Source: a virus (lineage: Duplodnaviria > Caudoviricetes). From it: a stretch of 54,788 nt of DNA. Position numbers and translations under genes: made by a program. The DNA is taken from positions 1 to 54,788 of IMG/VR virus record IMGVR_UViG_3300012352_000444. One strand, written 5' to 3'. Positions 1 through 54,788 of the stretch are shown in pieces. Below the pieces are notes generated by a model. That model ran no database searches and was not told where the DNA came from. It saw nothing but the letters and a program-made list of their open reading frames with translations. Numbering within the stretch: the stretch's first letter is position 1; each line of letters opens with the position of its first letter.

Positions 1-2
1 TT

Positions 3-548
3 GCGATTCAAGCCTCAATTACTCCCGTTCGTGTTGTGTGCGCTAATACTCTTAATCTTGCACTTAATGGTGTAGGACGTAAGAAGAATAAGGGCCCTAA
101 GCAATCATTCAAGATTCGTCACACTCAAACCGCACAGGGTAAGGTTGCGATTGCTCGTGAAACTCTGGGGCTTGCAAATATCTACATGGATGAATTCGAT
201 AAAATGGCTAAGGCTATGATTGAGAAGGAAGTCAATGCTAAGACTTTCAATGACATTCTTCTCGCTGCATATCCAAAGCCTGAAAAGGATTCTAAGGGTG
301 CGTTCAAGAAGTGGGAAAACAAAATCGACATGGTAAATGATATTTACACAGGCGAGTTTAACGGAATGATTGCGGGTAATGCGTGGGGTGCGTTCAATGC
401 ACTTACAGAGCGCCTTGATTGGTATCGTTCTGCTCGTGGTGGAAACAATGAGTCGATTCTTGCTTCTGCTTCAGGATTTGACCCTGCAATTAACGCAGAA
501 AAGAATCGCCTTCTGAAAGTTGTACAAAACACACTTTCGTTGGTATAA
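3..548 (+). CDS. DUF932-family phage protein (5' truncated by window)
   Basis: Open frame from position 3; TPVRVVCANTL and F(K)IRHT motifs; C-terminal NAWGAFNALTE. Confidence 0.8.
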   Translation, partial: AIQASITPVRVVCANTLNLALNGVGRKKNKGPKQSFKIRHTQTAQGKVAIARETLGLANIYMDEFDKMAKAMIEKEVNAKTFNDILLAAYPKPEKDSKGAFKKWENKIDMVNDIYTGEFNGMIAGNAWGAFNALTERLDWYRSARGGNNESILASASGFDPAINAEKNRLLKVVQNTLSLV

Positions 549-557
549 TTAAATAAT

Positions 558-584
558 AATCCTGAGCATGATTTAAAACTGCTC
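558..584 (+). ncRNA. Compact H-type pseudoknot in the tRNA leader
   Basis: AATC 558-561 pairs with GATT 570-573; loop GAGCA 564-568 pairs with TGCTC 580-584; TATAAT at 544-549. Confidence 0.5.
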
Positions 585-587
585 TCT

Positions 588-665
588 ATATCCCTAGTGT
601 TTAATGGCTTAGCACGGCGGTCTCCAAAGCCGCAAGACAAGGTTCGAACCCTTGGGGGTATGCCA
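588..665 (+). tRNA. trnW: tRNA-Trp (CCA)
   Basis: Cloverleaf: ATATCCC/GGGGTAT acceptor, GCGGT-CT-CCA-AA-GCCGC, GGTTCGAACC, encoded CCA. Confidence 0.93.
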
Positions 666-666
666 G

Positions 667-743
667 GATCTCATAGCTCAATTGGTTAGAGCGCTACCCT
701 GTCACGGTAGAGGTTGCGAGTTCAAGTCTCGTTGGGGTCGCCA
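667..743 (+). tRNA. trnD: tRNA-Asp (GTC)
   Basis: CTACC-CT-GTC-AC-GGTAG anticodon arm, GTTCAAGT T-loop, encoded CCA. Confidence 0.95.
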
Positions 744-752
744 AGCGTAAAT

Positions 753-853
753 GGGGCCCCGGGGAAAACGGACATTTAGGACATTACGTATGAGTAACTA
801 AACAATATCTCATAAAAAACTTTATTAAGATGAACTGATATTTTTCCCGAAAT
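753..853. repeat. Degenerate ~95-100 bp repeat unit, copy A
   Basis: GGGGCCCC...ACATT...CATTACG...AAACAAT...AAAAAC...ATTAAGA...CCCGAA, same order as 4506-4595. Confidence 0.6.
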
Positions 854-866
854 CGGATTAAGATAT

Positions 867-895
867 TTGCATTTGTCATGGGCATTGGCTATAAT
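867..895 (+). promoter_or_regulatory. sigma70-type promoter with TTTGTCA element
   Basis: TTGCAT-N17-TATAAT; ATG 6 nt downstream (leaderless). Confidence 0.75.
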
Positions 896-901
896 TAATA
901 T

Positions 902-1063
902 ATGACTACCACATACAAACCATACACAATATCAGAACTCGTAAATGAGATTTATGAGGATAACATGTCACACCTAGATTTCATGGATAACATGAATGGT
1001 GGAGATTGCGATTGTAATATTCATCAAGCCCTATGGCTTATTATGCAATACTGGGGGGAATAA
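902..1063 (+). CDS. Small hypothetical protein (53 aa, not in ORF track)
   Basis: MTTTYKPYTISELVNEIYEDN...QYWGE; stop overlaps next ATG (TAATG). Confidence 0.7.
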   Translation: MTTTYKPYTISELVNEIYEDNMSHLDFMDNMNGGDCDCNIHQALWLIMQYWGE

Positions 1064-1239
1064 TGCCTAAGTTTAATATTGATTACCATGAGCAAGTTAA
1101 TAACTATTGGAATAGAGAGATTGAGGCTGATACATTAGTTGAGGCTCAAACTAAATTCCGTGAAGAAATCCAGGGTGTAGAGCCTGACCATGTAGATTTG
1201 ATTGGCTATGAGTTTGAGGAAGGTGAATCAGATGAGTAA
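1063..1239 (+). CDS. Small acidic hypothetical protein
   Basis: MPKFNIDY..., coupled to upstream stop. Confidence 0.7.
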   Translation: MPKFNIDYHEQVNNYWNREIEADTLVEAQTKFREEIQGVEPDHVDLIGYEFEEGESDE

Positions 1240-1384
1240 CTGGCTTAAGTATGACCTTCTATGTACCCACTGCGATACCCTCTTTGAAGTCACTACACAG
1301 GACTTTAAGAAGGCTCCAAGATGTGTCTGTGACTATCCAGATGAATTGATCCTTCTAGGCTGGCAAGACGCTACTGTGGCTTAA
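1232..1384 (+). CDS. Small CxxC hypothetical protein
   Basis: MSNWLKYDLLCTHC...; GAAGG upstream. Confidence 0.6.
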   Translation: MSNWLKYDLLCTHCDTLFEVTTQDFKKAPRCVCDYPDELILLGWQDATVA

Positions 1385-1411
1385 ATCACATAGCTAAAAC
1401 CCCTATCTGGC

Positions 1412-1440
1412 TTGTATTTGTCACCACTAAACCCTATAAT
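1412..1440 (+). promoter_or_regulatory. sigma70-type promoter with TTTGTCA element
   Basis: TTGTAT-N17-TATAAT. Confidence 0.7.
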
Positions 1441-1468
1441 TAATATATACACCAACCAAGGAGAGAAA

Positions 1469-1648
1469 ATGCCAACATATGAAGTAAATGTACGAGTAGA
1501 TTTTAGTTATGAAGTAGAAGCAGAAAACGAAGAAGCCGCACAAGAGCAGGGCTGGCAATGGGAAGATTATACACATTTCTCAGAAGTCTATTCAATTAAT
1601 GTAACACAAATATCAGATGATGAAGATGAGGACGAAGATGACAACTAA
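1469..1648 (+). CDS. Small acidic hypothetical protein
   Basis: AAGGAG SD then MPTYEVNVRV... Confidence 0.75.
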   Translation: MPTYEVNVRVDFSYEVEAENEEAAQEQGWQWEDYTHFSEVYSINVTQISDDEDEDEDDN

Positions 1649-1739
1649 TGTAGTTTATGTTCCCTACTGTGGGGATTGTGATAAGCAGTTAATTGATATG
1701 CCGTCGTTTATTGAAGCCCATGATTGCGAGGAGAACTAA
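1638..1739 (+). CDS. 33-aa CxxC microprotein (not in ORF track)
   Basis: MTTNVVYVPYCGDC...; fills the gap, coupled at both ends. Confidence 0.55.
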   Translation: MTTNVVYVPYCGDCDKQLIDMPSFIEAHDCEEN

Positions 1740-1936
1740 TGATTTATATTGCTAATGTTAATGGAGACTGGTGGTCATATGATAGCCGTGACCCACTGTT
1801 TGTACTTGACACTGAAGAACTAGACGCTGTTCAGTTTGCAGAGATTGTAGATGAGCATGGTGGTCTTGAGGGAGATAAGTTTGAGGATGTAATCTCAGAG
1901 TTCGGTAAGACTGTTTATCTTACGGAGTTAATCTAA
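1739..1936 (+). CDS. Hypothetical protein
   Basis: GAGGAG SD; MIYIANVNGDWW... Confidence 0.7.
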   Translation: MIYIANVNGDWWSYDSRDPLFVLDTEELDAVQFAEIVDEHGGLEGDKFEDVISEFGKTVYLTELI

Positions 1937-2091
1937 TGAATGAGCTGATTGAATATATAAAGATACATCTAGTTAGCCTTCAGCAAGACTGGGAAGAAGC
2001 GTTACAGGGAGAAGGCTATGACTACTTATCTGGACAGATAGAAGCCACACGACACCTTTTGTCAGTAGCAGAGGATATACTTAATAAATGA
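1936..2091 (+). CDS. 51-aa hypothetical protein (not in ORF track)
   Basis: MNELIEYIKIHL...DILNK; TAATG and ATGA coupling. Confidence 0.65.
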   Translation: MNELIEYIKIHLVSLQQDWEEALQGEGYDYLSGQIEATRHLLSVAEDILNK

Positions 2092-2375
2092 ATCCAGATT
2101 ATAATATCCCAATCCATATCCAACGACTTATTGACTTAGGAGAATCAGGTACTGATATCCTACATGGCGAACTAAAGAATATGATGTACGAGTGTGAGAA
2201 GGAACTCGTGCCTCTACTAGAGAACTCTAATGAGGTTGGCTCAGATGAGGACTATGAAGATACCGTTCAGCGTTTATATAATGAAGGATACATGGACGCA
2301 TTAACAGCGGTATATCAATTAACATACCAACTAGCATTTGCTATTGACGAAAGGAAGAAAAATGGGAATGTATGA
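2088..2375 (+). CDS. Hypothetical protein
   Basis: ORF track; TATACT 6 nt upstream. Confidence 0.7.
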   Translation: MNPDYNIPIHIQRLIDLGESGTDILHGELKNMMYECEKELVPLLENSNEVGSDEDYEDTVQRLYNEGYMDALTAVYQLTYQLAFAIDERKKNGNV

Positions 2376-2622
2376 TGAGTCTTGGTGCAATGGTTGTGGA
2401 ACCTCTGTTACCTATTCAGACGCTGATGAACACTACTGCGGGGATTGCTCAGCAGATAATGTTGCCCAGGATCTTTTGTCATTTGTTAAGGAGCGCATTG
2501 AAGCCTTGACAGAGCTTCGAAAAGAATATCATAAACAAAATGATTACTCTATGGACGACTATGCCAGTGGAGCCATTGACGCATATGATATTGTCCGTAT
2601 GAAATTGACAGACGACCACTAG
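2362..2622 (+). CDS. Hypothetical protein with two CxxC motifs
   Basis: CNGC...CGDC; GAAAGGA SD. Confidence 0.65.
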   Translation: MGMYDESWCNGCGTSVTYSDADEHYCGDCSADNVAQDLLSFVKERIEALTELRKEYHKQNDYSMDDYASGAIDAYDIVRMKLTDDH

Positions 2623-2664
2623 TCCTGTATTATTAATATATCCACCTAGTAGAAAGATAACACC

Positions 2665-3090
2665 ATGAATAACTTTATTGAGATGGACTTTGATGAATGG
2701 GTCCAAACCTATAAGCCTATCCATAATAATATAGATACTAATGCGTCATTTGATGGTTTGATGTTTGAAACCTATGGCGATGAGTATGAGTTTGTCAAGA
2801 AGGCAGACCCTAAGCATATCTGGACTTATGGTGATGGCGATGATGGAGGTTCCTATATCTGGAGTGAATGGTCCTTTGTTAATCGCATTGGTTATTTCAT
2901 TACTGAGATTCCATTCCCCGAAAATACCACGATTCAAATCAAAGTATCTTCATACTGGTATTACTGCGAAGGTTGCGGTGCAGAGATTGAAGATGATGGC
3001 CAACTAATTAATGAGAAATTCTACGATTTTGAATGTTGTCCACAATGTGCTACAGTTGAACAACTAAAAGAAATCGAGGGGGCCCAATGA
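2665..3090 (+). CDS. Hypothetical protein with C-terminal Zn ribbon
   Basis: CEGC...CPQC; promoter TTGACA-N17-TATTAT at 2605-2633. Confidence 0.75.
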   Translation: MNNFIEMDFDEWVQTYKPIHNNIDTNASFDGLMFETYGDEYEFVKKADPKHIWTYGDGDDGGSYIWSEWSFVNRIGYFITEIPFPENTTIQIKVSSYWYYCEGCGAEIEDDGQLINEKFYDFECCPQCATVEQLKEIEGAQ

Positions 3091-3221
3091 ACGAATCACT
3101 AGACGGAGCAAGTATCCTAGAAGGTGTAATGGAGATATTCCACCAAGACGGAGATAAGGCAACTGACCTAGAATGTTGCTACCAGATGTTAGATTATTTA
3201 AAGAGATGCTTGGAGGCATAA
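3087..3221 (+). CDS. 44-aa hypothetical protein (not in ORF track)
   Basis: MNESLDGASILEG...; coupled at both ends. Confidence 0.6.
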   Translation: MNESLDGASILEGVMEIFHQDGDKATDLECCYQMLDYLKRCLEA

Positions 3222-3517
3222 TGAGAACAGAGAATTCAGATATTACTCGTGACGGTTTAGATAGTATTATCGAACAACTGGACGCACTGCCTGTCATGCC
3301 TGCCTTGACTTGGCTATGGGCTTGGGATACAATTAGGTCCACCTATCAGGGAGAAGAGTTCAACGAGGTTTGGGAGAAGTTCTTCTACGAGGCAGGGGAT
3401 GAAGGCTGGACTATGGAGCACGGTTCACAGCATATGCAAGACCACGTAGATAGTTGGCTAATCAAAAACAATTTTATTACTGATGAAGAGATGTTTACAT
3501 TACAGGGGGAGAACTAA
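3221..3517 (+). CDS. Hypothetical protein
   Basis: GGAGG SD; MRTENSD... Confidence 0.7.
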   Translation: MRTENSDITRDGLDSIIEQLDALPVMPALTWLWAWDTIRSTYQGEEFNEVWEKFFYEAGDEGWTMEHGSQHMQDHVDSWLIKNNFITDEEMFTLQGEN

Positions 3518-3885
3518 TGGGAGCCAGAATTAATTTCGTATTCAAAGATTCAGAGCCTGCTATAGGAGAGCCTGCCTCATGGGTAGTACTTTATAGCCAC
3601 TGGGGAGCAGATACATGGCAGTATGACATTGCTAATGCTATTAATCATGCAGCCAAGCGAATCGCAATGGATGACACATCGTATACAACACGTATGATGA
3701 TTAGTTATCTTATGTCAGAAACCATTCTAGATGAAACAGGATATGGAATCTTTGCTATTAATCCTAACAGTTATGACCTATACGATGAGACAGTTATGAT
3801 TGACTTAGTTAACAAGACTGTTAATGATGTTGATTTTTCAGAGTTCATTGAAAAAGCATTTTTGGCTGAGCGGCTATCTGTGTAG
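3517..3885 (+). CDS. Conserved-looking phage hypothetical protein
   Basis: MGARINF...LYSHWG motif. Confidence 0.75.
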   Translation: MGARINFVFKDSEPAIGEPASWVVLYSHWGADTWQYDIANAINHAAKRIAMDDTSYTTRMMISYLMSETILDETGYGIFAINPNSYDLYDETVMIDLVNKTVNDVDFSEFIEKAFLAERLSV

Positions 3886-3909
3886 GGTCACACAGGGCCA
3901 AATAGGGTA

Positions 3910-3942
3910 GAGGGGGCAGGACTGTGGTGGGCTTGCCCTCTC
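3910..3942 (+). other. GC-rich intergenic hairpin overlapping a promoter
   Basis: GAGGGGGCAGG/CTTGCCCTCTC; TTGCCC-N17-TACAAT at 3933-3961. Confidence 0.55.
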
Positions 3943-3969
3943 CCCACAACTTTGATACAATGGAGAGAT

Positions 3970-4203
3970 ATGAAACGACACACGCTATCGACAAGCAAGG
4001 AAGAAAAGGTAGCGGTTAGCATTGGAAAACTTCTTTCAGATTTTACTTTAGATTTGGAAGCGGTAGGAAAATATCTAGCCGTATCCAATCCACATATTAT
4101 TTATGTACGAACATTGACAGTATTGGAAGCAACAGAGTATAATAAGACAGTAGCAGAATACAGAGAGATAGGAAAATATTATGGCAACGGAATTTCTAAC
4201 TAA
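3970..4203 (+). CDS. Hypothetical protein
   Basis: GGAGAG upstream; MKRHTLS... Confidence 0.7.
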   Translation: MKRHTLSTSKEEKVAVSIGKLLSDFTLDLEAVGKYLAVSNPHIIYVRTLTVLEATEYNKTVAEYREIGKYYGNGISN

Positions 4204-4444
4204 GTGCGATATCTTGGCAGAGTTATGGCTAGATTATCGTAGCGAAACAGACTTCAAAGATTTTGTAGAATATAACGATTTGGGATTGCCTTTAGCATTT
4301 GCTATCTCCCAAGAGATTATTGAACGAACTCCAAGAGCAGAGGTTTATATTGAAGAAGCCTTTGAGTTACTATTGGCTGCATTAGATATCGAAGACGGTG
4401 ATTTCGATAGTCTTGATGATTTGCTGATGAATAGCAACAAGTAA
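4181..4444 (+). CDS. Hypothetical protein
   Basis: ORF track; AGGA SD. Confidence 0.75.
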   Translation: MATEFLTKCDILAELWLDYRSETDFKDFVEYNDLGLPLAFAISQEIIERTPRAEVYIEEAFELLLAALDIEDGDFDSLDDLLMNSNK

Positions 4445-4446
4445 AG

Positions 4447-4494
4447 CTTCTCCCCTTCCCGCCTTATACTTCTCTCTGAGGCGGGAGGGAGGGG
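4447..4494 (+). terminator. Long GC-rich hairpin ending the early operon
   Basis: CTTCTCCCCTTCCCGCCTTA/TGAGGCGGGAGGGAGGGG; no U-tract. Confidence 0.45.
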
Positions 4495-4505
4495 ATCATC
4501 CTGGC

Positions 4506-4595
4506 GGGGCCGGGGCCCCAAACATTCAAACCATTACGATACCAAACAATTTTTCCCAAAAAAACATTAAGAACGATTTCTAAAAAATCCCTGAA
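4506..4595. repeat. Degenerate repeat unit, copy B
   Basis: Same ordered motifs as 753-853. Confidence 0.6.
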
Positions 4596-5161
4596 CTTTA
4601 TATTTCAAACCACCTATATTCCAAACCACCTATACACCATATCCCTATATCTGTCAAACCTTTATATCCAGCTATATGGTGTTTGTACCTATAGTGTTTG
4701 TATATAGGGTATTACGAAGGATCATTTATTTTCCCCGAAATCCCCGATTTGTCAGGGGTACCAGCTATAATCCCCCGGCCTTTTAAGGCGGGGATCCCAG
4801 AGGGGATAAAGAAGCTATACCAAATACCCCTATAGTAATAGACAATAAGTACCTATAGAAAAACATATATGTTTTGGCAAATTGTCCATATCTTTTAAAA
4901 CATTATCAAACATTTTATATTAATTATTGGACATTTTTGCCAATTTTGTCTACCATATTTGACAAACAATTATAGCCATGATATGCCCAAAATAAGGTTT
5001 GACAAAGGTTTGGAGATATGATATAGGGTGTTTGGAAAAAGGGGATAGGAAGGTTTGGTGGTTTGGACATTACGGCCCCATCTGTCTATGCGCTCTATCA
5101 CCCATTAGACATTTCCAAACCCCATGTCCACCATAACTAAAAAATATCAGTAAGATTTATC

Positions 5162-5182
5162 TGTGGATAACTCTGTGGATAA
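5162..5182 (-). promoter_or_regulatory. Two tandem consensus DnaA boxes
   Basis: TGTGGATAA (rc TTATCCACA) at 5162-5170 and 5174-5182. Confidence 0.7.
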
Positions 5183-5257
5183 CTGTGCTATTTGGCTATC
5201 AAACCAACACAAATTGGACATCTTGACATGTGTATAACTCTTTGATATCATATATAT

Positions 5258-5467
5258 ATGAAATCATCAAGAGCAGGTGCATTAGCACAAAGATCATTTA
5301 CCAAACCAGGAAAGATTGATTTAGGTCCAGAAGCAGCTAGTATACTTAAAAATCTAGAACGAGCCAGAAACTATGGAAGCAAAAGAAAATACAATGCTGA
5401 ACTTAATAAGTTAGCTAAAAATCATCCAGAGTTTGCTTCATCTATCCTATCCTTGTATTGGAAATAA
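5258..5467 (+). CDS. Small basic hypothetical protein
   Basis: TTGACA-N17-TATCAT at 5223-5251; leaderless ATG. Confidence 0.65.
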   Translation: MKSSRAGALAQRSFTKPGKIDLGPEAASILKNLERARNYGSKRKYNAELNKLAKNHPEFASSILSLYWK

Positions 5468-5478
5468 GTATACAAGCC

Positions 5479-5487
5479 TGTGGATAA
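5479..5487 (-). promoter_or_regulatory. Consensus DnaA box
   Basis: TGTGGATAA, intergenic. Confidence 0.6.
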
Positions 5488-5603
5488 CTCCCATATCTGA
5501 CCAAACAACCTAGCCTAAAAGCCAAGTGTTTCTACTAGGGTTATTTGCTATAGGTATTACGATAGACCTTTAAATTCCCCCGAAATTTTGCTATACTGTA
5601 TGC

Positions 5604-6215
5604 ATGACCATATTCATCCCGTTTGGCAAAGATTGCTCTCCAGCCTTTATATTAAAGTATGCAGAGCTTAGAAAAGAAAGCCTACCCTTTGATTGGAATC
5701 TAGCCTATGCTCAGCATATTAAGCGCTCCTTTGATGTAAAGTTTGAAGACTGGTTTACCGACATAGAATTGATTTATCATGATGGCTTAGTGCCTGATGC
5801 TGTTCAAGAAAGAACAACAAACAAATGCTCAACTATTAACCATAACTACCCTATTAGCCAAATAGATCATCCAGGCTTGGGCTTTATAGCTCACTTTGAT
5901 TTAACCGATCCGACTGTTGTAGAAACCATTAAGAAAAGAATTAAAAGATTTTATGAGATTATCAGCTCTGATGAGGATATTGTTTTTTTCTCATCTTCAT
6001 CCTATGAAGATCTTGATAAGCATGGGCTACTAAACTATTTTAATAGAGATGCCAAAACATCATTTTTATTTCTAGACTACAAGATTTCAAATAAAAAAAA
6101 TATATCTATTGATGAGGTAAATGGATATAAAATTATCAGGGCTAATGCAACACATAGCTTTGACCATGATATGTTTCACGCTATAGCTAATACTGTTAAG
6201 TCTTTGTATATTTGA
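5604..6215 (+). CDS. DUF1796 putative papain-like cysteine peptidase family protein
   Basis: N-terminal IPFGKDC..A..L...LR..SLPFDW and KRIKRF motifs. Confidence 0.7.
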   Translation: MTIFIPFGKDCSPAFILKYAELRKESLPFDWNLAYAQHIKRSFDVKFEDWFTDIELIYHDGLVPDAVQERTTNKCSTINHNYPISQIDHPGLGFIAHFDLTDPTVVETIKKRIKRFYEIISSDEDIVFFSSSSYEDLDKHGLLNYFNRDAKTSFLFLDYKISNKKNISIDEVNGYKIIRANATHSFDHDMFHAIANTVKSLYI

Positions 6216-6246
6216 CTACCCCTTCAAAATCCTATATACTGAAGGT

Positions 6247-6363
6247 ATGAAATGTTATTACGAAGGATGCCAAAAAACCCCTGAATGGCATATATTTGTA
6301 GAAGAAGGCACATTTGCCTGTGATGAACATGCACCAGGAGACTATAGTGAACCTATCAATTGA
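6247..6363 (+). CDS. 38-aa Cys/His microprotein (not in ORF track)
   Basis: TTGACT-N17-TATACT at 6212-6240, then ATG; MKCYYEGC...ACDEH. Confidence 0.55.
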   Translation: MKCYYEGCQKTPEWHIFVEEGTFACDEHAPGDYSEPIN

Positions 6364-6532
6364 AGAGTATAAGGCTAAGGCTAATAAGGATCAGGATACC
6401 TTTATCTTCCCCGCAATTCCGTGGAAGTGGACTATCTATGACGGCTCTAAGGTTAAGACATATGGCTATGCCCATACTGAGGAAGATGCCAATAGGATTG
6501 CTAGCGAAGCACTGAGGAAATATAACCGATAG
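6347..6532 (+). CDS. Hypothetical protein
   Basis: AGGAG SD before GTG. Confidence 0.6.
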   Translation: MNLSIEEYKAKANKDQDTFIFPAIPWKWTIYDGSKVKTYGYAHTEEDANRIASEALRKYNR

Positions 6533-6661
6533 TGACCGTGTAGGTCATAAGGTGGTTTAGGTGCTCTATGTCGCCGCCGAGCTGAAAAACAATATATCAA
6601 AGTTATAAAAAATAAATCATTTAATAGTGTATGATAGAATATATATAGAAAGCGGGATAAA

Positions 6662-7276
6662 ATGATTAATGCAAACCATAAAGATATTCTTGATAGTTTT
6701 GAAAAAACAGAGCAATGGAAACACTTTAGTTTTATTTTTAACACACATTTTAAAAACAAAGAAAATCTACACATGCTTCAAATAGGTGCTCATGCAGGCA
6801 AAGCATCAAAATGGATACTTAATAATATTAGCAGCACATCAAAGCTTGTAGATGTTGATCCATGGACAGGATCATTAGCATCAGATGGACACCTAGACAA
6901 TCATGATCCAACTGTACCCTGGGAAAAATATTTTGATAAAGCGGTATCTGGGTTCAATAATTCAATAAAATTTAAAGGAACTTCGAAAGAATATTTTGAT
7001 TCAATATCAAATGAAAAAGAAATTTTTGATTTTATATATATAGATGGCAGCCATAAATATGATGATGTTTATGCAGATGCAGTTAGCTCATATAAACATT
7101 TAAAGAGTGGTGGGATTATAGCTTTTGATGATTACCTATGGGAAATAGATAAAGATCCCAGTTTGATACCACACTATGCCATTAATAAATTTTTAAAAGA
7201 GTATCAGCATGTAGTATTAATAAATGAAAATAGCAATTTAAGCAACTGGCCACAATTTTGGATTTTAAAATCTTAA
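6662..7276 (+). CDS. Class I SAM-dependent methyltransferase (Methyltransf_24-like)
   Basis: LQIGAHAG, VDPW, FDFIYIDGSH..V..D, GGIIAFDDY. Confidence 0.85.
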   Translation: MINANHKDILDSFEKTEQWKHFSFIFNTHFKNKENLHMLQIGAHAGKASKWILNNISSTSKLVDVDPWTGSLASDGHLDNHDPTVPWEKYFDKAVSGFNNSIKFKGTSKEYFDSISNEKEIFDFIYIDGSHKYDDVYADAVSSYKHLKSGGIIAFDDYLWEIDKDPSLIPHYAINKFLKEYQHVVLINENSNLSNWPQFWILKS

Positions 7277-7292
7277 AGGATTTAATATACCT

Positions 7293-8006
7293 ATGAGGTC
7301 TTTTTTCTCAAAACAAACAATTAGGCTTGACTCAAGCAAAAAAGTTGCTGTTGTTATTCCATGGAGAGAAACAGAAAGCAGAATTCTTGGATTTAATAAT
7401 ATAATTAAATATTATGATTCGGTCTTAGATAGTCCAACTATATTTACTACTGATTCTAAATCAGAGATTTTTAATCTTGCTGCAAGCAGAAACCTTGGAA
7501 TGAAACAGGCTTTTGATCAAGGATTTGAGGCAGTGGTTTTATCTGATGCAGATATTTTTGTATCCGCAGATGTTCTTATTGAATCTATTAATCATTCGTT
7601 AGAACATGGTGTTATAGTTAATCCATATAATTTACTTATTGACCTTACAAAAATAGGGACAGAAATGTTTTTCAACAAAGAGAAAAAATGTCTACTTAAT
7701 TATTCCTGGAAAATTGATGCTCCTACATTTGTTGATGGCAATATTTCTAGCTTAGTTCCATGTGCAGGAATAAACATAGTTCCAAAATCAGTATGGGATG
7801 CAATAGGTGGATTTGATGAGAATTTTGTTGGGTGGGGGTATGAGGATATGGCCTATCTGACTTCATATATTAAGCATTTTAACAATATATATAGATTTGA
7901 AGAAGGAGTAGCAATTTCATTATTTCATGAAAAAGAATGGAAGATGAAATCAAAAGATAATGAGAACTATTTTAAAGAGAAATATGCAAAACAAACATTA
8001 ACTTGA
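7293..8006 (+). CDS. Glycosyltransferase, GT2/GT7-like
   Basis: VVIPWR, FNLAASRNLG, DAD, IGGFDENFVGWGYED. Confidence 0.85.
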   Translation: MRSFFSKQTIRLDSSKKVAVVIPWRETESRILGFNNIIKYYDSVLDSPTIFTTDSKSEIFNLAASRNLGMKQAFDQGFEAVVLSDADIFVSADVLIESINHSLEHGVIVNPYNLLIDLTKIGTEMFFNKEKKCLLNYSWKIDAPTFVDGNISSLVPCAGINIVPKSVWDAIGGFDENFVGWGYEDMAYLTSYIKHFNNIYRFEEGVAISLFHEKEWKMKSKDNENYFKEKYAKQTLT

Positions 8007-8031
8007 CTTATACAAGGTATATTGATATACT
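8003..8031 (+). promoter_or_regulatory. sigma70-type promoter
   Basis: TTGACT-N17-TATACT. Confidence 0.7.
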
Positions 8032-8068
8032 TGATACATAAACTTATAAGGGCAGTTAGGGGAATGCA

Positions 8069-8146
8069 ATGACAGATTTTGGTCAAACAGTAGCTATCTT
8101 TTTTTTGTGGATAACTCTTATGGTTCATCTTTTTGAGAAGAAGTAA
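8069..8146 (+). CDS. 25-aa hydrophobic microprotein
   Basis: AGGGG SD; MTDFGQTVAIFFLWITLMVHLFEKK. Confidence 0.45.
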   Translation: MTDFGQTVAIFFLWITLMVHLFEKK

Positions 8147-8147
8147 T

Positions 8148-8354
8148 ATGCTTAGTTTTGAAATCCCCGATCCATTTGAGGTATTCCTAGAACATAAGTA
8201 TGCCAACTTTAAGGGTATGCGTTATGACTTCTTTGCTAGAGAGTGGACTGGTCAATGCTTAGCGTGTGGAGAAGAACTTTACTCCCCAAGTAAAAAGGAG
8301 TATACTAAGAATAGGCTTTATCATACAAGAAATGTTTGTATTGGAGGATACTGA
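8148..8354 (+). CDS. Small Zn-finger-like hypothetical protein
   Basis: CLAC...HTRNVC. Confidence 0.65.
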   Translation: MLSFEIPDPFEVFLEHKYANFKGMRYDFFAREWTGQCLACGEELYSPSKKEYTKNRLYHTRNVCIGGY

Positions 8355-8983
8355 TGACACATGATGAACTAATTGATCCATTTTTATATAATATTTTTTT
8401 TAAAGAATATAAGGTTAATGAAAATGACATAGCAATATCTTTGGGGGCAGGAGAAGGAGAAGAGACAGAATACCTTTCAGAAATGGTTGGTCCCAATGGA
8501 AAGGTTTTTGCTATCGAAGCAGATCCAAGAGTTTTTGCAGCACTACAAAGCAATATATCAAAATATAAATATAAAAATGTTATAGCTTTAAATATTGCAA
8601 TCGCTGATTTTGAAGGATCAATTAATATTGTAGACCTCGGTGGTAATGGTGTAGAGAATTATGTGCAGAAAGAAGAAGCAGAGAATTCTGTTCCTGTAGC
8701 ATGTACAACAATGGACAAGTTTGTGTTAGATTATGAGCTTGAAAAGATTGATTACATAAAAGTAAATATTGAAGGGGCTGAAGTAGAATTTCTAAAAGGC
8801 TTTCAAGAAAAGTATCAAATTGTAAAGAATTGGTGCATCTCTTGTCATGACTTTACAGGTGTTGAAAATCAAAAGACATTTGCTTTTGTTACTAACTACT
8901 TTAAAGAAAGAAATGTTGAGTTTAGAACTTATGAAGACTTACCATTCCCAATCGGTGAGTTTTATGTATTTATATCTAATTAG
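8354..8983 (+). CDS. FkbM-family methyltransferase
   Basis: SLGAGEG, VFAIEADP, IDYIKVNIEGAE. Confidence 0.85.
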   Translation: MTHDELIDPFLYNIFFKEYKVNENDIAISLGAGEGEETEYLSEMVGPNGKVFAIEADPRVFAALQSNISKYKYKNVIALNIAIADFEGSINIVDLGGNGVENYVQKEEAENSVPVACTTMDKFVLDYELEKIDYIKVNIEGAEVEFLKGFQEKYQIVKNWCISCHDFTGVENQKTFAFVTNYFKERNVEFRTYEDLPFPIGEFYVFISN

Positions 8984-8994
8984 GAGATATCGTA

Positions 8995-9204
8995 GTGACA
9001 CATAATGAACTGCTAGATAAGATAAATATACTTGGACATACTTCTTCTTGGGCTGCCCTTCGTGCAGTAGTGGAATTGCATAGCCCAATAAGTAGTTATA
9101 TGTTCAATGATAATGTGTGTGAGCATTGCAGCGTTATAGATGATAATACAGAGATGATCTATCCCTGCCCAACTATTCAGGCTATCGAGAAGGAGTTGTC
9201 ATGA
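8995..9204 (+). CDS. Hypothetical protein
   Basis: ALRAVVELH.P...CxxC...YPCPT motif typical of actinophage small proteins. Confidence 0.7.
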   Translation: MTHNELLDKINILGHTSSWAALRAVVELHSPISSYMFNDNVCEHCSVIDDNTEMIYPCPTIQAIEKELS

Positions 9205-9320
9205 CAGAAACTGTTAAATGTTATACATGCAATGGTAATAACAGTTTTGATTGGTTCTGGGAATCACATCAAACAATGCCAGATGGAAAGATATGGTGCG
9301 TTAATGCCAAGAGAGCCTAA
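9201..9320 (+). CDS. 39-aa microprotein (not in ORF track)
   Basis: AAGGAG SD; MTETVKCYTC... Confidence 0.55.
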   Translation: MTETVKCYTCNGNNSFDWFWESHQTMPDGKIWCVNAKRA

Positions 9321-9438
9321 AATTATGAAGATGGATTGGAAATCACTTGGATATGAAAGAGAATATAAAGATGGAAGATTACGATGGGTACCAATGGAAC
9401 TTTATAAAGCAACACAAGACGAAGATCCTTCCTCTTAG
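9304..9438 (+). CDS. Small hypothetical protein
   Basis: MPREPKIMKMDW...; overlaps neighbours. Confidence 0.45.
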   Translation: MPREPKIMKMDWKSLGYEREYKDGRLRWVPMELYKATQDEDPSS

Positions 9439-9607
9439 GTGGTTTGCTAACTTTTGTGAGAAAGCTGCAGCCTATCATTTAGAGGAGGCTCTACGTTATG
9501 ATGATTACAATAATCATGGATTAATGTTTAAATTCCACGCAAAGTTATCAACAATATTATACAAGCCATACTTTAAATGGGGAACTTTTTATAAAATGAA
9601 TATGTAA
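9371..9607 (+). CDS. Hypothetical protein (start uncertain)
   Basis: ORF track 9347-9607. Confidence 0.55.
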   Translation: MEDYDGYQWNFIKQHKTKILPLRWFANFCEKAAAYHLEEALRYDDYNNHGLMFKFHAKLSTILYKPYFKWGTFYKMNM

Positions 9608-9618
9608 AGTAATGTAAT

Positions 9619-9692
9619 GTCCCAATAGCTCAGTTGGTTAGAGCCCCGAACTCATAATTCGGTAGTCGTAGGTTCAAGTCCTACTTGGGACA
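9619..9692 (+). tRNA. tRNA-CAT (elongator Met or Ile2)
   Basis: GTCCCAA/TTGGGAC; CCGAA-CT-CAT-AA-TTCGG; paired 1-72 so not initiator; C4-G69/C5-G68 suggest Ile2. Confidence 0.9.
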
Positions 9693-9696
9693 CTAA

Positions 9697-9769
9697 GCCC
9701 TTATAGCCCAGCGGTAGAGGCGGTGGACTTAAAATTCATACAGCGTTGGTTCGAATCCAACTAAGGGTA
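9697..9769 (+). tRNA. trnL: tRNA-Leu (TAA), short variable arm
   Basis: GCCCTTA/TAAGGGT; GTGGA-CT-TAA-AA-TTCAT; GGTTCGAATCC. Confidence 0.9.
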
Positions 9770-9773
9770 CTAG

Positions 9774-9856
9774 GGAAGATTGGCTGAGTGGCTTAAAGCA
9801 GTCGGTTGCTAACTGACCGTACGAAAGTACCACAGGTTCGAATCCTGTATCTTCCG
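9774..9856 (+). tRNA. trnS: tRNA-Ser (GCT)
   Basis: GGAAGAT/ATCTTCC; GCT anticodon; long variable arm GTAC-GAAA-GTAC; G discriminator. Confidence 0.93.
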
Positions 9857-9900
9857 CTTATGTAGTATAATTAAAAATAAAGAAAGCGATATACATAATT

Positions 9901-11232
9901 ATGCAAAGAAAAACAATAACCTTACATACTGCATCGTGGAATAACTACTGGGATAAGTATGGACAAGAGTGGGCATCAAATGTTAATAAATTTAACACTA
10001 AGCCAGACGAAATTATCATTGTTTCTGATTTGCCTATTAATTTTTCTATGCTTAATCATTCAAATGTTAAAAATATAGTTATACCTATTGTTGGTCCACA
10101 TAAAATTTTGCCATATTATAGAAATGAAGCAGTTAAGGCAGCAACTTCTGATTGGATTGTTGCATCTGATCTTGATGACATACCACTTGAAAATTATTTG
10201 GATGATCTAGATGATAACTCAGATATTAATGCATTTTGCTTTCAAGATTTAGACGTAAACAAAGTTTATTCTGCCAACCGTAAGGCACTAAAACAATTAC
10301 TAATGAATACTTCTAAAGGTGATTATATTCCTGGAACTTCAGCAATTAAAAAATACATTTTTGATATAATACATTACGAAGACAACTGCTACGAAGATAA
10401 TATATTTTATTCAACTGCATCATTATTAAATATAAAATGTGTAAAAGATAAATTAGACTCTCCGAGATTTATTTACTCTGGATTTCATCCTGAAAAAAAT
10501 AACTCAGAACTACTTAGAGTTGGAGAGATATACAAAAAAGTTTTAAAAAATAATAGAAACGTATATTGCTTTTGGTTTTCTGATGATATGAGCGATAATA
10601 GAAAAAATTGTCTAAAAGTATTAAAAGAAAAATCTAATGTAAATATTGTTTTAATAGACTTTGAAAATTTTTATTTATATCAAAATGAGGAAATTCCTAT
10701 TCATGATGGTTTTAAATATCTTAGCGATATTCAAAAAAGTGATTACGCAAGAGCATACATGATGTATTTTTATGGTGAAGGATATTCAGATATAAAAGCA
10801 AATGATTTTGACTGGAATCCATACTTTGATAAGCTTTTTACAAGCAAGTATTATGCTATTGGATATAAAACTGCAAATCAAGAAGATATTGGTGAATTTT
10901 GGAATAATGATGAAAATATGAAAATGACATGTTTAGATAGATATGCAGATATTGCTGGTAATGGACATTATATTTTTAAGCCAAAAACAAAGTTTGCATA
11001 TGATTGGCTAATGGAAATTCATAGCATGATGGATTATAATTATGAAGATTTAAAAAATAATCCTGGTATTGATCCAAGACAATCAAGAGATATAGTAAAA
11101 GTTAAAAAAAATGACTACCCTTTTAGATGGGCAGAAATTGGTGGACTAGTAAAGCATAGGATTGAATATCGGCACGACTTTTCAACCTTTATATTAGAGA
11201 TGCCTCATGCCAATATAGAAAATTATATATAA
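9901..11232 (+). CDS. Two-domain glycosyltransferase (GT-A N-terminus plus GT32/capsular-synthesis-like C-terminus)
   Basis: RNEAV...DWIVASDLDD; C-terminal VYCFW, KSDYARAY, GEGYSDIK. Confidence 0.7.
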   Translation: MQRKTITLHTASWNNYWDKYGQEWASNVNKFNTKPDEIIIVSDLPINFSMLNHSNVKNIVIPIVGPHKILPYYRNEAVKAATSDWIVASDLDDIPLENYLDDLDDNSDINAFCFQDLDVNKVYSANRKALKQLLMNTSKGDYIPGTSAIKKYIFDIIHYEDNCYEDNIFYSTASLLNIKCVKDKLDSPRFIYSGFHPEKNNSELLRVGEIYKKVLKNNRNVYCFWFSDDMSDNRKNCLKVLKEKSNVNIVLIDFENFYLYQNEEIPIHDGFKYLSDIQKSDYARAYMMYFYGEGYSDIKANDFDWNPYFDKLFTSKYYAIGYKTANQEDIGEFWNNDENMKMTCLDRYADIAGNGHYIFKPKTKFAYDWLMEIHSMMDYNYEDLKNNPGIDPRQSRDIVKVKKNDYPFRWAEIGGLVKHRIEYRHDFSTFILEMPHANIENYI

Positions 11233-11244
11233 TATTTTTATAGC

Positions 11245-11273
11245 TTGACATGATCATTTTTTAGTGCTATGAT
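11245..11273 (+). promoter_or_regulatory. sigma70-type promoter
   Basis: TTGACA-N17-TATGAT with TGn. Confidence 0.75.
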
Positions 11274-11298
11274 TAGTAAACAACAAAAGGAGATCAAT

Positions 11299-11388
11299 AT
11301 GGTTGAAATTTTTATTAGCTTTGCACTTGGATTTGCATCTGCATATGCTCTTGATACACTTCTAGTATGGAGTGATCGTCGCAAGTGA
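11299..11388 (+). CDS. 29-aa membrane microprotein
   Basis: AAGGAG SD; MVEIFISFALGFASAYALDTLLVWSDRRK. Confidence 0.6.
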   Translation: MVEIFISFALGFASAYALDTLLVWSDRRK

Positions 11389-11504
11389 AAGAATCAGAGT
11401 TTGACGAAGAGTTTGATCTAGAAGCAACAACTAAGGCTATTGTAGAAAAAGCAAAGGCAGAAGTAAAATCAAAATATGGAAATAAGAAACGACATAGGCA
11501 GTAG
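11385..11504 (+). CDS. 39-aa microprotein
   Basis: GTGA coupling; MKESEFDEEF...KKRHRQ. Confidence 0.55.
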   Translation: MKESEFDEEFDLEATTKAIVEKAKAEVKSKYGNKKRHRQ

Positions 11505-11512
11505 GTAATTTG

Positions 11513-11623
11513 ATGTTAGATATGATTATTGGTGTTACCTCTGCTGCAGTGGTTGTTTTTAGCTTTTACTTTATCCTTATTGGAATAAGCAAGATTATGG
11601 GAGATTATAAAAATGACAAATAA
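11513..11623 (+). CDS. 36-aa membrane microprotein
   Basis: MLDMIIGVTSAAVVVFSFYFILIGISK... Confidence 0.5.
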   Translation: MLDMIIGVTSAAVVVFSFYFILIGISKIMGDYKNDK

Positions 11624-11840
11624 CTGGACAGAAGAGTTAACTGATACACAAAAAGAACAGATATGGGACTTTATTGTGTTTACTGTTACTGAGATTAGAG
11701 AACAGATTGCTCAGGACATTGAGGCTACCGTGCCAGTTTGGGAAAACCTTGGCTATGTGAAGAGTCGTAGGACTCGTGCAGCATTTAAGGTTGCAGCTGC
11801 TATTGCAAGAGGCCAAAATGAGCGACTTCCAAACAACTAA
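11613..11840 (+). CDS. Hypothetical protein
   Basis: GGAG SD; EIREQIAQDIE...AAAIARG. Confidence 0.7.
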   Translation: MTNNWTEELTDTQKEQIWDFIVFTVTEIREQIAQDIEATVPVWENLGYVKSRRTRAAFKVAAAIARGQNERLPNN

Positions 11841-12264
11841 CTTTCAGGCTGAATCAAAGAAATCTGGAGATGAATTTGAAGCAATTGTTGAAAAAGATCT
11901 TCGCTCTAGGGGATTTACCAAGATTATTAAGAACTTCTATGTTCCTCTTACTGGCTGCGAGGTTGACTTTCTTGCTGAAACAGAAGAAGGAGAAGTAGAG
12001 TATGTTGAATCTAAGGGTGGTAATGCTGGAGAAAAGAAGCGACCAGGAGCTAAGCGTACAGATAATGTAAAGAAGGCTATTGCCAATGCTGCGTTAATTA
12101 AGACTAGATATCCAGACATCAAGTATGTTATTTATTTTTCAGCCCATCAAGATCCCCGCACATATTCAGACGAAATGATTAAAACAGCCATTGAATTTGG
12201 CTTAGTAGACGAGGTAAGATATATGCTAAGCCTAGTAGAAGTTGCCTCAGATATAGACTTTTAG
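11818..12264 (+). CDS. PD-(D/E)XK restriction-endonuclease-like nuclease
   Basis: SGDEFE..V...EVDF...YVESKG. Confidence 0.7.
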   Translation: MSDFQTTNFQAESKKSGDEFEAIVEKDLRSRGFTKIIKNFYVPLTGCEVDFLAETEEGEVEYVESKGGNAGEKKRPGAKRTDNVKKAIANAALIKTRYPDIKYVIYFSAHQDPRTYSDEMIKTAIEFGLVDEVRYMLSLVEVASDIDF

Positions 12265-12290
12265 CCAAAATCTTATGATATAATTTTGGT

Positions 12291-12563
12291 ATGACTACTC
12301 ACTCACTCACTGTGCTTTCTTCAACACCTACAAGAATTAGCCCTCCAAAGGTACACTCTGGTGTTGACATTACAATTCAAAACGTTGACTCATCTGCCAA
12401 TGTTTATATTGGATCATCTACAGTATCAACTACAAATTATGGATATAAGCTTGCTGCAAATCAGGCAATCTCTTTTGTTCTTAAGTCAAATGATGATCTT
12501 TATGCTATTACAGATGCTGCTCCTACATCAAATGTTGCTATTCTAACAGTCGGGATTAATTAA
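12291..12563 (+). CDS. Small beta-rich protein, possibly virion-associated
   Basis: IQN...VYIG...V....GYKL pattern; leaderless. Confidence 0.65.
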   Translation: MTTHSLTVLSSTPTRISPPKVHSGVDITIQNVDSSANVYIGSSTVSTTNYGYKLAANQAISFVLKSNDDLYAITDAAPTSNVAILTVGIN

Positions 12564-12567
12564 TCTT

Positions 12568-13002
12568 ATGTCCCGTTTTAATGGTAAACGTGGACGCTTT
12601 TCAAGATTTAGCTTATCTACTTCATCTACCCCACCATCCCCATTTGCATACAGTTGGACAGTTCCTTGGACAGGCACAGAGTATACACAATATTTTTATG
12701 TAACCATAGACCGTCCTGATACAAATTATGCTACTACTTCACTTTATTCGCTAAATCCACGAAGCGTGGCGGGATATCCTCAAACTAATATGGTAAAAAC
12801 CTTTACAATTTCTGGATTAACTGGTGCAGTTGCTGCCTTCAATGGTAAAACCATTACGGCTACCTGTTATGTAGACCAAATGGAATCGCAAATCGGTTTT
12901 GGTGTAGATTTCACAAACACTTGGAAATCAGTTTTCGGCACAGAAGAATTTGTCGCTAATCCAGGAGTTACATTTCCTGGCTTTACATTGAACTGGAATT
13001 AG
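12568..13002 (+). CDS. Hypothetical protein
   Basis: ORF track; Thr-rich. Confidence 0.65.
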   Translation: MSRFNGKRGRFSRFSLSTSSTPPSPFAYSWTVPWTGTEYTQYFYVTIDRPDTNYATTSLYSLNPRSVAGYPQTNMVKTFTISGLTGAVAAFNGKTITATCYVDQMESQIGFGVDFTNTWKSVFGTEEFVANPGVTFPGFTLNWN

Positions 13003-13010
13003 GAGGTAAA

Positions 13011-13151
13011 ATGGCGCTTACTACAGAGCAAAGAAATGTGTTGGATTTGCTATCAAAGGCAAAGACCAGTAAAGAAAAAGATAACGCATGGATTCAATAC
13101 AAAATACATTTTCTTGACAACATAAAAGACAGTACAATAAGTAAATCCTGA
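13011..13151 (+). CDS. 46-aa microprotein
   Basis: AGGAGG SD; MALTTEQRNVLDLL... Confidence 0.6.
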   Translation: MALTTEQRNVLDLLSKAKTSKEKDNAWIQYKIHFLDNIKDSTISKS

Positions 13152-13230
13152 ACCATAATAGGCCCTAACTGACTAAATAAAATAATATCAGCAATTTTAC
13201 AAATTTAGTTAGATAAGGTATAATATATAT

Positions 13231-13485
13231 ATGAAAGAAATCTTACATTTTACTGCTTCATGGTGCAATCCATGTCAAGTCATCAAACCAATTATTGAAG
13301 AGTTTGTTGACAAACATCCAGAAGTCATGTATACTAAAATAGATGTCGATGAAAATCGGGATAAAGTGAATCACTACGAAATACAAAGTGTTCCAACACT
13401 TATTATCTTAGAAGATCAGTTTATCTTTGATAGACATAGCGGTGTGTTGACATTAGAACAATTAAATAATCTAGTAAAGCCTTAA
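13231..13485 (+). CDS. trxA: Thioredoxin
   Basis: FTASWCNPC, KIDVD, IQSVPT. Confidence 0.9.
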   Translation: MKEILHFTASWCNPCQVIKPIIEEFVDKHPEVMYTKIDVDENRDKVNHYEIQSVPTLIILEDQFIFDRHSGVLTLEQLNNLVKP

Positions 13486-13490
13486 GACAA

Positions 13491-13563
13491 TGGCCCATAG
13501 CTCAGTTGGTAGAGCGTCGAACTGTTAATTCGAATGTCCCAGGATCGAGACCTGGTGGGCCAG
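13491..13563 (+). tRNA. trnN: tRNA-Asn (GTT)
   Basis: TGGCCCA/TGGGCCA; TCGAA-CT-GTT-AA-TTCGA; atypical T-loop ATCGAGA. Confidence 0.9.
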
Positions 13564-13567
13564 CATT

Positions 13568-13639
13568 GTCTCCATCGTCTAATGGTTAGGACTCCAGATT
13601 TTCAATCTGGCAACAGGGGTTCAACTCCCCTTGGAGATA
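13568..13639 (+). tRNA. trnE: tRNA-Glu (TTC)
   Basis: GTCTCCA/TGGAGAT; CCAGA-TT-TTC-AA-TCTGG. Confidence 0.92.
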
Positions 13640-13650
13640 CGTAGTAAATT

Positions 13651-13721
13651 GCGGATGTTGCATATTGGTAGTGCCTCTGCCTTCCAAGCAGAAGGGGTGA
13701 GTTCGATTCTCATCATCCGCT
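13651..13721 (+). tRNA. trnG: tRNA-Gly (TCC)
   Basis: GCGGATG/CATCCGC; TCTGC-CT-TCC-AA-GCAGA; T discriminator. Confidence 0.92.
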
Positions 13722-13725
13722 CAAC

Positions 13726-13797
13726 GCCTCTGTAGCTCAGTGGAAGAGCATACGGTTTCTACCCGTCAGGCCAGGAGTTCGAATCTCTTCAGGGGCA
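13726..13797 (+). tRNA. trnR: tRNA-Arg (TCT)
   Basis: GCCTCTG/CAGGGGC; ACGG-TT-TCT-AC-CCGT. Confidence 0.9.
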
Positions 13798-13798
13798 C

Positions 13799-14482
13799 TT
13801 AAAACTTTTCATAATTGGTTTTGTCTGGAAAAAGACTATTTAAATAATCTTTAACCTTATCAAATGATCCATCTTCAGTAGAGATTATCCCTACTCCATT
13901 ATTAATAGATGAGCTATGCTCTAGCATATTTTTGGTTGAATATATCTTTACATCTTTAATGTCTATCCCACCAATACCATGCATATTTCCGTACAATGAT
14001 CGGGGAGCTAAAGAAATATTTATAAAACTATCTATCTTAGTCTTATCAATAACAATAGGTGTATGAATATCATAGTCTAATGGATCACTTATCTTAAGCT
14101 TTATTAGTTTCTTATATGCATGTAGAAGTATTCTTGTGTACTTATTATGGTTATTAATAGCAGTATATCTATCTATCTTATCAATCAATCTACCGCCATG
14201 AAAAATAGGCATATCTCCAATAGGCTTAGTAATGAAGAAGTCGTCGTTCATTAATACAAACTCGTTTGATATTGCTCCAAGCTGTGAGATGACCTTATAG
14301 CAATTTTGTATATTTTCAAATTTATTTCCGATATCTTCTACCTCTACATAGTTGCCACGGTACCAATCTGGAATGCCCCCTATAACCCATATGGAGTCGT
14401 ATGAGCAGTTTTTAACTACTGATCGTATAGAGTATCTAAGTTCCTCATTATCCCCTGCCCTACAGATATAAACATAGTCCAT
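13799..14482 (-). CDS. Stealth-family-like sugar-phosphotransferase
   Basis: DYVY, DNEELRYSIRSV, FVLMNDDFF, HTP motifs; leaderless start at 14482. Confidence 0.7.
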   Translation of the reverse strand: MDYVYICRAGDNEELRYSIRSVVKNCSYDSIWVIGGIPDWYRGNYVEVEDIGNKFENIQNCYKVISQLGAISNEFVLMNDDFFITKPIGDMPIFHGGRLIDKIDRYTAINNHNKYTRILLHAYKKLIKLKISDPLDYDIHTPIVIDKTKIDSFINISLAPRSLYGNMHGIGGIDIKDVKIYSTKNMLEHSSSINNGVGIISTEDGSFDKVKDYLNSLFPDKTNYEKF

Positions 14483-14538
14483 ACTATAATTATATCCTAT
14501 GCTATAATTATTTAGAACATTGCAGAAAGGCAAAGATA

Positions 14539-15273
14539 ATGAAAAAAGACACAATATTTATTTATTCAATCATTAGAAATAGAGAAGAGAGTGTAAATAC
14601 ATTTTACAGACAAGTAAAAGATATAGTTAAACTATTTCCACAGTATAATTTTTTGCTTTGCCTTTATGAAAATGACTCAACAGATAGAACAAAAGAAAGA
14701 ATCTCAAAATTAGATTGGTCATTTATTGAGCATGAGATTATTATGGAAGACATTGGAACACAATATTTTGGATCAACCAACGAAGAGATGCGTGTAAAAG
14801 TCTTATCAGATGCTAGAAATAAAGCTTTGGAGGCAAAAGACTTTTTACAAAGAAGTGACTACGTATTGATGCTTGAAGCAGATATGGCCTTTACCATGCA
14901 GTCAATTGATCGAATTTTTAGATTTAAGGAAAGTATTCCTGATTTTGATGTTGTGTCTGCTAGATCAATCAATCCGAATGGTAGAGGAAAGCTTTATGAT
15001 ACATGGGGCACAAGAAGAGATAGTACTGAAAAAGTTGGACATCTTCACGGAGATTGGTCATCTTATAAATATCAAAAATATTATGCAACATCAAATGGAA
15101 TTTGTATGTATCGTTCACAACCCCTTAAAGATGGAATTAGGTATAGTCACTTTAATAAAACACTAGGACACCACGATTGCGAAATGGTTGTTATTTGTGA
15201 TGAACTACAAAGAGCTGGATATAGCAATATCTATATGGTTTACTCAGCAACAGCAGTACACGTAGGTAGATAA
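14539..15273 (+). CDS. Glycosyltransferase, CAP59/Anp1-like GT-A fold
   Basis: LYENDSTDRT, ARNKAL, EAD, YDTW. Confidence 0.7.
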   Translation: MKKDTIFIYSIIRNREESVNTFYRQVKDIVKLFPQYNFLLCLYENDSTDRTKERISKLDWSFIEHEIIMEDIGTQYFGSTNEEMRVKVLSDARNKALEAKDFLQRSDYVLMLEADMAFTMQSIDRIFRFKESIPDFDVVSARSINPNGRGKLYDTWGTRRDSTEKVGHLHGDWSSYKYQKYYATSNGICMYRSQPLKDGIRYSHFNKTLGHHDCEMVVICDELQRAGYSNIYMVYSATAVHVGR

Positions 15274-15274
15274 T

Positions 15275-15961
15275 ATGGAATATAAAAATTTAACACAGAT
15301 AATGATTACAGATGATGGAGTTTTAGTTGACGTTAAAGAAAGAACTGATCATCTTAAAACATTTACAAAAAACTTTAATTATAAACTCTGGGATAAGCAA
15401 TCAATTATTAGTTTAATGGAAGAAGACAATAATATTGACTATATTGATGCTTTTAATAAGATAAAGCCATACTCGTTTAAAGCAGATTTAGCTAGATTTT
15501 ATATAATTAATAAGTTTGGCGGATGGTACACAGATATAAATAATAGACAGCTATTAGACTTTCCAAATACAGAAAATATAGATATGATTGTTTTTAGAGA
15601 AAGACTTGTTCATACTCATACATCTTGGGCTGTCGCTACTAACTTTTTTTATTCTACTCCAAACAATATAGTATTAAGTCATGCGTTAGACACAATGATC
15701 TACAATATAAAAAATAATTTTTATGGCAAGCATGCTTTATATCCTACAGGACCTACTATGTTTGGTAGATCTATTGCCTATGCTTCTTATTACTCTGATA
15801 CTAATATACAATATGGAGATTTTGTAGAAAATAAACCAAACAAATTTTTATATAATGGAAAGTTTATTGCAGAGTCAAAACTTTTTACAGAAGGAAATGT
15901 TAATCATCCTGGAACAAATCACTATCCAAGCATGTGGCATAATAAAGATATATATAATTAG
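15275..15961 (+). CDS. GT32 (OCH1-like) glycosyltransferase
   Basis: KADLARF, GGWYTDI, TGP. Confidence 0.8.
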   Translation: MEYKNLTQIMITDDGVLVDVKERTDHLKTFTKNFNYKLWDKQSIISLMEEDNNIDYIDAFNKIKPYSFKADLARFYIINKFGGWYTDINNRQLLDFPNTENIDMIVFRERLVHTHTSWAVATNFFYSTPNNIVLSHALDTMIYNIKNNFYGKHALYPTGPTMFGRSIAYASYYSDTNIQYGDFVENKPNKFLYNGKFIAESKLFTEGNVNHPGTNHYPSMWHNKDIYN

Positions 15962-15973
15962 GAGATACGATTA

Positions 15974-16765
15974 ATGATACCTAAAATAATTTGGCAAACA
16001 TATAAAGATGATTTTAATAAAATGCCAGTTCAAGCTCAGAGATGTGCTGCTACATGGAAAAAACAAAATCGTGGATATGAATATAAATATTTTAATGATA
16101 AAGACGCTGCAACAATTATTTTAAAAGATTTTGGAAGAGAATGGCATGACCTATTCGTCAATGTTCCAATTGGAGTTGTACGTGGGGATATATTTAGATA
16201 TCTAATGATTTATAAGTACGGTGGGATTTATAGTGATATCGATACTATTTGTCAAACGCCAGCTTCAGAGTGGTTGGACGGTCCAGTTGACAGTAAAGAT
16301 AACTATGATGCCATATTTTCTGTAGAGTTATTAAAGGGAGATGCACAAAAGCCATATAGAATTTGTCAGTGGACTTTTGCTGCTGTTCCTGGACTAGATA
16401 TATTTAAAAATATAATTAATCGTGTTAAAGTACAGCTTGAAGCTATTGACTGGAGCTTAGTAACTGATGTGAATACAGCTGTTCATTTTGTAAGTGGTCC
16501 AGATATTTTTTCATTAGCAATATTGGAAGAAATGGGCTTTGCCAATGAAATTAATGGTCAACTTGTTGCAGATCAATCTGTTGATCTTTTAAATAACGTA
16601 TCAATTGTAAATAATAGTTCCTATGCAAAAGAAAATAAAATATTTATTTATGGAGATAACCACTCTGGATTATTTAATAGACGTGCTGTCAGACATATGT
16701 ATGCTGGAAGCTCTGAGTACTGGAACGATGGAGTATATGTTCAATGGAAAAAACAAACTATCTAA
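15974..16765 (+). CDS. GT32 (OCH1-like) glycosyltransferase
   Basis: MIPKIIWQT, DIFRY, GGIYSDID, CQWTFA, SGP. Confidence 0.88.
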   Translation: MIPKIIWQTYKDDFNKMPVQAQRCAATWKKQNRGYEYKYFNDKDAATIILKDFGREWHDLFVNVPIGVVRGDIFRYLMIYKYGGIYSDIDTICQTPASEWLDGPVDSKDNYDAIFSVELLKGDAQKPYRICQWTFAAVPGLDIFKNIINRVKVQLEAIDWSLVTDVNTAVHFVSGPDIFSLAILEEMGFANEINGQLVADQSVDLLNNVSIVNNSSYAKENKIFIYGDNHSGLFNRRAVRHMYAGSSEYWNDGVYVQWKKQTI

Positions 16766-18191
16766 TTATCTTTGTGTTGTAAGTTTTTTCCCACTCTACA
16801 ATATCATTTTCATCATTAAGTAATGGCTGCCCTTTGATATTAAGGCTAGTATTAAGTAGAACTGGAACTCCTGTTTTATTATAGAATTCATTAAGTAAAT
16901 TCCATAGTCCTGGGTTATCCTTCTTGCTTACCGTTTGAACTCTTGAGGTGCCATCCTCATGAACAACAGAGGGGATCAAAGATGGCTGCTTACATTTAAC
17001 TGTATACTGCATATAAGGTGAAGCAAAGTCCATATCAAACCAGTCTGATGCATATTCTTCCATAACTACTGGAGCAAAAGGTCTAAAGAGTTCTCTTTTC
17101 TTTATTCTATTGACCTTATCTTTAATGTCTGGATCTCTCGGATCAGCTAAGATACTTCTATTACCGAGTGCTCTAGGTCCAAATTCTGCTTTTCCTGTTG
17201 CAACAGCAGCTATTTTATTTTTTAATATCTCATTTAATATTTTTTTAACTGGATACTTTCCACCTAAGTCATATCCTAGATACGGAGTTTCCCAGTTAAG
17301 ATGTTGTCCATACATCAAAGCTGCTGCGCCAAGTGAGCTACCAGCATCTCCTGGGTTTGGCATGATCCAAATATCACTGAAAACATCCCATAAATATGTA
17401 TTTGCAGAAGAGTTTAGTGCACATCCTCCCATAAAAACAAGATTGTCTATACCAGTTAATGTTTTTGCCATTTGCATAAATTCTAATAGTCTAACTTTAT
17501 AAACTTCTTGAACAGCTGCTGCTATATCAAATTTATCTTGATCATCTTCTATGTCTCCCCAGTCATAAATACCTTTATGAAAATTGTACTTTTGTTTTTT
17601 TATAGACGGGAAATAACTATTTACCTTTTCAAAATATTTGTTTTTATCTCCATATGCTGCCATACCCATCATAATATACTCTTCTTGGTTAGCCATAAGG
17701 CCAAGCAAGTCAGTAAATGCTGAATAAAAAAGACCAAAACTTAGTGGATAGTTTTGCTTAAATACTAACTTTAAATTATTTTCAGATCCAACCCAAATGG
17801 TTGATGTGTTAAATTCGCCAATTGCATCCAAGACAACGACACAAGCACTCTTAAATGGGCTAGTGTAATATCCTGCAGCAGCATGAGATTCATGATGTTT
17901 AAATGACTTTTGTGGAACATTCTTTAGACTAGTTTTTAAATAATATGGCTTGTCTCCACCAAAACCACCCCGAAGCATAATTCTAGCTTTCTTTAGATAT
18001 CTGCTTTCATAATATGCAATGGCATCTGGATATCCATACTGCAAGGCATCCTCTATTAGCTTATCATTAGTAAACCAATCATTTTTTTGTTTGCTATATC
18101 TTTCAGAATGCCCTGCAAATAGTATATCCCCATCTTTAATTAAAGATACTGATGCATCGTGGGTTGTTTCATTAATTCCAAGTATTATCAT
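16758..18191 (-). CDS. Carbamoyltransferase (NodU/CmcH/TobZ family)
   Basis: HDAS, HHESHAA, DAIGE, MGMAAYG, GGCALN, EFGPRALGNRS, FRPFAP, LNTSLN. Confidence 0.95.
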   Translation of the reverse strand: MIILGINETTHDASVSLIKDGDILFAGHSERYSKQKNDWFTNDKLIEDALQYGYPDAIAYYESRYLKKARIMLRGGFGGDKPYYLKTSLKNVPQKSFKHHESHAAAGYYTSPFKSACVVVLDAIGEFNTSTIWVGSENNLKLVFKQNYPLSFGLFYSAFTDLLGLMANQEEYIMMGMAAYGDKNKYFEKVNSYFPSIKKQKYNFHKGIYDWGDIEDDQDKFDIAAAVQEVYKVRLLEFMQMAKTLTGIDNLVFMGGCALNSSANTYLWDVFSDIWIMPNPGDAGSSLGAAALMYGQHLNWETPYLGYDLGGKYPVKKILNEILKNKIAAVATGKAEFGPRALGNRSILADPRDPDIKDKVNRIKKRELFRPFAPVVMEEYASDWFDMDFASPYMQYTVKCKQPSLIPSVVHEDGTSRVQTVSKKDNPGLWNLLNEFYNKTGVPVLLNTSLNIKGQPLLNDENDIVEWEKTYNTKIIR

Positions 18192-18198
18192 TATTCTC

Positions 18199-18282
18199 CT
18201 AGTATAGAAACTTATCTTTTTTAAATAACTTTTTCTTTTTATTAGTAAAAATATAAAAAAACTTTCTAATTGCTTTTATCAT
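18199..18282 (-). CDS. 27-aa basic peptide ending DKFLY (not in ORF track)
   Basis: AAGGAG SD; MIKAIRKFFYIFTNKKKKLFKKDKFLY; fills the gap between SGNH-like and carbamoyltransferase genes. Confidence 0.7.
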   Translation of the reverse strand: MIKAIRKFFYIFTNKKKKLFKKDKFLY

Positions 18283-19111
18283 TATACTCCTTTAAAAATA
18301 TCTCTGATACACCATCTGAATACATCAGCCCTGGATGTGCATTATCTCTAGCAATATTATACAGTATATTGCCTCTTTCATTTTTATTTTTGGCCATCTT
18401 AATTATGGAACTTTGCTCTATATAAATAAAATCAAAAAATCCTAATTCATTAAATATTTTAGATGAGTCTTCATCCCAAGAAGACCAGATTAAAGATATG
18501 CCTGATTCTTTACAGTAATGTTCAAGAGATTTTATAAGTAAATATGTTGAAAAAATACTATCCTCAAAAGTCTTATACTTATGATCTTTTTGATTTTTAG
18601 AAACCACTGTAAAGTATTCATCTTCAATGTATGATAATGATCTAGAAATTTCTGGGAATAGTATGAATAAGTTTGATGGTTTTCCATATTTTTCTATATA
18701 GTTATAAACATTATTAATGATTAGCTCTATAGAGCCACCTAAAAATGATATAGACTTATATCCGTCAAAGTCTCCTTTGTTTATTTTGTTATATAATCTT
18801 CCAGACCAGTTGTCCATATATGGCAAACTTTCTCCGAATGTAAAAGAACAACCACAAAATAAAGCAGACTTTTCTGATTCTATAATAAAAAAATCTTCTG
18901 ATCTATGGCCTTCATTATTCATCTTATAAGATATAGAATCATGTTTTGGCAAGTTTTGTAATTCTTCTAGTTTGGTAAAAAAATACTCATTATGTGGCAA
19001 GAACTGTTTGGTCAAAGTTCTTTCATTAGAAAATCTTTTTTCTATATTAATGACAGGAACAGAAAAGGCTATTTCTTTTTTAAAGTGTATGGATTCTAAA
19101 ATTTTTTTCAT
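18266..19111 (-). CDS. SGNH/GDSL-like hydrolase or acyltransferase
   Basis: FCGCSFTFG (GDS-like Ser) and C-terminal RDNAHPG (DxxH). Confidence 0.65.
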   Translation of the reverse strand: MKKILESIHFKKEIAFSVPVINIEKRFSNERTLTKQFLPHNEYFFTKLEELQNLPKHDSISYKMNNEGHRSEDFFIIESEKSALFCGCSFTFGESLPYMDNWSGRLYNKINKGDFDGYKSISFLGGSIELIINNVYNYIEKYGKPSNLFILFPEISRSLSYIEDEYFTVVSKNQKDHKYKTFEDSIFSTYLLIKSLEHYCKESGISLIWSSWDEDSSKIFNELGFFDFIYIEQSSIIKMAKNKNERGNILYNIARDNAHPGLMYSDGVSEIFLKEYNDKSN

Positions 19112-19123
19112 AGGAATATTAAA

Positions 19124-19149
19124 TTGGGGGGCAGTTTATTACCCCCCAA
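19124..19149 (-). terminator. Hairpin downstream of the holin gene
   Basis: TTGGGGGG/CCCCCCAA stem followed by a short T run. Confidence 0.55.
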
Positions 19150-19154
19150 CCCAA

Positions 19155-19424
19155 CTACTTAGTAGAGACCTTCTTGGTAGGGCTCTTCTTCTTAACAGGT
19201 GCCTTTGCAGTCTTGAGAGCTTCCTCAATAGCAGAAACTTCTGGCAAACGACCAAAAGCCTTGTCATTTGGATTAATTGCTCTTAAAGCTACAGGTGCAA
19301 CTGCAGCAACAAGTGCTGTCCATAGATCCTTTGGATCTGTTACTCCTGCCATATAAAGTGCAAGACCTGATGCGAGTACTGAGCGTCCATATGATGCTAG
19401 TAGTGCTTTCATCTTTTCGTCCAT
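19155..19424 (-). CDS. Putative holin
   Basis: Two hydrophobic segments, P..LRAINP.D..FG, basic tail. Confidence 0.65.
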   Translation of the reverse strand: MDEKMKALLASYGRSVLASGLALYMAGVTDPKDLWTALVAAVAPVALRAINPNDKAFGRLPEVSAIEEALKTAKAPVKKKSPTKKVSTK

Positions 19425-19438
19425 TTTATTTTCCTTTT

Positions 19439-20452
19439 CTAGTTTAATGCGTGAGGCTTTGATTCACCTACGCTTAGCGGAGATACAATGTTATACAATG
19501 CAATTTCCGCTAGTTCTGATAGTTTGTTTACTCCAGAATAAGAACATCCGCTACCTAGACCATTTTTGATCTTATCTATTACTATGGTAACAGATCCCTT
19601 AAACGGAATCTTTGTTGTTATACCCTCTTCAACAGATACTGAGCCACGCCAGTCTGTTTGGGCTGAAGCACTTGCCATACCCCTAAAGGATTTTTGTCCG
19701 TCTATGACCTGCCCAGGACTCTCTGAGGTACCTGCTAGCATAGATCCTAGCATAACCATATCTGCTCCTGCAGCAAATGATTTAACAATATCCCCAGTAG
19801 TCTTAATGCCACCATCTGCAACAATAAGTGTACTAAGATTGTTTAGCTTTTTGGCATATGAGCAGTCAATAACAGATTGCAAGGTTGGAACTCCATGACC
19901 AGACACTATCCTTGTTGTACAGGTTGCACCACCGCCGATACCAACACGTACTGCATCTGCTCCACAAATTGATAAAACTGTGTAGCCATGTGAAGTTGAA
20001 ACATTTCCAGCCATTACTTTAAGATTTGGAAATTTTAATTTTACAGATTTGACAGCATCTATGCATGCTTTTCCATGACCATTTGCAGTATCTATACAAA
20101 TCCATTTAATACCATTATCTACAATAGTTTGAATAAAAGATAAATCAATACATTCAGCAGCAGATACTGCTAAGCCAATATTATCTGGATTTTCTGTTGC
20201 ATTAATAGCTGTATAAGCATGCCACATTCTTTTATTATTAGTCATATATCTATGAATTATTCCAATACCACCTGCATTTGCAATATGAGCTGCCATTTCC
20301 CACTCGGTCACTGTATCCATTGGAGAAGATACTATAGGTAGAGCATATCCGTTCATAGATAAATCTACTTCATGTCTACTTTGAACATTAGACTGTTGTG
20401 GAACTAACAATATGTCATCAAAACATAATGCATTTTCATTAACTAAATTCAT
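19439..20452 (-). CDS. IMPDH/GMP reductase family protein (no CBS domain)
   Basis: FDDILLVP, SSPMDTVT, IDTANGH, GIGGGATCTTR, ADGG, FRGMAS. Confidence 0.92.
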   Translation of the reverse strand: MNLVNENALCFDDILLVPQQSNVQSRHEVDLSMNGYALPIVSSPMDTVTEWEMAAHIANAGGIGIIHRYMTNNKRMWHAYTAINATENPDNIGLAVSAAECIDLSFIQTIVDNGIKWICIDTANGHGKACIDAVKSVKLKFPNLKVMAGNVSTSHGYTVLSICGADAVRVGIGGGATCTTRIVSGHGVPTLQSVIDCSYAKKLNNLSTLIVADGGIKTTGDIVKSFAAGADMVMLGSMLAGTSESPGQVIDGQKSFRGMASASAQTDWRGSVSVEEGITTKIPFKGSVTIVIDKIKNGLGSGCSYSGVNKLSELAEIALYNIVSPLSVGESKPHALN

Positions 20453-20832
20453 TTATTTTCTCTTTCATCATTCGGTAACAATTTTTTTAATTCAATATAT
20501 GCCTCTGAAATATTTTTAAGTGCATTATAGTTTGGCTTCATTGCAACTTCATCGCCATACTTATTAAAATGCTCTATATCTTTATCAACTTTTTCAACAA
20601 AAGACAATAGCTGTTTCTGAACATCTTCGATATAGTCAAAAGCCCATTCACGAGAATCAGAGATAAACTTAATAAAGTCTTCTTTTGCTTGATCAGTTTC
20701 CATTAATCCATTACGATAAATATCTACAATAGCCTTTTTTGTTTCAAAGTTTTCTTTAGATACTTTGCGAATCTTAATAAGAAGAAAGATAATTAGTATT
20801 AAAGAAACGCCTAATACATAATACTCTATCAC
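20449..20832 (-). CDS. Membrane-anchored hypothetical protein
   Basis: N-terminal TM segment; FIKFISDSREWAFDYIE. Confidence 0.75.
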   Translation of the reverse strand: MIEYYVLGVSLILIIFLLIKIRKVSKENFETKKAIVDIYRNGLMETDQAKEDFIKFISDSREWAFDYIEDVQKQLLSFVEKVDKDIEHFNKYGDEVAMKPNYNALKNISEAYIELKKLLPNDERENK

Positions 20833-21059
20833 TTAAGAGGCTCCCTTGTAACTAGCACTATTGCACCTTCCATCTCTAAAGCTTTCTTGACCATTGTTAC
20901 ATACTTTACAGCCTCCATCTTTTCATCATGAGACATGTGTAAAAATGATCGTTCACTTAATTTTATCGTAAGGAAGTTGTCGTTGTCAATAAGAGTTATT
21001 CCAAACCCCTTTGGAGCCTGTAAACTATTAAAGGCTCTACGCATACTGTCTGTATACAT
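20829..21059 (-). CDS. Hypothetical protein
   Basis: Coupled ORF. Confidence 0.75.
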   Translation of the reverse strand: MYTDSMRRAFNSLQAPKGFGITLIDNDNFLTIKLSERSFLHMSHDEKMEAVKYVTMVKKALEMEGAIVLVTREPLK

Positions 21060-21268
21060 TACTCTTCTTTCTTCCAGTGTAAAAATGATTTAACATATAC
21101 CGCTGCATATGCAACTGCCATTGCTATAAATCCATATTGGTCTGTAGCCAATGCATAAGCAATCCACAAACACTCATTAACACAAAGAATTAGCCATCCC
21201 CAAATAGTCTTACGACCTACTAAGAAAATTCCTGTAACCCCTATGACTGCTAGTATCCATGACCACAT
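21059..21268 (-). CDS. Small multi-TM membrane protein (PnuC/SemiSWEET-like pattern)
   Basis: Three hydrophobic segments; GW...N..LWI.Y. Confidence 0.6.
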   Translation of the reverse strand: MWSWILAVIGVTGIFLVGRKTIWGWLILCVNECLWIAYALATDQYGFIAMAVAYAAVYVKSFLHWKKEE

Positions 21269-21269
21269 A

Positions 21270-21554
21270 TTATTTCTCCGTTGTTAATGCTTGCCAGGTA
21301 TTACCCCAGTCTTTTTTAGACTTATGTCTATTAAACTCTCTTGAGATGTCTCCATTTTCTAAATAGATACCGCCCCAAACTCCCCACTCTTTACCTGATA
21401 CACCAACTGCAAAACAACTATTTTGTACTGGACATAAATTACACATCGAGTCAATAGCTGGTCTTAGTTTTTCATCTTCTTCGTACTTGTCAAAGAATAT
21501 ATTTGTATCGTAATCTAGGCATGAAGAATCATCTTTCCATTGATGCTTTTTCAT
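21270..21554 (-). CDS. whiB: WhiB-family transcription factor
   Basis: W....C...FF...CxxC.....C, GVWGG. Confidence 0.92.
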   Translation of the reverse strand: MKKHQWKDDSSCLDYDTNIFFDKYEEDEKLRPAIDSMCNLCPVQNSCFAVGVSGKEWGVWGGIYLENGDISREFNRHKSKKDWGNTWQALTTEK

Positions 21555-21556
21555 GA

Positions 21557-21766
21557 CTACCTCACATATTTATTGGGAATGCTCCATCCATCACGGTCTA
21601 CGCTGAATACATTTTTTGTGTACCAAGAACCATTTACAAAGGATCCATTAGCTTTAAAAGCTGCTGCATCTGACTTTGTAAGTTCGACTACGTTCCAGCC
21701 GTCCCATGACAATGACTTGTTTTGTGAAACAATTTGTTCCATCTTTTCTAAGTTTTTAATTACCAT
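21557..21766 (-). CDS. Hypothetical protein
   Basis: ORF track. Confidence 0.7.
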   Translation of the reverse strand: MVIKNLEKMEQIVSQNKSLSWDGWNVVELTKSDAAAFKANGSFVNGSWYTKNVFSVDRDGWSIPNKYVR

Positions 21767-21780
21767 TATTATTCTTTCTT

Positions 21781-22131
21781 CTAGTAACGGAATATGCCGA
21801 TTTCGACATTATTTAGTTGTGCTGTAGCAACCAGTTTTGATGGATGCTCTTTTTCATTACAAAGGTAAGCAAAATAATTAACTACTTGAATATTATCTGC
21901 TACCCAATCTTGTTGTGCTTTGTAATATTTTACTTTCTTACCACGGCCTTTAAAACCTTTTTCTGTAAGATTACAAAACTCTGACACAAAGTTATTTACT
22001 TTGGTCGGTCCAACTGAATATACATGAAGTTCTTTATCGCTATCAGCCATACCAGACAATGCTACAGCCATAGATCTAAGAAATACAGTATAGTCGTCAA
22101 AATTATTTGACCCCTGAACTGCTACAATCAT
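21781..22131 (-). CDS. SLOG/YspA-like protein
   Basis: IVAVQGSNNFDDY N-terminus resembles the GSR.F.DY start of that family. Confidence 0.5.
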   Translation of the reverse strand: MIVAVQGSNNFDDYTVFLRSMAVALSGMADSDKELHVYSVGPTKVNNFVSEFCNLTEKGFKGRGKKVKYYKAQQDWVADNIQVVNYFAYLCNEKEHPSKLVATAQLNNVEIGIFRY

Positions 22132-22132
22132 T

Positions 22133-22516
22133 TTAATATCCGTTCTTTAAGTTATCCAATATGAAAAGCAAATCTTCTATTTCTTTTTTTGATAAGTTTT
22201 CTGTATTAATTAGTTGACCTGAATTAGTATTAAACTCTCCATCAACAATCTCTGCAAAGTAAAAATTATTATTTTCTACCCAATAAACTTTGTTATCTGG
22301 TGTTCGAATAACTTTTACAGTACTCTTATCCATATGAAGTTTTGCTTGTGTTGCTACCTTACTTTTTAACTCACGATTACTTGGCAACATATCCCGCACA
22401 ATCATGTGTAAAGCACTTTGGCTAAAGCTAATTTTTTTTAACTTTGACCTATGCTTTCTATTAAGTATAACAGCTAAGAATATACTTGTCAATACGGCGG
22501 TGAGTAATGATTCCAT
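22133..22516 (-). CDS. Membrane-anchored hypothetical protein
   Basis: N-terminal TM segment; coupled to upstream stop. Confidence 0.7.
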   Translation of the reverse strand: MESLLTAVLTSIFLAVILNRKHRSKLKKISFSQSALHMIVRDMLPSNRELKSKVATQAKLHMDKSTVKVIRTPDNKVYWVENNNFYFAEIVDGEFNTNSGQLINTENLSKKEIEDLLFILDNLKNGY

Positions 22517-23604
22517 TACCAACCTTTTAGTAGATTAAATGGAGTATTGTCCCAAAGCTTTTCAGTCTTTTTCTTTTCACGCTCAACAATGCCACGTGCC
22601 CATGCAAATCCTGCGTCTCCGCCCCAAGCAAGCCACATAATATATCCATTTGATGGATTAGACTGATTAGCCCAGTCCTTACCCTTTTTATCAACTTCGT
22701 GCCGTGAGAAATATGAATACATTCTCTTAACAGTACTAAGAGAGATTGTCTCTCCTCTAGCCAACTGACCTGCACGAGTCCATCCTACAGATGTTCCAGC
22801 ACCATTTGCTTTTCCATCTTCTTTAAATTTAATTGCTCTTCTTGCAGCAGATCTTACACCTTCTGGTGGTGAATATCCTTCTGCCTTATTGATTGTATCT
22901 GTATCATAAATAACAGAGTCATCATCTTCCCATAAATCTTCTGCCTTAGCTACTGGAACGCAGTTAGGAACCATCTTTCCATCTTTAGGCTTCATTCCAC
23001 GTTGTACATAGCCTTCCCAGCAAGGATTTTTCTTTTCAACTTCATCTGGGCAGCAATCGCTTTTACCAACATAGTTGTCATATGCATCAACAGATTCCAT
23101 TGCAACTTCTTTAGCAGATGAAGCCGAGAACATCTCTACGATTACGTCAACCGCAACAGACAAAGACTCAATCTTAATTACTTCTGCCATTCTGTGATAG
23201 CAAACATATGGCTCTTCTTCCCAAGCTCCATCTTCTTGTTCATATTTTCTTACAATAATAGGCTTATTATCTTCAACATATTCTAATGCATACTCAGATC
23301 CTGGAAGTCCAAGAAGTCCTGGATTAGTCATTACATACTCTACACGACCAACCATAATCTCTTCATCTTCACCCATATACATAACAAAGTCACCTTCTGT
23401 GACCATTGACTTCTCAATATTACTTACAAACTTTTTAGCGGTGCTTGCCCAAATAGCTCTTGCCTGTGCTGCTGCTCTGGCTTTTGTTGGGTGGCATCCA
23501 TGAACTGTGCCATCAGCACTTACTGTTGGATACCCATCGCATCCATATGAGCCTTTAGCTCCTGCACGATAGCCTCCTGCTGGCTTTTCTTTTCCTACTG
23601 GCAT
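22516..23604 (-). CDS. Multi-module phage protein, possibly head-associated
   Basis: AGGAGG SD; PCWEGY...VPNCVP module; C-terminal RMYSYFSRH...WGGDAG module. Confidence 0.75.
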   Translation of the reverse strand: MPVGKEKPAGGYRAGAKGSYGCDGYPTVSADGTVHGCHPTKARAAAQARAIWASTAKKFVSNIEKSMVTEGDFVMYMGEDEEIMVGRVEYVMTNPGLLGLPGSEYALEYVEDNKPIIVRKYEQEDGAWEEEPYVCYHRMAEVIKIESLSVAVDVIVEMFSASSAKEVAMESVDAYDNYVGKSDCCPDEVEKKNPCWEGYVQRGMKPKDGKMVPNCVPVAKAEDLWEDDDSVIYDTDTINKAEGYSPPEGVRSAARRAIKFKEDGKANGAGTSVGWTRAGQLARGETISLSTVKRMYSYFSRHEVDKKGKDWANQSNPSNGYIMWLAWGGDAGFAWARGIVEREKKKTEKLWDNTPFNLLKGW

Positions 23605-23632
23605 GGCAATACCTCCTAAAGTATATAGTTTA

Positions 23633-23959
23633 TTATACCACTCTTAGAATATGCTTGATATCCTCTAAAATCTTTTGCTTATCTATCGGTAGCTTATCTA
23701 TTTCTTCTTGAATAAATGACTTTTCTGTTAGACTAATCCTTGGATTTACCTCATCCATACCATCAATATCAAGAAATCCTTGTTCCCAAAAATACATAAC
23801 ATCTTCATGGACTGTTGCCATATGAGCCTCATACAGTGCTGGAAAAATAGTTTTCATTTCATCTGTAAATTTATAGAGCAACTCTTCATTTTCAGTATCA
23901 AAAGCTGCTACCTCTACTGCTCCAGCCAAAATAAGATCTTCTAGGGATGGCTCATCCAT
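23633..23959 (-). CDS. Hypothetical protein
   Basis: ORF track. Confidence 0.75.
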   Translation of the reverse strand: MDEPSLEDLILAGAVEVAAFDTENEELLYKFTDEMKTIFPALYEAHMATVHEDVMYFWEQGFLDIDGMDEVNPRISLTEKSFIQEEIDKLPIDKQKILEDIKHILRVV

Positions 23960-24210
23960 TAATAAGACACACCCTTTGCTCTATTTTCAATTAGCTTATC
24001 TCTCTCATCAAGTATTTCATACATAAATGCCATCATTTTTTCATACCCTGCTGGATTGTCAATAATTTTATTGTAGTGGTGTCCACAGAAATATAATTCT
24101 CCAGCAACACCTTTAACACGAACTAATGCTTCTGCAGAGCAACTGTCACAACGATCATGCGGTCCAAGTTCCCAAACAATCTTATCAGTATCTTCAGTTA
24201 TAGCGTTCAT
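23959..24210 (-). CDS. Actinobacterial-type Zn-binding small protein
   Basis: DRCDSC.AEA.V...GEL.FCGHH. Confidence 0.7.
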   Translation of the reverse strand: MNAITEDTDKIVWELGPHDRCDSCSAEALVRVKGVAGELYFCGHHYNKIIDNPAGYEKMMAFMYEILDERDKLIENRAKGVSY

Positions 24211-24216
24211 ATATTC

Positions 24217-24399
24217 CTACTTTCTGTTGTCTGTTGAATAAAATCCTGGCCCATTTAGAACTACTCCGAAATTAGAGTATACACGAACCAGTGGTAGAGT
24301 GCAACTTTCACACTCATACCCTGGATCGTCTTCTTTAATTCCACGAATTCTAGTGTAGTCTTTATTGCACGGCTCACATCTATATTCGTATGCTGGCAT
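24217..24399 (-). CDS. FmdB-family zinc-ribbon protein
   Basis: MPAYEYRCEPC...CESC...GPGFYSTD. Confidence 0.85.
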   Translation of the reverse strand: MPAYEYRCEPCNKDYTRIRGIKEDDPGYECESCTLPLVRVYSNFGVVLNGPGFYSTDNRK

Positions 24400-24401
24400 T
24401 A

Positions 24402-25199
24402 TTAACCCTGCAATGCCTTAAGAGTTGCATTATCAACAATACCGTTTGGCTTTAGACCTGACTTAGCCTGGAACTTCTTTACTGCTGCTGCAGTTCCTGG
24501 ACCAAACTCTCCGTCTGCCTTAATACCCAAAAGCTCCTGAATTGTTTTAACTCCAGCTCCCTTTGCACCAATCTTAATAACCTTTGCTGCTGGCTTAGCC
24601 TTTTTAACAACCTTTTTAGCTGCTGGTGTTGCAGCAGGAGCAGTAGTTGTTGTACTTGTAATCTTTGACAAGAGTGGAATATTTTCTTCTCCTGCATAGA
24701 CTGGACGACCCCAACCTACAACAGCATTTAGAATGCCCTTCTTATTCTTTACATATGCACGTGTCTTTTCTACGCACATTCCTCCATTACGCTGATCTCC
24801 CTTTGCAGTTCCTGAAGTATTTCCTTCAATAACTTGGATAGTTCCATCGCCATTATTCTTAATGCAAAGACCTACGTGTGAAATTCTATTGACACCATCG
24901 TCTGGGAAATCAAAAAAGATCCAGTCTCCTGGTGTTGGATCGTCATTACGAGCATCAGCCCAACGATTATTCTTCTTGAAGAAGTCTGCTGCTGCTACTG
25001 TTGAAGCAGTCTTGGGATACTTCTTTGCATCTAGACCAGATGTAAATGCACACCATGAAACAAATGACTGACACCATGGCTGGAAGTTTACTCCACTCCA
25101 CTTGCCATACTTTGTTTCATTATCTTTAGGCCCTTCAATGGTGCCTATTTCTTTCTTAGCAACCTCAATGATTGCCTCTACTGAACCTTTTACTGACAT
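24402..25199 (-). CDS. Endolysin: CHAP domain plus peptidoglycan-binding domain
   Basis: PWCQSFVSW, SHVG, IEGNT; C-terminal DGEFGPGT..AVKKFQ...GL..GIV. Confidence 0.9.
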   Translation of the reverse strand: MSVKGSVEAIIEVAKKEIGTIEGPKDNETKYGKWSGVNFQPWCQSFVSWCAFTSGLDAKKYPKTASTVAAADFFKKNNRWADARNDDPTPGDWIFFDFPDDGVNRISHVGLCIKNNGDGTIQVIEGNTSGTAKGDQRNGGMCVEKTRAYVKNKKGILNAVVGWGRPVYAGEENIPLLSKITSTTTTAPAATPAAKKVVKKAKPAAKVIKIGAKGAGVKTIQELLGIKADGEFGPGTAAAVKKFQAKSGLKPNGIVDNATLKALQG

Positions 25200-25237
25200 T
25201 GTAATCTCCTTTGTTAATTAACATATAAATTATAGCA

Positions 25238-25513
25238 TTAAGCTACTTGACTTGTCAATCTATCGTGTGTTCTTATTCTATGACAATTTGCACAGACTAC
25301 TTCACATTTTGCTATTTCTTTTTTGATTGCCTTCCAAGAAAACCCATCGTGAACCATTCTAGATATGTTATATTTTTTATCTTTTAGATGATCAAAATCT
25401 AAAACAATATGATTTGTTATGCCACAATCAGTACATCCGCTGGCTTCTTTAATTTCTTTTAGCCGTTGCTTGAATTGCTGCTTATTATAAACTGCCAATT
25501 CTTTATCTGACAT
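25238..25513 (-). CDS. Small HNH endonuclease
   Basis: CTDC...LDFDH...CEVVCANCH. Confidence 0.85.
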   Translation of the reverse strand: MSDKELAVYNKQQFKQRLKEIKEASGCTDCGITNHIVLDFDHLKDKKYNISRMVHDGFSWKAIKKEIAKCEVVCANCHRIRTHDRLTSQVA

Positions 25514-25533
25514 AACTTTATAATTATACACCA

Positions 25534-25630
25534 AAAATAAAAGCCCTACACAGGTAATTCCGTATCTGCAGTGCGCCACGGTCATATAAATGGGTAACTA
25601 TTGCCATCTCTAAGGTCCTGTGTAGGGACT
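25534..25630 (-). ncRNA. Candidate stand-alone structured small RNA
   Basis: 11-bp closing stem CCCTACACAGG/CCTGTGTAGGG, two inner helices, TATAAT 6 nt upstream, U-tract downstream. Confidence 0.6.
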
Positions 25631-25642
25631 ATCTATATTATA

Positions 25643-26068
25643 CTACTTGATTTTAATTGTTTTTGGCTTCTTCTCTTCTGGAACATTACGCTTTACTACG
25701 ACATTAAGCATTCCATCATTGAGATCAGCACTATAAACATACATATATTCAGCTAGAGTAAATGTGCGTGTAAATTTACGTCCTGCAATACCCTTGTGAA
25801 CATATTCCTCAACGTCTTCTGGACGCTCACCTTTAATGGTAAGTACTCCATCATGCTCTTTAATATCAATAGAATCCTTGTTGAATCCTGCTACTGCAAG
25901 TTCAACTACATAGGTATCATCATCAATTTTGCGAACATTGTATGGAGGAAATCCAGACTGTTGATTTGTTGAGTGTGTTAAACGGCTAAACATTTTATCA
26001 AATCCAATAAAAAATGGATCATTTAACCATGTTGGCACTAGGCCTGTTGTTGTGTATGTATAACTCAT
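25643..26068 (-). CDS. Small heat-shock protein (Hsp20/IbpA-like)
   Basis: FPPYNV, ELAVAGF, HKGIA.RKF.R.F.L, GML, PEEKKPK.I.I. Confidence 0.95.
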   Translation of the reverse strand: MSYTYTTTGLVPTWLNDPFFIGFDKMFSRLTHSTNQQSGFPPYNVRKIDDDTYVVELAVAGFNKDSIDIKEHDGVLTIKGERPEDVEEYVHKGIAGRKFTRTFTLAEYMYVYSADLNDGMLNVVVKRNVPEEKKPKTIKIK

Positions 26069-26134
26069 TCTATTTTCTCCTTTTCAGCGAGTTAATTTAT
26101 ACCCCCGTTAGGCAGGTACATATATATTATATCA

Positions 26135-26929
26135 TTATTGAATAAAGTTAGCAACTGACATTGCTTCATCGCCTAAGATTTTTTCTCCATACATTGCTCT
26201 ATTATCCCAGTACACATTATATCTATTTGTTTTCTTTATGAATGGATCAGCACCAGCGTTGCCTCTTGCGTGACTTTTGTGCTTGGCAAATACTGTGCCA
26301 TCTTCCCAGCAATAGACATGTCTTGGCTCGTTTGCACTTTTATAAAAGTCACCAACTAAATAATCTGTTCTGTCATTTTCTGAAAATCCATATTTTGCAA
26401 CAGACTCACCCATCAAGACAGTTGCGGTAGGAGTTAAACAATTTCTACCATAGAATTTATTTTTTACGTTTTCTACTATTTGATTTATTGCAATTTCAAG
26501 AGCTGGATGCTCAGGTTTAGATGCATAAAAAATAGCATTAATAATTGAAAATGTATTTTTTGAACTCCTAAAGTCTTCTCTAAACAAAACCATATCTTTA
26601 TCAGCATATGATTTATCTGGCATTGAAACTATCTCTGTATTAATATCAAAATACCATCCACCAAACTTGTGTACCAAACAGTATCTTGCTAAGTCTGCCT
26701 TAAATGCTCCAGGAATAATTGTAGTGTATGCATTTAAAACTTCCTTGCCAAATTCTTGCCCAATAAACTCTTCTAATTCTGCATTAGACCATATTCTATG
26801 ATTTGACTGACCAAAAATATCATTATTCTTTTTTGCAAATTTTCTTACTGTCTCAACAGCTGGTGGTAAGTAATTTGTTATATCGCTGTCATCTGTTAAA
26901 ATTAAAACTTGATTTATATTAATTGTCAT
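26135..26929 (-). CDS. GT32 glycosyltransferase (paralog of 15275-15961)
   Basis: AFKADLARY, GGWYFDIN, DMVLFRE, NKFYG. Confidence 0.8.
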   Translation of the reverse strand: MTININQVLILTDDSDITNYLPPAVETVRKFAKKNNDIFGQSNHRIWSNAELEEFIGQEFGKEVLNAYTTIIPGAFKADLARYCLVHKFGGWYFDINTEIVSMPDKSYADKDMVLFREDFRSSKNTFSIINAIFYASKPEHPALEIAINQIVENVKNKFYGRNCLTPTATVLMGESVAKYGFSENDRTDYLVGDFYKSANEPRHVYCWEDGTVFAKHKSHARGNAGADPFIKKTNRYNVYWDNRAMYGEKILGDEAMSVANFIQ

Positions 26930-27878
26930 TTAAAAGCCTTTCTTTATACCATTTAATTATATCATCTGCAACATTTTCCATCTTATACTGTGGACTCCAT
27001 CCAGTTTCTTTATTTAATAATTCATAGCTCATTACTTGTTTTTTTATCTCTAATGTATCATTACTATTAGAAATAGAATACTTTATATTATTATTATACT
27101 TTTTATTAAAAATATTAACTACATCCAAAGAAGAAAATCTTTCTCCAGAACCTATATTAAATGCATTGACAATATTTTCTTTATCAAAATAATTTAAAAC
27201 ATAGTCATAGGAAGAAATTACATCATCTATGTATATATATTCACGTATATCAGTTCCACCATTACGAACAATAAATTCTTTATTAGAAAATATATGATTC
27301 ATTAGACCAGGAACAAGCCTTTTGTAGTTTAAATCCCCTGGGCCATAAACATTACAATGCCTAATAGATATAACAGGAAGTTGATATGATTTAATATATG
27401 TTTTACATAAAATATCTGTCATAGATTTTGATGCGTCATATGGGTAATAACCATTTAGAACATGATCTTCAGTGTATTCTTCTCCCAATAGTTCTCCATA
27501 GGCTTTATCGCTTGAAGCAACAATGATTTTTTTACAGTCTTGATAAATACGCAATGACTCTAAGACATTCAGTGTTCCATTAACATTATTTAATATAGTA
27601 TGAAATGGATATTTTTCAGAATATGCTGCCTGGGTCTGTGCTGCTAGATGTATAAAAATTTCTGGCTGTGACTTTTCAACTAAATAATCAACATCTTCCT
27701 TATTTATTACATCACCAAAAATAAAATTTATTTTATCAGAAGAAAAAATCTTATTATCCAATATGTCCCTAGCTAAAATATAAACATTGGCCCCATTATC
27801 TACAAAAAATTTAACAGCGTGAGATCCGATAAAGCCTGTTGCTCCAGTAATAGCTACATTTTTATTTAAATATTTCAT
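26919..27878 (-). CDS. NDP-sugar epimerase/4,6-dehydratase (extended SDR)
   Basis: ITGATGFIG, HLAAQ, SSDKAYG, YDASK, NVYGPGD. Confidence 0.92.
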   Translation of the reverse strand: MKYLNKNVAITGATGFIGSHAVKFFVDNGANVYILARDILDNKIFSSDKINFIFGDVINKEDVDYLVEKSQPEIFIHLAAQTQAAYSEKYPFHTILNNVNGTLNVLESLRIYQDCKKIIVASSDKAYGELLGEEYTEDHVLNGYYPYDASKSMTDILCKTYIKSYQLPVISIRHCNVYGPGDLNYKRLVPGLMNHIFSNKEFIVRNGGTDIREYIYIDDVISSYDYVLNYFDKENIVNAFNIGSGERFSSLDVVNIFNKKYNNNIKYSISNSNDTLEIKKQVMSYELLNKETGWSPQYKMENVADDIIKWYKERLLNDN

Positions 27879-27914
27879 CTAATAATTATAGCAGAACAAA
27901 TGGTATAATGAATT

Positions 27915-28715
27915 ATGAATAAAAAAAATGCCATAATTATTTTAGCAACAAATAGCTATCTTCCATTAGGATTAAGACTTATATCAAAAATAAAAAAGTT
28001 TTACAAAGACATAGACAACTTAGACATTCATCTTGTTGCAGACTTTGATCTATCCAATAAAATAAAATTAGATAACATTATTATGCATAGTCGGAGCGCA
28101 AACACTTGGGATTTAAGTACTATGTTAAAACTAGATATCTGTCTAAGTATTGCAGAAAACTATGACTATGAGTATATTGGATGCCTAGATGCTGATACCA
28201 ATATATACAGATCGTTTGATGAATCTGAAATTTTTGCAGAAAGTTTTGTAATGAAGCATGTAAGCACTGGAATTAGCGCACCTAGCATTCATTATGAAGA
28301 TAATAAAAAATCTTCTGCTTATGTTCCACCATCTGAATATCAAGAAGTTTATTACCAGACTTGCTATTTTGGCGGAACAAAAAATAAAATGACAGATATG
28401 GTAAAAATGGCAATAGACCTTAGAACATTAGATTTAAATAGAAATATTATAGCAAAATGGACAGATGAAGGATATTTACAGAAATACTTTATTGCAAATC
28501 CACCCTTTATAGCATTTGAACCTAATGATCAAAACATTTTTCCATTTGTAGCAAATGATAAAGGAAGCAGTATAGATAAGATAAATACTGGGAAACACTA
28601 TAAGCCTTTTCAAGATATAACGGTAGATGAGTATAATGCTATGCTTGAAAAAATTTATCAACTACTATCCACTAATAACGATAGCTGGGATATTGTAGAA
28701 GATAAAATAGTATAA
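27915..28715 (+). CDS. GT6 (ABO/alpha-1,3-Gal(NAc) transferase-like) glycosyltransferase
   Basis: IILATNSY, DAD, YEDNKKSSAYVP, YY....FGG, IIAKWTDEGYLQKYF (cf. WHDESHLNKY). Confidence 0.8.
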   Translation: MNKKNAIIILATNSYLPLGLRLISKIKKFYKDIDNLDIHLVADFDLSNKIKLDNIIMHSRSANTWDLSTMLKLDICLSIAENYDYEYIGCLDADTNIYRSFDESEIFAESFVMKHVSTGISAPSIHYEDNKKSSAYVPPSEYQEVYYQTCYFGGTKNKMTDMVKMAIDLRTLDLNRNIIAKWTDEGYLQKYFIANPPFIAFEPNDQNIFPFVANDKGSSIDKINTGKHYKPFQDITVDEYNAMLEKIYQLLSTNNDSWDIVEDKIV

Positions 28716-28721
28716 GTAATA

Positions 28722-28916
28722 CTATGAAATCATTAGTCTAACAACATGGCAACAAGGATCTCCACCGTCATCCCATTCAGCAACTTCTTCTTCGCTCATG
28801 TATTCATATCCACCATCATGTGTATTACAGTAAGGCTCTGATATCCAGCCTCTCTCAATACCGTTGCGGATCCAAATATCAAACTCTTGATCTTCTACTG
28901 ATAGCTCTTCATTCAT
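28722..28916 (-). CDS. Hypothetical protein
   Basis: GW...P.C.THDG...GGDPC.HVVR; leaderless. Confidence 0.75.
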   Translation of the reverse strand: MNEELSVEDQEFDIWIRNGIERGWISEPYCNTHDGGYEYMSEEEVAEWDDGGDPCCHVVRLMIS

Positions 28917-28931
28917 AATAAAATTATACCC

Positions 28932-29462
28932 CTAAATACTAATTACGTCAACTGGACCTTGGCAAGATGGTGAGAACTTAATAGCAGAATTAATTGCTCC
29001 TATTACTCTGCTTCTCTGATCTTTTGCCTTTTGGGTTGCATCAAGGTGCCCCATTGCAAAGTCTGCACCTGAACCCATTGCTAAAAATGGTAAGGTATAT
29101 TTAGATAAAGACATATCTGCAGCACTATGCTCATAGATTTCTCCACGAATAGCAATAATTAATCCAAAATCTGCATCCTTACTTGTATCAACCCACCAGT
29201 CATTGTAAAATTGGCGAAGCTGTTTTATAAACTTGGTTTGCATAAACTTGTCTGTGTCTTTAATATCTGGAACATAAGGATTAAAGTTATAACGAAGTCG
29301 CTCCCCATCCATTGATCCAGCGTATCCTAATAGGTATGGTCCTAATTTCCACACTTTCGGCGCAGTTAGAGATAAAATGGTACTATTGTCTGATGCACCA
29401 CGATCCCCTGCCATGTAGATTTTATTATTTATTTCATCACGAACGACTGCAATACAAGTCAT
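28932..29462 (-). CDS. Ntn-hydrolase, HslV/proteasome-beta-like protease
   Basis: M-T-C start (N-terminal Thr), AGD, AMGSG..FA.G. Confidence 0.8.
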   Translation of the reverse strand: MTCIAVVRDEINNKIYMAGDRGASDNSTILSLTAPKVWKLGPYLLGYAGSMDGERLRYNFNPYVPDIKDTDKFMQTKFIKQLRQFYNDWWVDTSKDADFGLIIAIRGEIYEHSAADMSLSKYTLPFLAMGSGADFAMGHLDATQKAKDQRSRVIGAINSAIKFSPSCQGPVDVISI

Positions 29463-29494
29463 GCAGAAACCCCTTCTAGGAACTATATCTATTA

Positions 29495-29523
29495 AGTATA
29501 GCATCTCCTAAAAGGGGAGTCAA
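29495..29523 (-). promoter_or_regulatory. sigma70-type promoter
   Basis: TTGACT-N17-TATACT. Confidence 0.7.
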
Positions 29524-29543
29524 GTAAGCCAATCAATGACTAA

Positions 29544-29843
29544 TTAAGCTGTTTTTGATCCTGATCTGCGCTTCTCAACAACCAAATCTTCTACTGTTGT
29601 AGCATTTTTATCTGTAGTAGAGAAAGCTGAATTAATCTCATCAGCTGTAAGTCTTCCATCATCCATAAATGCACGAGCAAGCTTTTCAACTACTGCTGCA
29701 ACTGCTGTAAGTCCAGCAACTGTAATAGCCTTCATTGTAGAGATTCCTGCAATAGCTCCCGCTCCAATAACAGCAAGACCATTAGCAGCAAATACAGCAA
29801 CGATACGCATAAGAACATTCCAAATATTTTTTACACCGTTCAT
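29544..29843 (-). CDS. Small membrane protein
   Basis: Hydrophobic N-half, then DDGRLT.DEIN. Confidence 0.75.
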   Translation of the reverse strand: MNGVKNIWNVLMRIVAVFAANGLAVIGAGAIAGISTMKAITVAGLTAVAAVVEKLARAFMDDGRLTADEINSAFSTTDKNATTVEDLVVEKRRSGSKTA

Positions 29844-29845
29844 AT

Positions 29846-30028
29846 TTATTCCTCCTCTCTATTTCTAATTGGACTAGTTATAATCCAAATAGCTGTAGTT
29901 AACATAATTCCATAGCCAACTATGGTTTTAGCACTTCCATCTAAAACTACCCAAGCAATAAACATACCGAGAAGGGTCCATGCTTGGTCAATTAGATCCT
30001 TTAGCACATTCTTTATTATTCTTACCAT
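29846..30028 (-). CDS. Small two-TM membrane protein
   Basis: WTLLGMFIAWVVLDGSAK..VG; overlaps upstream stop. Confidence 0.75.
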   Translation of the reverse strand: MVRIIKNVLKDLIDQAWTLLGMFIAWVVLDGSAKTIVGYGIMLTTAIWIITSPIRNREEE

Positions 30029-32451
30029 CTTCTACCTCCTCTTGAACCTGGTGAATTGGCTCCTCCGCCACCACCAGAACTCCCACCACCTGAGCTACCG
30101 CCAGATGTTCCTCCTGTAGCTACTGCTGCTGCGTTTATTGCCGCTCCAGCTGCTACAACTGTTGCAACGACCATATCTGTTGCTTCTTCTCTTTCTTCTT
30201 CAGTCATGTCAGCTCCAATACTACCTAGAGCTGCAAGTGCTGCTCCTGGATCAGTAAATGCTGCTTCTAATAATGCTCCTGGATCTTGAACTAATTCAAC
30301 ATTTGCAGCCACTTCAGCGGTAATAACAAGAACATTTCCATTTTCATCTGTACGAATTTCTACTGGTGTGGATGGTGGAAGATCAGAATATGAAACTCCA
30401 GATGCTTTTACTTCTGCTACAGATATTGATTCTCCAGGCTTAAGGTCTTCAATTAATGCTGCTACTACAACATCTTTCTGCTCTTCTGTTAACTCTTTCC
30501 CATCTTTTGCATCTTCAAGTATTTCTTTTAATTCTTCTTCTTCTGCCTGTGCCTCTTCTAATTCTTTTTCTTTAGCTTCAGCTTCTGCCTTGGCTTTTTC
30601 TTCTTCTTGTCTAGCAGCCTCTGCCTCTGCTTCTTTAGCCTCAGCCTCTGCTATTGCATCTAGTTCAGCTTGATGAGCAGCTTCTGCTTCTGCTTCTAGT
30701 CTTTCTACCTCAGCTTTAGCATCTGCTTCTGCTTTGGCATCTGCTTCTTCCTGAGCTTTTGCTGCTTCTTCTTCTGCTGCTATTCTGTCTGCTTCAGCCT
30801 TTTCTGCATCTGCTTTTGCTTGTGCGGCTGCCTCTTCAGCAGCAATTCTTTCTTCTTCAGCTTTATCTGCTGCTTCTTGTGCTGCCTTAGCTTCTGCCTC
30901 TGCTCTAATTCTTTCTGCCTCTGCAGCATCGGCTGCTGCCTGTGCTGCTGCTGCTTGTCTTGCAGCTTCTGCTGCCGCTGCAGCTTGTCTAGCCGATTCT
31001 TCTTCAGCAAGGGTATTATTAACCAAAGTCTGTGCAACTACAACAGCTGATTTCATTGCTTCAACTACTGGATTAATAGCAATAAGTGCTTCATCTAGTT
31101 CTGTATTTGCATTACTAACTTCGTTCTCCCAATAAGCAACTTCTTGAGATGCTTCTAATAAATCTGCCTGTGCATACTCTAAATCATCTTGAGCATCATC
31201 TATCTCTGACTGCAAAGCATTTTTATCATTAAGTAATTGATTAAGCACTTCTTGTGAATCAGCCAATGCATCTTCTGCCTCTTCAAGATCTGCCTCTGCT
31301 AGTGCCAATGCTTCTGCTAGATTTGTATCTGCTGGAAGTGGGGTATATGGTGTATATCCAGTAATATCAATATGTGCAGAAAGATTTGTTGGAGTGCTAC
31401 CAGCATTCTGTTGAATATTTATCCCAGTTAGTTGATTATTAACTATTTGATTAACTTGAACATTGCCAGTACCAACTTGACCAACTGAAGAAACATCTGC
31501 CTTCCATGTTCCATCAAGTGGGTTAACATCTGCATTAAAAATAATATTAGTTAATTCTCCTTGGCGAGTTCCATATCCTCTAACCATCCACTCAATAAGA
31601 AGAGTGTTAATTGTTGTTGAATATCGAACATATGTATCTTGATCAACATTCCACCAGTCACGAAAATTAATATAAACTGCTGGAGCATTTCCTCCCCAAC
31701 CCTGTAGTTGTCCAAAAGATATCAAACCATTTGTAGCTACATAAACATCTGTGTATTCTTGATCACCAAGTCTAAGGGCATAAGGCAATGTCATCTTAAA
31801 TGCCCAGTCATCGTCTTTTGGAAGATCAGTAGTTTGTGGATTTCCTGCATTTGCTAAAGCTATTTGATCCTGGAGTAATCCCAATGCTTCTTGCTCTAAT
31901 AATACTGTGGCACTATCTAATAAAACTACTGCTGTTTGACTGTCTACCTGAGAAGATAAAACTGTCATGCTATCATTAAGAGTTGTTAATGTTGCTGACT
32001 CAATAGATACAATTTGAGCCATAGCAGTCTGAGTTTCTACTGCTTGACTAAGTGATATTTCTGTAGAAGTAAGATTATTAATAGCCACTGTAGCACTATC
32101 TACTACTGTCTGAGCCTCTATGATTAAGTCTTGAGCATCTACAATAGTGGCTGTAATGGTCTCTGTAGGGCTTGTAATGGCTGTTGCTTGGCTTTCTATG
32201 ACTGTCGTGGCACTTTCAGCCTGAGTAATAGAAGTCTGTGCTGACTCAATTATGGCTGTAGCTGAATCTGATAATTGGACAATAGGGTTTAAAACAACAG
32301 TAGAAGATTCTACCTGATTTGTTATTTCTTCTGCATGAGCTTTATCTGAAAGTCCAAGAACTAGCCATAGGACTATCGCCACCACAATAAAAATTATATT
32401 TTTCCATATTTTATTAACTTTTCTCTCTCCTATGTTAGTTAATACTAACAA
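30022..32451 (-). CDS. Large secreted coiled-coil protein with C-terminal hydrophobic anchor (start uncertain)
   Basis: Signal peptide ending AHA; globular VYVATNGLISFG domain; A/E-rich coil; hydrophobic + G/S linker + RGGRRW. Confidence 0.8.
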   Translation of the reverse strand: MLVLTNIGERKVNKIWKNIIFIVVAIVLWLVLGLSDKAHAEEITNQVESSTVVLNPIVQLSDSATAIIESAQTSITQAESATTVIESQATAITSPTETITATIVDAQDLIIEAQTVVDSATVAINNLTSTEISLSQAVETQTAMAQIVSIESATLTTLNDSMTVLSSQVDSQTAVVLLDSATVLLEQEALGLLQDQIALANAGNPQTTDLPKDDDWAFKMTLPYALRLGDQEYTDVYVATNGLISFGQLQGWGGNAPAVYINFRDWWNVDQDTYVRYSTTINTLLIEWMVRGYGTRQGELTNIIFNADVNPLDGTWKADVSSVGQVGTGNVQVNQIVNNQLTGINIQQNAGSTPTNLSAHIDITGYTPYTPLPADTNLAEALALAEADLEEAEDALADSQEVLNQLLNDKNALQSEIDDAQDDLEYAQADLLEASQEVAYWENEVSNANTELDEALIAINPVVEAMKSAVVVAQTLVNNTLAEEESARQAAAAAEAARQAAAAQAAADAAEAERIRAEAEAKAAQEAADKAEEERIAAEEAAAQAKADAEKAEADRIAAEEEAAKAQEEADAKAEADAKAEVERLEAEAEAAHQAELDAIAEAEAKEAEAEAARQEEEKAKAEAEAKEKELEEAQAEEEELKEILEDAKDGKELTEEQKDVVVAALIEDLKPGESISVAEVKASGVSYSDLPPSTPVEIRTDENGNVLVITAEVAANVELVQDPGALLEAAFTDPGAALAALGSIGADMTEEEREEATDMVVATVVAAGAAINAAAVATGGTSGGSSGGGSSGGGGGANSPGSRGGRRW

Positions 32452-32472
32452 GGATATTATACCAAATTATAC

Positions 32473-32503
32473 AAAAAAGAGGGCAGATTTTACTCTGCCC
32501 CCT
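32473..32503 (-). terminator. Intrinsic terminator
   Basis: AGGGGGCAGA/TCTGCCCTCT stem then T-run. Confidence 0.8.
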
Positions 32504-32521
32504 AAATTGTGCTTAATACTA

Positions 32522-34234
32522 TTAAGCTTTTACCTTCTTTTGAATCTTGATAATAAGATTTGTTAATGTTGTGAGCTGCTTCTTGAGCCCAGCAATCAAT
32601 GCATTAACTTCAAGTGAAAGTGCTGCAACTGCTAAATTAGCAAGTTCTGCCTTCTCTGATGCCTGAACTGCTGCATCTGTAGCATCCTGTGCTGCCTTAA
32701 CAGCTTCGTTAGCTGCATCAAGAGCTGCCTTCTGAGCAGAGTCTTCAACAATTGCCTCTGCAGAAATTACAACCTGACCTGCTACTGGAAGAGATGATCC
32801 ACCAGTTGCTGAGATCTTGACTGTATTCTGTACGAGTGGCATAAAGACCTTATATGTCTTTACTGTTTCTGTATCTGTTGTTACAGAAACACCAGTTAGG
32901 TCAGCACTACCTGAACCGAATGCGTATGATGGAGCAATTCCACCTGCTGCAAAAAGGTTTGAGTATGTCTTTGGTGACATTGGAAGACCTGTTGCATCAA
33001 GAACCTGTACGGTAATTGTTGCTGCTTCACCTGGAAGGTATTGAGCCTTGTCAAATGAAATCTTTACAGATGTTGCTGTACCCTCAACACGAACTGCTAC
33101 AGGGTTTGAAACAATTCCAACATTAGCACCACTGTAGATAACTACATTTGCTACGCCAGTCTTAACACCAGTTGCTGGGAACTTAGCCACACCATTAACA
33201 ATTGTTGCTGATGTTGCTGAGTTATTAACTGTTGTAAGATCTGCTGATGTTGCATACAGTGTTCCTGCTCCAACTGTTACTCCCGCTGCATCGTATGCAA
33301 CTGCTGAAATAACATCTGAGTTTGAACCTGTTGCAATAACAGACTTAGTTGATGTTGCAACAATACGTGCAATATCTCCATAGAATGTTACTGATTCTGT
33401 TGCAAGGACAACACCTGATTGTGTTGTAATTGTTACAGTTCCAACTCCAGCAGTTCCATCGGCAAAGATACCAATGTGCTGACCTGCTGCAAGTGTAAGT
33501 GCACGACCCTGTGATGTAATTGTTGTTGGGTTTGAACCAGCACCAATCATACCTGGACCGCTAACAATTGCTGTTAATGATTCTGCAACAGTTGATCCTG
33601 CTGCATTCTTTTGTGTTACAACAACCACTGCTGCAGCATCTGCTGAAACAGTCTTTGATGCATATACCGTTGCATCTGCTGTTGCTGAAGTTGTTTCTCC
33701 AGCATTAAGGATTGATGTTGAAGTTGCTGGTGATGCCTTAACATCTGCAGCGTTTACTGTGACTGTCCATGTTACAGCAGCAGAGTTAACTGCACCTGTT
33801 GAGCCAGCCTTAAGTGTTGGTGTGAACTTAAATACATAAGTTCCAGCGACGGTTGGTACGTCTACTGTAGCCTTAAGCTTTGCAGTTACATATGTTGCAG
33901 AGCTTGATGTTGAAGCAACATCTGCTGAATAGTTGCCAGATCCCAAAACAACAACTGCGCTTGTAGTTTCCTCTACAGAAAGTGTTGCAAACTTAGCAAC
34001 TCCTGCTGGAAGACTCAAGACAGACGATGTTACTGTGACTGTATCGGTTAGACCCTGTGCCAAAAATCCAACTGTTACGATTGCTGTTGCTGATTCGCCT
34101 GCTGTTACAGTATCTGATACTGCATCAATCACAAACGTATCTGCATTTACAGCAGCGTGAGCTGGAACGGCAGAAAGGGCGCTAAATGACAAGGCTGCAG
34201 CGATGCCGATAGCGATTTTCTTAAATGAATTCAT
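32522..34234 (-). CDS. Secreted Ig-like surface/S-layer-like protein
   Basis: Signal peptide MNSFKKIA...AHA; A/T/V-rich beta repeats; C-terminal coiled coil with basic end; AGGAG SD. Confidence 0.8.
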   Translation of the reverse strand: MNSFKKIAIGIAAALSFSALSAVPAHAAVNADTFVIDAVSDTVTAGESATAIVTVGFLAQGLTDTVTVTSSVLSLPAGVAKFATLSVEETTSAVVVLGSGNYSADVASTSSSATYVTAKLKATVDVPTVAGTYVFKFTPTLKAGSTGAVNSAAVTWTVTVNAADVKASPATSTSILNAGETTSATADATVYASKTVSADAAAVVVVTQKNAAGSTVAESLTAIVSGPGMIGAGSNPTTITSQGRALTLAAGQHIGIFADGTAGVGTVTITTQSGVVLATESVTFYGDIARIVATSTKSVIATGSNSDVISAVAYDAAGVTVGAGTLYATSADLTTVNNSATSATIVNGVAKFPATGVKTGVANVVIYSGANVGIVSNPVAVRVEGTATSVKISFDKAQYLPGEAATITVQVLDATGLPMSPKTYSNLFAAGGIAPSYAFGSGSADLTGVSVTTDTETVKTYKVFMPLVQNTVKISATGGSSLPVAGQVVISAEAIVEDSAQKAALDAANEAVKAAQDATDAAVQASEKAELANLAVAALSLEVNALIAGLKKQLTTLTNLIIKIQKKVKA

Positions 34235-34250
34235 TATTCTCCTATTTATA

Positions 34251-36026
34251 TTAGATTAGATTTAAATTGCTTAGAAAGTCCTTAACGTCGTCAGGCATTT
34301 CCTTACTTTCTAATTTTACCATACCGTTATTTTCTTTGTCAACTCGGGAAGAAGTCCATGTATGAACCTCAACCTCTTGTTCATAATCTTTAATAGTATG
34401 GCTAATTGCTCCAAAAACCGCACCGCATACTGCGTCTGCTAAGTCTTTAGATTTCTTTCTTGGGTGATCTACACGATTACCCTTCATGATTTTTAGCTCT
34501 GACATTTCTTCAAGAAGAAGTGGAATCATTGGGATTGCCACTCTTTCTTCATAAACCATCATTGCTAAATCCTCATAATGTTTCTTAGCAACAGAAACAG
34601 TATCAGTCTTTATTCCAACTGACTTTAATTCCTGCTGAATATCAAATGATTGCCAACGGTCAAATGAAACCATTCCAATGTTGAATCCCTGTCTTCTAAG
34701 ATTTTGAATCCATTGCTTTACCTCTGATAGGTTAACTGGACCTTCTACCTTTGGTTCCCACCATGCTACTGCATCCACAATAACCATTGGCACTACTTGC
34801 TCATAATCTTTCATTACCTGGATGTTTACCCATTTATCAACATGTGCAATTGCTACAGCACACTTGTCATGCTTTTGTGCAAGGTCAGCATGAACATAAT
34901 AAACTTTATCTGGATCTGGTTTAAATGATTCATCAAATCTTCTAAACTGATCAACAGGATTTCTTAAAGTCATACATCTTTCAAGCTTATCCTTTTGCTT
35001 GAAGAATGCATCAGACATGTATGTTGGAATACATGCAAAGCGTTGCATAGCATCTCCCATATCAGTAAAGAATGAGATCTTAAAATCATCTATCTTTCTG
35101 GTAGGATTTACTACCCATGTTGGTCTTTTTAATGCAAATACTCCTGGTATTTTATATGAAATAATAGTATCTTCATCCCATGAAATCTCAAGAGAGTTTC
35201 CTTCAGCATCTTCTGGAAGGTCTTCGTTCATAATAAACTTGTGTGTTTTTTCTACAACTTCTTTATCAGCAATTACAGCATCATATCTTTGTGATATAAA
35301 GTCTCCTGGAAAACGGGGGAAAGAAAGTAGTGCAACTTTACCAAGATCTGGAAAACGAGAATCTACAGAAGCACGGAAAGCTTTATAGATATTGTCTGCA
35401 GTCTTACCTTGATCATTTCCTGTTCCTACCTCTGTAGCAAAACCAGAAATTTCGTCAAGCACTGCAAGGATAAGGTTCAAACCTTCATGTGATTCACGCT
35501 CTGAGTGACCTGAATAAACTGTTAATGCTTTATCAAACTCAATGCTTTCTGCTTTAGCATTATACTTTCCTGCAAACCAAGGTGATTTTTCAATCTTTGT
35601 CTTAAATCCTTTAAAGAAAACGTTCTTAGCCTGCTGAGCGTTAATAGCAACGTTAATAATATCAATAGCATCTCCTGATGGCTTGCCAAAGTATCTTGCT
35701 GGATCCTTTAAACATAATAGTTTGTATACAATATATGCACATGCTACTGTAGATACAAAATCTTTTCCAGATCCCTTGCCAAGTTGCAGAATAATTTCAT
35801 TCTTTGTATATTTTTTATAATATCTTTTGCCTTCTTCATGACCCAAAATAGCAATTACATCTGCTTCTTTATAGATCTGACTCATTGCTTCTACAATGTC
35901 ATACTGAATATCTGATAGTGGTGGTTGACCAAGATATGCTTCGCCTTCAACAAAAGTCTTTGCATTAACTGGCATTTCATCAAAATTGCTGTCTGTAAGT
36001 GCTTCTAAAAAATCATCGAACATCAT
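34251..36026 (-). CDS. terL: Terminase large subunit
   Basis: GKGSGKD Walker A, LAVLDE Walker B, nuclease HADL...D and KDLADA. Confidence 0.9.
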   Translation of the reverse strand: MMFDDFLEALTDSNFDEMPVNAKTFVEGEAYLGQPPLSDIQYDIVEAMSQIYKEADVIAILGHEEGKRYYKKYTKNEIILQLGKGSGKDFVSTVACAYIVYKLLCLKDPARYFGKPSGDAIDIINVAINAQQAKNVFFKGFKTKIEKSPWFAGKYNAKAESIEFDKALTVYSGHSERESHEGLNLILAVLDEISGFATEVGTGNDQGKTADNIYKAFRASVDSRFPDLGKVALLSFPRFPGDFISQRYDAVIADKEVVEKTHKFIMNEDLPEDAEGNSLEISWDEDTIISYKIPGVFALKRPTWVVNPTRKIDDFKISFFTDMGDAMQRFACIPTYMSDAFFKQKDKLERCMTLRNPVDQFRRFDESFKPDPDKVYYVHADLAQKHDKCAVAIAHVDKWVNIQVMKDYEQVVPMVIVDAVAWWEPKVEGPVNLSEVKQWIQNLRRQGFNIGMVSFDRWQSFDIQQELKSVGIKTDTVSVAKKHYEDLAMMVYEERVAIPMIPLLLEEMSELKIMKGNRVDHPRKKSKDLADAVCGAVFGAISHTIKDYEQEVEVHTWTSSRVDKENNGMVKLESKEMPDDVKDFLSNLNLI

Positions 36027-36552
36027 GCACCACTGTAATTACTTCACCATCTCTAGCAATAGATGCTAATCTTTGAAGAATTAAATCACGAACTTCTGGA
36101 TGCTCTGTTGCTATATCTCTAAGAATTCCCACAAGAACTTCTTGCTTTCTTTCAATCTCAACCATTTCTTCTGCAAGCTCTTTGTTTTCAAGAAGTCCAG
36201 CTTTTTGAAGCATGTCAATTCTTTTAGACTCAATATCCATAACAAGTTTAATTGCAGCAGTTTTTGCACCAAGGTTGGCAGTTGTATTTGCATCCTCAAT
36301 AACTTCATATGTCTGTGTAATTAGTTTACTATAGTGTGCATCAGCACTTACCAAAGCATCTTTTGCTCTAGCACGAATAGCAGTATTGTCAGAAGCCATA
36401 CGCTTCCATTCATCTAGGTGCGCTACTACACGTGTTCTAGGTATGCTTAGATACTTAGAGATTTTTGTTGGGTCATTACCCTTCAAATATTCTGAAACAA
36501 CACGATTAACTTCATCTAGATGCTTAACAAGTTCAATCTCAGTATCTGACAT
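36013..36552 (-). CDS. Probable terminase small subunit
   Basis: N-terminal HTH plus helical region; directly upstream of terL. Confidence 0.55.
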   Translation of the reverse strand: MSDTEIELVKHLDEVNRVVSEYLKGNDPTKISKYLSIPRTRVVAHLDEWKRMASDNTAIRARAKDALVSADAHYSKLITQTYEVIEDANTTANLGAKTAAIKLVMDIESKRIDMLQKAGLLENKELAEEMVEIERKQEVLVGILRDIATEHPEVRDLILQRLASIARDGEVITVVHDVR

Positions 36553-36784
36553 TTTTACCCTCTAGTCTATTAATTTCATCTTTAATATAGAAGATAGCCT
36601 TTTCAAGATCTTGGATAACCTTATCTTCATCTTTAAGTCCTGCTCGCCAAAGGTATTTAAATGCATTACCAATATTAAAATTGCGATGACGTGTTATCTG
36701 AATACACTCAATGCCACTTGGATCTGATGTGTAGTGTGCTGGATGATTGACTTGATCAACTGTAATGTTTAAGTTTTTACTCAT
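36539..36784 (-). CDS. DUF3310 protein
   Basis: DQVNHPAHY, IECI, GNAFKYLWRAG.K, DLEKA.FY. Confidence 0.9.
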   Translation of the reverse strand: MSKNLNITVDQVNHPAHYTSDPSGIECIQITRHRNFNIGNAFKYLWRAGLKDEDKVIQDLEKAIFYIKDEINRLEGKNVRY

Positions 36785-36899
36785 CGTCATCTTCCAAATC
36801 AAACAGGTCTGGCATCCCCTTTAAAGAAGAAACTAGATACGTTAGACCAACTGCACCAGCTAGACCTAGGCTAAATAATACTTTCTTTGTTTTACTCAT
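36777..36899 (-). CDS. 40-aa membrane microprotein
   Basis: MSKTKKVLFSLGLAGAVGLTYLV...; coupled. Confidence 0.55.
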   Translation of the reverse strand: MSKTKKVLFSLGLAGAVGLTYLVSSLKGMPDLFDLEDDDE

Positions 36900-37051
36900 C
36901 TTTTTGACTTCCTTAATCCAAATTTTGCAAGATAGACATAGATAGTCTCTACGCTAGCTCCAGATTCTTTTGCAATCTCTTGTGGAGTTTTCTTATCCAC
37001 TAGAAATCTTTTACGAAGCCATGCCTCGCTTGTATATAGTTTAGCAGCCAT
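36896..37051 (-). CDS. 51-aa HTH protein
   Basis: WLRKRF...TPQEIAKESGASVETIYVYL.KFG. Confidence 0.7.
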   Translation of the reverse strand: MAAKLYTSEAWLRKRFLVDKKTPQEIAKESGASVETIYVYLAKFGLRKSKR

Positions 37052-37055
37052 AATG

Positions 37056-37643
37056 TTATTTGTCAACTCCTATTGCTTTATGCCAGTTTTTAATTGCCCA
37101 ATACCCAATACCGCAAGCATCTGCAACATCGTTATCAGTAATAGACTTATCATACTGAATATTAATAAAGTCGATAGTTCTTTTTTTACGAAGATCTCTT
37201 TCATAACTCTTTAACCAAGACTCTGATTTGCCTGGATTCTGAGATTTTATTAGTAGTTTTTCTTCTTTAGAAATCTTCTTATTACCCATAAAGTTTTGCC
37301 AAGTAATAGGGGCAACCTTGCCAATGATACGAATACCAGATTGTCCTGCTGCACCTAGTAAAGCTCCTTGAACTAAAGCTAAGTCAGCAGCAGTCTTGGG
37401 GCTATTCATAAACACTGTATGCTCAATAACAATAGCATCTACATTTACAATATGCTCGAATAACCCTTTAGACTTTCTACCAGCATCAATAACCTTTTCG
37501 TATATATCTTTACCTTGAAAGTTAATCTTGCCAACTTCTTTAAGATATCCTCCATGGAAGGTAGCATATGCAAGACTATTAGTGCTAGCATCAATAGCAC
37601 AGATTCTTTCAGGCATAGGCATATTATTTAGTATTGTCTTCAT
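37056..37643 (-). CDS. RuvC-like Holliday junction resolvase
   Basis: AIDAS, IVIE, DVADA. Confidence 0.8.
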   Translation of the reverse strand: MKTILNNMPMPERICAIDASTNSLAYATFHGGYLKEVGKINFQGKDIYEKVIDAGRKSKGLFEHIVNVDAIVIEHTVFMNSPKTAADLALVQGALLGAAGQSGIRIIGKVAPITWQNFMGNKKISKEEKLLIKSQNPGKSESWLKSYERDLRKKRTIDFINIQYDKSITDNDVADACGIGYWAIKNWHKAIGVDK

Positions 37644-37923
37644 AATCATGCATAAGCCCCTTAATCTCTTTGATCTTTTTAATTACTTGCTTATTATTAA
37701 TTGAACAAACATTGCATAGTGTTTCATCATTATAAACAGATAACTTTGTGCCACAGCCACCAGAACACATACGAATTTTGTCCTTGCGCTTTTTCCTACG
37801 TAAAATTTTATGTCTATCAACAATCTTTTCTTTTGTTGCTTGTTCTCTACACTCTGAAGAGCAATAAATTTGATAAGATACTGCTGGCGTAAATGTTTTA
37901 TCGCACCAGCTACATAGCTTCAC
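37624..37923 (-). CDS. Cys-rich Zn-binding hypothetical protein
   Basis: CSWC...YCS.EC...C..C. Confidence 0.7.
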   Translation of the reverse strand: MKLCSWCDKTFTPAVSYQIYCSSECREQATKEKIVDRHKILRRKKRKDKIRMCSGGCGTKLSVYNDETLCNVCSINNKQVIKKIKEIKGLMHDYEDNTK

Positions 37924-38722
37924 TTGGTTCCTCTAGTGCTGCAATTTTAAGCTCCCCCGCTTCAGCTGCATCACATGCTTTACGAACTGGACATGTCTTA
38001 CAAATCTTTGAGTTTGAACGATAATTCTTTTTAGGAATAGTTCTATTAACCCATGCTTGACGTGTCTCACGTAGCCAATCAAATGCATAGTTAATCCATG
38101 CAGTATTAGACTCATTCATCTCAACTGGAAATACTAGCAAGTCATGATTGTTTTTATTCTCATAAATTAAAACAGCCTTCTTCTTATTAAGAATCTTCAT
38201 ATAGATAAGGATCTGGATCAAGTGACCAGTCTTTGCCTTGCCTGCTGTTCTACGATATTCGAATCCCTCACTAGGCATTGTCTTAATTTCACCAAGCAGT
38301 TCTTCTCCTTCCCAATTAAGCATTACATCTCCATACCCAAAAATTGGGGGATCAGATGCAATAACCTTAAACTCAGTAGTAGTCTCACCCTTATCATTAA
38401 CATAAGGAATTGCAAGTCCTGAAGCAAGCATTGCATTTTGGATTCTGTCATGAGATAGTGTTCCAGCAGTCATATTAGCTACACCATACGCATCTGAGTA
38501 GTCATCAAAAGTATTTCCATCAAAAGCAAGATACCAGTATCTAGCACATTCTCCAAAGCCATAGGCAATGGTTGATGGTGCAAAGGTCTTCTTTTGAACA
38601 TGCTTAGATACACGATTAATTGTGTATCCTTCCTTAATCTTTTCAATCAGTGCATCTTGATCTACTAGCTTGCTTTTCTCTGAAGGTTTAAGCATTACCT
38701 GCTTAATTAGGTTTATAGCCAA
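37910..38722 (-). CDS. Cas4-like PD-(D/E)XK exonuclease
   Basis: PS...C.R, D...EIKT, Q...Y, CKTCPVRKAC Fe-S staple. Confidence 0.8.
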   Translation of the reverse strand: MAINLIKQVMLKPSEKSKLVDQDALIEKIKEGYTINRVSKHVQKKTFAPSTIAYGFGECARYWYLAFDGNTFDDYSDAYGVANMTAGTLSHDRIQNAMLASGLAIPYVNDKGETTTEFKVIASDPPIFGYGDVMLNWEGEELLGEIKTMPSEGFEYRRTAGKAKTGHLIQILIYMKILNKKKAVLIYENKNNHDLLVFPVEMNESNTAWINYAFDWLRETRQAWVNRTIPKKNYRSNSKICKTCPVRKACDAAEAGELKIAALEEPSEAM

Positions 38723-38756
38723 TTTTTTCTCTTTTCTGTTAGTTTAATTATACCAG

Positions 38757-39062
38757 TTACCTGGCGATATACTTAAGAGCAGAGACTAAATTATTAATCG
38801 CTTCTGCAGAAGTGTAATACAAGTTTTTCTTACCACGATCTGACTTATCAACATTTGCCATCCATGTTGCTTTGAGGGACATCTTTGCTGCAATTGCTTG
38901 AAGCCTAACAATCTCTACATGCGCTACATGAATTGGAATGTCTGGTTTAATAATAAGCTTAGCAATCATTGTTAATGCTGCCGTTAGCTCTTCATCTTGC
39001 ATAAAGTCTGCAATCTCAGACAATCCATTAATCATTTCTAGTGTTGTTTGCTGTTGTTCCAT
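38757..39062 (-). CDS. Hypothetical protein
   Basis: ORF track. Confidence 0.75.
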   Translation of the reverse strand: MEQQQTTLEMINGLSEIADFMQDEELTAALTMIAKLIIKPDIPIHVAHVEIVRLQAIAAKMSLKATWMANVDKSDRGKKNLYYTSAEAINNLVSALKYIAR

Positions 39063-39346
39063 TATTGTTCTCCCACTAACTGTTCTAGTATTTCTACTTC
39101 AATTATAGCAAGTCTAACCTTCTGATTACCCTCGCCAAGAATAACGAAGATAGCTGGATCATTGTGATTCTTGAGAGCATCTGTTACTGCTTTAGCCCAG
39201 TTATCTTTATTGACAGTAAAACCTTTTGGATATTCCTTAAAGTCCACCGTAAAGTTATTCCAAGACGCATCACCCTTTTTAGTGTTACGTCCTGAGTTCT
39301 TATGCTGTGTAGCACCAATTCTCTTGGCTTCACCTCGCTCAGACAT
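39062..39346 (-). CDS. Small PD-(D/E)XK resolvase-like protein
   Basis: SG...KGD...VDFKE. Confidence 0.6.
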   Translation of the reverse strand: MSERGEAKRIGATQHKNSGRNTKKGDASWNNFTVDFKEYPKGFTVNKDNWAKAVTDALKNHNDPAIFVILGEGNQKVRLAIIEVEILEQLVGEQ

Positions 39347-39506
39347 GCTTTTTCCTTTTCGGATCCATGTTTACCTTAGTAACATGTTTTTTGGCACACT
39401 GCCAAGTAACGTCTAAAGTATCATGCCATAGTCTTGCGGAAGTAACTTCTTCAGAGCATCTCTTGCATATAAATTTACCATTATAAGTTGAAAATGGTTT
39501 ATACAT
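39339..39506 (-). CDS. 55-aa Zn-ribbon microprotein
   Basis: CKRC...W.C..KH; overlaps both neighbours. Confidence 0.6.
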   Translation of the reverse strand: MYKPFSTYNGKFICKRCSEEVTSARLWHDTLDVTWQCAKKHVTKVNMDPKRKKHV

Positions 39507-40515
39507 TCAACACCTTAGATTTTAAGTCTTCTTGTAAGTCTAAATCTTCACGAACACGATTGATAAAGCCTTCACGACCTTGCACCTTTGTACCGTCATC
39601 AAGCTGATACCACGCACCAGTTCTATTAATTAAGCCTATAGATTCTGCGGTATCAACAAGATCACCAATGCTATCAATACCAACAGTATCTCCCCTAAAA
39701 TAAAAGTCATACTCACCAGACTGAAAACCAGGAGATGTTTTAGAAAATTGGAGTTCCCACCTAATCTTGCGACCAATCTTTTCTTCAATAAGCTTATCTC
39801 CAATATGGATCTTTCCCTTAATCGCTTGATTGTCTGACTCTGACGAAAAGAGTTTAATAACCGTTGAAGAATAGAACTTAGTAGCTTGACCACCAGTAGG
39901 CTGCTGACTAGTATACATAGCGTTAATGTTATTACGAGACTGAGAAATAAGAACAAGGAGAGTAGGCTTAACTTTATTATTAGCATAGTTAAGCATCTTC
40001 CAAGCGTTACTAAAATCTCTCGACTCCGCACCAATCTGTTTTGTATTTTCAAGTTGTTTAAGTTCATCTGAATCCTTTTCAAAATAAATAGCTGGCAATA
40101 AAGAAGTAATTGAGTCAATAACAATCATATCGACTCCAGCGTTCATAAGGTTTGTTCCAACATCTACCATCTCATTAATAGTACGAGTTTGTGTAACAAT
40201 AAGCTTTGAGGTATCTACCCCGAGCTTTTCTGCCCATGTCTTATCGTATGACATTTCGGCATCAATCCAAGCACAGATCTTTCCTTCTTTCTGTGCTATA
40301 GCAATCATCTGAAGGCATGCAGAAGACTTTGCAGAGGACTTAGAGCCCCAAACAAGGATCTGGCGACCATAAGGTAGGCCACCGCCTAAAGCACGGTTTA
40401 AACCAAAGCTAGGGGTTGCTGCGTATTCTGTTGGAGGAATTGAATCTCCTACAAGAATAGTCTTTCGTAGTTTAGGACTAAGCTGAGCTAATACATCTTC
40501 AACGGTTAATGTCAT
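39499..40515 (-). CDS. recA: RecA/UvsX-like recombinase
   Basis: ALGGGLPYGR, GSKSSAKS, WIDAE, IVIDS, ISQ.R, TGAWY. Confidence 0.93.
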   Translation of the reverse strand: MTLTVEDVLAQLSPKLRKTILVGDSIPPTEYAATPSFGLNRALGGGLPYGRQILVWGSKSSAKSSACLQMIAIAQKEGKICAWIDAEMSYDKTWAEKLGVDTSKLIVTQTRTINEMVDVGTNLMNAGVDMIVIDSITSLLPAIYFEKDSDELKQLENTKQIGAESRDFSNAWKMLNYANNKVKPTLLVLISQSRNNINAMYTSQQPTGGQATKFYSSTVIKLFSSESDNQAIKGKIHIGDKLIEEKIGRKIRWELQFSKTSPGFQSGEYDFYFRGDTVGIDSIGDLVDTAESIGLINRTGAWYQLDDGTKVQGREGFINRVREDLDLQEDLKSKVLNV

Positions 40516-40850
40516 TAGAATCGTACCCCATGCTTATCTGGACGAGTCTTATTAAACTCTACCTTTTCTCGCAATGCTTCATCTAGAGATAATTTTGTAT
40601 ACCCTGCCTCAACAACTCCAGCATAGAGATCTAGTGTTCGAATGATAATGTCTGCAAACTCCTTAGTAATCTCTTCTTCACCCTTGTCTTTACGAATAGC
40701 TTCCATCACCTCAACAGCTTCTGACACAATCATCATTAACTGTTTTGTAATAAAGATATCATCGACATCATCTAGGTTTGGCCAAAAGCCTTTATCTACA
40801 GCGTTCTTATGCAATTCAATTGCAAAGTTATCTAACACATTATCATACAT
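40515..40850 (-). CDS. MazG-like NTP pyrophosphohydrolase
   Basis: SEAVE..EA.RK...EFADIIIR..D. Confidence 0.8.
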   Translation of the reverse strand: MYDNVLDNFAIELHKNAVDKGFWPNLDDVDDIFITKQLMMIVSEAVEVMEAIRKDKGEEEITKEFADIIIRTLDLYAGVVEAGYTKLSLDEALREKVEFNKTRPDKHGVRF

Positions 40851-43800
40851 TCTGCACATCCTCCATTATAGTTGTTCCATCTTTTGTTTTACCAAAAGTA
40901 AATTTATACGAATTTCCTTCTTCCACCTTCATATACGCCTTAGCATATGCCTGTGGAAATACTGTTACTGAGTGTAGGTTTCTAGATGTATCCGCTAGAG
41001 TTAGCGATGCCATCTTCTTGCCTGCCTTGGTCACTCTTGACTTAAACGAGACAACAAACATCTCTTCTTCCTTATATGGAAGTATACGGTAGTTTAAGAA
41101 TTTAATCAAACCTGCGTGTGAATCTGCAATTTCTTCTGCTGGAATTGCAGTAACGATTCTGTTATCACTTGCAAGAATAATATAAGTTCTACCATTTTCA
41201 ATAGTTGTTTGCTCATCATCAAAGATTCCAATACTACCAGTCTTATCAAGTATCTCAACTCTTGACCAGCCAGTACCTCTCTTAATTCCCTTTACCATTC
41301 CCATTAATATAAAGGCACCCTTCTCTTCAAACTCATCCACTGAGCTAATGAAAGCGTGATAGTGTGAAGGAACTGCAATATTAAATACTGGCAAGTTCAA
41401 GTAATCATATAAGTGATCCTTGATTGCTTCATCATCTCTAGGATTATCTGGGAATGTTGCTGCACCAATTATCTTAAGAGCTTGAAGTGCACGGGAGTTT
41501 ACTCCGTTTCCTTTTGTAAAGGTAAATTCTTCAAGTTCTTTATATGAACTAAATGGTCGTGATGCAATATATCTCTCTGCAATTTTATCAGAGATGAACT
41601 TGATACCACTGAGTCCAAACCGAATACCCTTACCTTCAATTTTAAAATCGATATCCGAATCGTTAACGTGAGGTAGTTTAACGCTAATCCCCATTCTTTT
41701 TGTTTCAATAAGATATTCAGTTCTTGCATCTTTGTCCTTTTCATTTTTTAATAGTGAATACATAAACTCTAGTGGATAATGGTACTTTAACCATGCTGTC
41801 CAGTATGAGAGTGTAGAGTATGCCACAGCGTGTGACTTATTAAATGAGTACCCTGCGTGGGCCTCAAAGTCATGCCATAGGTCTAAAGCATCATTAGGAG
41901 AAATAAACTTGCTAGCACCATTAACAAACTTATCTTTGAAAACATCAAACTCTTTAGCATCTTTTTTCTTTCCAATGATCTTACGTACTTTATCTGCTTC
42001 CGACATGGACATACCGCCAAGCTGTACGCATGCCTGCATAACTTGTTCCTGGTAAAGAATGCAACCATAAGTATCCTCCGTAAATGGTTTTAGAATTTGG
42101 TGAAGGTAATTAATATTTTGACGACCATGCTTACGGTCAATATAATCCTTACCAATAGTATTTGCAGCACCTGGACGAACCAAGGCATTTGAAGCAGCAA
42201 GTTCTGATAGGTTCTTTACGCCCATACGAACTAGAAGGTTTGTATATGGTGTTGCTTCACATTGGAATACACCCTTTGTGTATCCATCTGAAAGCATCTG
42301 ATAAACATTCTTATCATCCATATCAATCTTGAGAAGGTCAATCTTCTTTCCATCTCGCTCTTCAATAATATCAAGAGTGTCTTTTAGAACGCTCAAAGTT
42401 TTAAGTCCAAGTGCATCAATCTTAATCAGACCAATATTCTCTGCTTCACCCATGTCAACAGCAACTACTGGAATTCTTTCATCTGACCCAGTTGTAGAGC
42501 GTGTCTCTAGTGGAGCATGTCTAAAGATTGGCTCCTTACTTGTGACAACGCCAGCAGCGTGAATACCTGTTCCACGAATACGACCTCTAAGTTGTTCACC
42601 ATAAACTTCGACTTCTGGATACTTTTCTCTAAACCATGTAGCATTTTTAGAAAAACAGTATTCATCCCAAGTATCAATAGTCTTTAAAACTTTGTTAACA
42701 TCAGCAAGTGGTATATTCAGAATTCTTGATACATCTCGAACAACACCCTTATCTTTAAACTGTAAGAATGTAGCAATAGAAGCAACATGTCGATACTGTC
42801 TAACTAGATAATCTTTAACTTCATCACGTCTTGTATCTTGAATATCTGAGTCAATATCTGGAAAGTCATTACGGTCTGGATTAATAAATCTAAAGAACAA
42901 AAGTCCATGAACAATTGGATCAATATCTGTAATACCAAGTGTGTAGCAAAGTAGAGAACCAGCAGCAGAACCACGTCCTGGACCTACCATGATTCCTTCC
43001 TTCTTTGCCCAGTTAAGCATATTACGAACAACTAGAAAGTATGAACCAAAATTCTTTTGTCCAATAATTTCTAACTCTTCATCAAGTCTGGATAGGTATT
43101 CTTCCTTACCTTCTAGGCCACGCTCTTGCAAACCTTCTAAAGCAAGCTTCTTAAGCTCACCCATAGGATCTTGATACTGAGCAGGTAGTAAGTCTAGGTG
43201 CTCTTTAATATCATAGTCTTCTACCTTGTTAGCAATCTCCATAGTAGATGTGAACATGTCTTCACGATCAATACCCTGCTTTGCCATGGCATCTTTCATC
43301 TCTTCATATGAAAGCAAGTGAATGTCAAACTTATTAAAACTCATCATACGGTCTGCACCATAAAGGTAATCAAGTCTATCCATGAATGATTCTTGCTTCT
43401 TAGACTTTTCATATGTTACATCTTTTGCCAACTTTGCATGTGTATTAAGAAGAAGCATTAACTCCTGAACCTCTTTCTGACTTGTATCAGAATGGTGACA
43501 GTCTGGAGTAACAACAATCTTAACATTGGAAGCATCAGCTAATTCAATAATACCCTTATTAATCTCAGGTGGATTGTGTGGCATAACTTCAACATAATAG
43601 TCATCGCCAAACTCTTCTTTAAACCATTGAATGTGTCGCTTTGCTGTTGCAAGTTCTCCTAATTCAACGGCCTTTGCAATCCATCCACTAAGACAAGCAG
43701 AGGTTACAATAATTCCTTCTTTATATTTCTTTAGTGTATCAAAGTCAAATCGTGGCTTACTAAAGAATCCTTCTGTCCAAGCAATCTCGTTAATCTTATT

Positions 43801-44118
43801 AAGATTCTCAAGACCTATTTGGTTCTTGGCGAGAAGAACTATATGATGATAATTTTGGTCAAGAGGATCAGTGCGATCTGCCTTTGCTCTCTTATCCGTC
43901 ATATTCGTAGTCATATAGCCTTCTACGCCAAGTATTGGCTTAATGCCCTTTGCTTTTGCAATTCGGTACAGTTCCCGATGCCCAGATAAGGTTCCGTGAT
44001 CTGTGATAGCCAATGCTGGCATACCAAGTTCAACTGCTCGGTCAATATATTCTTCTGGAGTAGCAACACCATCCATTAGTGAATAGTGTGTGTGGACATG
44101 CAAGCCAACGTAATTCAT
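40843..44118 (-). CDS. dnaE: DNA polymerase III alpha subunit (DnaE)
   Basis: HVHTHYS PHP domain, GRGSAAGS, PDIDSD, HAAGV, KIDALGL, YSFNKSH. Confidence 0.97.
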   Translation of the reverse strand: MNYVGLHVHTHYSLMDGVATPEEYIDRAVELGMPALAITDHGTLSGHRELYRIAKAKGIKPILGVEGYMTTNMTDKRAKADRTDPLDQNYHHIVLLAKNQIGLENLNKINEIAWTEGFFSKPRFDFDTLKKYKEGIIVTSACLSGWIAKAVELGELATAKRHIQWFKEEFGDDYYVEVMPHNPPEINKGIIELADASNVKIVVTPDCHHSDTSQKEVQELMLLLNTHAKLAKDVTYEKSKKQESFMDRLDYLYGADRMMSFNKFDIHLLSYEEMKDAMAKQGIDREDMFTSTMEIANKVEDYDIKEHLDLLPAQYQDPMGELKKLALEGLQERGLEGKEEYLSRLDEELEIIGQKNFGSYFLVVRNMLNWAKKEGIMVGPGRGSAAGSLLCYTLGITDIDPIVHGLLFFRFINPDRNDFPDIDSDIQDTRRDEVKDYLVRQYRHVASIATFLQFKDKGVVRDVSRILNIPLADVNKVLKTIDTWDEYCFSKNATWFREKYPEVEVYGEQLRGRIRGTGIHAAGVVTSKEPIFRHAPLETRSTTGSDERIPVVAVDMGEAENIGLIKIDALGLKTLSVLKDTLDIIEERDGKKIDLLKIDMDDKNVYQMLSDGYTKGVFQCEATPYTNLLVRMGVKNLSELAASNALVRPGAANTIGKDYIDRKHGRQNINYLHQILKPFTEDTYGCILYQEQVMQACVQLGGMSMSEADKVRKIIGKKKDAKEFDVFKDKFVNGASKFISPNDALDLWHDFEAHAGYSFNKSHAVAYSTLSYWTAWLKYHYPLEFMYSLLKNEKDKDARTEYLIETKRMGISVKLPHVNDSDIDFKIEGKGIRFGLSGIKFISDKIAERYIASRPFSSYKELEEFTFTKGNGVNSRALQALKIIGAATFPDNPRDDEAIKDHLYDYLNLPVFNIAVPSHYHAFISSVDEFEEKGAFILMGMVKGIKRGTGWSRVEILDKTGSIGIFDDEQTTIENGRTYIILASDNRIVTAIPAEEIADSHAGLIKFLNYRILPYKEEEMFVVSFKSRVTKAGKKMASLTLADTSRNLHSVTVFPQAYAKAYMKVEEGNSYKFTFGKTKDGTTIMEDVQNV

Positions 44119-44122
44119 ACTA

Positions 44123-44776
44123 TTACCAGTCTGCGTTAGTAGTAGTAGTTGTTGGTCCATCAAACCCAAAGTAGAAAGCTTCTTGCTCTGGATATGGGAC
44201 TTCACGAACAACCTTATCTAGGTTGAATGGTTCATATTGTGCCCAGTTAAATGGCTCTGCATCTGGGCTAGTTGGGATAAGAGTATAGTTTGTTTCTGTA
44301 CCCTGTCCATTACGCTTTAACTTCCACTGAAGGTTTGAGATACTTCCAGTTTCTAGTGCGTACTCACGAATTGTATTGAATGCAGACTGCTTGCTGATAC
44401 CCTGTGACCATACGGCTACATAAGGATCTTCAAGACCATCTTCAACAATAACATTGCAGTAGAAGCGCATACGTGCTCTCCAACCGCTCTTAGGCTCCTT
44501 ACGGGCCATCTCACATCCAAAGCAACGACCTAATGAATCAATAGTGCAAGCTGCCTTGCGTTTATAATCCTTTGGGTTTGTGTGCTCTGAAATAACTGCA
44601 GCAAGACCACGTGCTTCTGCGTAGTGTGCTGAGTCTTCGTCGAGTTCTTCGATGAAGCGAATCTTTGCTGACTGTGCATCAGCTAGCTTTACCCATCGAA
44701 CCTTGATTCCTGATGATTCTGGTTTTGGCTTGTCGAGCAGGGCGTTAATGTTTTTGATTCCCTTTACAATGCTCAT
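44123..44776 (-). CDS. Single-stranded DNA-binding protein (phage gp32-like)
   Basis: C...C..C Zn motif, KRNG.G.ET.Y, C-terminal ADW; lies between primase and DnaE. Confidence 0.7.
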   Translation of the reverse strand: MSIVKGIKNINALLDKPKPESSGIKVRWVKLADAQSAKIRFIEELDEDSAHYAEARGLAAVISEHTNPKDYKRKAACTIDSLGRCFGCEMARKEPKSGWRARMRFYCNVIVEDGLEDPYVAVWSQGISKQSAFNTIREYALETGSISNLQWKLKRNGQGTETNYTLIPTSPDAEPFNWAQYEPFNLDKVVREVPYPEQEAFYFGFDGPTTTTTNADW

Positions 44777-44803
44777 ATATTTTGCTCCTTTGTTGTTATG
44801 TTT

Positions 44804-45748
44804 TTAGTTTAGCATAGACATAATAGAATTGTCAAATCTATATTCTAAATTCTTGATTGCTTCATCACTCATATCACCAACATCTTTATATTTAGCATCA
44901 ATGTTAATAACAGAAATTCTTGAACCCAATCGCTCTATAAGTTTTTGCCTCATACTATTTCCTGCTTCATCATTATCAGCAATGATAATAATGTTGTTGA
45001 AGTATTTCTTTAGTAGTTCAGTCTGAGTGTTAGAAATATTAGCACCTAGAGTTGCTACTGCTGAAAGACCCACCTGATCAAGTCTAATTGCATCAAATGA
45101 TGATTCAACTATATATACTTTATCAGAAAGTTTAACTCTATGCAAGTTAAACAAAACTTTTGATTTTGGAAGTCCTGGAGTATTCTTAAAATCTTTACCT
45201 TCAATAGATCTTCCTACAAATCCAACACACATGCCGTCTGGTGAATGAACTGGAATAGTTACCATATCTTGTTTTTCTGAGAAGCCAAGTCCAAACTTTT
45301 CTACAGAAGCATTTGAAATTAATCTTCCGTTATAATATCTCATTGCTCTTGGAGATTCAATTGCCTGATTGTTTAATCTTTTAATTAAAAGCTCATCAAA
45401 CTGAATATACTCTGGCTTATCAATAAGTTGTTGATTAACTTGTTTTTCTAAATCAACAACAGAGTCTTTATCTTTAATAAATCTAATAGCTTCAAAGTAT
45501 GATCTTCCAGATGTATGCATTACTAACTGAGTTAAGTCAGCAGTTTTCTGACATGAGAAACAGAAAAATATTCCACTCTCTTTATTTACTTCTCCTGCTG
45601 GGGTTCTATAGTTATTATGGTAGGGACAAAAAATCAATACATCAGAGTCTAACTCTTTTTCAATGTTGATTCCTGATCCTGTGAGGACTCGCTTGACTTG
45701 TTCTGCTGTGTAGATATCGCCTTGAATCCGTCTATTCCTGCTATCCAT
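44804..45748 (-). CDS. dnaG: DNA primase (Zn finger plus TOPRIM)
   Basis: CPYH...CFSC, GFVGR, IVES.FDA, ADND.AG, KD.GD. Confidence 0.92.
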   Translation of the reverse strand: MDSRNRRIQGDIYTAEQVKRVLTGSGINIEKELDSDVLIFCPYHNNYRTPAGEVNKESGIFFCFSCQKTADLTQLVMHTSGRSYFEAIRFIKDKDSVVDLEKQVNQQLIDKPEYIQFDELLIKRLNNQAIESPRAMRYYNGRLISNASVEKFGLGFSEKQDMVTIPVHSPDGMCVGFVGRSIEGKDFKNTPGLPKSKVLFNLHRVKLSDKVYIVESSFDAIRLDQVGLSAVATLGANISNTQTELLKKYFNNIIIIADNDEAGNSMRQKLIERLGSRISVINIDAKYKDVGDMSDEAIKNLEYRFDNSIMSMLN

Positions 45749-45993
45749 TCGCTATTTCTCTTTCCAACATATACTCCATATACTGATAGTTTAAAATTAA
45801 AGATTTCTTTTTCTTCTATATATTCTACAGTAAAATCAGGGTCTATGTCAATTCTTTGAACATATCCCTCTGACTTCATCTGCAAAGATAACAATCTTAT
45901 ATATTCATTTTTTAATCTTGGGACTGCAGATTCATCATGGATTTGACCATCTAAGTTAAACTTTTTAACAGTCTTGTGATGAAATTGTTGCAC
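45649..45993 (-). CDS. Hypothetical protein
   Basis: ORF track; TATAAT upstream of GTG. Confidence 0.7.
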   Translation of the reverse strand: MQQFHHKTVKKFNLDGQIHDESAVPRLKNEYIRLLSLQMKSEGYVQRIDIDPDFTVEYIEEKEIFNFKLSVYGVYVGKRNSEWIAGIDGFKAISTQQNKSSESSQDQESTLKKS

Positions 45994-46005
45994 ACATTAT
46001 TATAA

Positions 46006-47226
46006 CTACTTATCTTCAAAGTCTTTATATCTGTAGTATCCCTTGTCAAAATCGACCTGAACTAGGAATTCTCCCATAAATCCATGTCTATTTTTTCTAA
46101 ATGCACACTCAATAATATCGCTATTTGAGCTACGACCAAGTGCAATAACCCAGTCAGCATCATAAGCAATCTGTCTAGACCACGCAGTTTGGCTAAGAGT
46201 TGGTACTGTACTTAAGTCATTTGAATCATCAGGTGTAGCAGATGAAATTCCAATAATAGGAACTTCTTCGCTCAAAGCCATAAGCTTTAGTTCTCGTGAT
46301 AAGTTCTTCATCTTAACAACTTCGCTCTCAGACTTTTGGTTTGGAGACATAAGCTGTAGATAGTCTACAATTACAAAGTCTGGCTTATATTGATCAATCT
46401 TTCCACGAATAACAGATGGATTAATTTCTCCACCATTATCATTGGCAATAATATGAAACTCTGGTTTACCTTCAAGCTTGCTCTTGTGCCATGCTCGAAG
46501 TGTATCAAGTTCGATATCTCCATTACTAATCTTTCTGTGTGACCATAGACCTTCACCCATAATAGTAAACACACGATTACGAACTTCTGTCTCTGACATT
46601 TCAAGAGAGATTACCATGGGAGTCTTGCCTTGCTTCCATGCCTGTACCGCAAAGTATAGTGCAAGCCATGACTTTCCAATTCCTGGATATGCTAGAAATA
46701 CTCCTAGCTGACCTGGCATAATTCCAGCAGGAAGATAGTTATCAAATCCTGGTAAACCAGTTTTAATTCCGATAACTCCAAGCTCTTGCTGCTTCTTTAC
46801 ATGCTCAAAGTATGCGATTGCCGATTCAAGATCCGTAACATCAATATCACGAATTGCAGAAGTATTCTTCTTTAGCTCAGAAGTCTTTGTAATAATATTA
46901 TTTAGTGCTTCTGGACCATGGCCACTTTGAACATCAGAGGCTGCAGAACGGATAATATCCTTTAGGCTGTCATTTAAATATTCTGTCTGTAATTCTTCAA
47001 GATGATGTTTAGTAGCACCAACTCCAGTAACTGGATGAAAGTCTCTAAACTTTTCAACAACAAGACTTACTGGAGGTGTAGCAGAATTCTGTTCAAAATA
47101 ATTACGAATAAATTGCCAGATATCATTATGAGTTCTGAGAAGGTTATCAATATTTGCTTGAAGCAAAACATGCATCTGCTTATCTTCTAGAACTGCTGAT
47201 AAGACTTTTGCCTCTACATCATTCAC
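46006..47226 (-). CDS. dnaB: Replicative helicase (DnaB-like)
   Basis: AYPGIGKS, ISLEMS, IVDYLQLM, DAD, KNRHG. Confidence 0.93.
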   Translation of the reverse strand: MNDVEAKVLSAVLEDKQMHVLLQANIDNLLRTHNDIWQFIRNYFEQNSATPPVSLVVEKFRDFHPVTGVGATKHHLEELQTEYLNDSLKDIIRSAASDVQSGHGPEALNNIITKTSELKKNTSAIRDIDVTDLESAIAYFEHVKKQQELGVIGIKTGLPGFDNYLPAGIMPGQLGVFLAYPGIGKSWLALYFAVQAWKQGKTPMVISLEMSETEVRNRVFTIMGEGLWSHRKISNGDIELDTLRAWHKSKLEGKPEFHIIANDNGGEINPSVIRGKIDQYKPDFVIVDYLQLMSPNQKSESEVVKMKNLSRELKLMALSEEVPIIGISSATPDDSNDLSTVPTLSQTAWSRQIAYDADWVIALGRSSNSDIIECAFRKNRHGFMGEFLVQVDFDKGYYRYKDFEDK

Positions 47227-47527
47227 TTAACCACTTCCTTGCTAGAGCTCTACGCTCTGCTCGCTCTTTCTCGTCTTGTTGCTTGTCTCTGATTGCCTGC
47301 AATAATTTTTCTGCATTATATGCAAAATAGTTCCATGTAGGTGCTTGACTAACCTTAAAGTAATAGTCAAGAAGGTTGTAGCATTCTGATATCCCATAAG
47401 ATTCTATGAGAGCATCAGATGCCCATTGCTCAACGTTTAGGTTTAAAGAAGGCTTTTGCTCATACCTTATGGTATGTAACTTACTATATCGGCTGAGCAA
47501 AGCCATACGGTCTTTGCGCTCTGCCAC
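47219..47527 (-). CDS. Hypothetical protein in the replication module
   Basis: Coupled to dnaB. Confidence 0.75.
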   Translation of the reverse strand: MAERKDRMALLSRYSKLHTIRYEQKPSLNLNVEQWASDALIESYGISECYNLLDYYFKVSQAPTWNYFAYNAEKLLQAIRDKQQDEKERAERRALARKWLSE

Positions 47528-47736
47528 TAGTTGTCAGCTGCCTCTTCTTGTGCTTCTTTGATTTTTGATGTAAGTTTATCTTCTACAAACTTATATACAC
47601 GTTCAAAAGCCTGATCTACGGTTTCACCATTGCGTGTACTATCTACAACTCCTAGGTCAAGTCTTAATGACTGGAAGTTGCCCAGATTAAGAGTATATCC
47701 AAGTGTTACATTTACCTTTGTTGCTTCGTTTTCCAT
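47527..47736 (-). CDS. Hypothetical protein
   Basis: GYTLNLGNFQSLRLD motif. Confidence 0.75.
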   Translation of the reverse strand: MENEATKVNVTLGYTLNLGNFQSLRLDLGVVDSTRNGETVDQAFERVYKFVEDKLTSKIKEAQEEAADN

Positions 47737-47790
47737 TATCCACCATTTCTGCTTAGTACTTATATTTAATAATACCACAAAAGCTAAAGA

Positions 47791-48333
47791 TTAAATACTT
47801 TCATTCCATACAGGAATATATCTACCATCTTCAGTTCTTGTATATGTAAGTATACCTTCTCCCATACGTCGTGTCAACTCTTGCTTATTGGGAGTCATAT
47901 TATTTGTCACCAACCCGTCTTTTCTAGGTTGTCCAATATGGATACTTGCAAGTATATCACGTATCTCTTTTATGTGCGATTCTGAGTAGTATGCTCTTAT
48001 CTGCCATTCTCTTTTGCCACCTTTTTGAGCACCTATTGGTTGAGGAATAACTCCTCGTTTAATTAAGCTTGGTAAATACTTTTTATGACGATTAATAAGC
48101 TTAGCAGTCTCACCCATCGTGTAGGCCTTTTCTCTATTTTGTTTAAAATCTTTTATAAAACAAGTTTCTAATCTATCCTGTGTTATATTGTACACAGTTA
48201 TCAGACCATTAGATCTATTATAGTGATGAACCTTTACAAGATCCCCGTTTAAAAACCAAACGGCTTTCTTGCCTTGTATTACAGGTTCACTATTGTATTC
48301 TTCGCTAGAGAAATTTCTTTTTGAAGTATCCAT
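47791..48333 (-). CDS. HTH DNA-binding protein (MerR-like)
   Basis: YTMGETAKLINRH...L...G.IP...R.YYSE. Confidence 0.65.
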   Translation of the reverse strand: MDTSKRNFSSEEYNSEPVIQGKKAVWFLNGDLVKVHHYNRSNGLITVYNITQDRLETCFIKDFKQNREKAYTMGETAKLINRHKKYLPSLIKRGVIPQPIGAQKGGKREWQIRAYYSESHIKEIRDILASIHIGQPRKDGLVTNNMTPNKQELTRRMGEGILTYTRTEDGRYIPVWNESI

Positions 48334-48470
48334 CTGCCCTCACTACTTTCCTGTGGTGGATGAAAAAATTTTCTATCTCCGCAAGAAATGCAAAAAATCT
48401 CAATATGGTTTATAGATGTATATTGCCGATCTACAAACATTCTGCTATTGCATTTAAAACATTTGATCAT
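48279..48470 (-). CDS. Small Zn-ribbon protein
   Basis: CFKC...CISCG; AAGGGG SD. Confidence 0.65.
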   Translation of the reverse strand: MIKCFKCNSRMFVDRQYTSINHIEIFCISCGDRKFFHPPQESSEGRWILQKEISLAKNTIVNL

Positions 48471-48478
48471 GATTCCCC

Positions 48479-48922
48479 TTAGTTTGGAATTCCGATAATA
48501 ATAAGGTTAACTGAAACTGTAGCCTTACCAGCTGAATTAAACTTTACAATACCAGTCACGCTAGATCTAGAAATGTCTGTCAAAATAACAGATAGGTTTT
48601 CTCCAGCTGCTGTCTTACCGTTGTTTACTGCAGTTGCTGTAACAATTGGGGTATATTTAAAATCTCCTGGAAATGTATAGGTAAATCCAGAAGTCTTTGT
48701 AGTGCTTACATCAGAGTTATTAACTACGTTGATACTTCCGCCAATCATACGTGCTTCAGATGTTTTAATCTGTTGCTTTCCCGCAGAGGCTGTATCAATA
48801 GTAGTATAGTTATATGTAGCGCTTGAAACCTGATCTGAAAGCTGATTTAAAGAGCTTACGACCTGATAAATAAAAGGGACATCCAGTGGTTGTCCTCGTT
48901 CTGGTAGTGGTAATTTTGCCAT
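48479..48922 (-). CDS. Putative tail-associated protein
   Basis: End of structural operon; F...F...P.V.A beta pattern. Confidence 0.55.
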   Translation of the reverse strand: MAKLPLPERGQPLDVPFIYQVVSSLNQLSDQVSSATYNYTTIDTASAGKQQIKTSEARMIGGSINVVNNSDVSTTKTSGFTYTFPGDFKYTPIVTATAVNNGKTAAGENLSVILTDISRSSVTGIVKFNSAGKATVSVNLIIIGIPN

Positions 48923-48932
48923 AGTATATCTA

Positions 48933-49487
48933 TTATATCGTATGAACCACGTTAAAAAGCTCTAAACGAGGCTCATATACCCTATATGCTGTAGGAATTT
49001 GTATCCCCATCTCAATTCTTTTTGCAACATACGGTGTAGTTTTTTGAGCAATATTATAAGTATTAGAAGATATAGTTGTCTCATATACCCAATCTGTCCA
49101 AACAGAACCAGTTAAATCTGGACTCCATCTAACAAAAATATCAAAGAAACCAACTTGAGCAAATCTTCTTTCTAGCTCAGCTTTATATGGATCAACATTA
49201 AATTCTCCTGCAGCTACTGGATATGTCCAAGTACTTGTAATTTGCTTATTTCCTCCACCAGTATTTACAGTGTAAGCATTTACTCTGGGTAAAGAAGTAT
49301 ATGGCAAATCTGCATCTGATGTTGGTGGCATAATAATTCTTTTAATATCAGACCAATATGAGGTTCTGTTCTTGTCCTCTGAAATAATTCTATATCTAAT
49401 GTCATAGTAAAGATCATTATCATCATAGCTTACAAGAGGTAGAGCATTGTTTGGGATAACTACCTTTTTAATTCCACTATCAACCAT
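48933..49487 (-). CDS. Putative structural protein
   Basis: Coupled within the tail operon. Confidence 0.6.
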   Translation of the reverse strand: MVDSGIKKVVIPNNALPLVSYDDNDLYYDIRYRIISEDKNRTSYWSDIKRIIMPPTSDADLPYTSLPRVNAYTVNTGGGNKQITSTWTYPVAAGEFNVDPYKAELERRFAQVGFFDIFVRWSPDLTGSVWTDWVYETTISSNTYNIAQKTTPYVAKRIEMGIQIPTAYRVYEPRLELFNVVHTI

Positions 49488-51256
49488 TATAAGGCTCCGA
49501 GATTTACTCTAAACTCAATATAGTTATTTGTGTTAGGATTTTTTACTACTGTAACAGCATCCTGATTTTGTATTAAAGAGTATCCAGTCATTCCATAAAG
49601 AGGATTCACTGTACCCAGATTATCTAGTCTTATGGCATCAAGAGAAACAAAATATTCCGGTCTTGAAATATCTACAGTTCCATTTGGAGATAATGCGGTA
49701 GAAGTAAGGCTAGCTCCAGAAACAAAATATGTAAGTGTTGTAGTTGAAGGAACAGAAGTTATGGTGTGTGTACCAGTATAACTAGAAGTTCCATGACTAA
49801 ACTTAATCTTTGTATTTGCTATAATGGCAGATCCGCCAGATGTATATGTATATGTATCAAGATTAATAGGAATTAATATTTCAAAATATGAGGTAGTTGA
49901 ACTAATTACAACAGCATTAGAAATGTTAAACGACCCTGTTCCAGAACCAGTTACTCCAGAAATATTGACAACATCGCCTGGATCAAAAGTATTTGCTGCT
50001 GTATATGTTATTTTCATTGATGTATCTGAATAATCAGTTCTTATAGCATTAGTAATTGTTGCATTTACTGGAATTCCGTGTGCTGCTGTTGTAAGAGTTA
50101 CATTACCTGATGAGGCTACAATATTTGTTGCTGCTATTGTATCGATAACACTAACATAAACCTGAACAATTGACATTGCATCCCACGAAAATGTTGGACT
50201 ATATACAAGATTGTCAAATCTACTTGATGCAACAAAATATCTATTTTCTGAGAACTGTTGTGAAGCATCAAGTACTTGAGTCTCTAACTTGGCAAACTGT
50301 GTGCCATCAGTATTAGAAAACCTAACAACGATATTAACTTTGTCTGGAGTAGTCACTTCATTTCCATAAACACTAATTAAACTAAAAGCAATCTTTAAAA
50401 GATCTGCAGAAGAATTTTTGCTAAAGTTAAATGTTTGACCAGTTAACTGAACATATTTTGCATTATCTGCGACTGTAAAAGATTTTGGGTTTCCAGTTAT
50501 AAATGATGTATTTCCACGCATTAAGATCATATTATTTAAATATCTACCACCCTCATATCTGCCAGACCTATTTGCATTTAAGAATGCAGGATTGTCTGCA
50601 GATGTTTCAAAAGCATCTTCAAATGTTGATATTACATTAAGGGCATTTGGAGTAAGCGTTGATGTTATTGAAGCTGGTGTAGCAAAAGTAGAGCCACTTC
50701 CATATTTCCAATTTTCAGCTTCTGAAAATGCTAAGATAGTTTTACTGTCATATGTTCCAGCACTAACATTAAGTCCTGCTGAAAATATACCTATTTCAGA
50801 TATTTCATATCTTTCTTCTGTTGGTAATTCTCCAGTAAAAATAATCTTGTCTGTTCCATTTTCATTAATATACCCTCTAGAAATAATAGGAACCCTAAAC
50901 ATCTCAAAATCTAAACACTCTTTTTGATCATCTGTTTGAATTTGAACAGTAGCTCCAGATAGTGCCACTGTAGGGGCAGCACTAAGCTTAAATTGTGTTG
51001 AGCTTAAAATTTCTGTTACAAGGGTATTATCTGGGATAGATCCAGTTCCAGAAAGCACTTTATAAACTGCTGCACCAATCCATAAACCATCTACAGAATC
51101 ACAGGTAACTGTGGTACCAGAAGATGAGGCTCCTGAAATCTGAGAGCTTACAGTTCTAGGCTTAGGGCCACATCCAAGAGCAATATAGGATGCAAAACTT
51201 GGTGCTGTACCTATTAGATACTTTGCAATAATCTGTTTACCTTTATTAGTTATCAT
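49487..51256 (-). CDS. Putative tail/baseplate structural protein
   Basis: MITNKG...ALG.G, ISEIGIFS; inserted S/T-rich beta repeats. Confidence 0.65.
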   Translation of the reverse strand: MITNKGKQIIAKYLIGTAPSFASYIALGCGPKPRTVSSQISGASSSGTTVTCDSVDGLWIGAAVYKVLSGTGSIPDNTLVTEILSSTQFKLSAAPTVALSGATVQIQTDDQKECLDFEMFRVPIISRGYINENGTDKIIFTGELPTEERYEISEIGIFSAGLNVSAGTYDSKTILAFSEAENWKYGSGSTFATPASITSTLTPNALNVISTFEDAFETSADNPAFLNANRSGRYEGGRYLNNMILMRGNTSFITGNPKSFTVADNAKYVQLTGQTFNFSKNSSADLLKIAFSLISVYGNEVTTPDKVNIVVRFSNTDGTQFAKLETQVLDASQQFSENRYFVASSRFDNLVYSPTFSWDAMSIVQVYVSVIDTIAATNIVASSGNVTLTTAAHGIPVNATITNAIRTDYSDTSMKITYTAANTFDPGDVVNISGVTGSGTGSFNISNAVVISSTTSYFEILIPINLDTYTYTSGGSAIIANTKIKFSHGTSSYTGTHTITSVPSTTTLTYFVSGASLTSTALSPNGTVDISRPEYFVSLDAIRLDNLGTVNPLYGMTGYSLIQNQDAVTVVKNPNTNNYIEFRVNLGAL

Positions 51257-51737
51257 TATATATATCCGCCCAGTATATTGTACCACCTGAAGTAATCTGA
51301 ATGTCGACTTGCTCATCAGGCTGTATATTAACTAAATCTATTACAATTGCGCCCCTAGAGTCTAGGTACACATTTTCTCCACTTGTCCCATTGCCAACAA
51401 ATGGTATTCTATCAGCTAGGTTAATTGAAAAATTATTAAAGTTTGTCTCATATGTACCCTGCATTCTTATAATATTAAGTGGATTATAATCTTGCTGCAA
51501 TGATTCAAGATTTTTAATTGGCTGGTATTTAACCTGTTGTCCATTTACTGTATCATGTCTAGCAATGATTAGCAATTCTTGACCGCCAATATTTTCAAAA
51601 AGAAGATCTGCTATTAGCTCAGCATTGCTAACAATATCATCATCGTTAAATTGAATGAGGTCTGGAGTTGCAGATTTAATTCCATCAGAAATAATTCCAG
51701 AATTAGAAGACCAGCTAGGCGGTGTAGGATTTACCAT
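51246..51737 (-). CDS. Putative structural protein
   Basis: ORF track; operon context. Confidence 0.6.
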   Translation of the reverse strand: MVNPTPPSWSSNSGIISDGIKSATPDLIQFNDDDIVSNAELIADLLFENIGGQELLIIARHDTVNGQQVKYQPIKNLESLQQDYNPLNIIRMQGTYETNFNNFSINLADRIPFVGNGTSGENVYLDSRGAIVIDLVNIQPDEQVDIQITSGGTIYWADIYNDN

Positions 51738-51739
51738 TT

Positions 51740-54700
51740 TTATACCTCACTCAAGTAGACGTTCATTTCTGGACCATCTACATTCTTAGAATATTCTATA
51801 TTATATACTACAAATCTTGTTGAGTCTGAAGAAATAACATCATTGTTACTATTAGTTTTATAGTCAATTGTTACCATATCACCTAGCTGAAGAGTAGGAG
51901 TTGGAAACATTTTTATTCCAACTGACTTTCTTGGTCTTAAGCTTTTCCCAATAATCCAACCAATAAGATCTTCTGCAGTATCATTATCTTGAATATATGG
52001 ACTCTCTAAATTAAACTCACTCTTACCATATTTCATTCTACTGTTCTTAATAGTATTATAATCTTCTAAAACTGTATATGGAGATGTTATATCTATTTGG
52101 CCACCTAGTTCAACATCTGATAAATTTCCTCGTTTTTTAAAGTAATCATCAACAGTAAGTGTTTTAGTAGTATCTTGTGTAAATGCAACACCTAAAATTC
52201 TTAAATAGTTTCCAGTTGTTTCATCAAGATTAAGTAAGCTGTCTGTATTATTAAATATTAAAAACTCAGCGCCATAGGAAGTTGCCATAAATCCAGAGAT
52301 GCTATATCCTTTAATTCTGTTAAATGTTTCTGCAATATTTGCATAAAGTGCTGGGTATGCACGATCATATTTAATATTAAAATATGACATCTCTCTCATA
52401 ATTGTTCCAAATTCATCGTAGTATAAGTCATAAGATTTTGTTCCCAAAGGACTAATCCCAGACAAATATGTTTTCTGAATCATTCCACTTAGCGCATATT
52501 TATTTAATGCCTCTGAAGCATTTAACTTATTATCATCATCAAACACTGAGGCTATTGGAACATTAATATCAAATACAGAGTTATTTGCATAATTTTTCCC
52601 TAATGCATAAACATTTTCAAACATTGCTTTTGTTGTACCTCTAACAAATAATCCTATAGATGTATTAGTAAGTAAGATTGGATTTGTATCTGTAATAATG
52701 TTAATAAGTTTTTGATTAAGGTATAGATAGAAAACTCTTGTTGTGGAGTTAACATCTACATACTCCATAGTTAAATCATATACCGTTGGATTTTCTTCCC
52801 CTACAAATCTATACTGCCCAGTAAAGTTTCCGTCATCTACAAGGATGTTAGCATTTCCTCCCCAAAGCTTTACTGGTATTGCTACATCATTAGCTACATT
52901 TTTTTGTACCTTGTAGAACATAACATTGTGCAAGTTTAGATCAGTTCCCGTTGACGAGTTTGAGTAGTTCTGAAGATCTGTATTTGTAAGAGCAGCAATT
53001 TCAAAATAATATCCATTATTTGTTTGAGGATTAACAATAGAAATTCCTGCAGATCCACCACCTATTGTAACTGCCTGAGTTGGATCAATTCCTGGAACAC
53101 TGTAGTATGGCATTGCACCAGATGGGCTCTGAGCTCTATCTGTAGCTGCATCAATTTTTCCAATAATTCTTAGTCTAGTTCCAAAATGCTTATACACTGA
53201 ATCGGATGGGTCAATTGGCATAATATCAAATATTGGCTGTGCATATACAGGCACACCCCCAGGAAGTGGTGTCCCAGGTATCGCTACGCTAGAAGAAGTT
53301 TTAAAAACTTGACCAGGCAAAATAGGTCCCGCTCCAACTGGCAACATAGATAGCTTGTCATCGAGTATTCCTTTATATTTTGGACGATTTACAGGCTTCC
53401 ATACATAGGACAAGAAATCTCTTGGTGATTCAGAGCTAGAAAAGTTTGGCCCAGTTACAACAAGTGCAGAAGACTGAACAGTTCCTGATTGAGTTGTCTT
53501 TAGTGAGCTTATTCCAGTTTCTGTCTGATAAGCAGAAGATAAAAAGTTTTTTATAATACCATTTCTTTGAGACTGTTTTGCTTTTGCTTGTGAGACTCCA
53601 GCAGTGCCACTTGCTACGGGAGGTAACTCTTGATCTGTTGTTGAGTATAGGAAAGATGAGACCATCAAACATCCTTGTACATAATCATCACTGGTCCAGT
53701 TAGAATCCAATCCTGCAGTATGAGAAACCACTGGTGTTCCAAATTGTCCACGTCCATGCTCTACAACTGGACCATTTTTTAATTTAAGAACAGAGTCAAC
53801 TGTTTCATAGTATGGTTTTACATATACCCTAACTAATCCCGTAGGATAGATCTTGCCATTAAAAGATATTTTAGAAAAGTAATTCTGATACTCAAGATTA
53901 TTTGATATCCAGACTAAACCTACTCCAGATACAGAATACTGAACAGCATCATATTTAATAATTTCTCCATTAGCGTAGAAATATCCTTGGAATCTTGTAA
54001 CATAATATATGTTTTCTCCAAAATCAATTATGTTGTTTTTTATTTGTCCATTGGCTACGGTAGGGATATCCCTTGATAAATTATTATTAAGTGGCATAGC
54101 TCCCAAAACATACTTCTGCTGTTTTTCATTATTCAAACTTTTTGTTGCTTCTGTTCCAGATACTTCCCACAAAAGAACTGGTTTGTAAATCCAAGTCTTT
54201 TCTTTATCAATAACCTGTGACTGCTTTAATGTTCCATAAGATCTTTGAATATATCTAGAAGTATAATTGATGGTTCCAGCATTTAGTACCTTTTGATCTT
54301 GTGACGATATCTCAATAATATTTGATAGCTTGTCAGGATATAAGTTTCTATTAATTCCATCTTTAGATGAATCCTGCGAACCATACAGAACCATATCAAC
54401 ATTACGCTCACCAGTATCATCTAGTAGATAGTTTTTGCTCATTACAATAAAGTTATTTTCTTCATCAAAGAACATTGCTGTTTGAGTTGCCACTGCAAGT
54501 TGATTTAAAACTTCTGCAACGTTTTGTTCTGGTGCAACAAAGAAATACGGAATGACTGGATCTGATTCATCAGCTAGTCTATAAAATACATAGTTTGAGA
54601 ATCCAATAGAGTCAAGCAAAATTCCTATGGCTTGGCCCAGGCTTACTTCTGTTAAAAGAAGTTGTGGAGCCTTAACTGATTCAAAGTAAAAATAAAAATC

Positions 54701-54787
54701 TCTTAGCTGTATAGATATTGAACTTGTTTCTTGATCTACTTTTGGAAATCCCTCAGAATAAAGAGTCTTCAGTGGTACGGTATATGT
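51740..54787 (-). CDS. Large minor tail / central tail protein (5' truncated by window)
   Basis: Frame open to window edge; L.QLA......FFDE hub-like motif; C-terminal P.LQLGD.VTI. Confidence 0.7.
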   Translation of the reverse strand, partial: TYTVPLKTLYSEGFPKVDQETSSISIQLRDFYFYFESVKAPQLLLTEVSLGQAIGILLDSIGFSNYVFYRLADESDPVIPYFFVAPEQNVAEVLNQLAVATQTAMFFDEENNFIVMSKNYLLDDTGERNVDMVLYGSQDSSKDGINRNLYPDKLSNIIEISSQDQKVLNAGTINYTSRYIQRSYGTLKQSQVIDKEKTWIYKPVLLWEVSGTEATKSLNNEKQQKYVLGAMPLNNNLSRDIPTVANGQIKNNIIDFGENIYYVTRFQGYFYANGEIIKYDAVQYSVSGVGLVWISNNLEYQNYFSKISFNGKIYPTGLVRVYVKPYYETVDSVLKLKNGPVVEHGRGQFGTPVVSHTAGLDSNWTSDDYVQGCLMVSSFLYSTTDQELPPVASGTAGVSQAKAKQSQRNGIIKNFLSSAYQTETGISSLKTTQSGTVQSSALVVTGPNFSSSESPRDFLSYVWKPVNRPKYKGILDDKLSMLPVGAGPILPGQVFKTSSSVAIPGTPLPGGVPVYAQPIFDIMPIDPSDSVYKHFGTRLRIIGKIDAATDRAQSPSGAMPYYSVPGIDPTQAVTIGGGSAGISIVNPQTNNGYYFEIAALTNTDLQNYSNSSTGTDLNLHNVMFYKVQKNVANDVAIPVKLWGGNANILVDDGNFTGQYRFVGEENPTVYDLTMEYVDVNSTTRVFYLYLNQKLINIITDTNPILLTNTSIGLFVRGTTKAMFENVYALGKNYANNSVFDINVPIASVFDDDNKLNASEALNKYALSGMIQKTYLSGISPLGTKSYDLYYDEFGTIMREMSYFNIKYDRAYPALYANIAETFNRIKGYSISGFMATSYGAEFLIFNNTDSLLNLDETTGNYLRILGVAFTQDTTKTLTVDDYFKKRGNLSDVELGGQIDITSPYTVLEDYNTIKNSRMKYGKSEFNLESPYIQDNDTAEDLIGWIIGKSLRPRKSVGIKMFPTPTLQLGDMVTIDYKTNSNNDVISSDSTRFVVYNIEYSKNVDGPEMNVYLSEV

Positions 54788-54788
54788 A

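Follow-up and report, generated by a model that had tools for sequence, protein, structure and literature searches.

In the DltX-DltB-DltD and PatA-PatB systems, a short C-terminal F-x-Y element is paired with an SGNH-fold transferase. This element is the beginning of the FXYXXF acyl-shuttle motif, the Tyr of which is acylated in both DltX and PatA; the PatA peptide reads FIYANF (PMC12148441). In SxtI-SxtJ-SxtK-SxtL and in loci of the DUF5989 (PF19451) and SxtJ (PF19588) families, a carbamoyltransferase is coupled to a P-F-I-Y-type microprotein, with GDSL/SGNH proteins nearby. The crocagin pathway of Chondromyces crocatus brings together a short basic peptide with an aromatic C-terminal tripeptide, the SGNH hydrolase CgnD and a carbamoyltransferase; its chemistry needs the 2OG dioxygenase CgnC and the binders CgnB and CgnE (PMC10070186). 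NodU, NolO, CmcH, TobZ and the 5-hydroxymethylcytosine (5hmC) carbamoyltransferase of phages modify a small molecule or a nucleic acid directly, and neither a peptide nor an SGNH partner is described for them (PMC8670742).

The phage module analyzed here shares features with each of these systems. Like the Dlt and Pat systems, it pairs a C-terminal F-x-Y element with an SGNH-fold protein, and the element occurs both split, as in the microprotein DltX, and fused to an enzyme, as in PatA. In contrast to those systems, it has no MBOAT and no transmembrane helix and is predicted to be cytoplasmic; its peptide has F-x-Y alone instead of the full F-x-Y-x-x-F hexapeptide; its donor enzyme would be an ATP-dependent carbamoyltransferase, so that the group would be carbamoyl rather than acyl; and its fusion is on the SGNH side, not on the loading enzyme. 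The module resembles crocagin biosynthesis in its combination of components, but its [FY]-[IL]-Y end differs from the crocagin core I-Y-W, and SGNH paralogs are numerous in the phage family, which also includes a fusion of the tail to an enzyme. Its carbamoyltransferase has the same two Pfam domains as the NodU/NolO/CmcH/TobZ enzymes and the phage 5hmC enzyme, and presumably uses the same carbamoyl-adenylate chemistry. A literature search found no publication connecting an SGNH protein, a Tyr-tailed peptide and a carbamoyltransferase.

Organization of the locus

The window is the whole 54,788-nucleotide stretch of the virus record IMGVR_UViG_3300012352_000444. The ORF listing revealed a coupled minus-strand triad in the order SGNH-fold gene, 27-aa peptide gene and NodU-type carbamoyltransferase gene (Table 1). 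These ORFs coincided exactly with the three packed genes of a preliminary description made from the same DNA, and the Shine-Dalgarno sequence and K-D-K-F-L-Y end that it had assigned to the peptide were also found in place. The AAGGAG lies 4 nt upstream of the microprotein ATG, within the 3' end of the SGNH gene, with which the microprotein ORF overlaps by 17 nt. The TAG stop of the microprotein in turn overlaps the AGGAG that lies 4 nt ahead of the carbamoyltransferase ATG (18191), and this stop/SD overlap suggests translational coupling of the two genes. All three proteins were predicted to be soluble.

Table 1. Features of the triad and of the adjoining glycan-building genes in the window.
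Feature	Position	Strand	Length or sequence	Basis or remark
SGNH-fold protein	18266..19111	-	281 aa	
Shine-Dalgarno AAGGAG of microprotein	18287..18292	-		read from sequence
Microprotein gene, unannotated	18199..18282	-	27 aa, MIKAIRKFFYIFTNKKKKLFKKDKFLY	ORF listing and sequence
AGGAG ribosome-binding site of carbamoyltransferase	18196..18200	-		read from sequence
NodU/CmcH/TobZ-type O-carbamoyltransferase	16758..18191	-	477 aa	Carbam_trans_N and Carbam_trans_C
Stealth-CR2-like protein	13799-14554	-		Pfam match below cut-off
CAP59-type mannosyltransferase-like protein	14539-15273	+		Pfam
DXD glycosyltransferase	15275-15961	+		Pfam
DXD glycosyltransferase	15974-16765	+		Pfam

A Pfam scan of the 62 window ORFs revealed that the triad lies in a glycan-building island, amid at least eight genes of this kind, with more of them elsewhere in the window. 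The glycan genes that adjoin the triad (13799..16765) are likely to make the acceptor of the transferred group. The same scan of 62 ORFs found no MBOAT, in agreement with the preliminary description, and likewise no SxtJ-like gene and no thymidylate-synthase-type hydroxymethylase; nor did it find a 2OG oxygenase in the window, which covers about 51% of the genome.

A family of basic microproteins with an invariant C-terminal tyrosine

The window microprotein contains ten K/R residues against a single D/E residue and ends K-F-L-Y-stop. Searches of related uncultured phages yielded 75 distinct contexts for genes of this family, whose products end [FYI]-[ILVT]-Y-stop and have a mean net charge of +9. 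The C-terminal Tyr (Y27) was invariant and preceded by [FY] at -2 (33 aligned peptides; 43 distinct sequences), and position 26 was Ile in at least 90% of the 33 aligned microproteins. Conservation in this alignment was confined to the last three residues, the N-terminal half differing from peptide to peptide. Two relatives carry P-F-I-Y (L001 and L060) and another carries P-Y-I-Y (L002), compared with K-F-L-Y in the window peptide. The pN/pS ratio was 0.28 for the microprotein, and the Tyr, Ile and Phe codons varied synonymously. The microprotein gene is real and under purifying selection. The peptide ORF and its terminal Tyr are conserved in homologous loci, and short ORFs ending F-[IL]-Y recur near phage carbamoyltransferases.

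The microprotein is not a chance frame. A tail filter (an end of the form [FYWI][ILVT]Y and at least 6 K/R in the last 25 residues) was passed by 1 of the 2025 stop-to-stop frames of 15-120 codons in the window, and this frame was the microprotein; on the opposite strand, 84 related loci gave no match. The window peptide and two phage relatives had no Pfam match at E <= 10. Annotation has overlooked the gene; the GenBank entry for the cultured phage RsoM2USA lacks it.

The preliminary description had suggested a soluble or membrane-peripheral peptide. The soluble part of this suggestion stood: no transmembrane helix was found, with a Kyte-Doolittle maximum of -0.16 for the window microprotein (19-residue window) and none of 33 family members reaching 1.6, and the peptide was predicted to be soluble. 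The peripheral part did not stand, as an amphipathic membrane-peripheral helix was considered and then dropped because its moment was not above that of shuffled controls (mean z 0.58; 32% of the shuffles reached the observed moment).

The SGNH-fold protein and its tailed relatives

At reporting thresholds, the 281-aa protein had no match among Pfam, PHROG and NCBIfam families. Its motifs comprise G87-C88-S89-F90 (block I, G87-C88-S89), G125 (block II) and D256-N-A-H259 (block V). S89 and H259 were invariant in 50 relatives and G125 was nearly so; for block III, no conserved Asn was evident in the family, and an invariant Arg (R157) occupied that position. The predicted structure revealed the α/β fold of SGNH hydrolases (pLDDT 86.9), which upheld the SGNH-like assignment previously based on the GCSF...DNAH motifs. 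The closest solved structure to this model was CgnD, which outscored generic SGNH esterases by about 2 Z units. A sequence-profile search of the PDB did not recover CgnD and gave weak GDSL block I matches alone.

The family is large and unnamed, with 14,593 cluster representatives and a distant tie to Pfam DUF6071, and up to four paralogs were present per locus, together with one or two peptides, in 84 related loci. It was scanned with a subset alignment (A6), a second alignment (A1) being too divergent for scanning. As a single sequence query, the window SGNH protein had no match in the phage collection or IMG/VR, and other single SGNH queries re-found their own contigs and nothing further. 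A 221-aa protein encoded upstream of the peptide in some loci (L027-type) was unrelated to the SGNH family.

In a six-member cluster from several contigs, an SGNH protein with 43% identity to that of the window continues at its C-terminus into a basic tail (...PKRKLFNKKGFIY). This fused tail could be aligned along its full length with residues 15-27 of the window peptide. The 256 SGNH and 127 transferase ORFs of the related loci contained no fusion. A fused arm would make sense for a carrier and would be wasteful for the precursor of a released product.

The carbamoyltransferase

The 477-aa protein matched PF02543 (E 1e-37, 130.8 bits, cut-off 24) and PF16861 (E 3.6e-55, 186.5 bits, cut-off 27), in keeping with its earlier description as a NodU/CmcH carbamoyltransferase. 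It also matched phrog_1601, 'Nol-like carbamoyltransferase' (E 5.8e-108), and a partial NodU match fell below the cut-off. At 477 aa it is shorter than the Bacteroidota examples, which have 582-631 aa. Genome contigs were scanned with patterns from the transferase alignment, which were too specific; of the seven loci obtained, a single one (L091) was genuinely bacterial, the other six being phage contigs that had been binned with MAGs.

Linkage of the three genes across phage loci

The three-gene module was found repeatedly in related phage loci, as the preliminary description had held. Among the 75 peptide genes, 71 lay within 100 nt of a same-strand gene of the SGNH family (59) or of the carbamoyltransferase (18). 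We also compared 79 loci for which the SGNH family had been the sole entry point: the peptide was present in 35 of 39 loci with the transferase, whereas a real peptide occurred in 2 of 40 loci without it, both at contig ends. Peptide presence in these SGNH-chosen loci tracks the carbamoyltransferase, and a peptide without the transferase was never seen where enough contig was available. The exceptional loci (L043, L053, L075, L159 and L175) yielded no variant form of the peptide. The SGNH family also occurs in loci having neither peptide nor transferase; among long contigs of this SGNH-only type, which were 48-71% complete, four of five were without the transferase.

A membrane counterpart in Bacteroidota

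A DUF5989 microprotein was found in 115 of 301 Bacteroidota genomes (~38%), and a carbamoyltransferase gene adjoined the DUF5989 gene in 30 of 31 Bacteroidota loci. SxtJ-like and membrane GDSL-TPR proteins were encoded near these loci, an arrangement that corresponds to the sxtI-J-K-L layout; DUF5989 is presumably the SxtK family. The earlier statement that bacterial carbamoyltransferases sit beside PFIY-type peptides and SGNH genes was thus corroborated. Unlike the phage peptide, DUF5989 has a transmembrane helix and a full PFIYTLF end, which contains the FxYxxF motif of the DltX/PatA type, and comparison of the phage peptides with the DUF5989 profile revealed no homology (hhalign probability 2.6%).

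Proposed function of the module

By analogy with DltX and PatA, the 27-aa protein may be a soluble tyrosine carrier arm for carbamoyl, a reading to which we assign a probability of roughly 45%. It follows the relay put forward in the preliminary description, which the present results support in part. We infer its chemical steps, the direction of transfer and the acceptor as follows. The free C-terminal F-[IL]-Y end would offer its Tyr hydroxyl to the carbamoyltransferase, which would form carbamoyl-adenylate from carbamoyl phosphate and ATP, as in TobZ, and pass the carbamoyl group to the Tyr. The resulting O-carbamoyl-tyrosine would be an activated aryl carbamate, a type of compound that transfers carbamoyl to serine hydrolases. 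Through its basic body the peptide may stay docked on the neighbouring SGNH-fold enzyme, in which Ser89, with His259 and Asp256, would accept the carbamoyl group and hand it on to an acceptor hydroxyl or amine. In the window phage, the acceptor is probably a glycan made by the surrounding glycosyltransferases. A single transferase could supply several SGNH paralogs with differing acceptors, and the presence of up to four paralogs with one or two peptides fits one donor and several acceptor-specific transferases.

The carrier arm is favoured by the invariant Tyr with [FY] at -2, by the F-I-Y shared with the start of the acyl-shuttle motif, by the linkage of the peptide to the SGNH and transferase genes, by the Bacteroidota counterpart and by the SGNH-tail fusion. 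The soluble triad, the number of glycan genes and the lack of a 2OG oxygenase among the ORFs of the window also favour it. Other observations speak against it. The motif is shortened, since the peptide ends at the Tyr and the xxF part of FXYXXF is therefore absent, and the need for a shuttle is not obvious in the cytoplasm, where no membrane has to be crossed. The peptide has neither profile homology to DUF5989 nor a Pfam match, its amphipathicity test was null, and the SGNH family also occurs without peptide and transferase. In addition, the nearest structure, CgnD, is a peptide-releasing hydrolase from a pathway that has a basic precursor and a carbamoyltransferase. TobZ, NodU and the phage 5hmC carbamoyltransferase act on their acceptors directly (PMC8670742). 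A complex prediction of the transferase, SGNH protein and peptide gave a score of 0.02 and weighs neither way.

A broader scheme is more tentative. The peptides of 25-35 residues may be dedicated, reusable carriers of carbamoyl on their C-terminal Tyr, connecting a single ATP-dependent carbamoyltransferase with SGNH transferases of a radiating family, with which phages would decorate their own glycans or virion glycoproteins in the cytoplasm. A membrane-anchored version, in which DUF5989/SxtK works with SxtJ and GDSL proteins, would account for the SxtJ/SxtK companions of carbamoyltransferases, and the module may be the ancestor of crocagin CgnA/CgnD/CgnI. To our knowledge, the acyl-tyrosine shuttle has so far been shown just for MBOAT-dependent transfer of acetyl and D-alanyl groups across membranes; a carbamoylated Tyr would extend it to carbamoyl, to another loading enzyme and to a soluble setting. 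A carbamoylated Tyr would also mean that a role open to testing could be assigned to the sxtJ/sxtK-type genes, which have been entered as 'unknown' since 2008-2009, and to a Pfam DUF present in many of the sampled Bacteroidota genomes. It would further provide a function for a very large unnamed SGNH family in uncultured phages and would draw attention to carbamoylated phage glycans, an unexplored trait.

Alternative explanations

Since CgnD is nearest to the SGNH protein among solved structures, the main rival to the carrier arm is a crocagin-like peptide natural product, which we regard as unlikely. In the microprotein, a basic leader would then precede a C-terminal core of three residues, [FY]-[IL]-Y, to be tailored by the carbamoyltransferase and, in other phages, also by 2OG oxygenases or glycosyltransferases, and the CgnD-like SGNH protein would cut the modified tripeptide from the leader. 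The precursor CgnA, of 21 aa, has an 18-aa leader with 6 positive charges followed by the core I-Y-W, and it is encoded together with a hydrolase (CgnD), a carbamoyltransferase (CgnI) and a 2OG dioxygenase (CgnC) in one cluster (PMC10070186). The restriction of microprotein conservation to the last three residues agrees with such a precursor, as do a 2OG-oxygenase family present in 39 of 84 related loci and radical-SAM-like genes (below the Pfam cut-off) that neighbour the module in the two phages most distantly related. However, the 62 ORFs of the window, about half of the genome, contain no 2OG oxygenase, and the F-I-Y core matches the acyl-shuttle motif rather than I-Y-W. A family of this size, often peptide-free and with several paralogs in a locus, is unlike dedicated leader peptidases; with the conserved SGNH-tail fusion, an enzyme molecule could act just once, and the lead of CgnD over generic SGNH esterases is small. 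If this reading were true, the products would be peptide natural products encoded by a virus, likewise an unusual finding.

Two further explanations appear improbable, to a similar degree. The microprotein could be a non-covalent subunit or regulator of the SGNH enzyme, and perhaps of the transferase, that carries no group: its C-terminal Tyr or carboxylate would plug or complete an active site, or its basic body would target the enzyme to an anionic surface such as a membrane, DNA or polymer. The high positive charge, the differing N-terminal halves and the 59 of 75 peptide genes that abut an SGNH-family gene are consistent with this, and the SGNH fusion would fit a cis-acting tail equally well. 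Nevertheless, the co-occurrence of peptide and transferase (35/39 vs 2/40), the 18 of 75 peptide genes that abut the transferase rather than an SGNH gene, and the F-I-Y shared with motifs whose Tyr is acylated would all be left unexplained. Alternatively, the enzymes may be independent and linked by a shared pathway only, the transferase carbamoylating its final acceptor directly (a sugar, as with NodU and TobZ, or 5-hydroxymethylcytosine in DNA) and the SGNH proteins and peptides altering esters of the same polymer in unrelated reactions, for instance by de-O-acylation or by transferring acetyl groups. All characterized members of the transferase family act in this direct manner, including the phage 5hmC enzyme (PMC8670742); moreover, the transferase lies 10-20 kb away from the SGNH and peptide genes in some contigs, and one contig (33 kb, 29% complete) has a transferase and no SGNH gene. 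The lack of a hydroxymethylase in the window weighs against the DNA variant of this explanation. The explanation as a whole is opposed by the stop/SD coupling that ties the peptide to the transferase in the window, by the contexts in which the two genes abut and by the constant company of the transferase wherever a peptide has enough contig around it; the bacterial DUF5989 peptide is likewise tied to the transferase in all but one of the 31 loci.

Gene organization of the module

ORF calling placed three minus-strand genes exactly where the preliminary description had proposed them. As read from the sequence, the peptide ORF overlapped the upstream gene by 17 nt and was preceded by AAGGAG 4 nt 5' of its ATG, and an AGGAG containing its TAG stop lay 4 nt ahead of the following ATG, that of the transferase. 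The 477-aa protein was a carbamoyltransferase of the NodU/CmcH/TobZ type (PF02543 and PF16861; phrog_1601). The 281-aa protein had no match in Pfam, PHROG or NCBIfam at reporting thresholds; its earlier label as SGNH-like (GCSF...DNAH) was correct, because G87, S89 and H259 were, like C200, invariant in an alignment of 50 relatives, D256-x-x-H259 was present, and the AlphaFold2 model revealed an SGNH fold (pLDDT 86.9).

Features of the window and of compared loci (L001, Ralstonia phage RsoM2USA; L002, marine virus AG-345-D19; L039, a related locus)
Feature	Position	Strand	Basis
SGNH-fold protein, 281 aa	window 18266-19111	-	ORF call
Peptide, 27 aa, MIKAIRKFFYIFTNKKKKLFKKDKFLY	window 18199-18282	-	ORF call
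Carbamoyltransferase, 477 aa	window 16758-18191	-	ORF call, Pfam
IMPDH/GMP-reductase-family protein, 337 aa	window 19439-20452	-	PF00478, E 3.2e-85
Glycan-tailoring genes: DUF1796 papain-like, Methyltransf_24, FkbM-type methyltransferase, GT2, DXD glycosyltransferase, NAD-dependent epimerase/dehydratase, GT6	window 5604-8983 and 26135-28715		
36-aa ORF ending DPFIYK	L001:3038-3148		GenBank MG752970
Radical-SAM-like gene	L001:811-2193		Pfam E 3e-4, below cut-off
Radical-SAM-like gene	L002:7213-7953		Pfam E 6e-4, below cut-off
Different block ahead of the transferase	L039:258-4004		

The window record (IMG/VR virus, ~51% complete) carried actinophage-like genes, namely WhiB, a DnaE-type polymerase, RecA, Hsp20 and a CHAP endolysin. 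The phage also has a large sugar-building repertoire, comprising GT2, GT6, three DXD glycosyltransferases, a CAP59-like transferase, a Stealth-like protein (its match fell short of the Pfam cut-off), a sugar epimerase/dehydratase and two methyltransferases; two stretches of additional glycan-tailoring genes lay outside the module. A scan of 62 window ORFs revealed no homolog of a 2OG oxygenase, an MBOAT, SxtJ or thymidylate synthase. The IMPDH/GMP-reductase-family gene immediately upstream of the module is probably a nucleotide-metabolism auxiliary gene.

Conservation of the peptide gene

The peptide gene is real. Both GenBank phages whose transferase homologs ranked best carried an unannotated ORF of this kind. 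In the cultured phage RsoM2USA, the 36-aa ORF was flanked by GCS...H proteins of 283 and 284 aa matching Pfam DUF6071, with the transferase just downstream; the deposited record omits the 36-aa gene and labels both DUF6071 genes and the transferase 'hypothetical protein'. In the marine virus, a 39-aa ORF ending DPYIYEE lay immediately 5' of the transferase.

Relatives of the transferase were the best 80 of 575 confirmed in IMG/VR (70-77% identity), and counts were made over 84 loci (83 plus the window), with SGNH family membership assigned by BLAST clustering. The peptide filter selected short frames with an [FYW][ILVT]Y end, at most 3 residues beyond it and no fewer than 6 K/R among the final 25 residues; one of 2025 frames in the window passed. 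Both the SGNH family and the peptide were found in 52 loci, the SGNH family only in 6 (one with a variant peptide ending EIIY), the peptide only in 9 and neither in 17. Over these 84 loci, the filter yielded one evident false match and 0 matches on the opposite strand. The 43 distinct peptide sequences (plus one partial entry) had 25-39 residues and a mean net charge of +9, and no TM segment was found in them. In an alignment of 33 peptides, the Tyr was invariant and the preceding Ile was at least 90% conserved. Among 35 distinct 28-codon versions, pN/pS was 0.28 (0.119/0.426; 126 pairs), and synonymous variation was observed at the final three codons.

Linkage to the transferase and the SGNH family

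The weightiest of the linkage tests was the reverse one, in which 79 loci were chosen via the SGNH family alone, from the best 80 of 548 confirmed stretches. A real peptide gene was present in 35 of the 39 loci with the transferase and in 2 of the 40 without it, both at contig ends; therefore, the peptide follows the transferase. The SGNH family, which numbered 14,593 cluster representatives at E <= 1e-3 (1,023 at the stricter E <= 1e-30), occurs also without peptide or transferase. A third peptide match in the transferase-free loci was spurious.

Many exceptional loci were resolved once whole contigs were searched. The three longer of five 'peptide only' contigs had SGNH-family matches at a distance of 15-20 kb, three or four each, and one of them had a second peptide gene beside the distant match. 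Four of five 'neither' contigs had SGNH-family genes elsewhere, each contig with a peptide gene abutting one; in the fifth (33 kb, 29% complete), the search found no SGNH-family gene. Of five long contigs on which 'SGNH only' loci lay, the transferase was present in the sole complete one and was not found in the other four, which were 48-71% complete. All loci together gave 75 distinct peptide gene contexts: a same-strand SGNH-family gene lay within 100 nt in 59, the transferase within 100 nt in 18, and one or the other adjoined in 71.

In L037 and L039-L043, a different block preceded the transferase, consisting of two ~250-aa paralogs (the member that gave a match when scanned did so weakly, to DUF6065), a GlcNAc-type glycosyltransferase-like protein and two 2OG-Fe(II) oxygenases; SGNH and peptide genes lay 10-20 kb from it on these contigs.

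Tails were inspected in 158 SGNH proteins (the 150 best family matches and eight others). One, P0061 (287 aa, 43% identity to the window SGNH protein), had the C-terminus ...NVLYPKRKLFNKKGFIY, and its last 13 residues aligned over their full length to window-peptide residues 15-27 (7/13 identical; single-comparison E 0.016). The basic ...PKRKLFNKKGFIY tail was kept in 6/6 members of its cluster (P0061 and P0159-P0163), which came from several sources and contigs. Additionally, three stretches of the 610-aa protein P0011 matched the SGNH-family profile, suggesting SGNH domains in tandem within one chain.

A similar gene set in Bacteroidota

On a Bacteroidia contig (L091), the gene for a membrane SGNH-like protein was followed by those for a carbamoyltransferase of 582 aa, an SxtJ-like membrane protein of 135 aa (a weak match that stayed below cut-off) and a DUF5989 protein of 52 aa (PF19451, E 1.5e-19), which had a TM helix and an SPFVYTLF end. 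Of 301 sampled Bacteroidota genomes, 115 had DUF5989; it adjoined a carbamoyltransferase gene in 30 of 31 loci examined, and the PF[IV]YTLF end was present in 30 of 31. The recurrent module (L091-L122 and L224-L243) comprised a carbamoyltransferase (600-635 aa), a DUF5989 microprotein with a TM helix and a PFIYTLF end, and SxtJ-like and membrane GDSL-TPR proteins. One of three SxtJ-like proteins tested from the wider regions exceeded the Pfam cut-off, and five membrane proteins of 600-670 aa all had a GDSL match (three above cut-off), four with TPR repeats.

This gene set is the sxtI-sxtJ-sxtK-sxtL layout; in the excerpted text of PMC2679770, the only entry given for sxtJ and sxtK is 'unknown', with an action 'in conjunction with' SxtI. 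F-I-Y-x-x-F is presented in an excerpt of PMC12148441 as the motif of acyl shuttles; its Tyr becomes acylated in both DltX and PatA. Because of this layout and this motif, the background given in the preliminary description, an F-I-Y shuttle and carbamoyltransferases beside PFIY peptides and SGNH genes, agreed with the DUF5989 loci and these excerpts. The Bacteroidota module looks like an undescribed envelope O-carbamoylation pathway of Dlt/Pat-like build. Homology between DUF5989 and the phage peptides was not detectable by Pfam search or profile comparison, and the link consists of a common P-F-I-Y element and common neighbours. Among the papers listed by full-text literature searches, with subscription journals outside their coverage, none mentioned DUF5989 and none tied a carbamoyltransferase to an SGNH enzyme and a tyrosine microprotein.

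Possible roles of the peptide

We tentatively favour a putative carrier arm (probability about 0.45), in which the peptide Tyr would take carbamoyl from the transferase and the SGNH-fold enzyme would pass the group to an acceptor. It is favoured because the conserved end, F-I-Y, is shared with PatA and DUF5989, and because one transferase accompanies up to four SGNH paralogs. Against it, the phage motif is truncated, a relay within the cytoplasm would serve no obvious need, and known transferase relatives act directly, among them a phage 5hmC carbamoyltransferase described in an excerpt of PMC8670742.

A crocagin-like peptide product, which would predict identical co-occurrence, seems unlikely. 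In its favour, the excerpted text of PMC10070186 describes the crocagin precursor CgnA (21 aa) as a basic leader of 18 aa followed by the core I-Y-W, in a cluster that also encodes a hydrolase (CgnD), a carbamoyltransferase (CgnI) and a 2OG dioxygenase (CgnC); a 2OG-oxygenase family in 39 of 84 related loci and the below-cut-off radical-SAM-like genes that flank the module in the two distant phages (RsoM2USA and the marine virus) also lean towards this reading. However, for a set of dedicated leader peptidases the SGNH family has far too many members and lacks the peptide too often, and the conserved enzyme-tail fusion would leave a precursor-bearing enzyme single-use but suits a swinging arm; the window, moreover, has glycan genes and no oxygenase among the ORFs scanned. 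The carrier arm is thus preferred on these grounds as well. We regard as improbable both that the peptide is a non-covalent partner and that the enzymes act independently.

We also observed a radical SAM/SPASM gene near the transferase, without a peptide, in the cyanophage-type locus L003.
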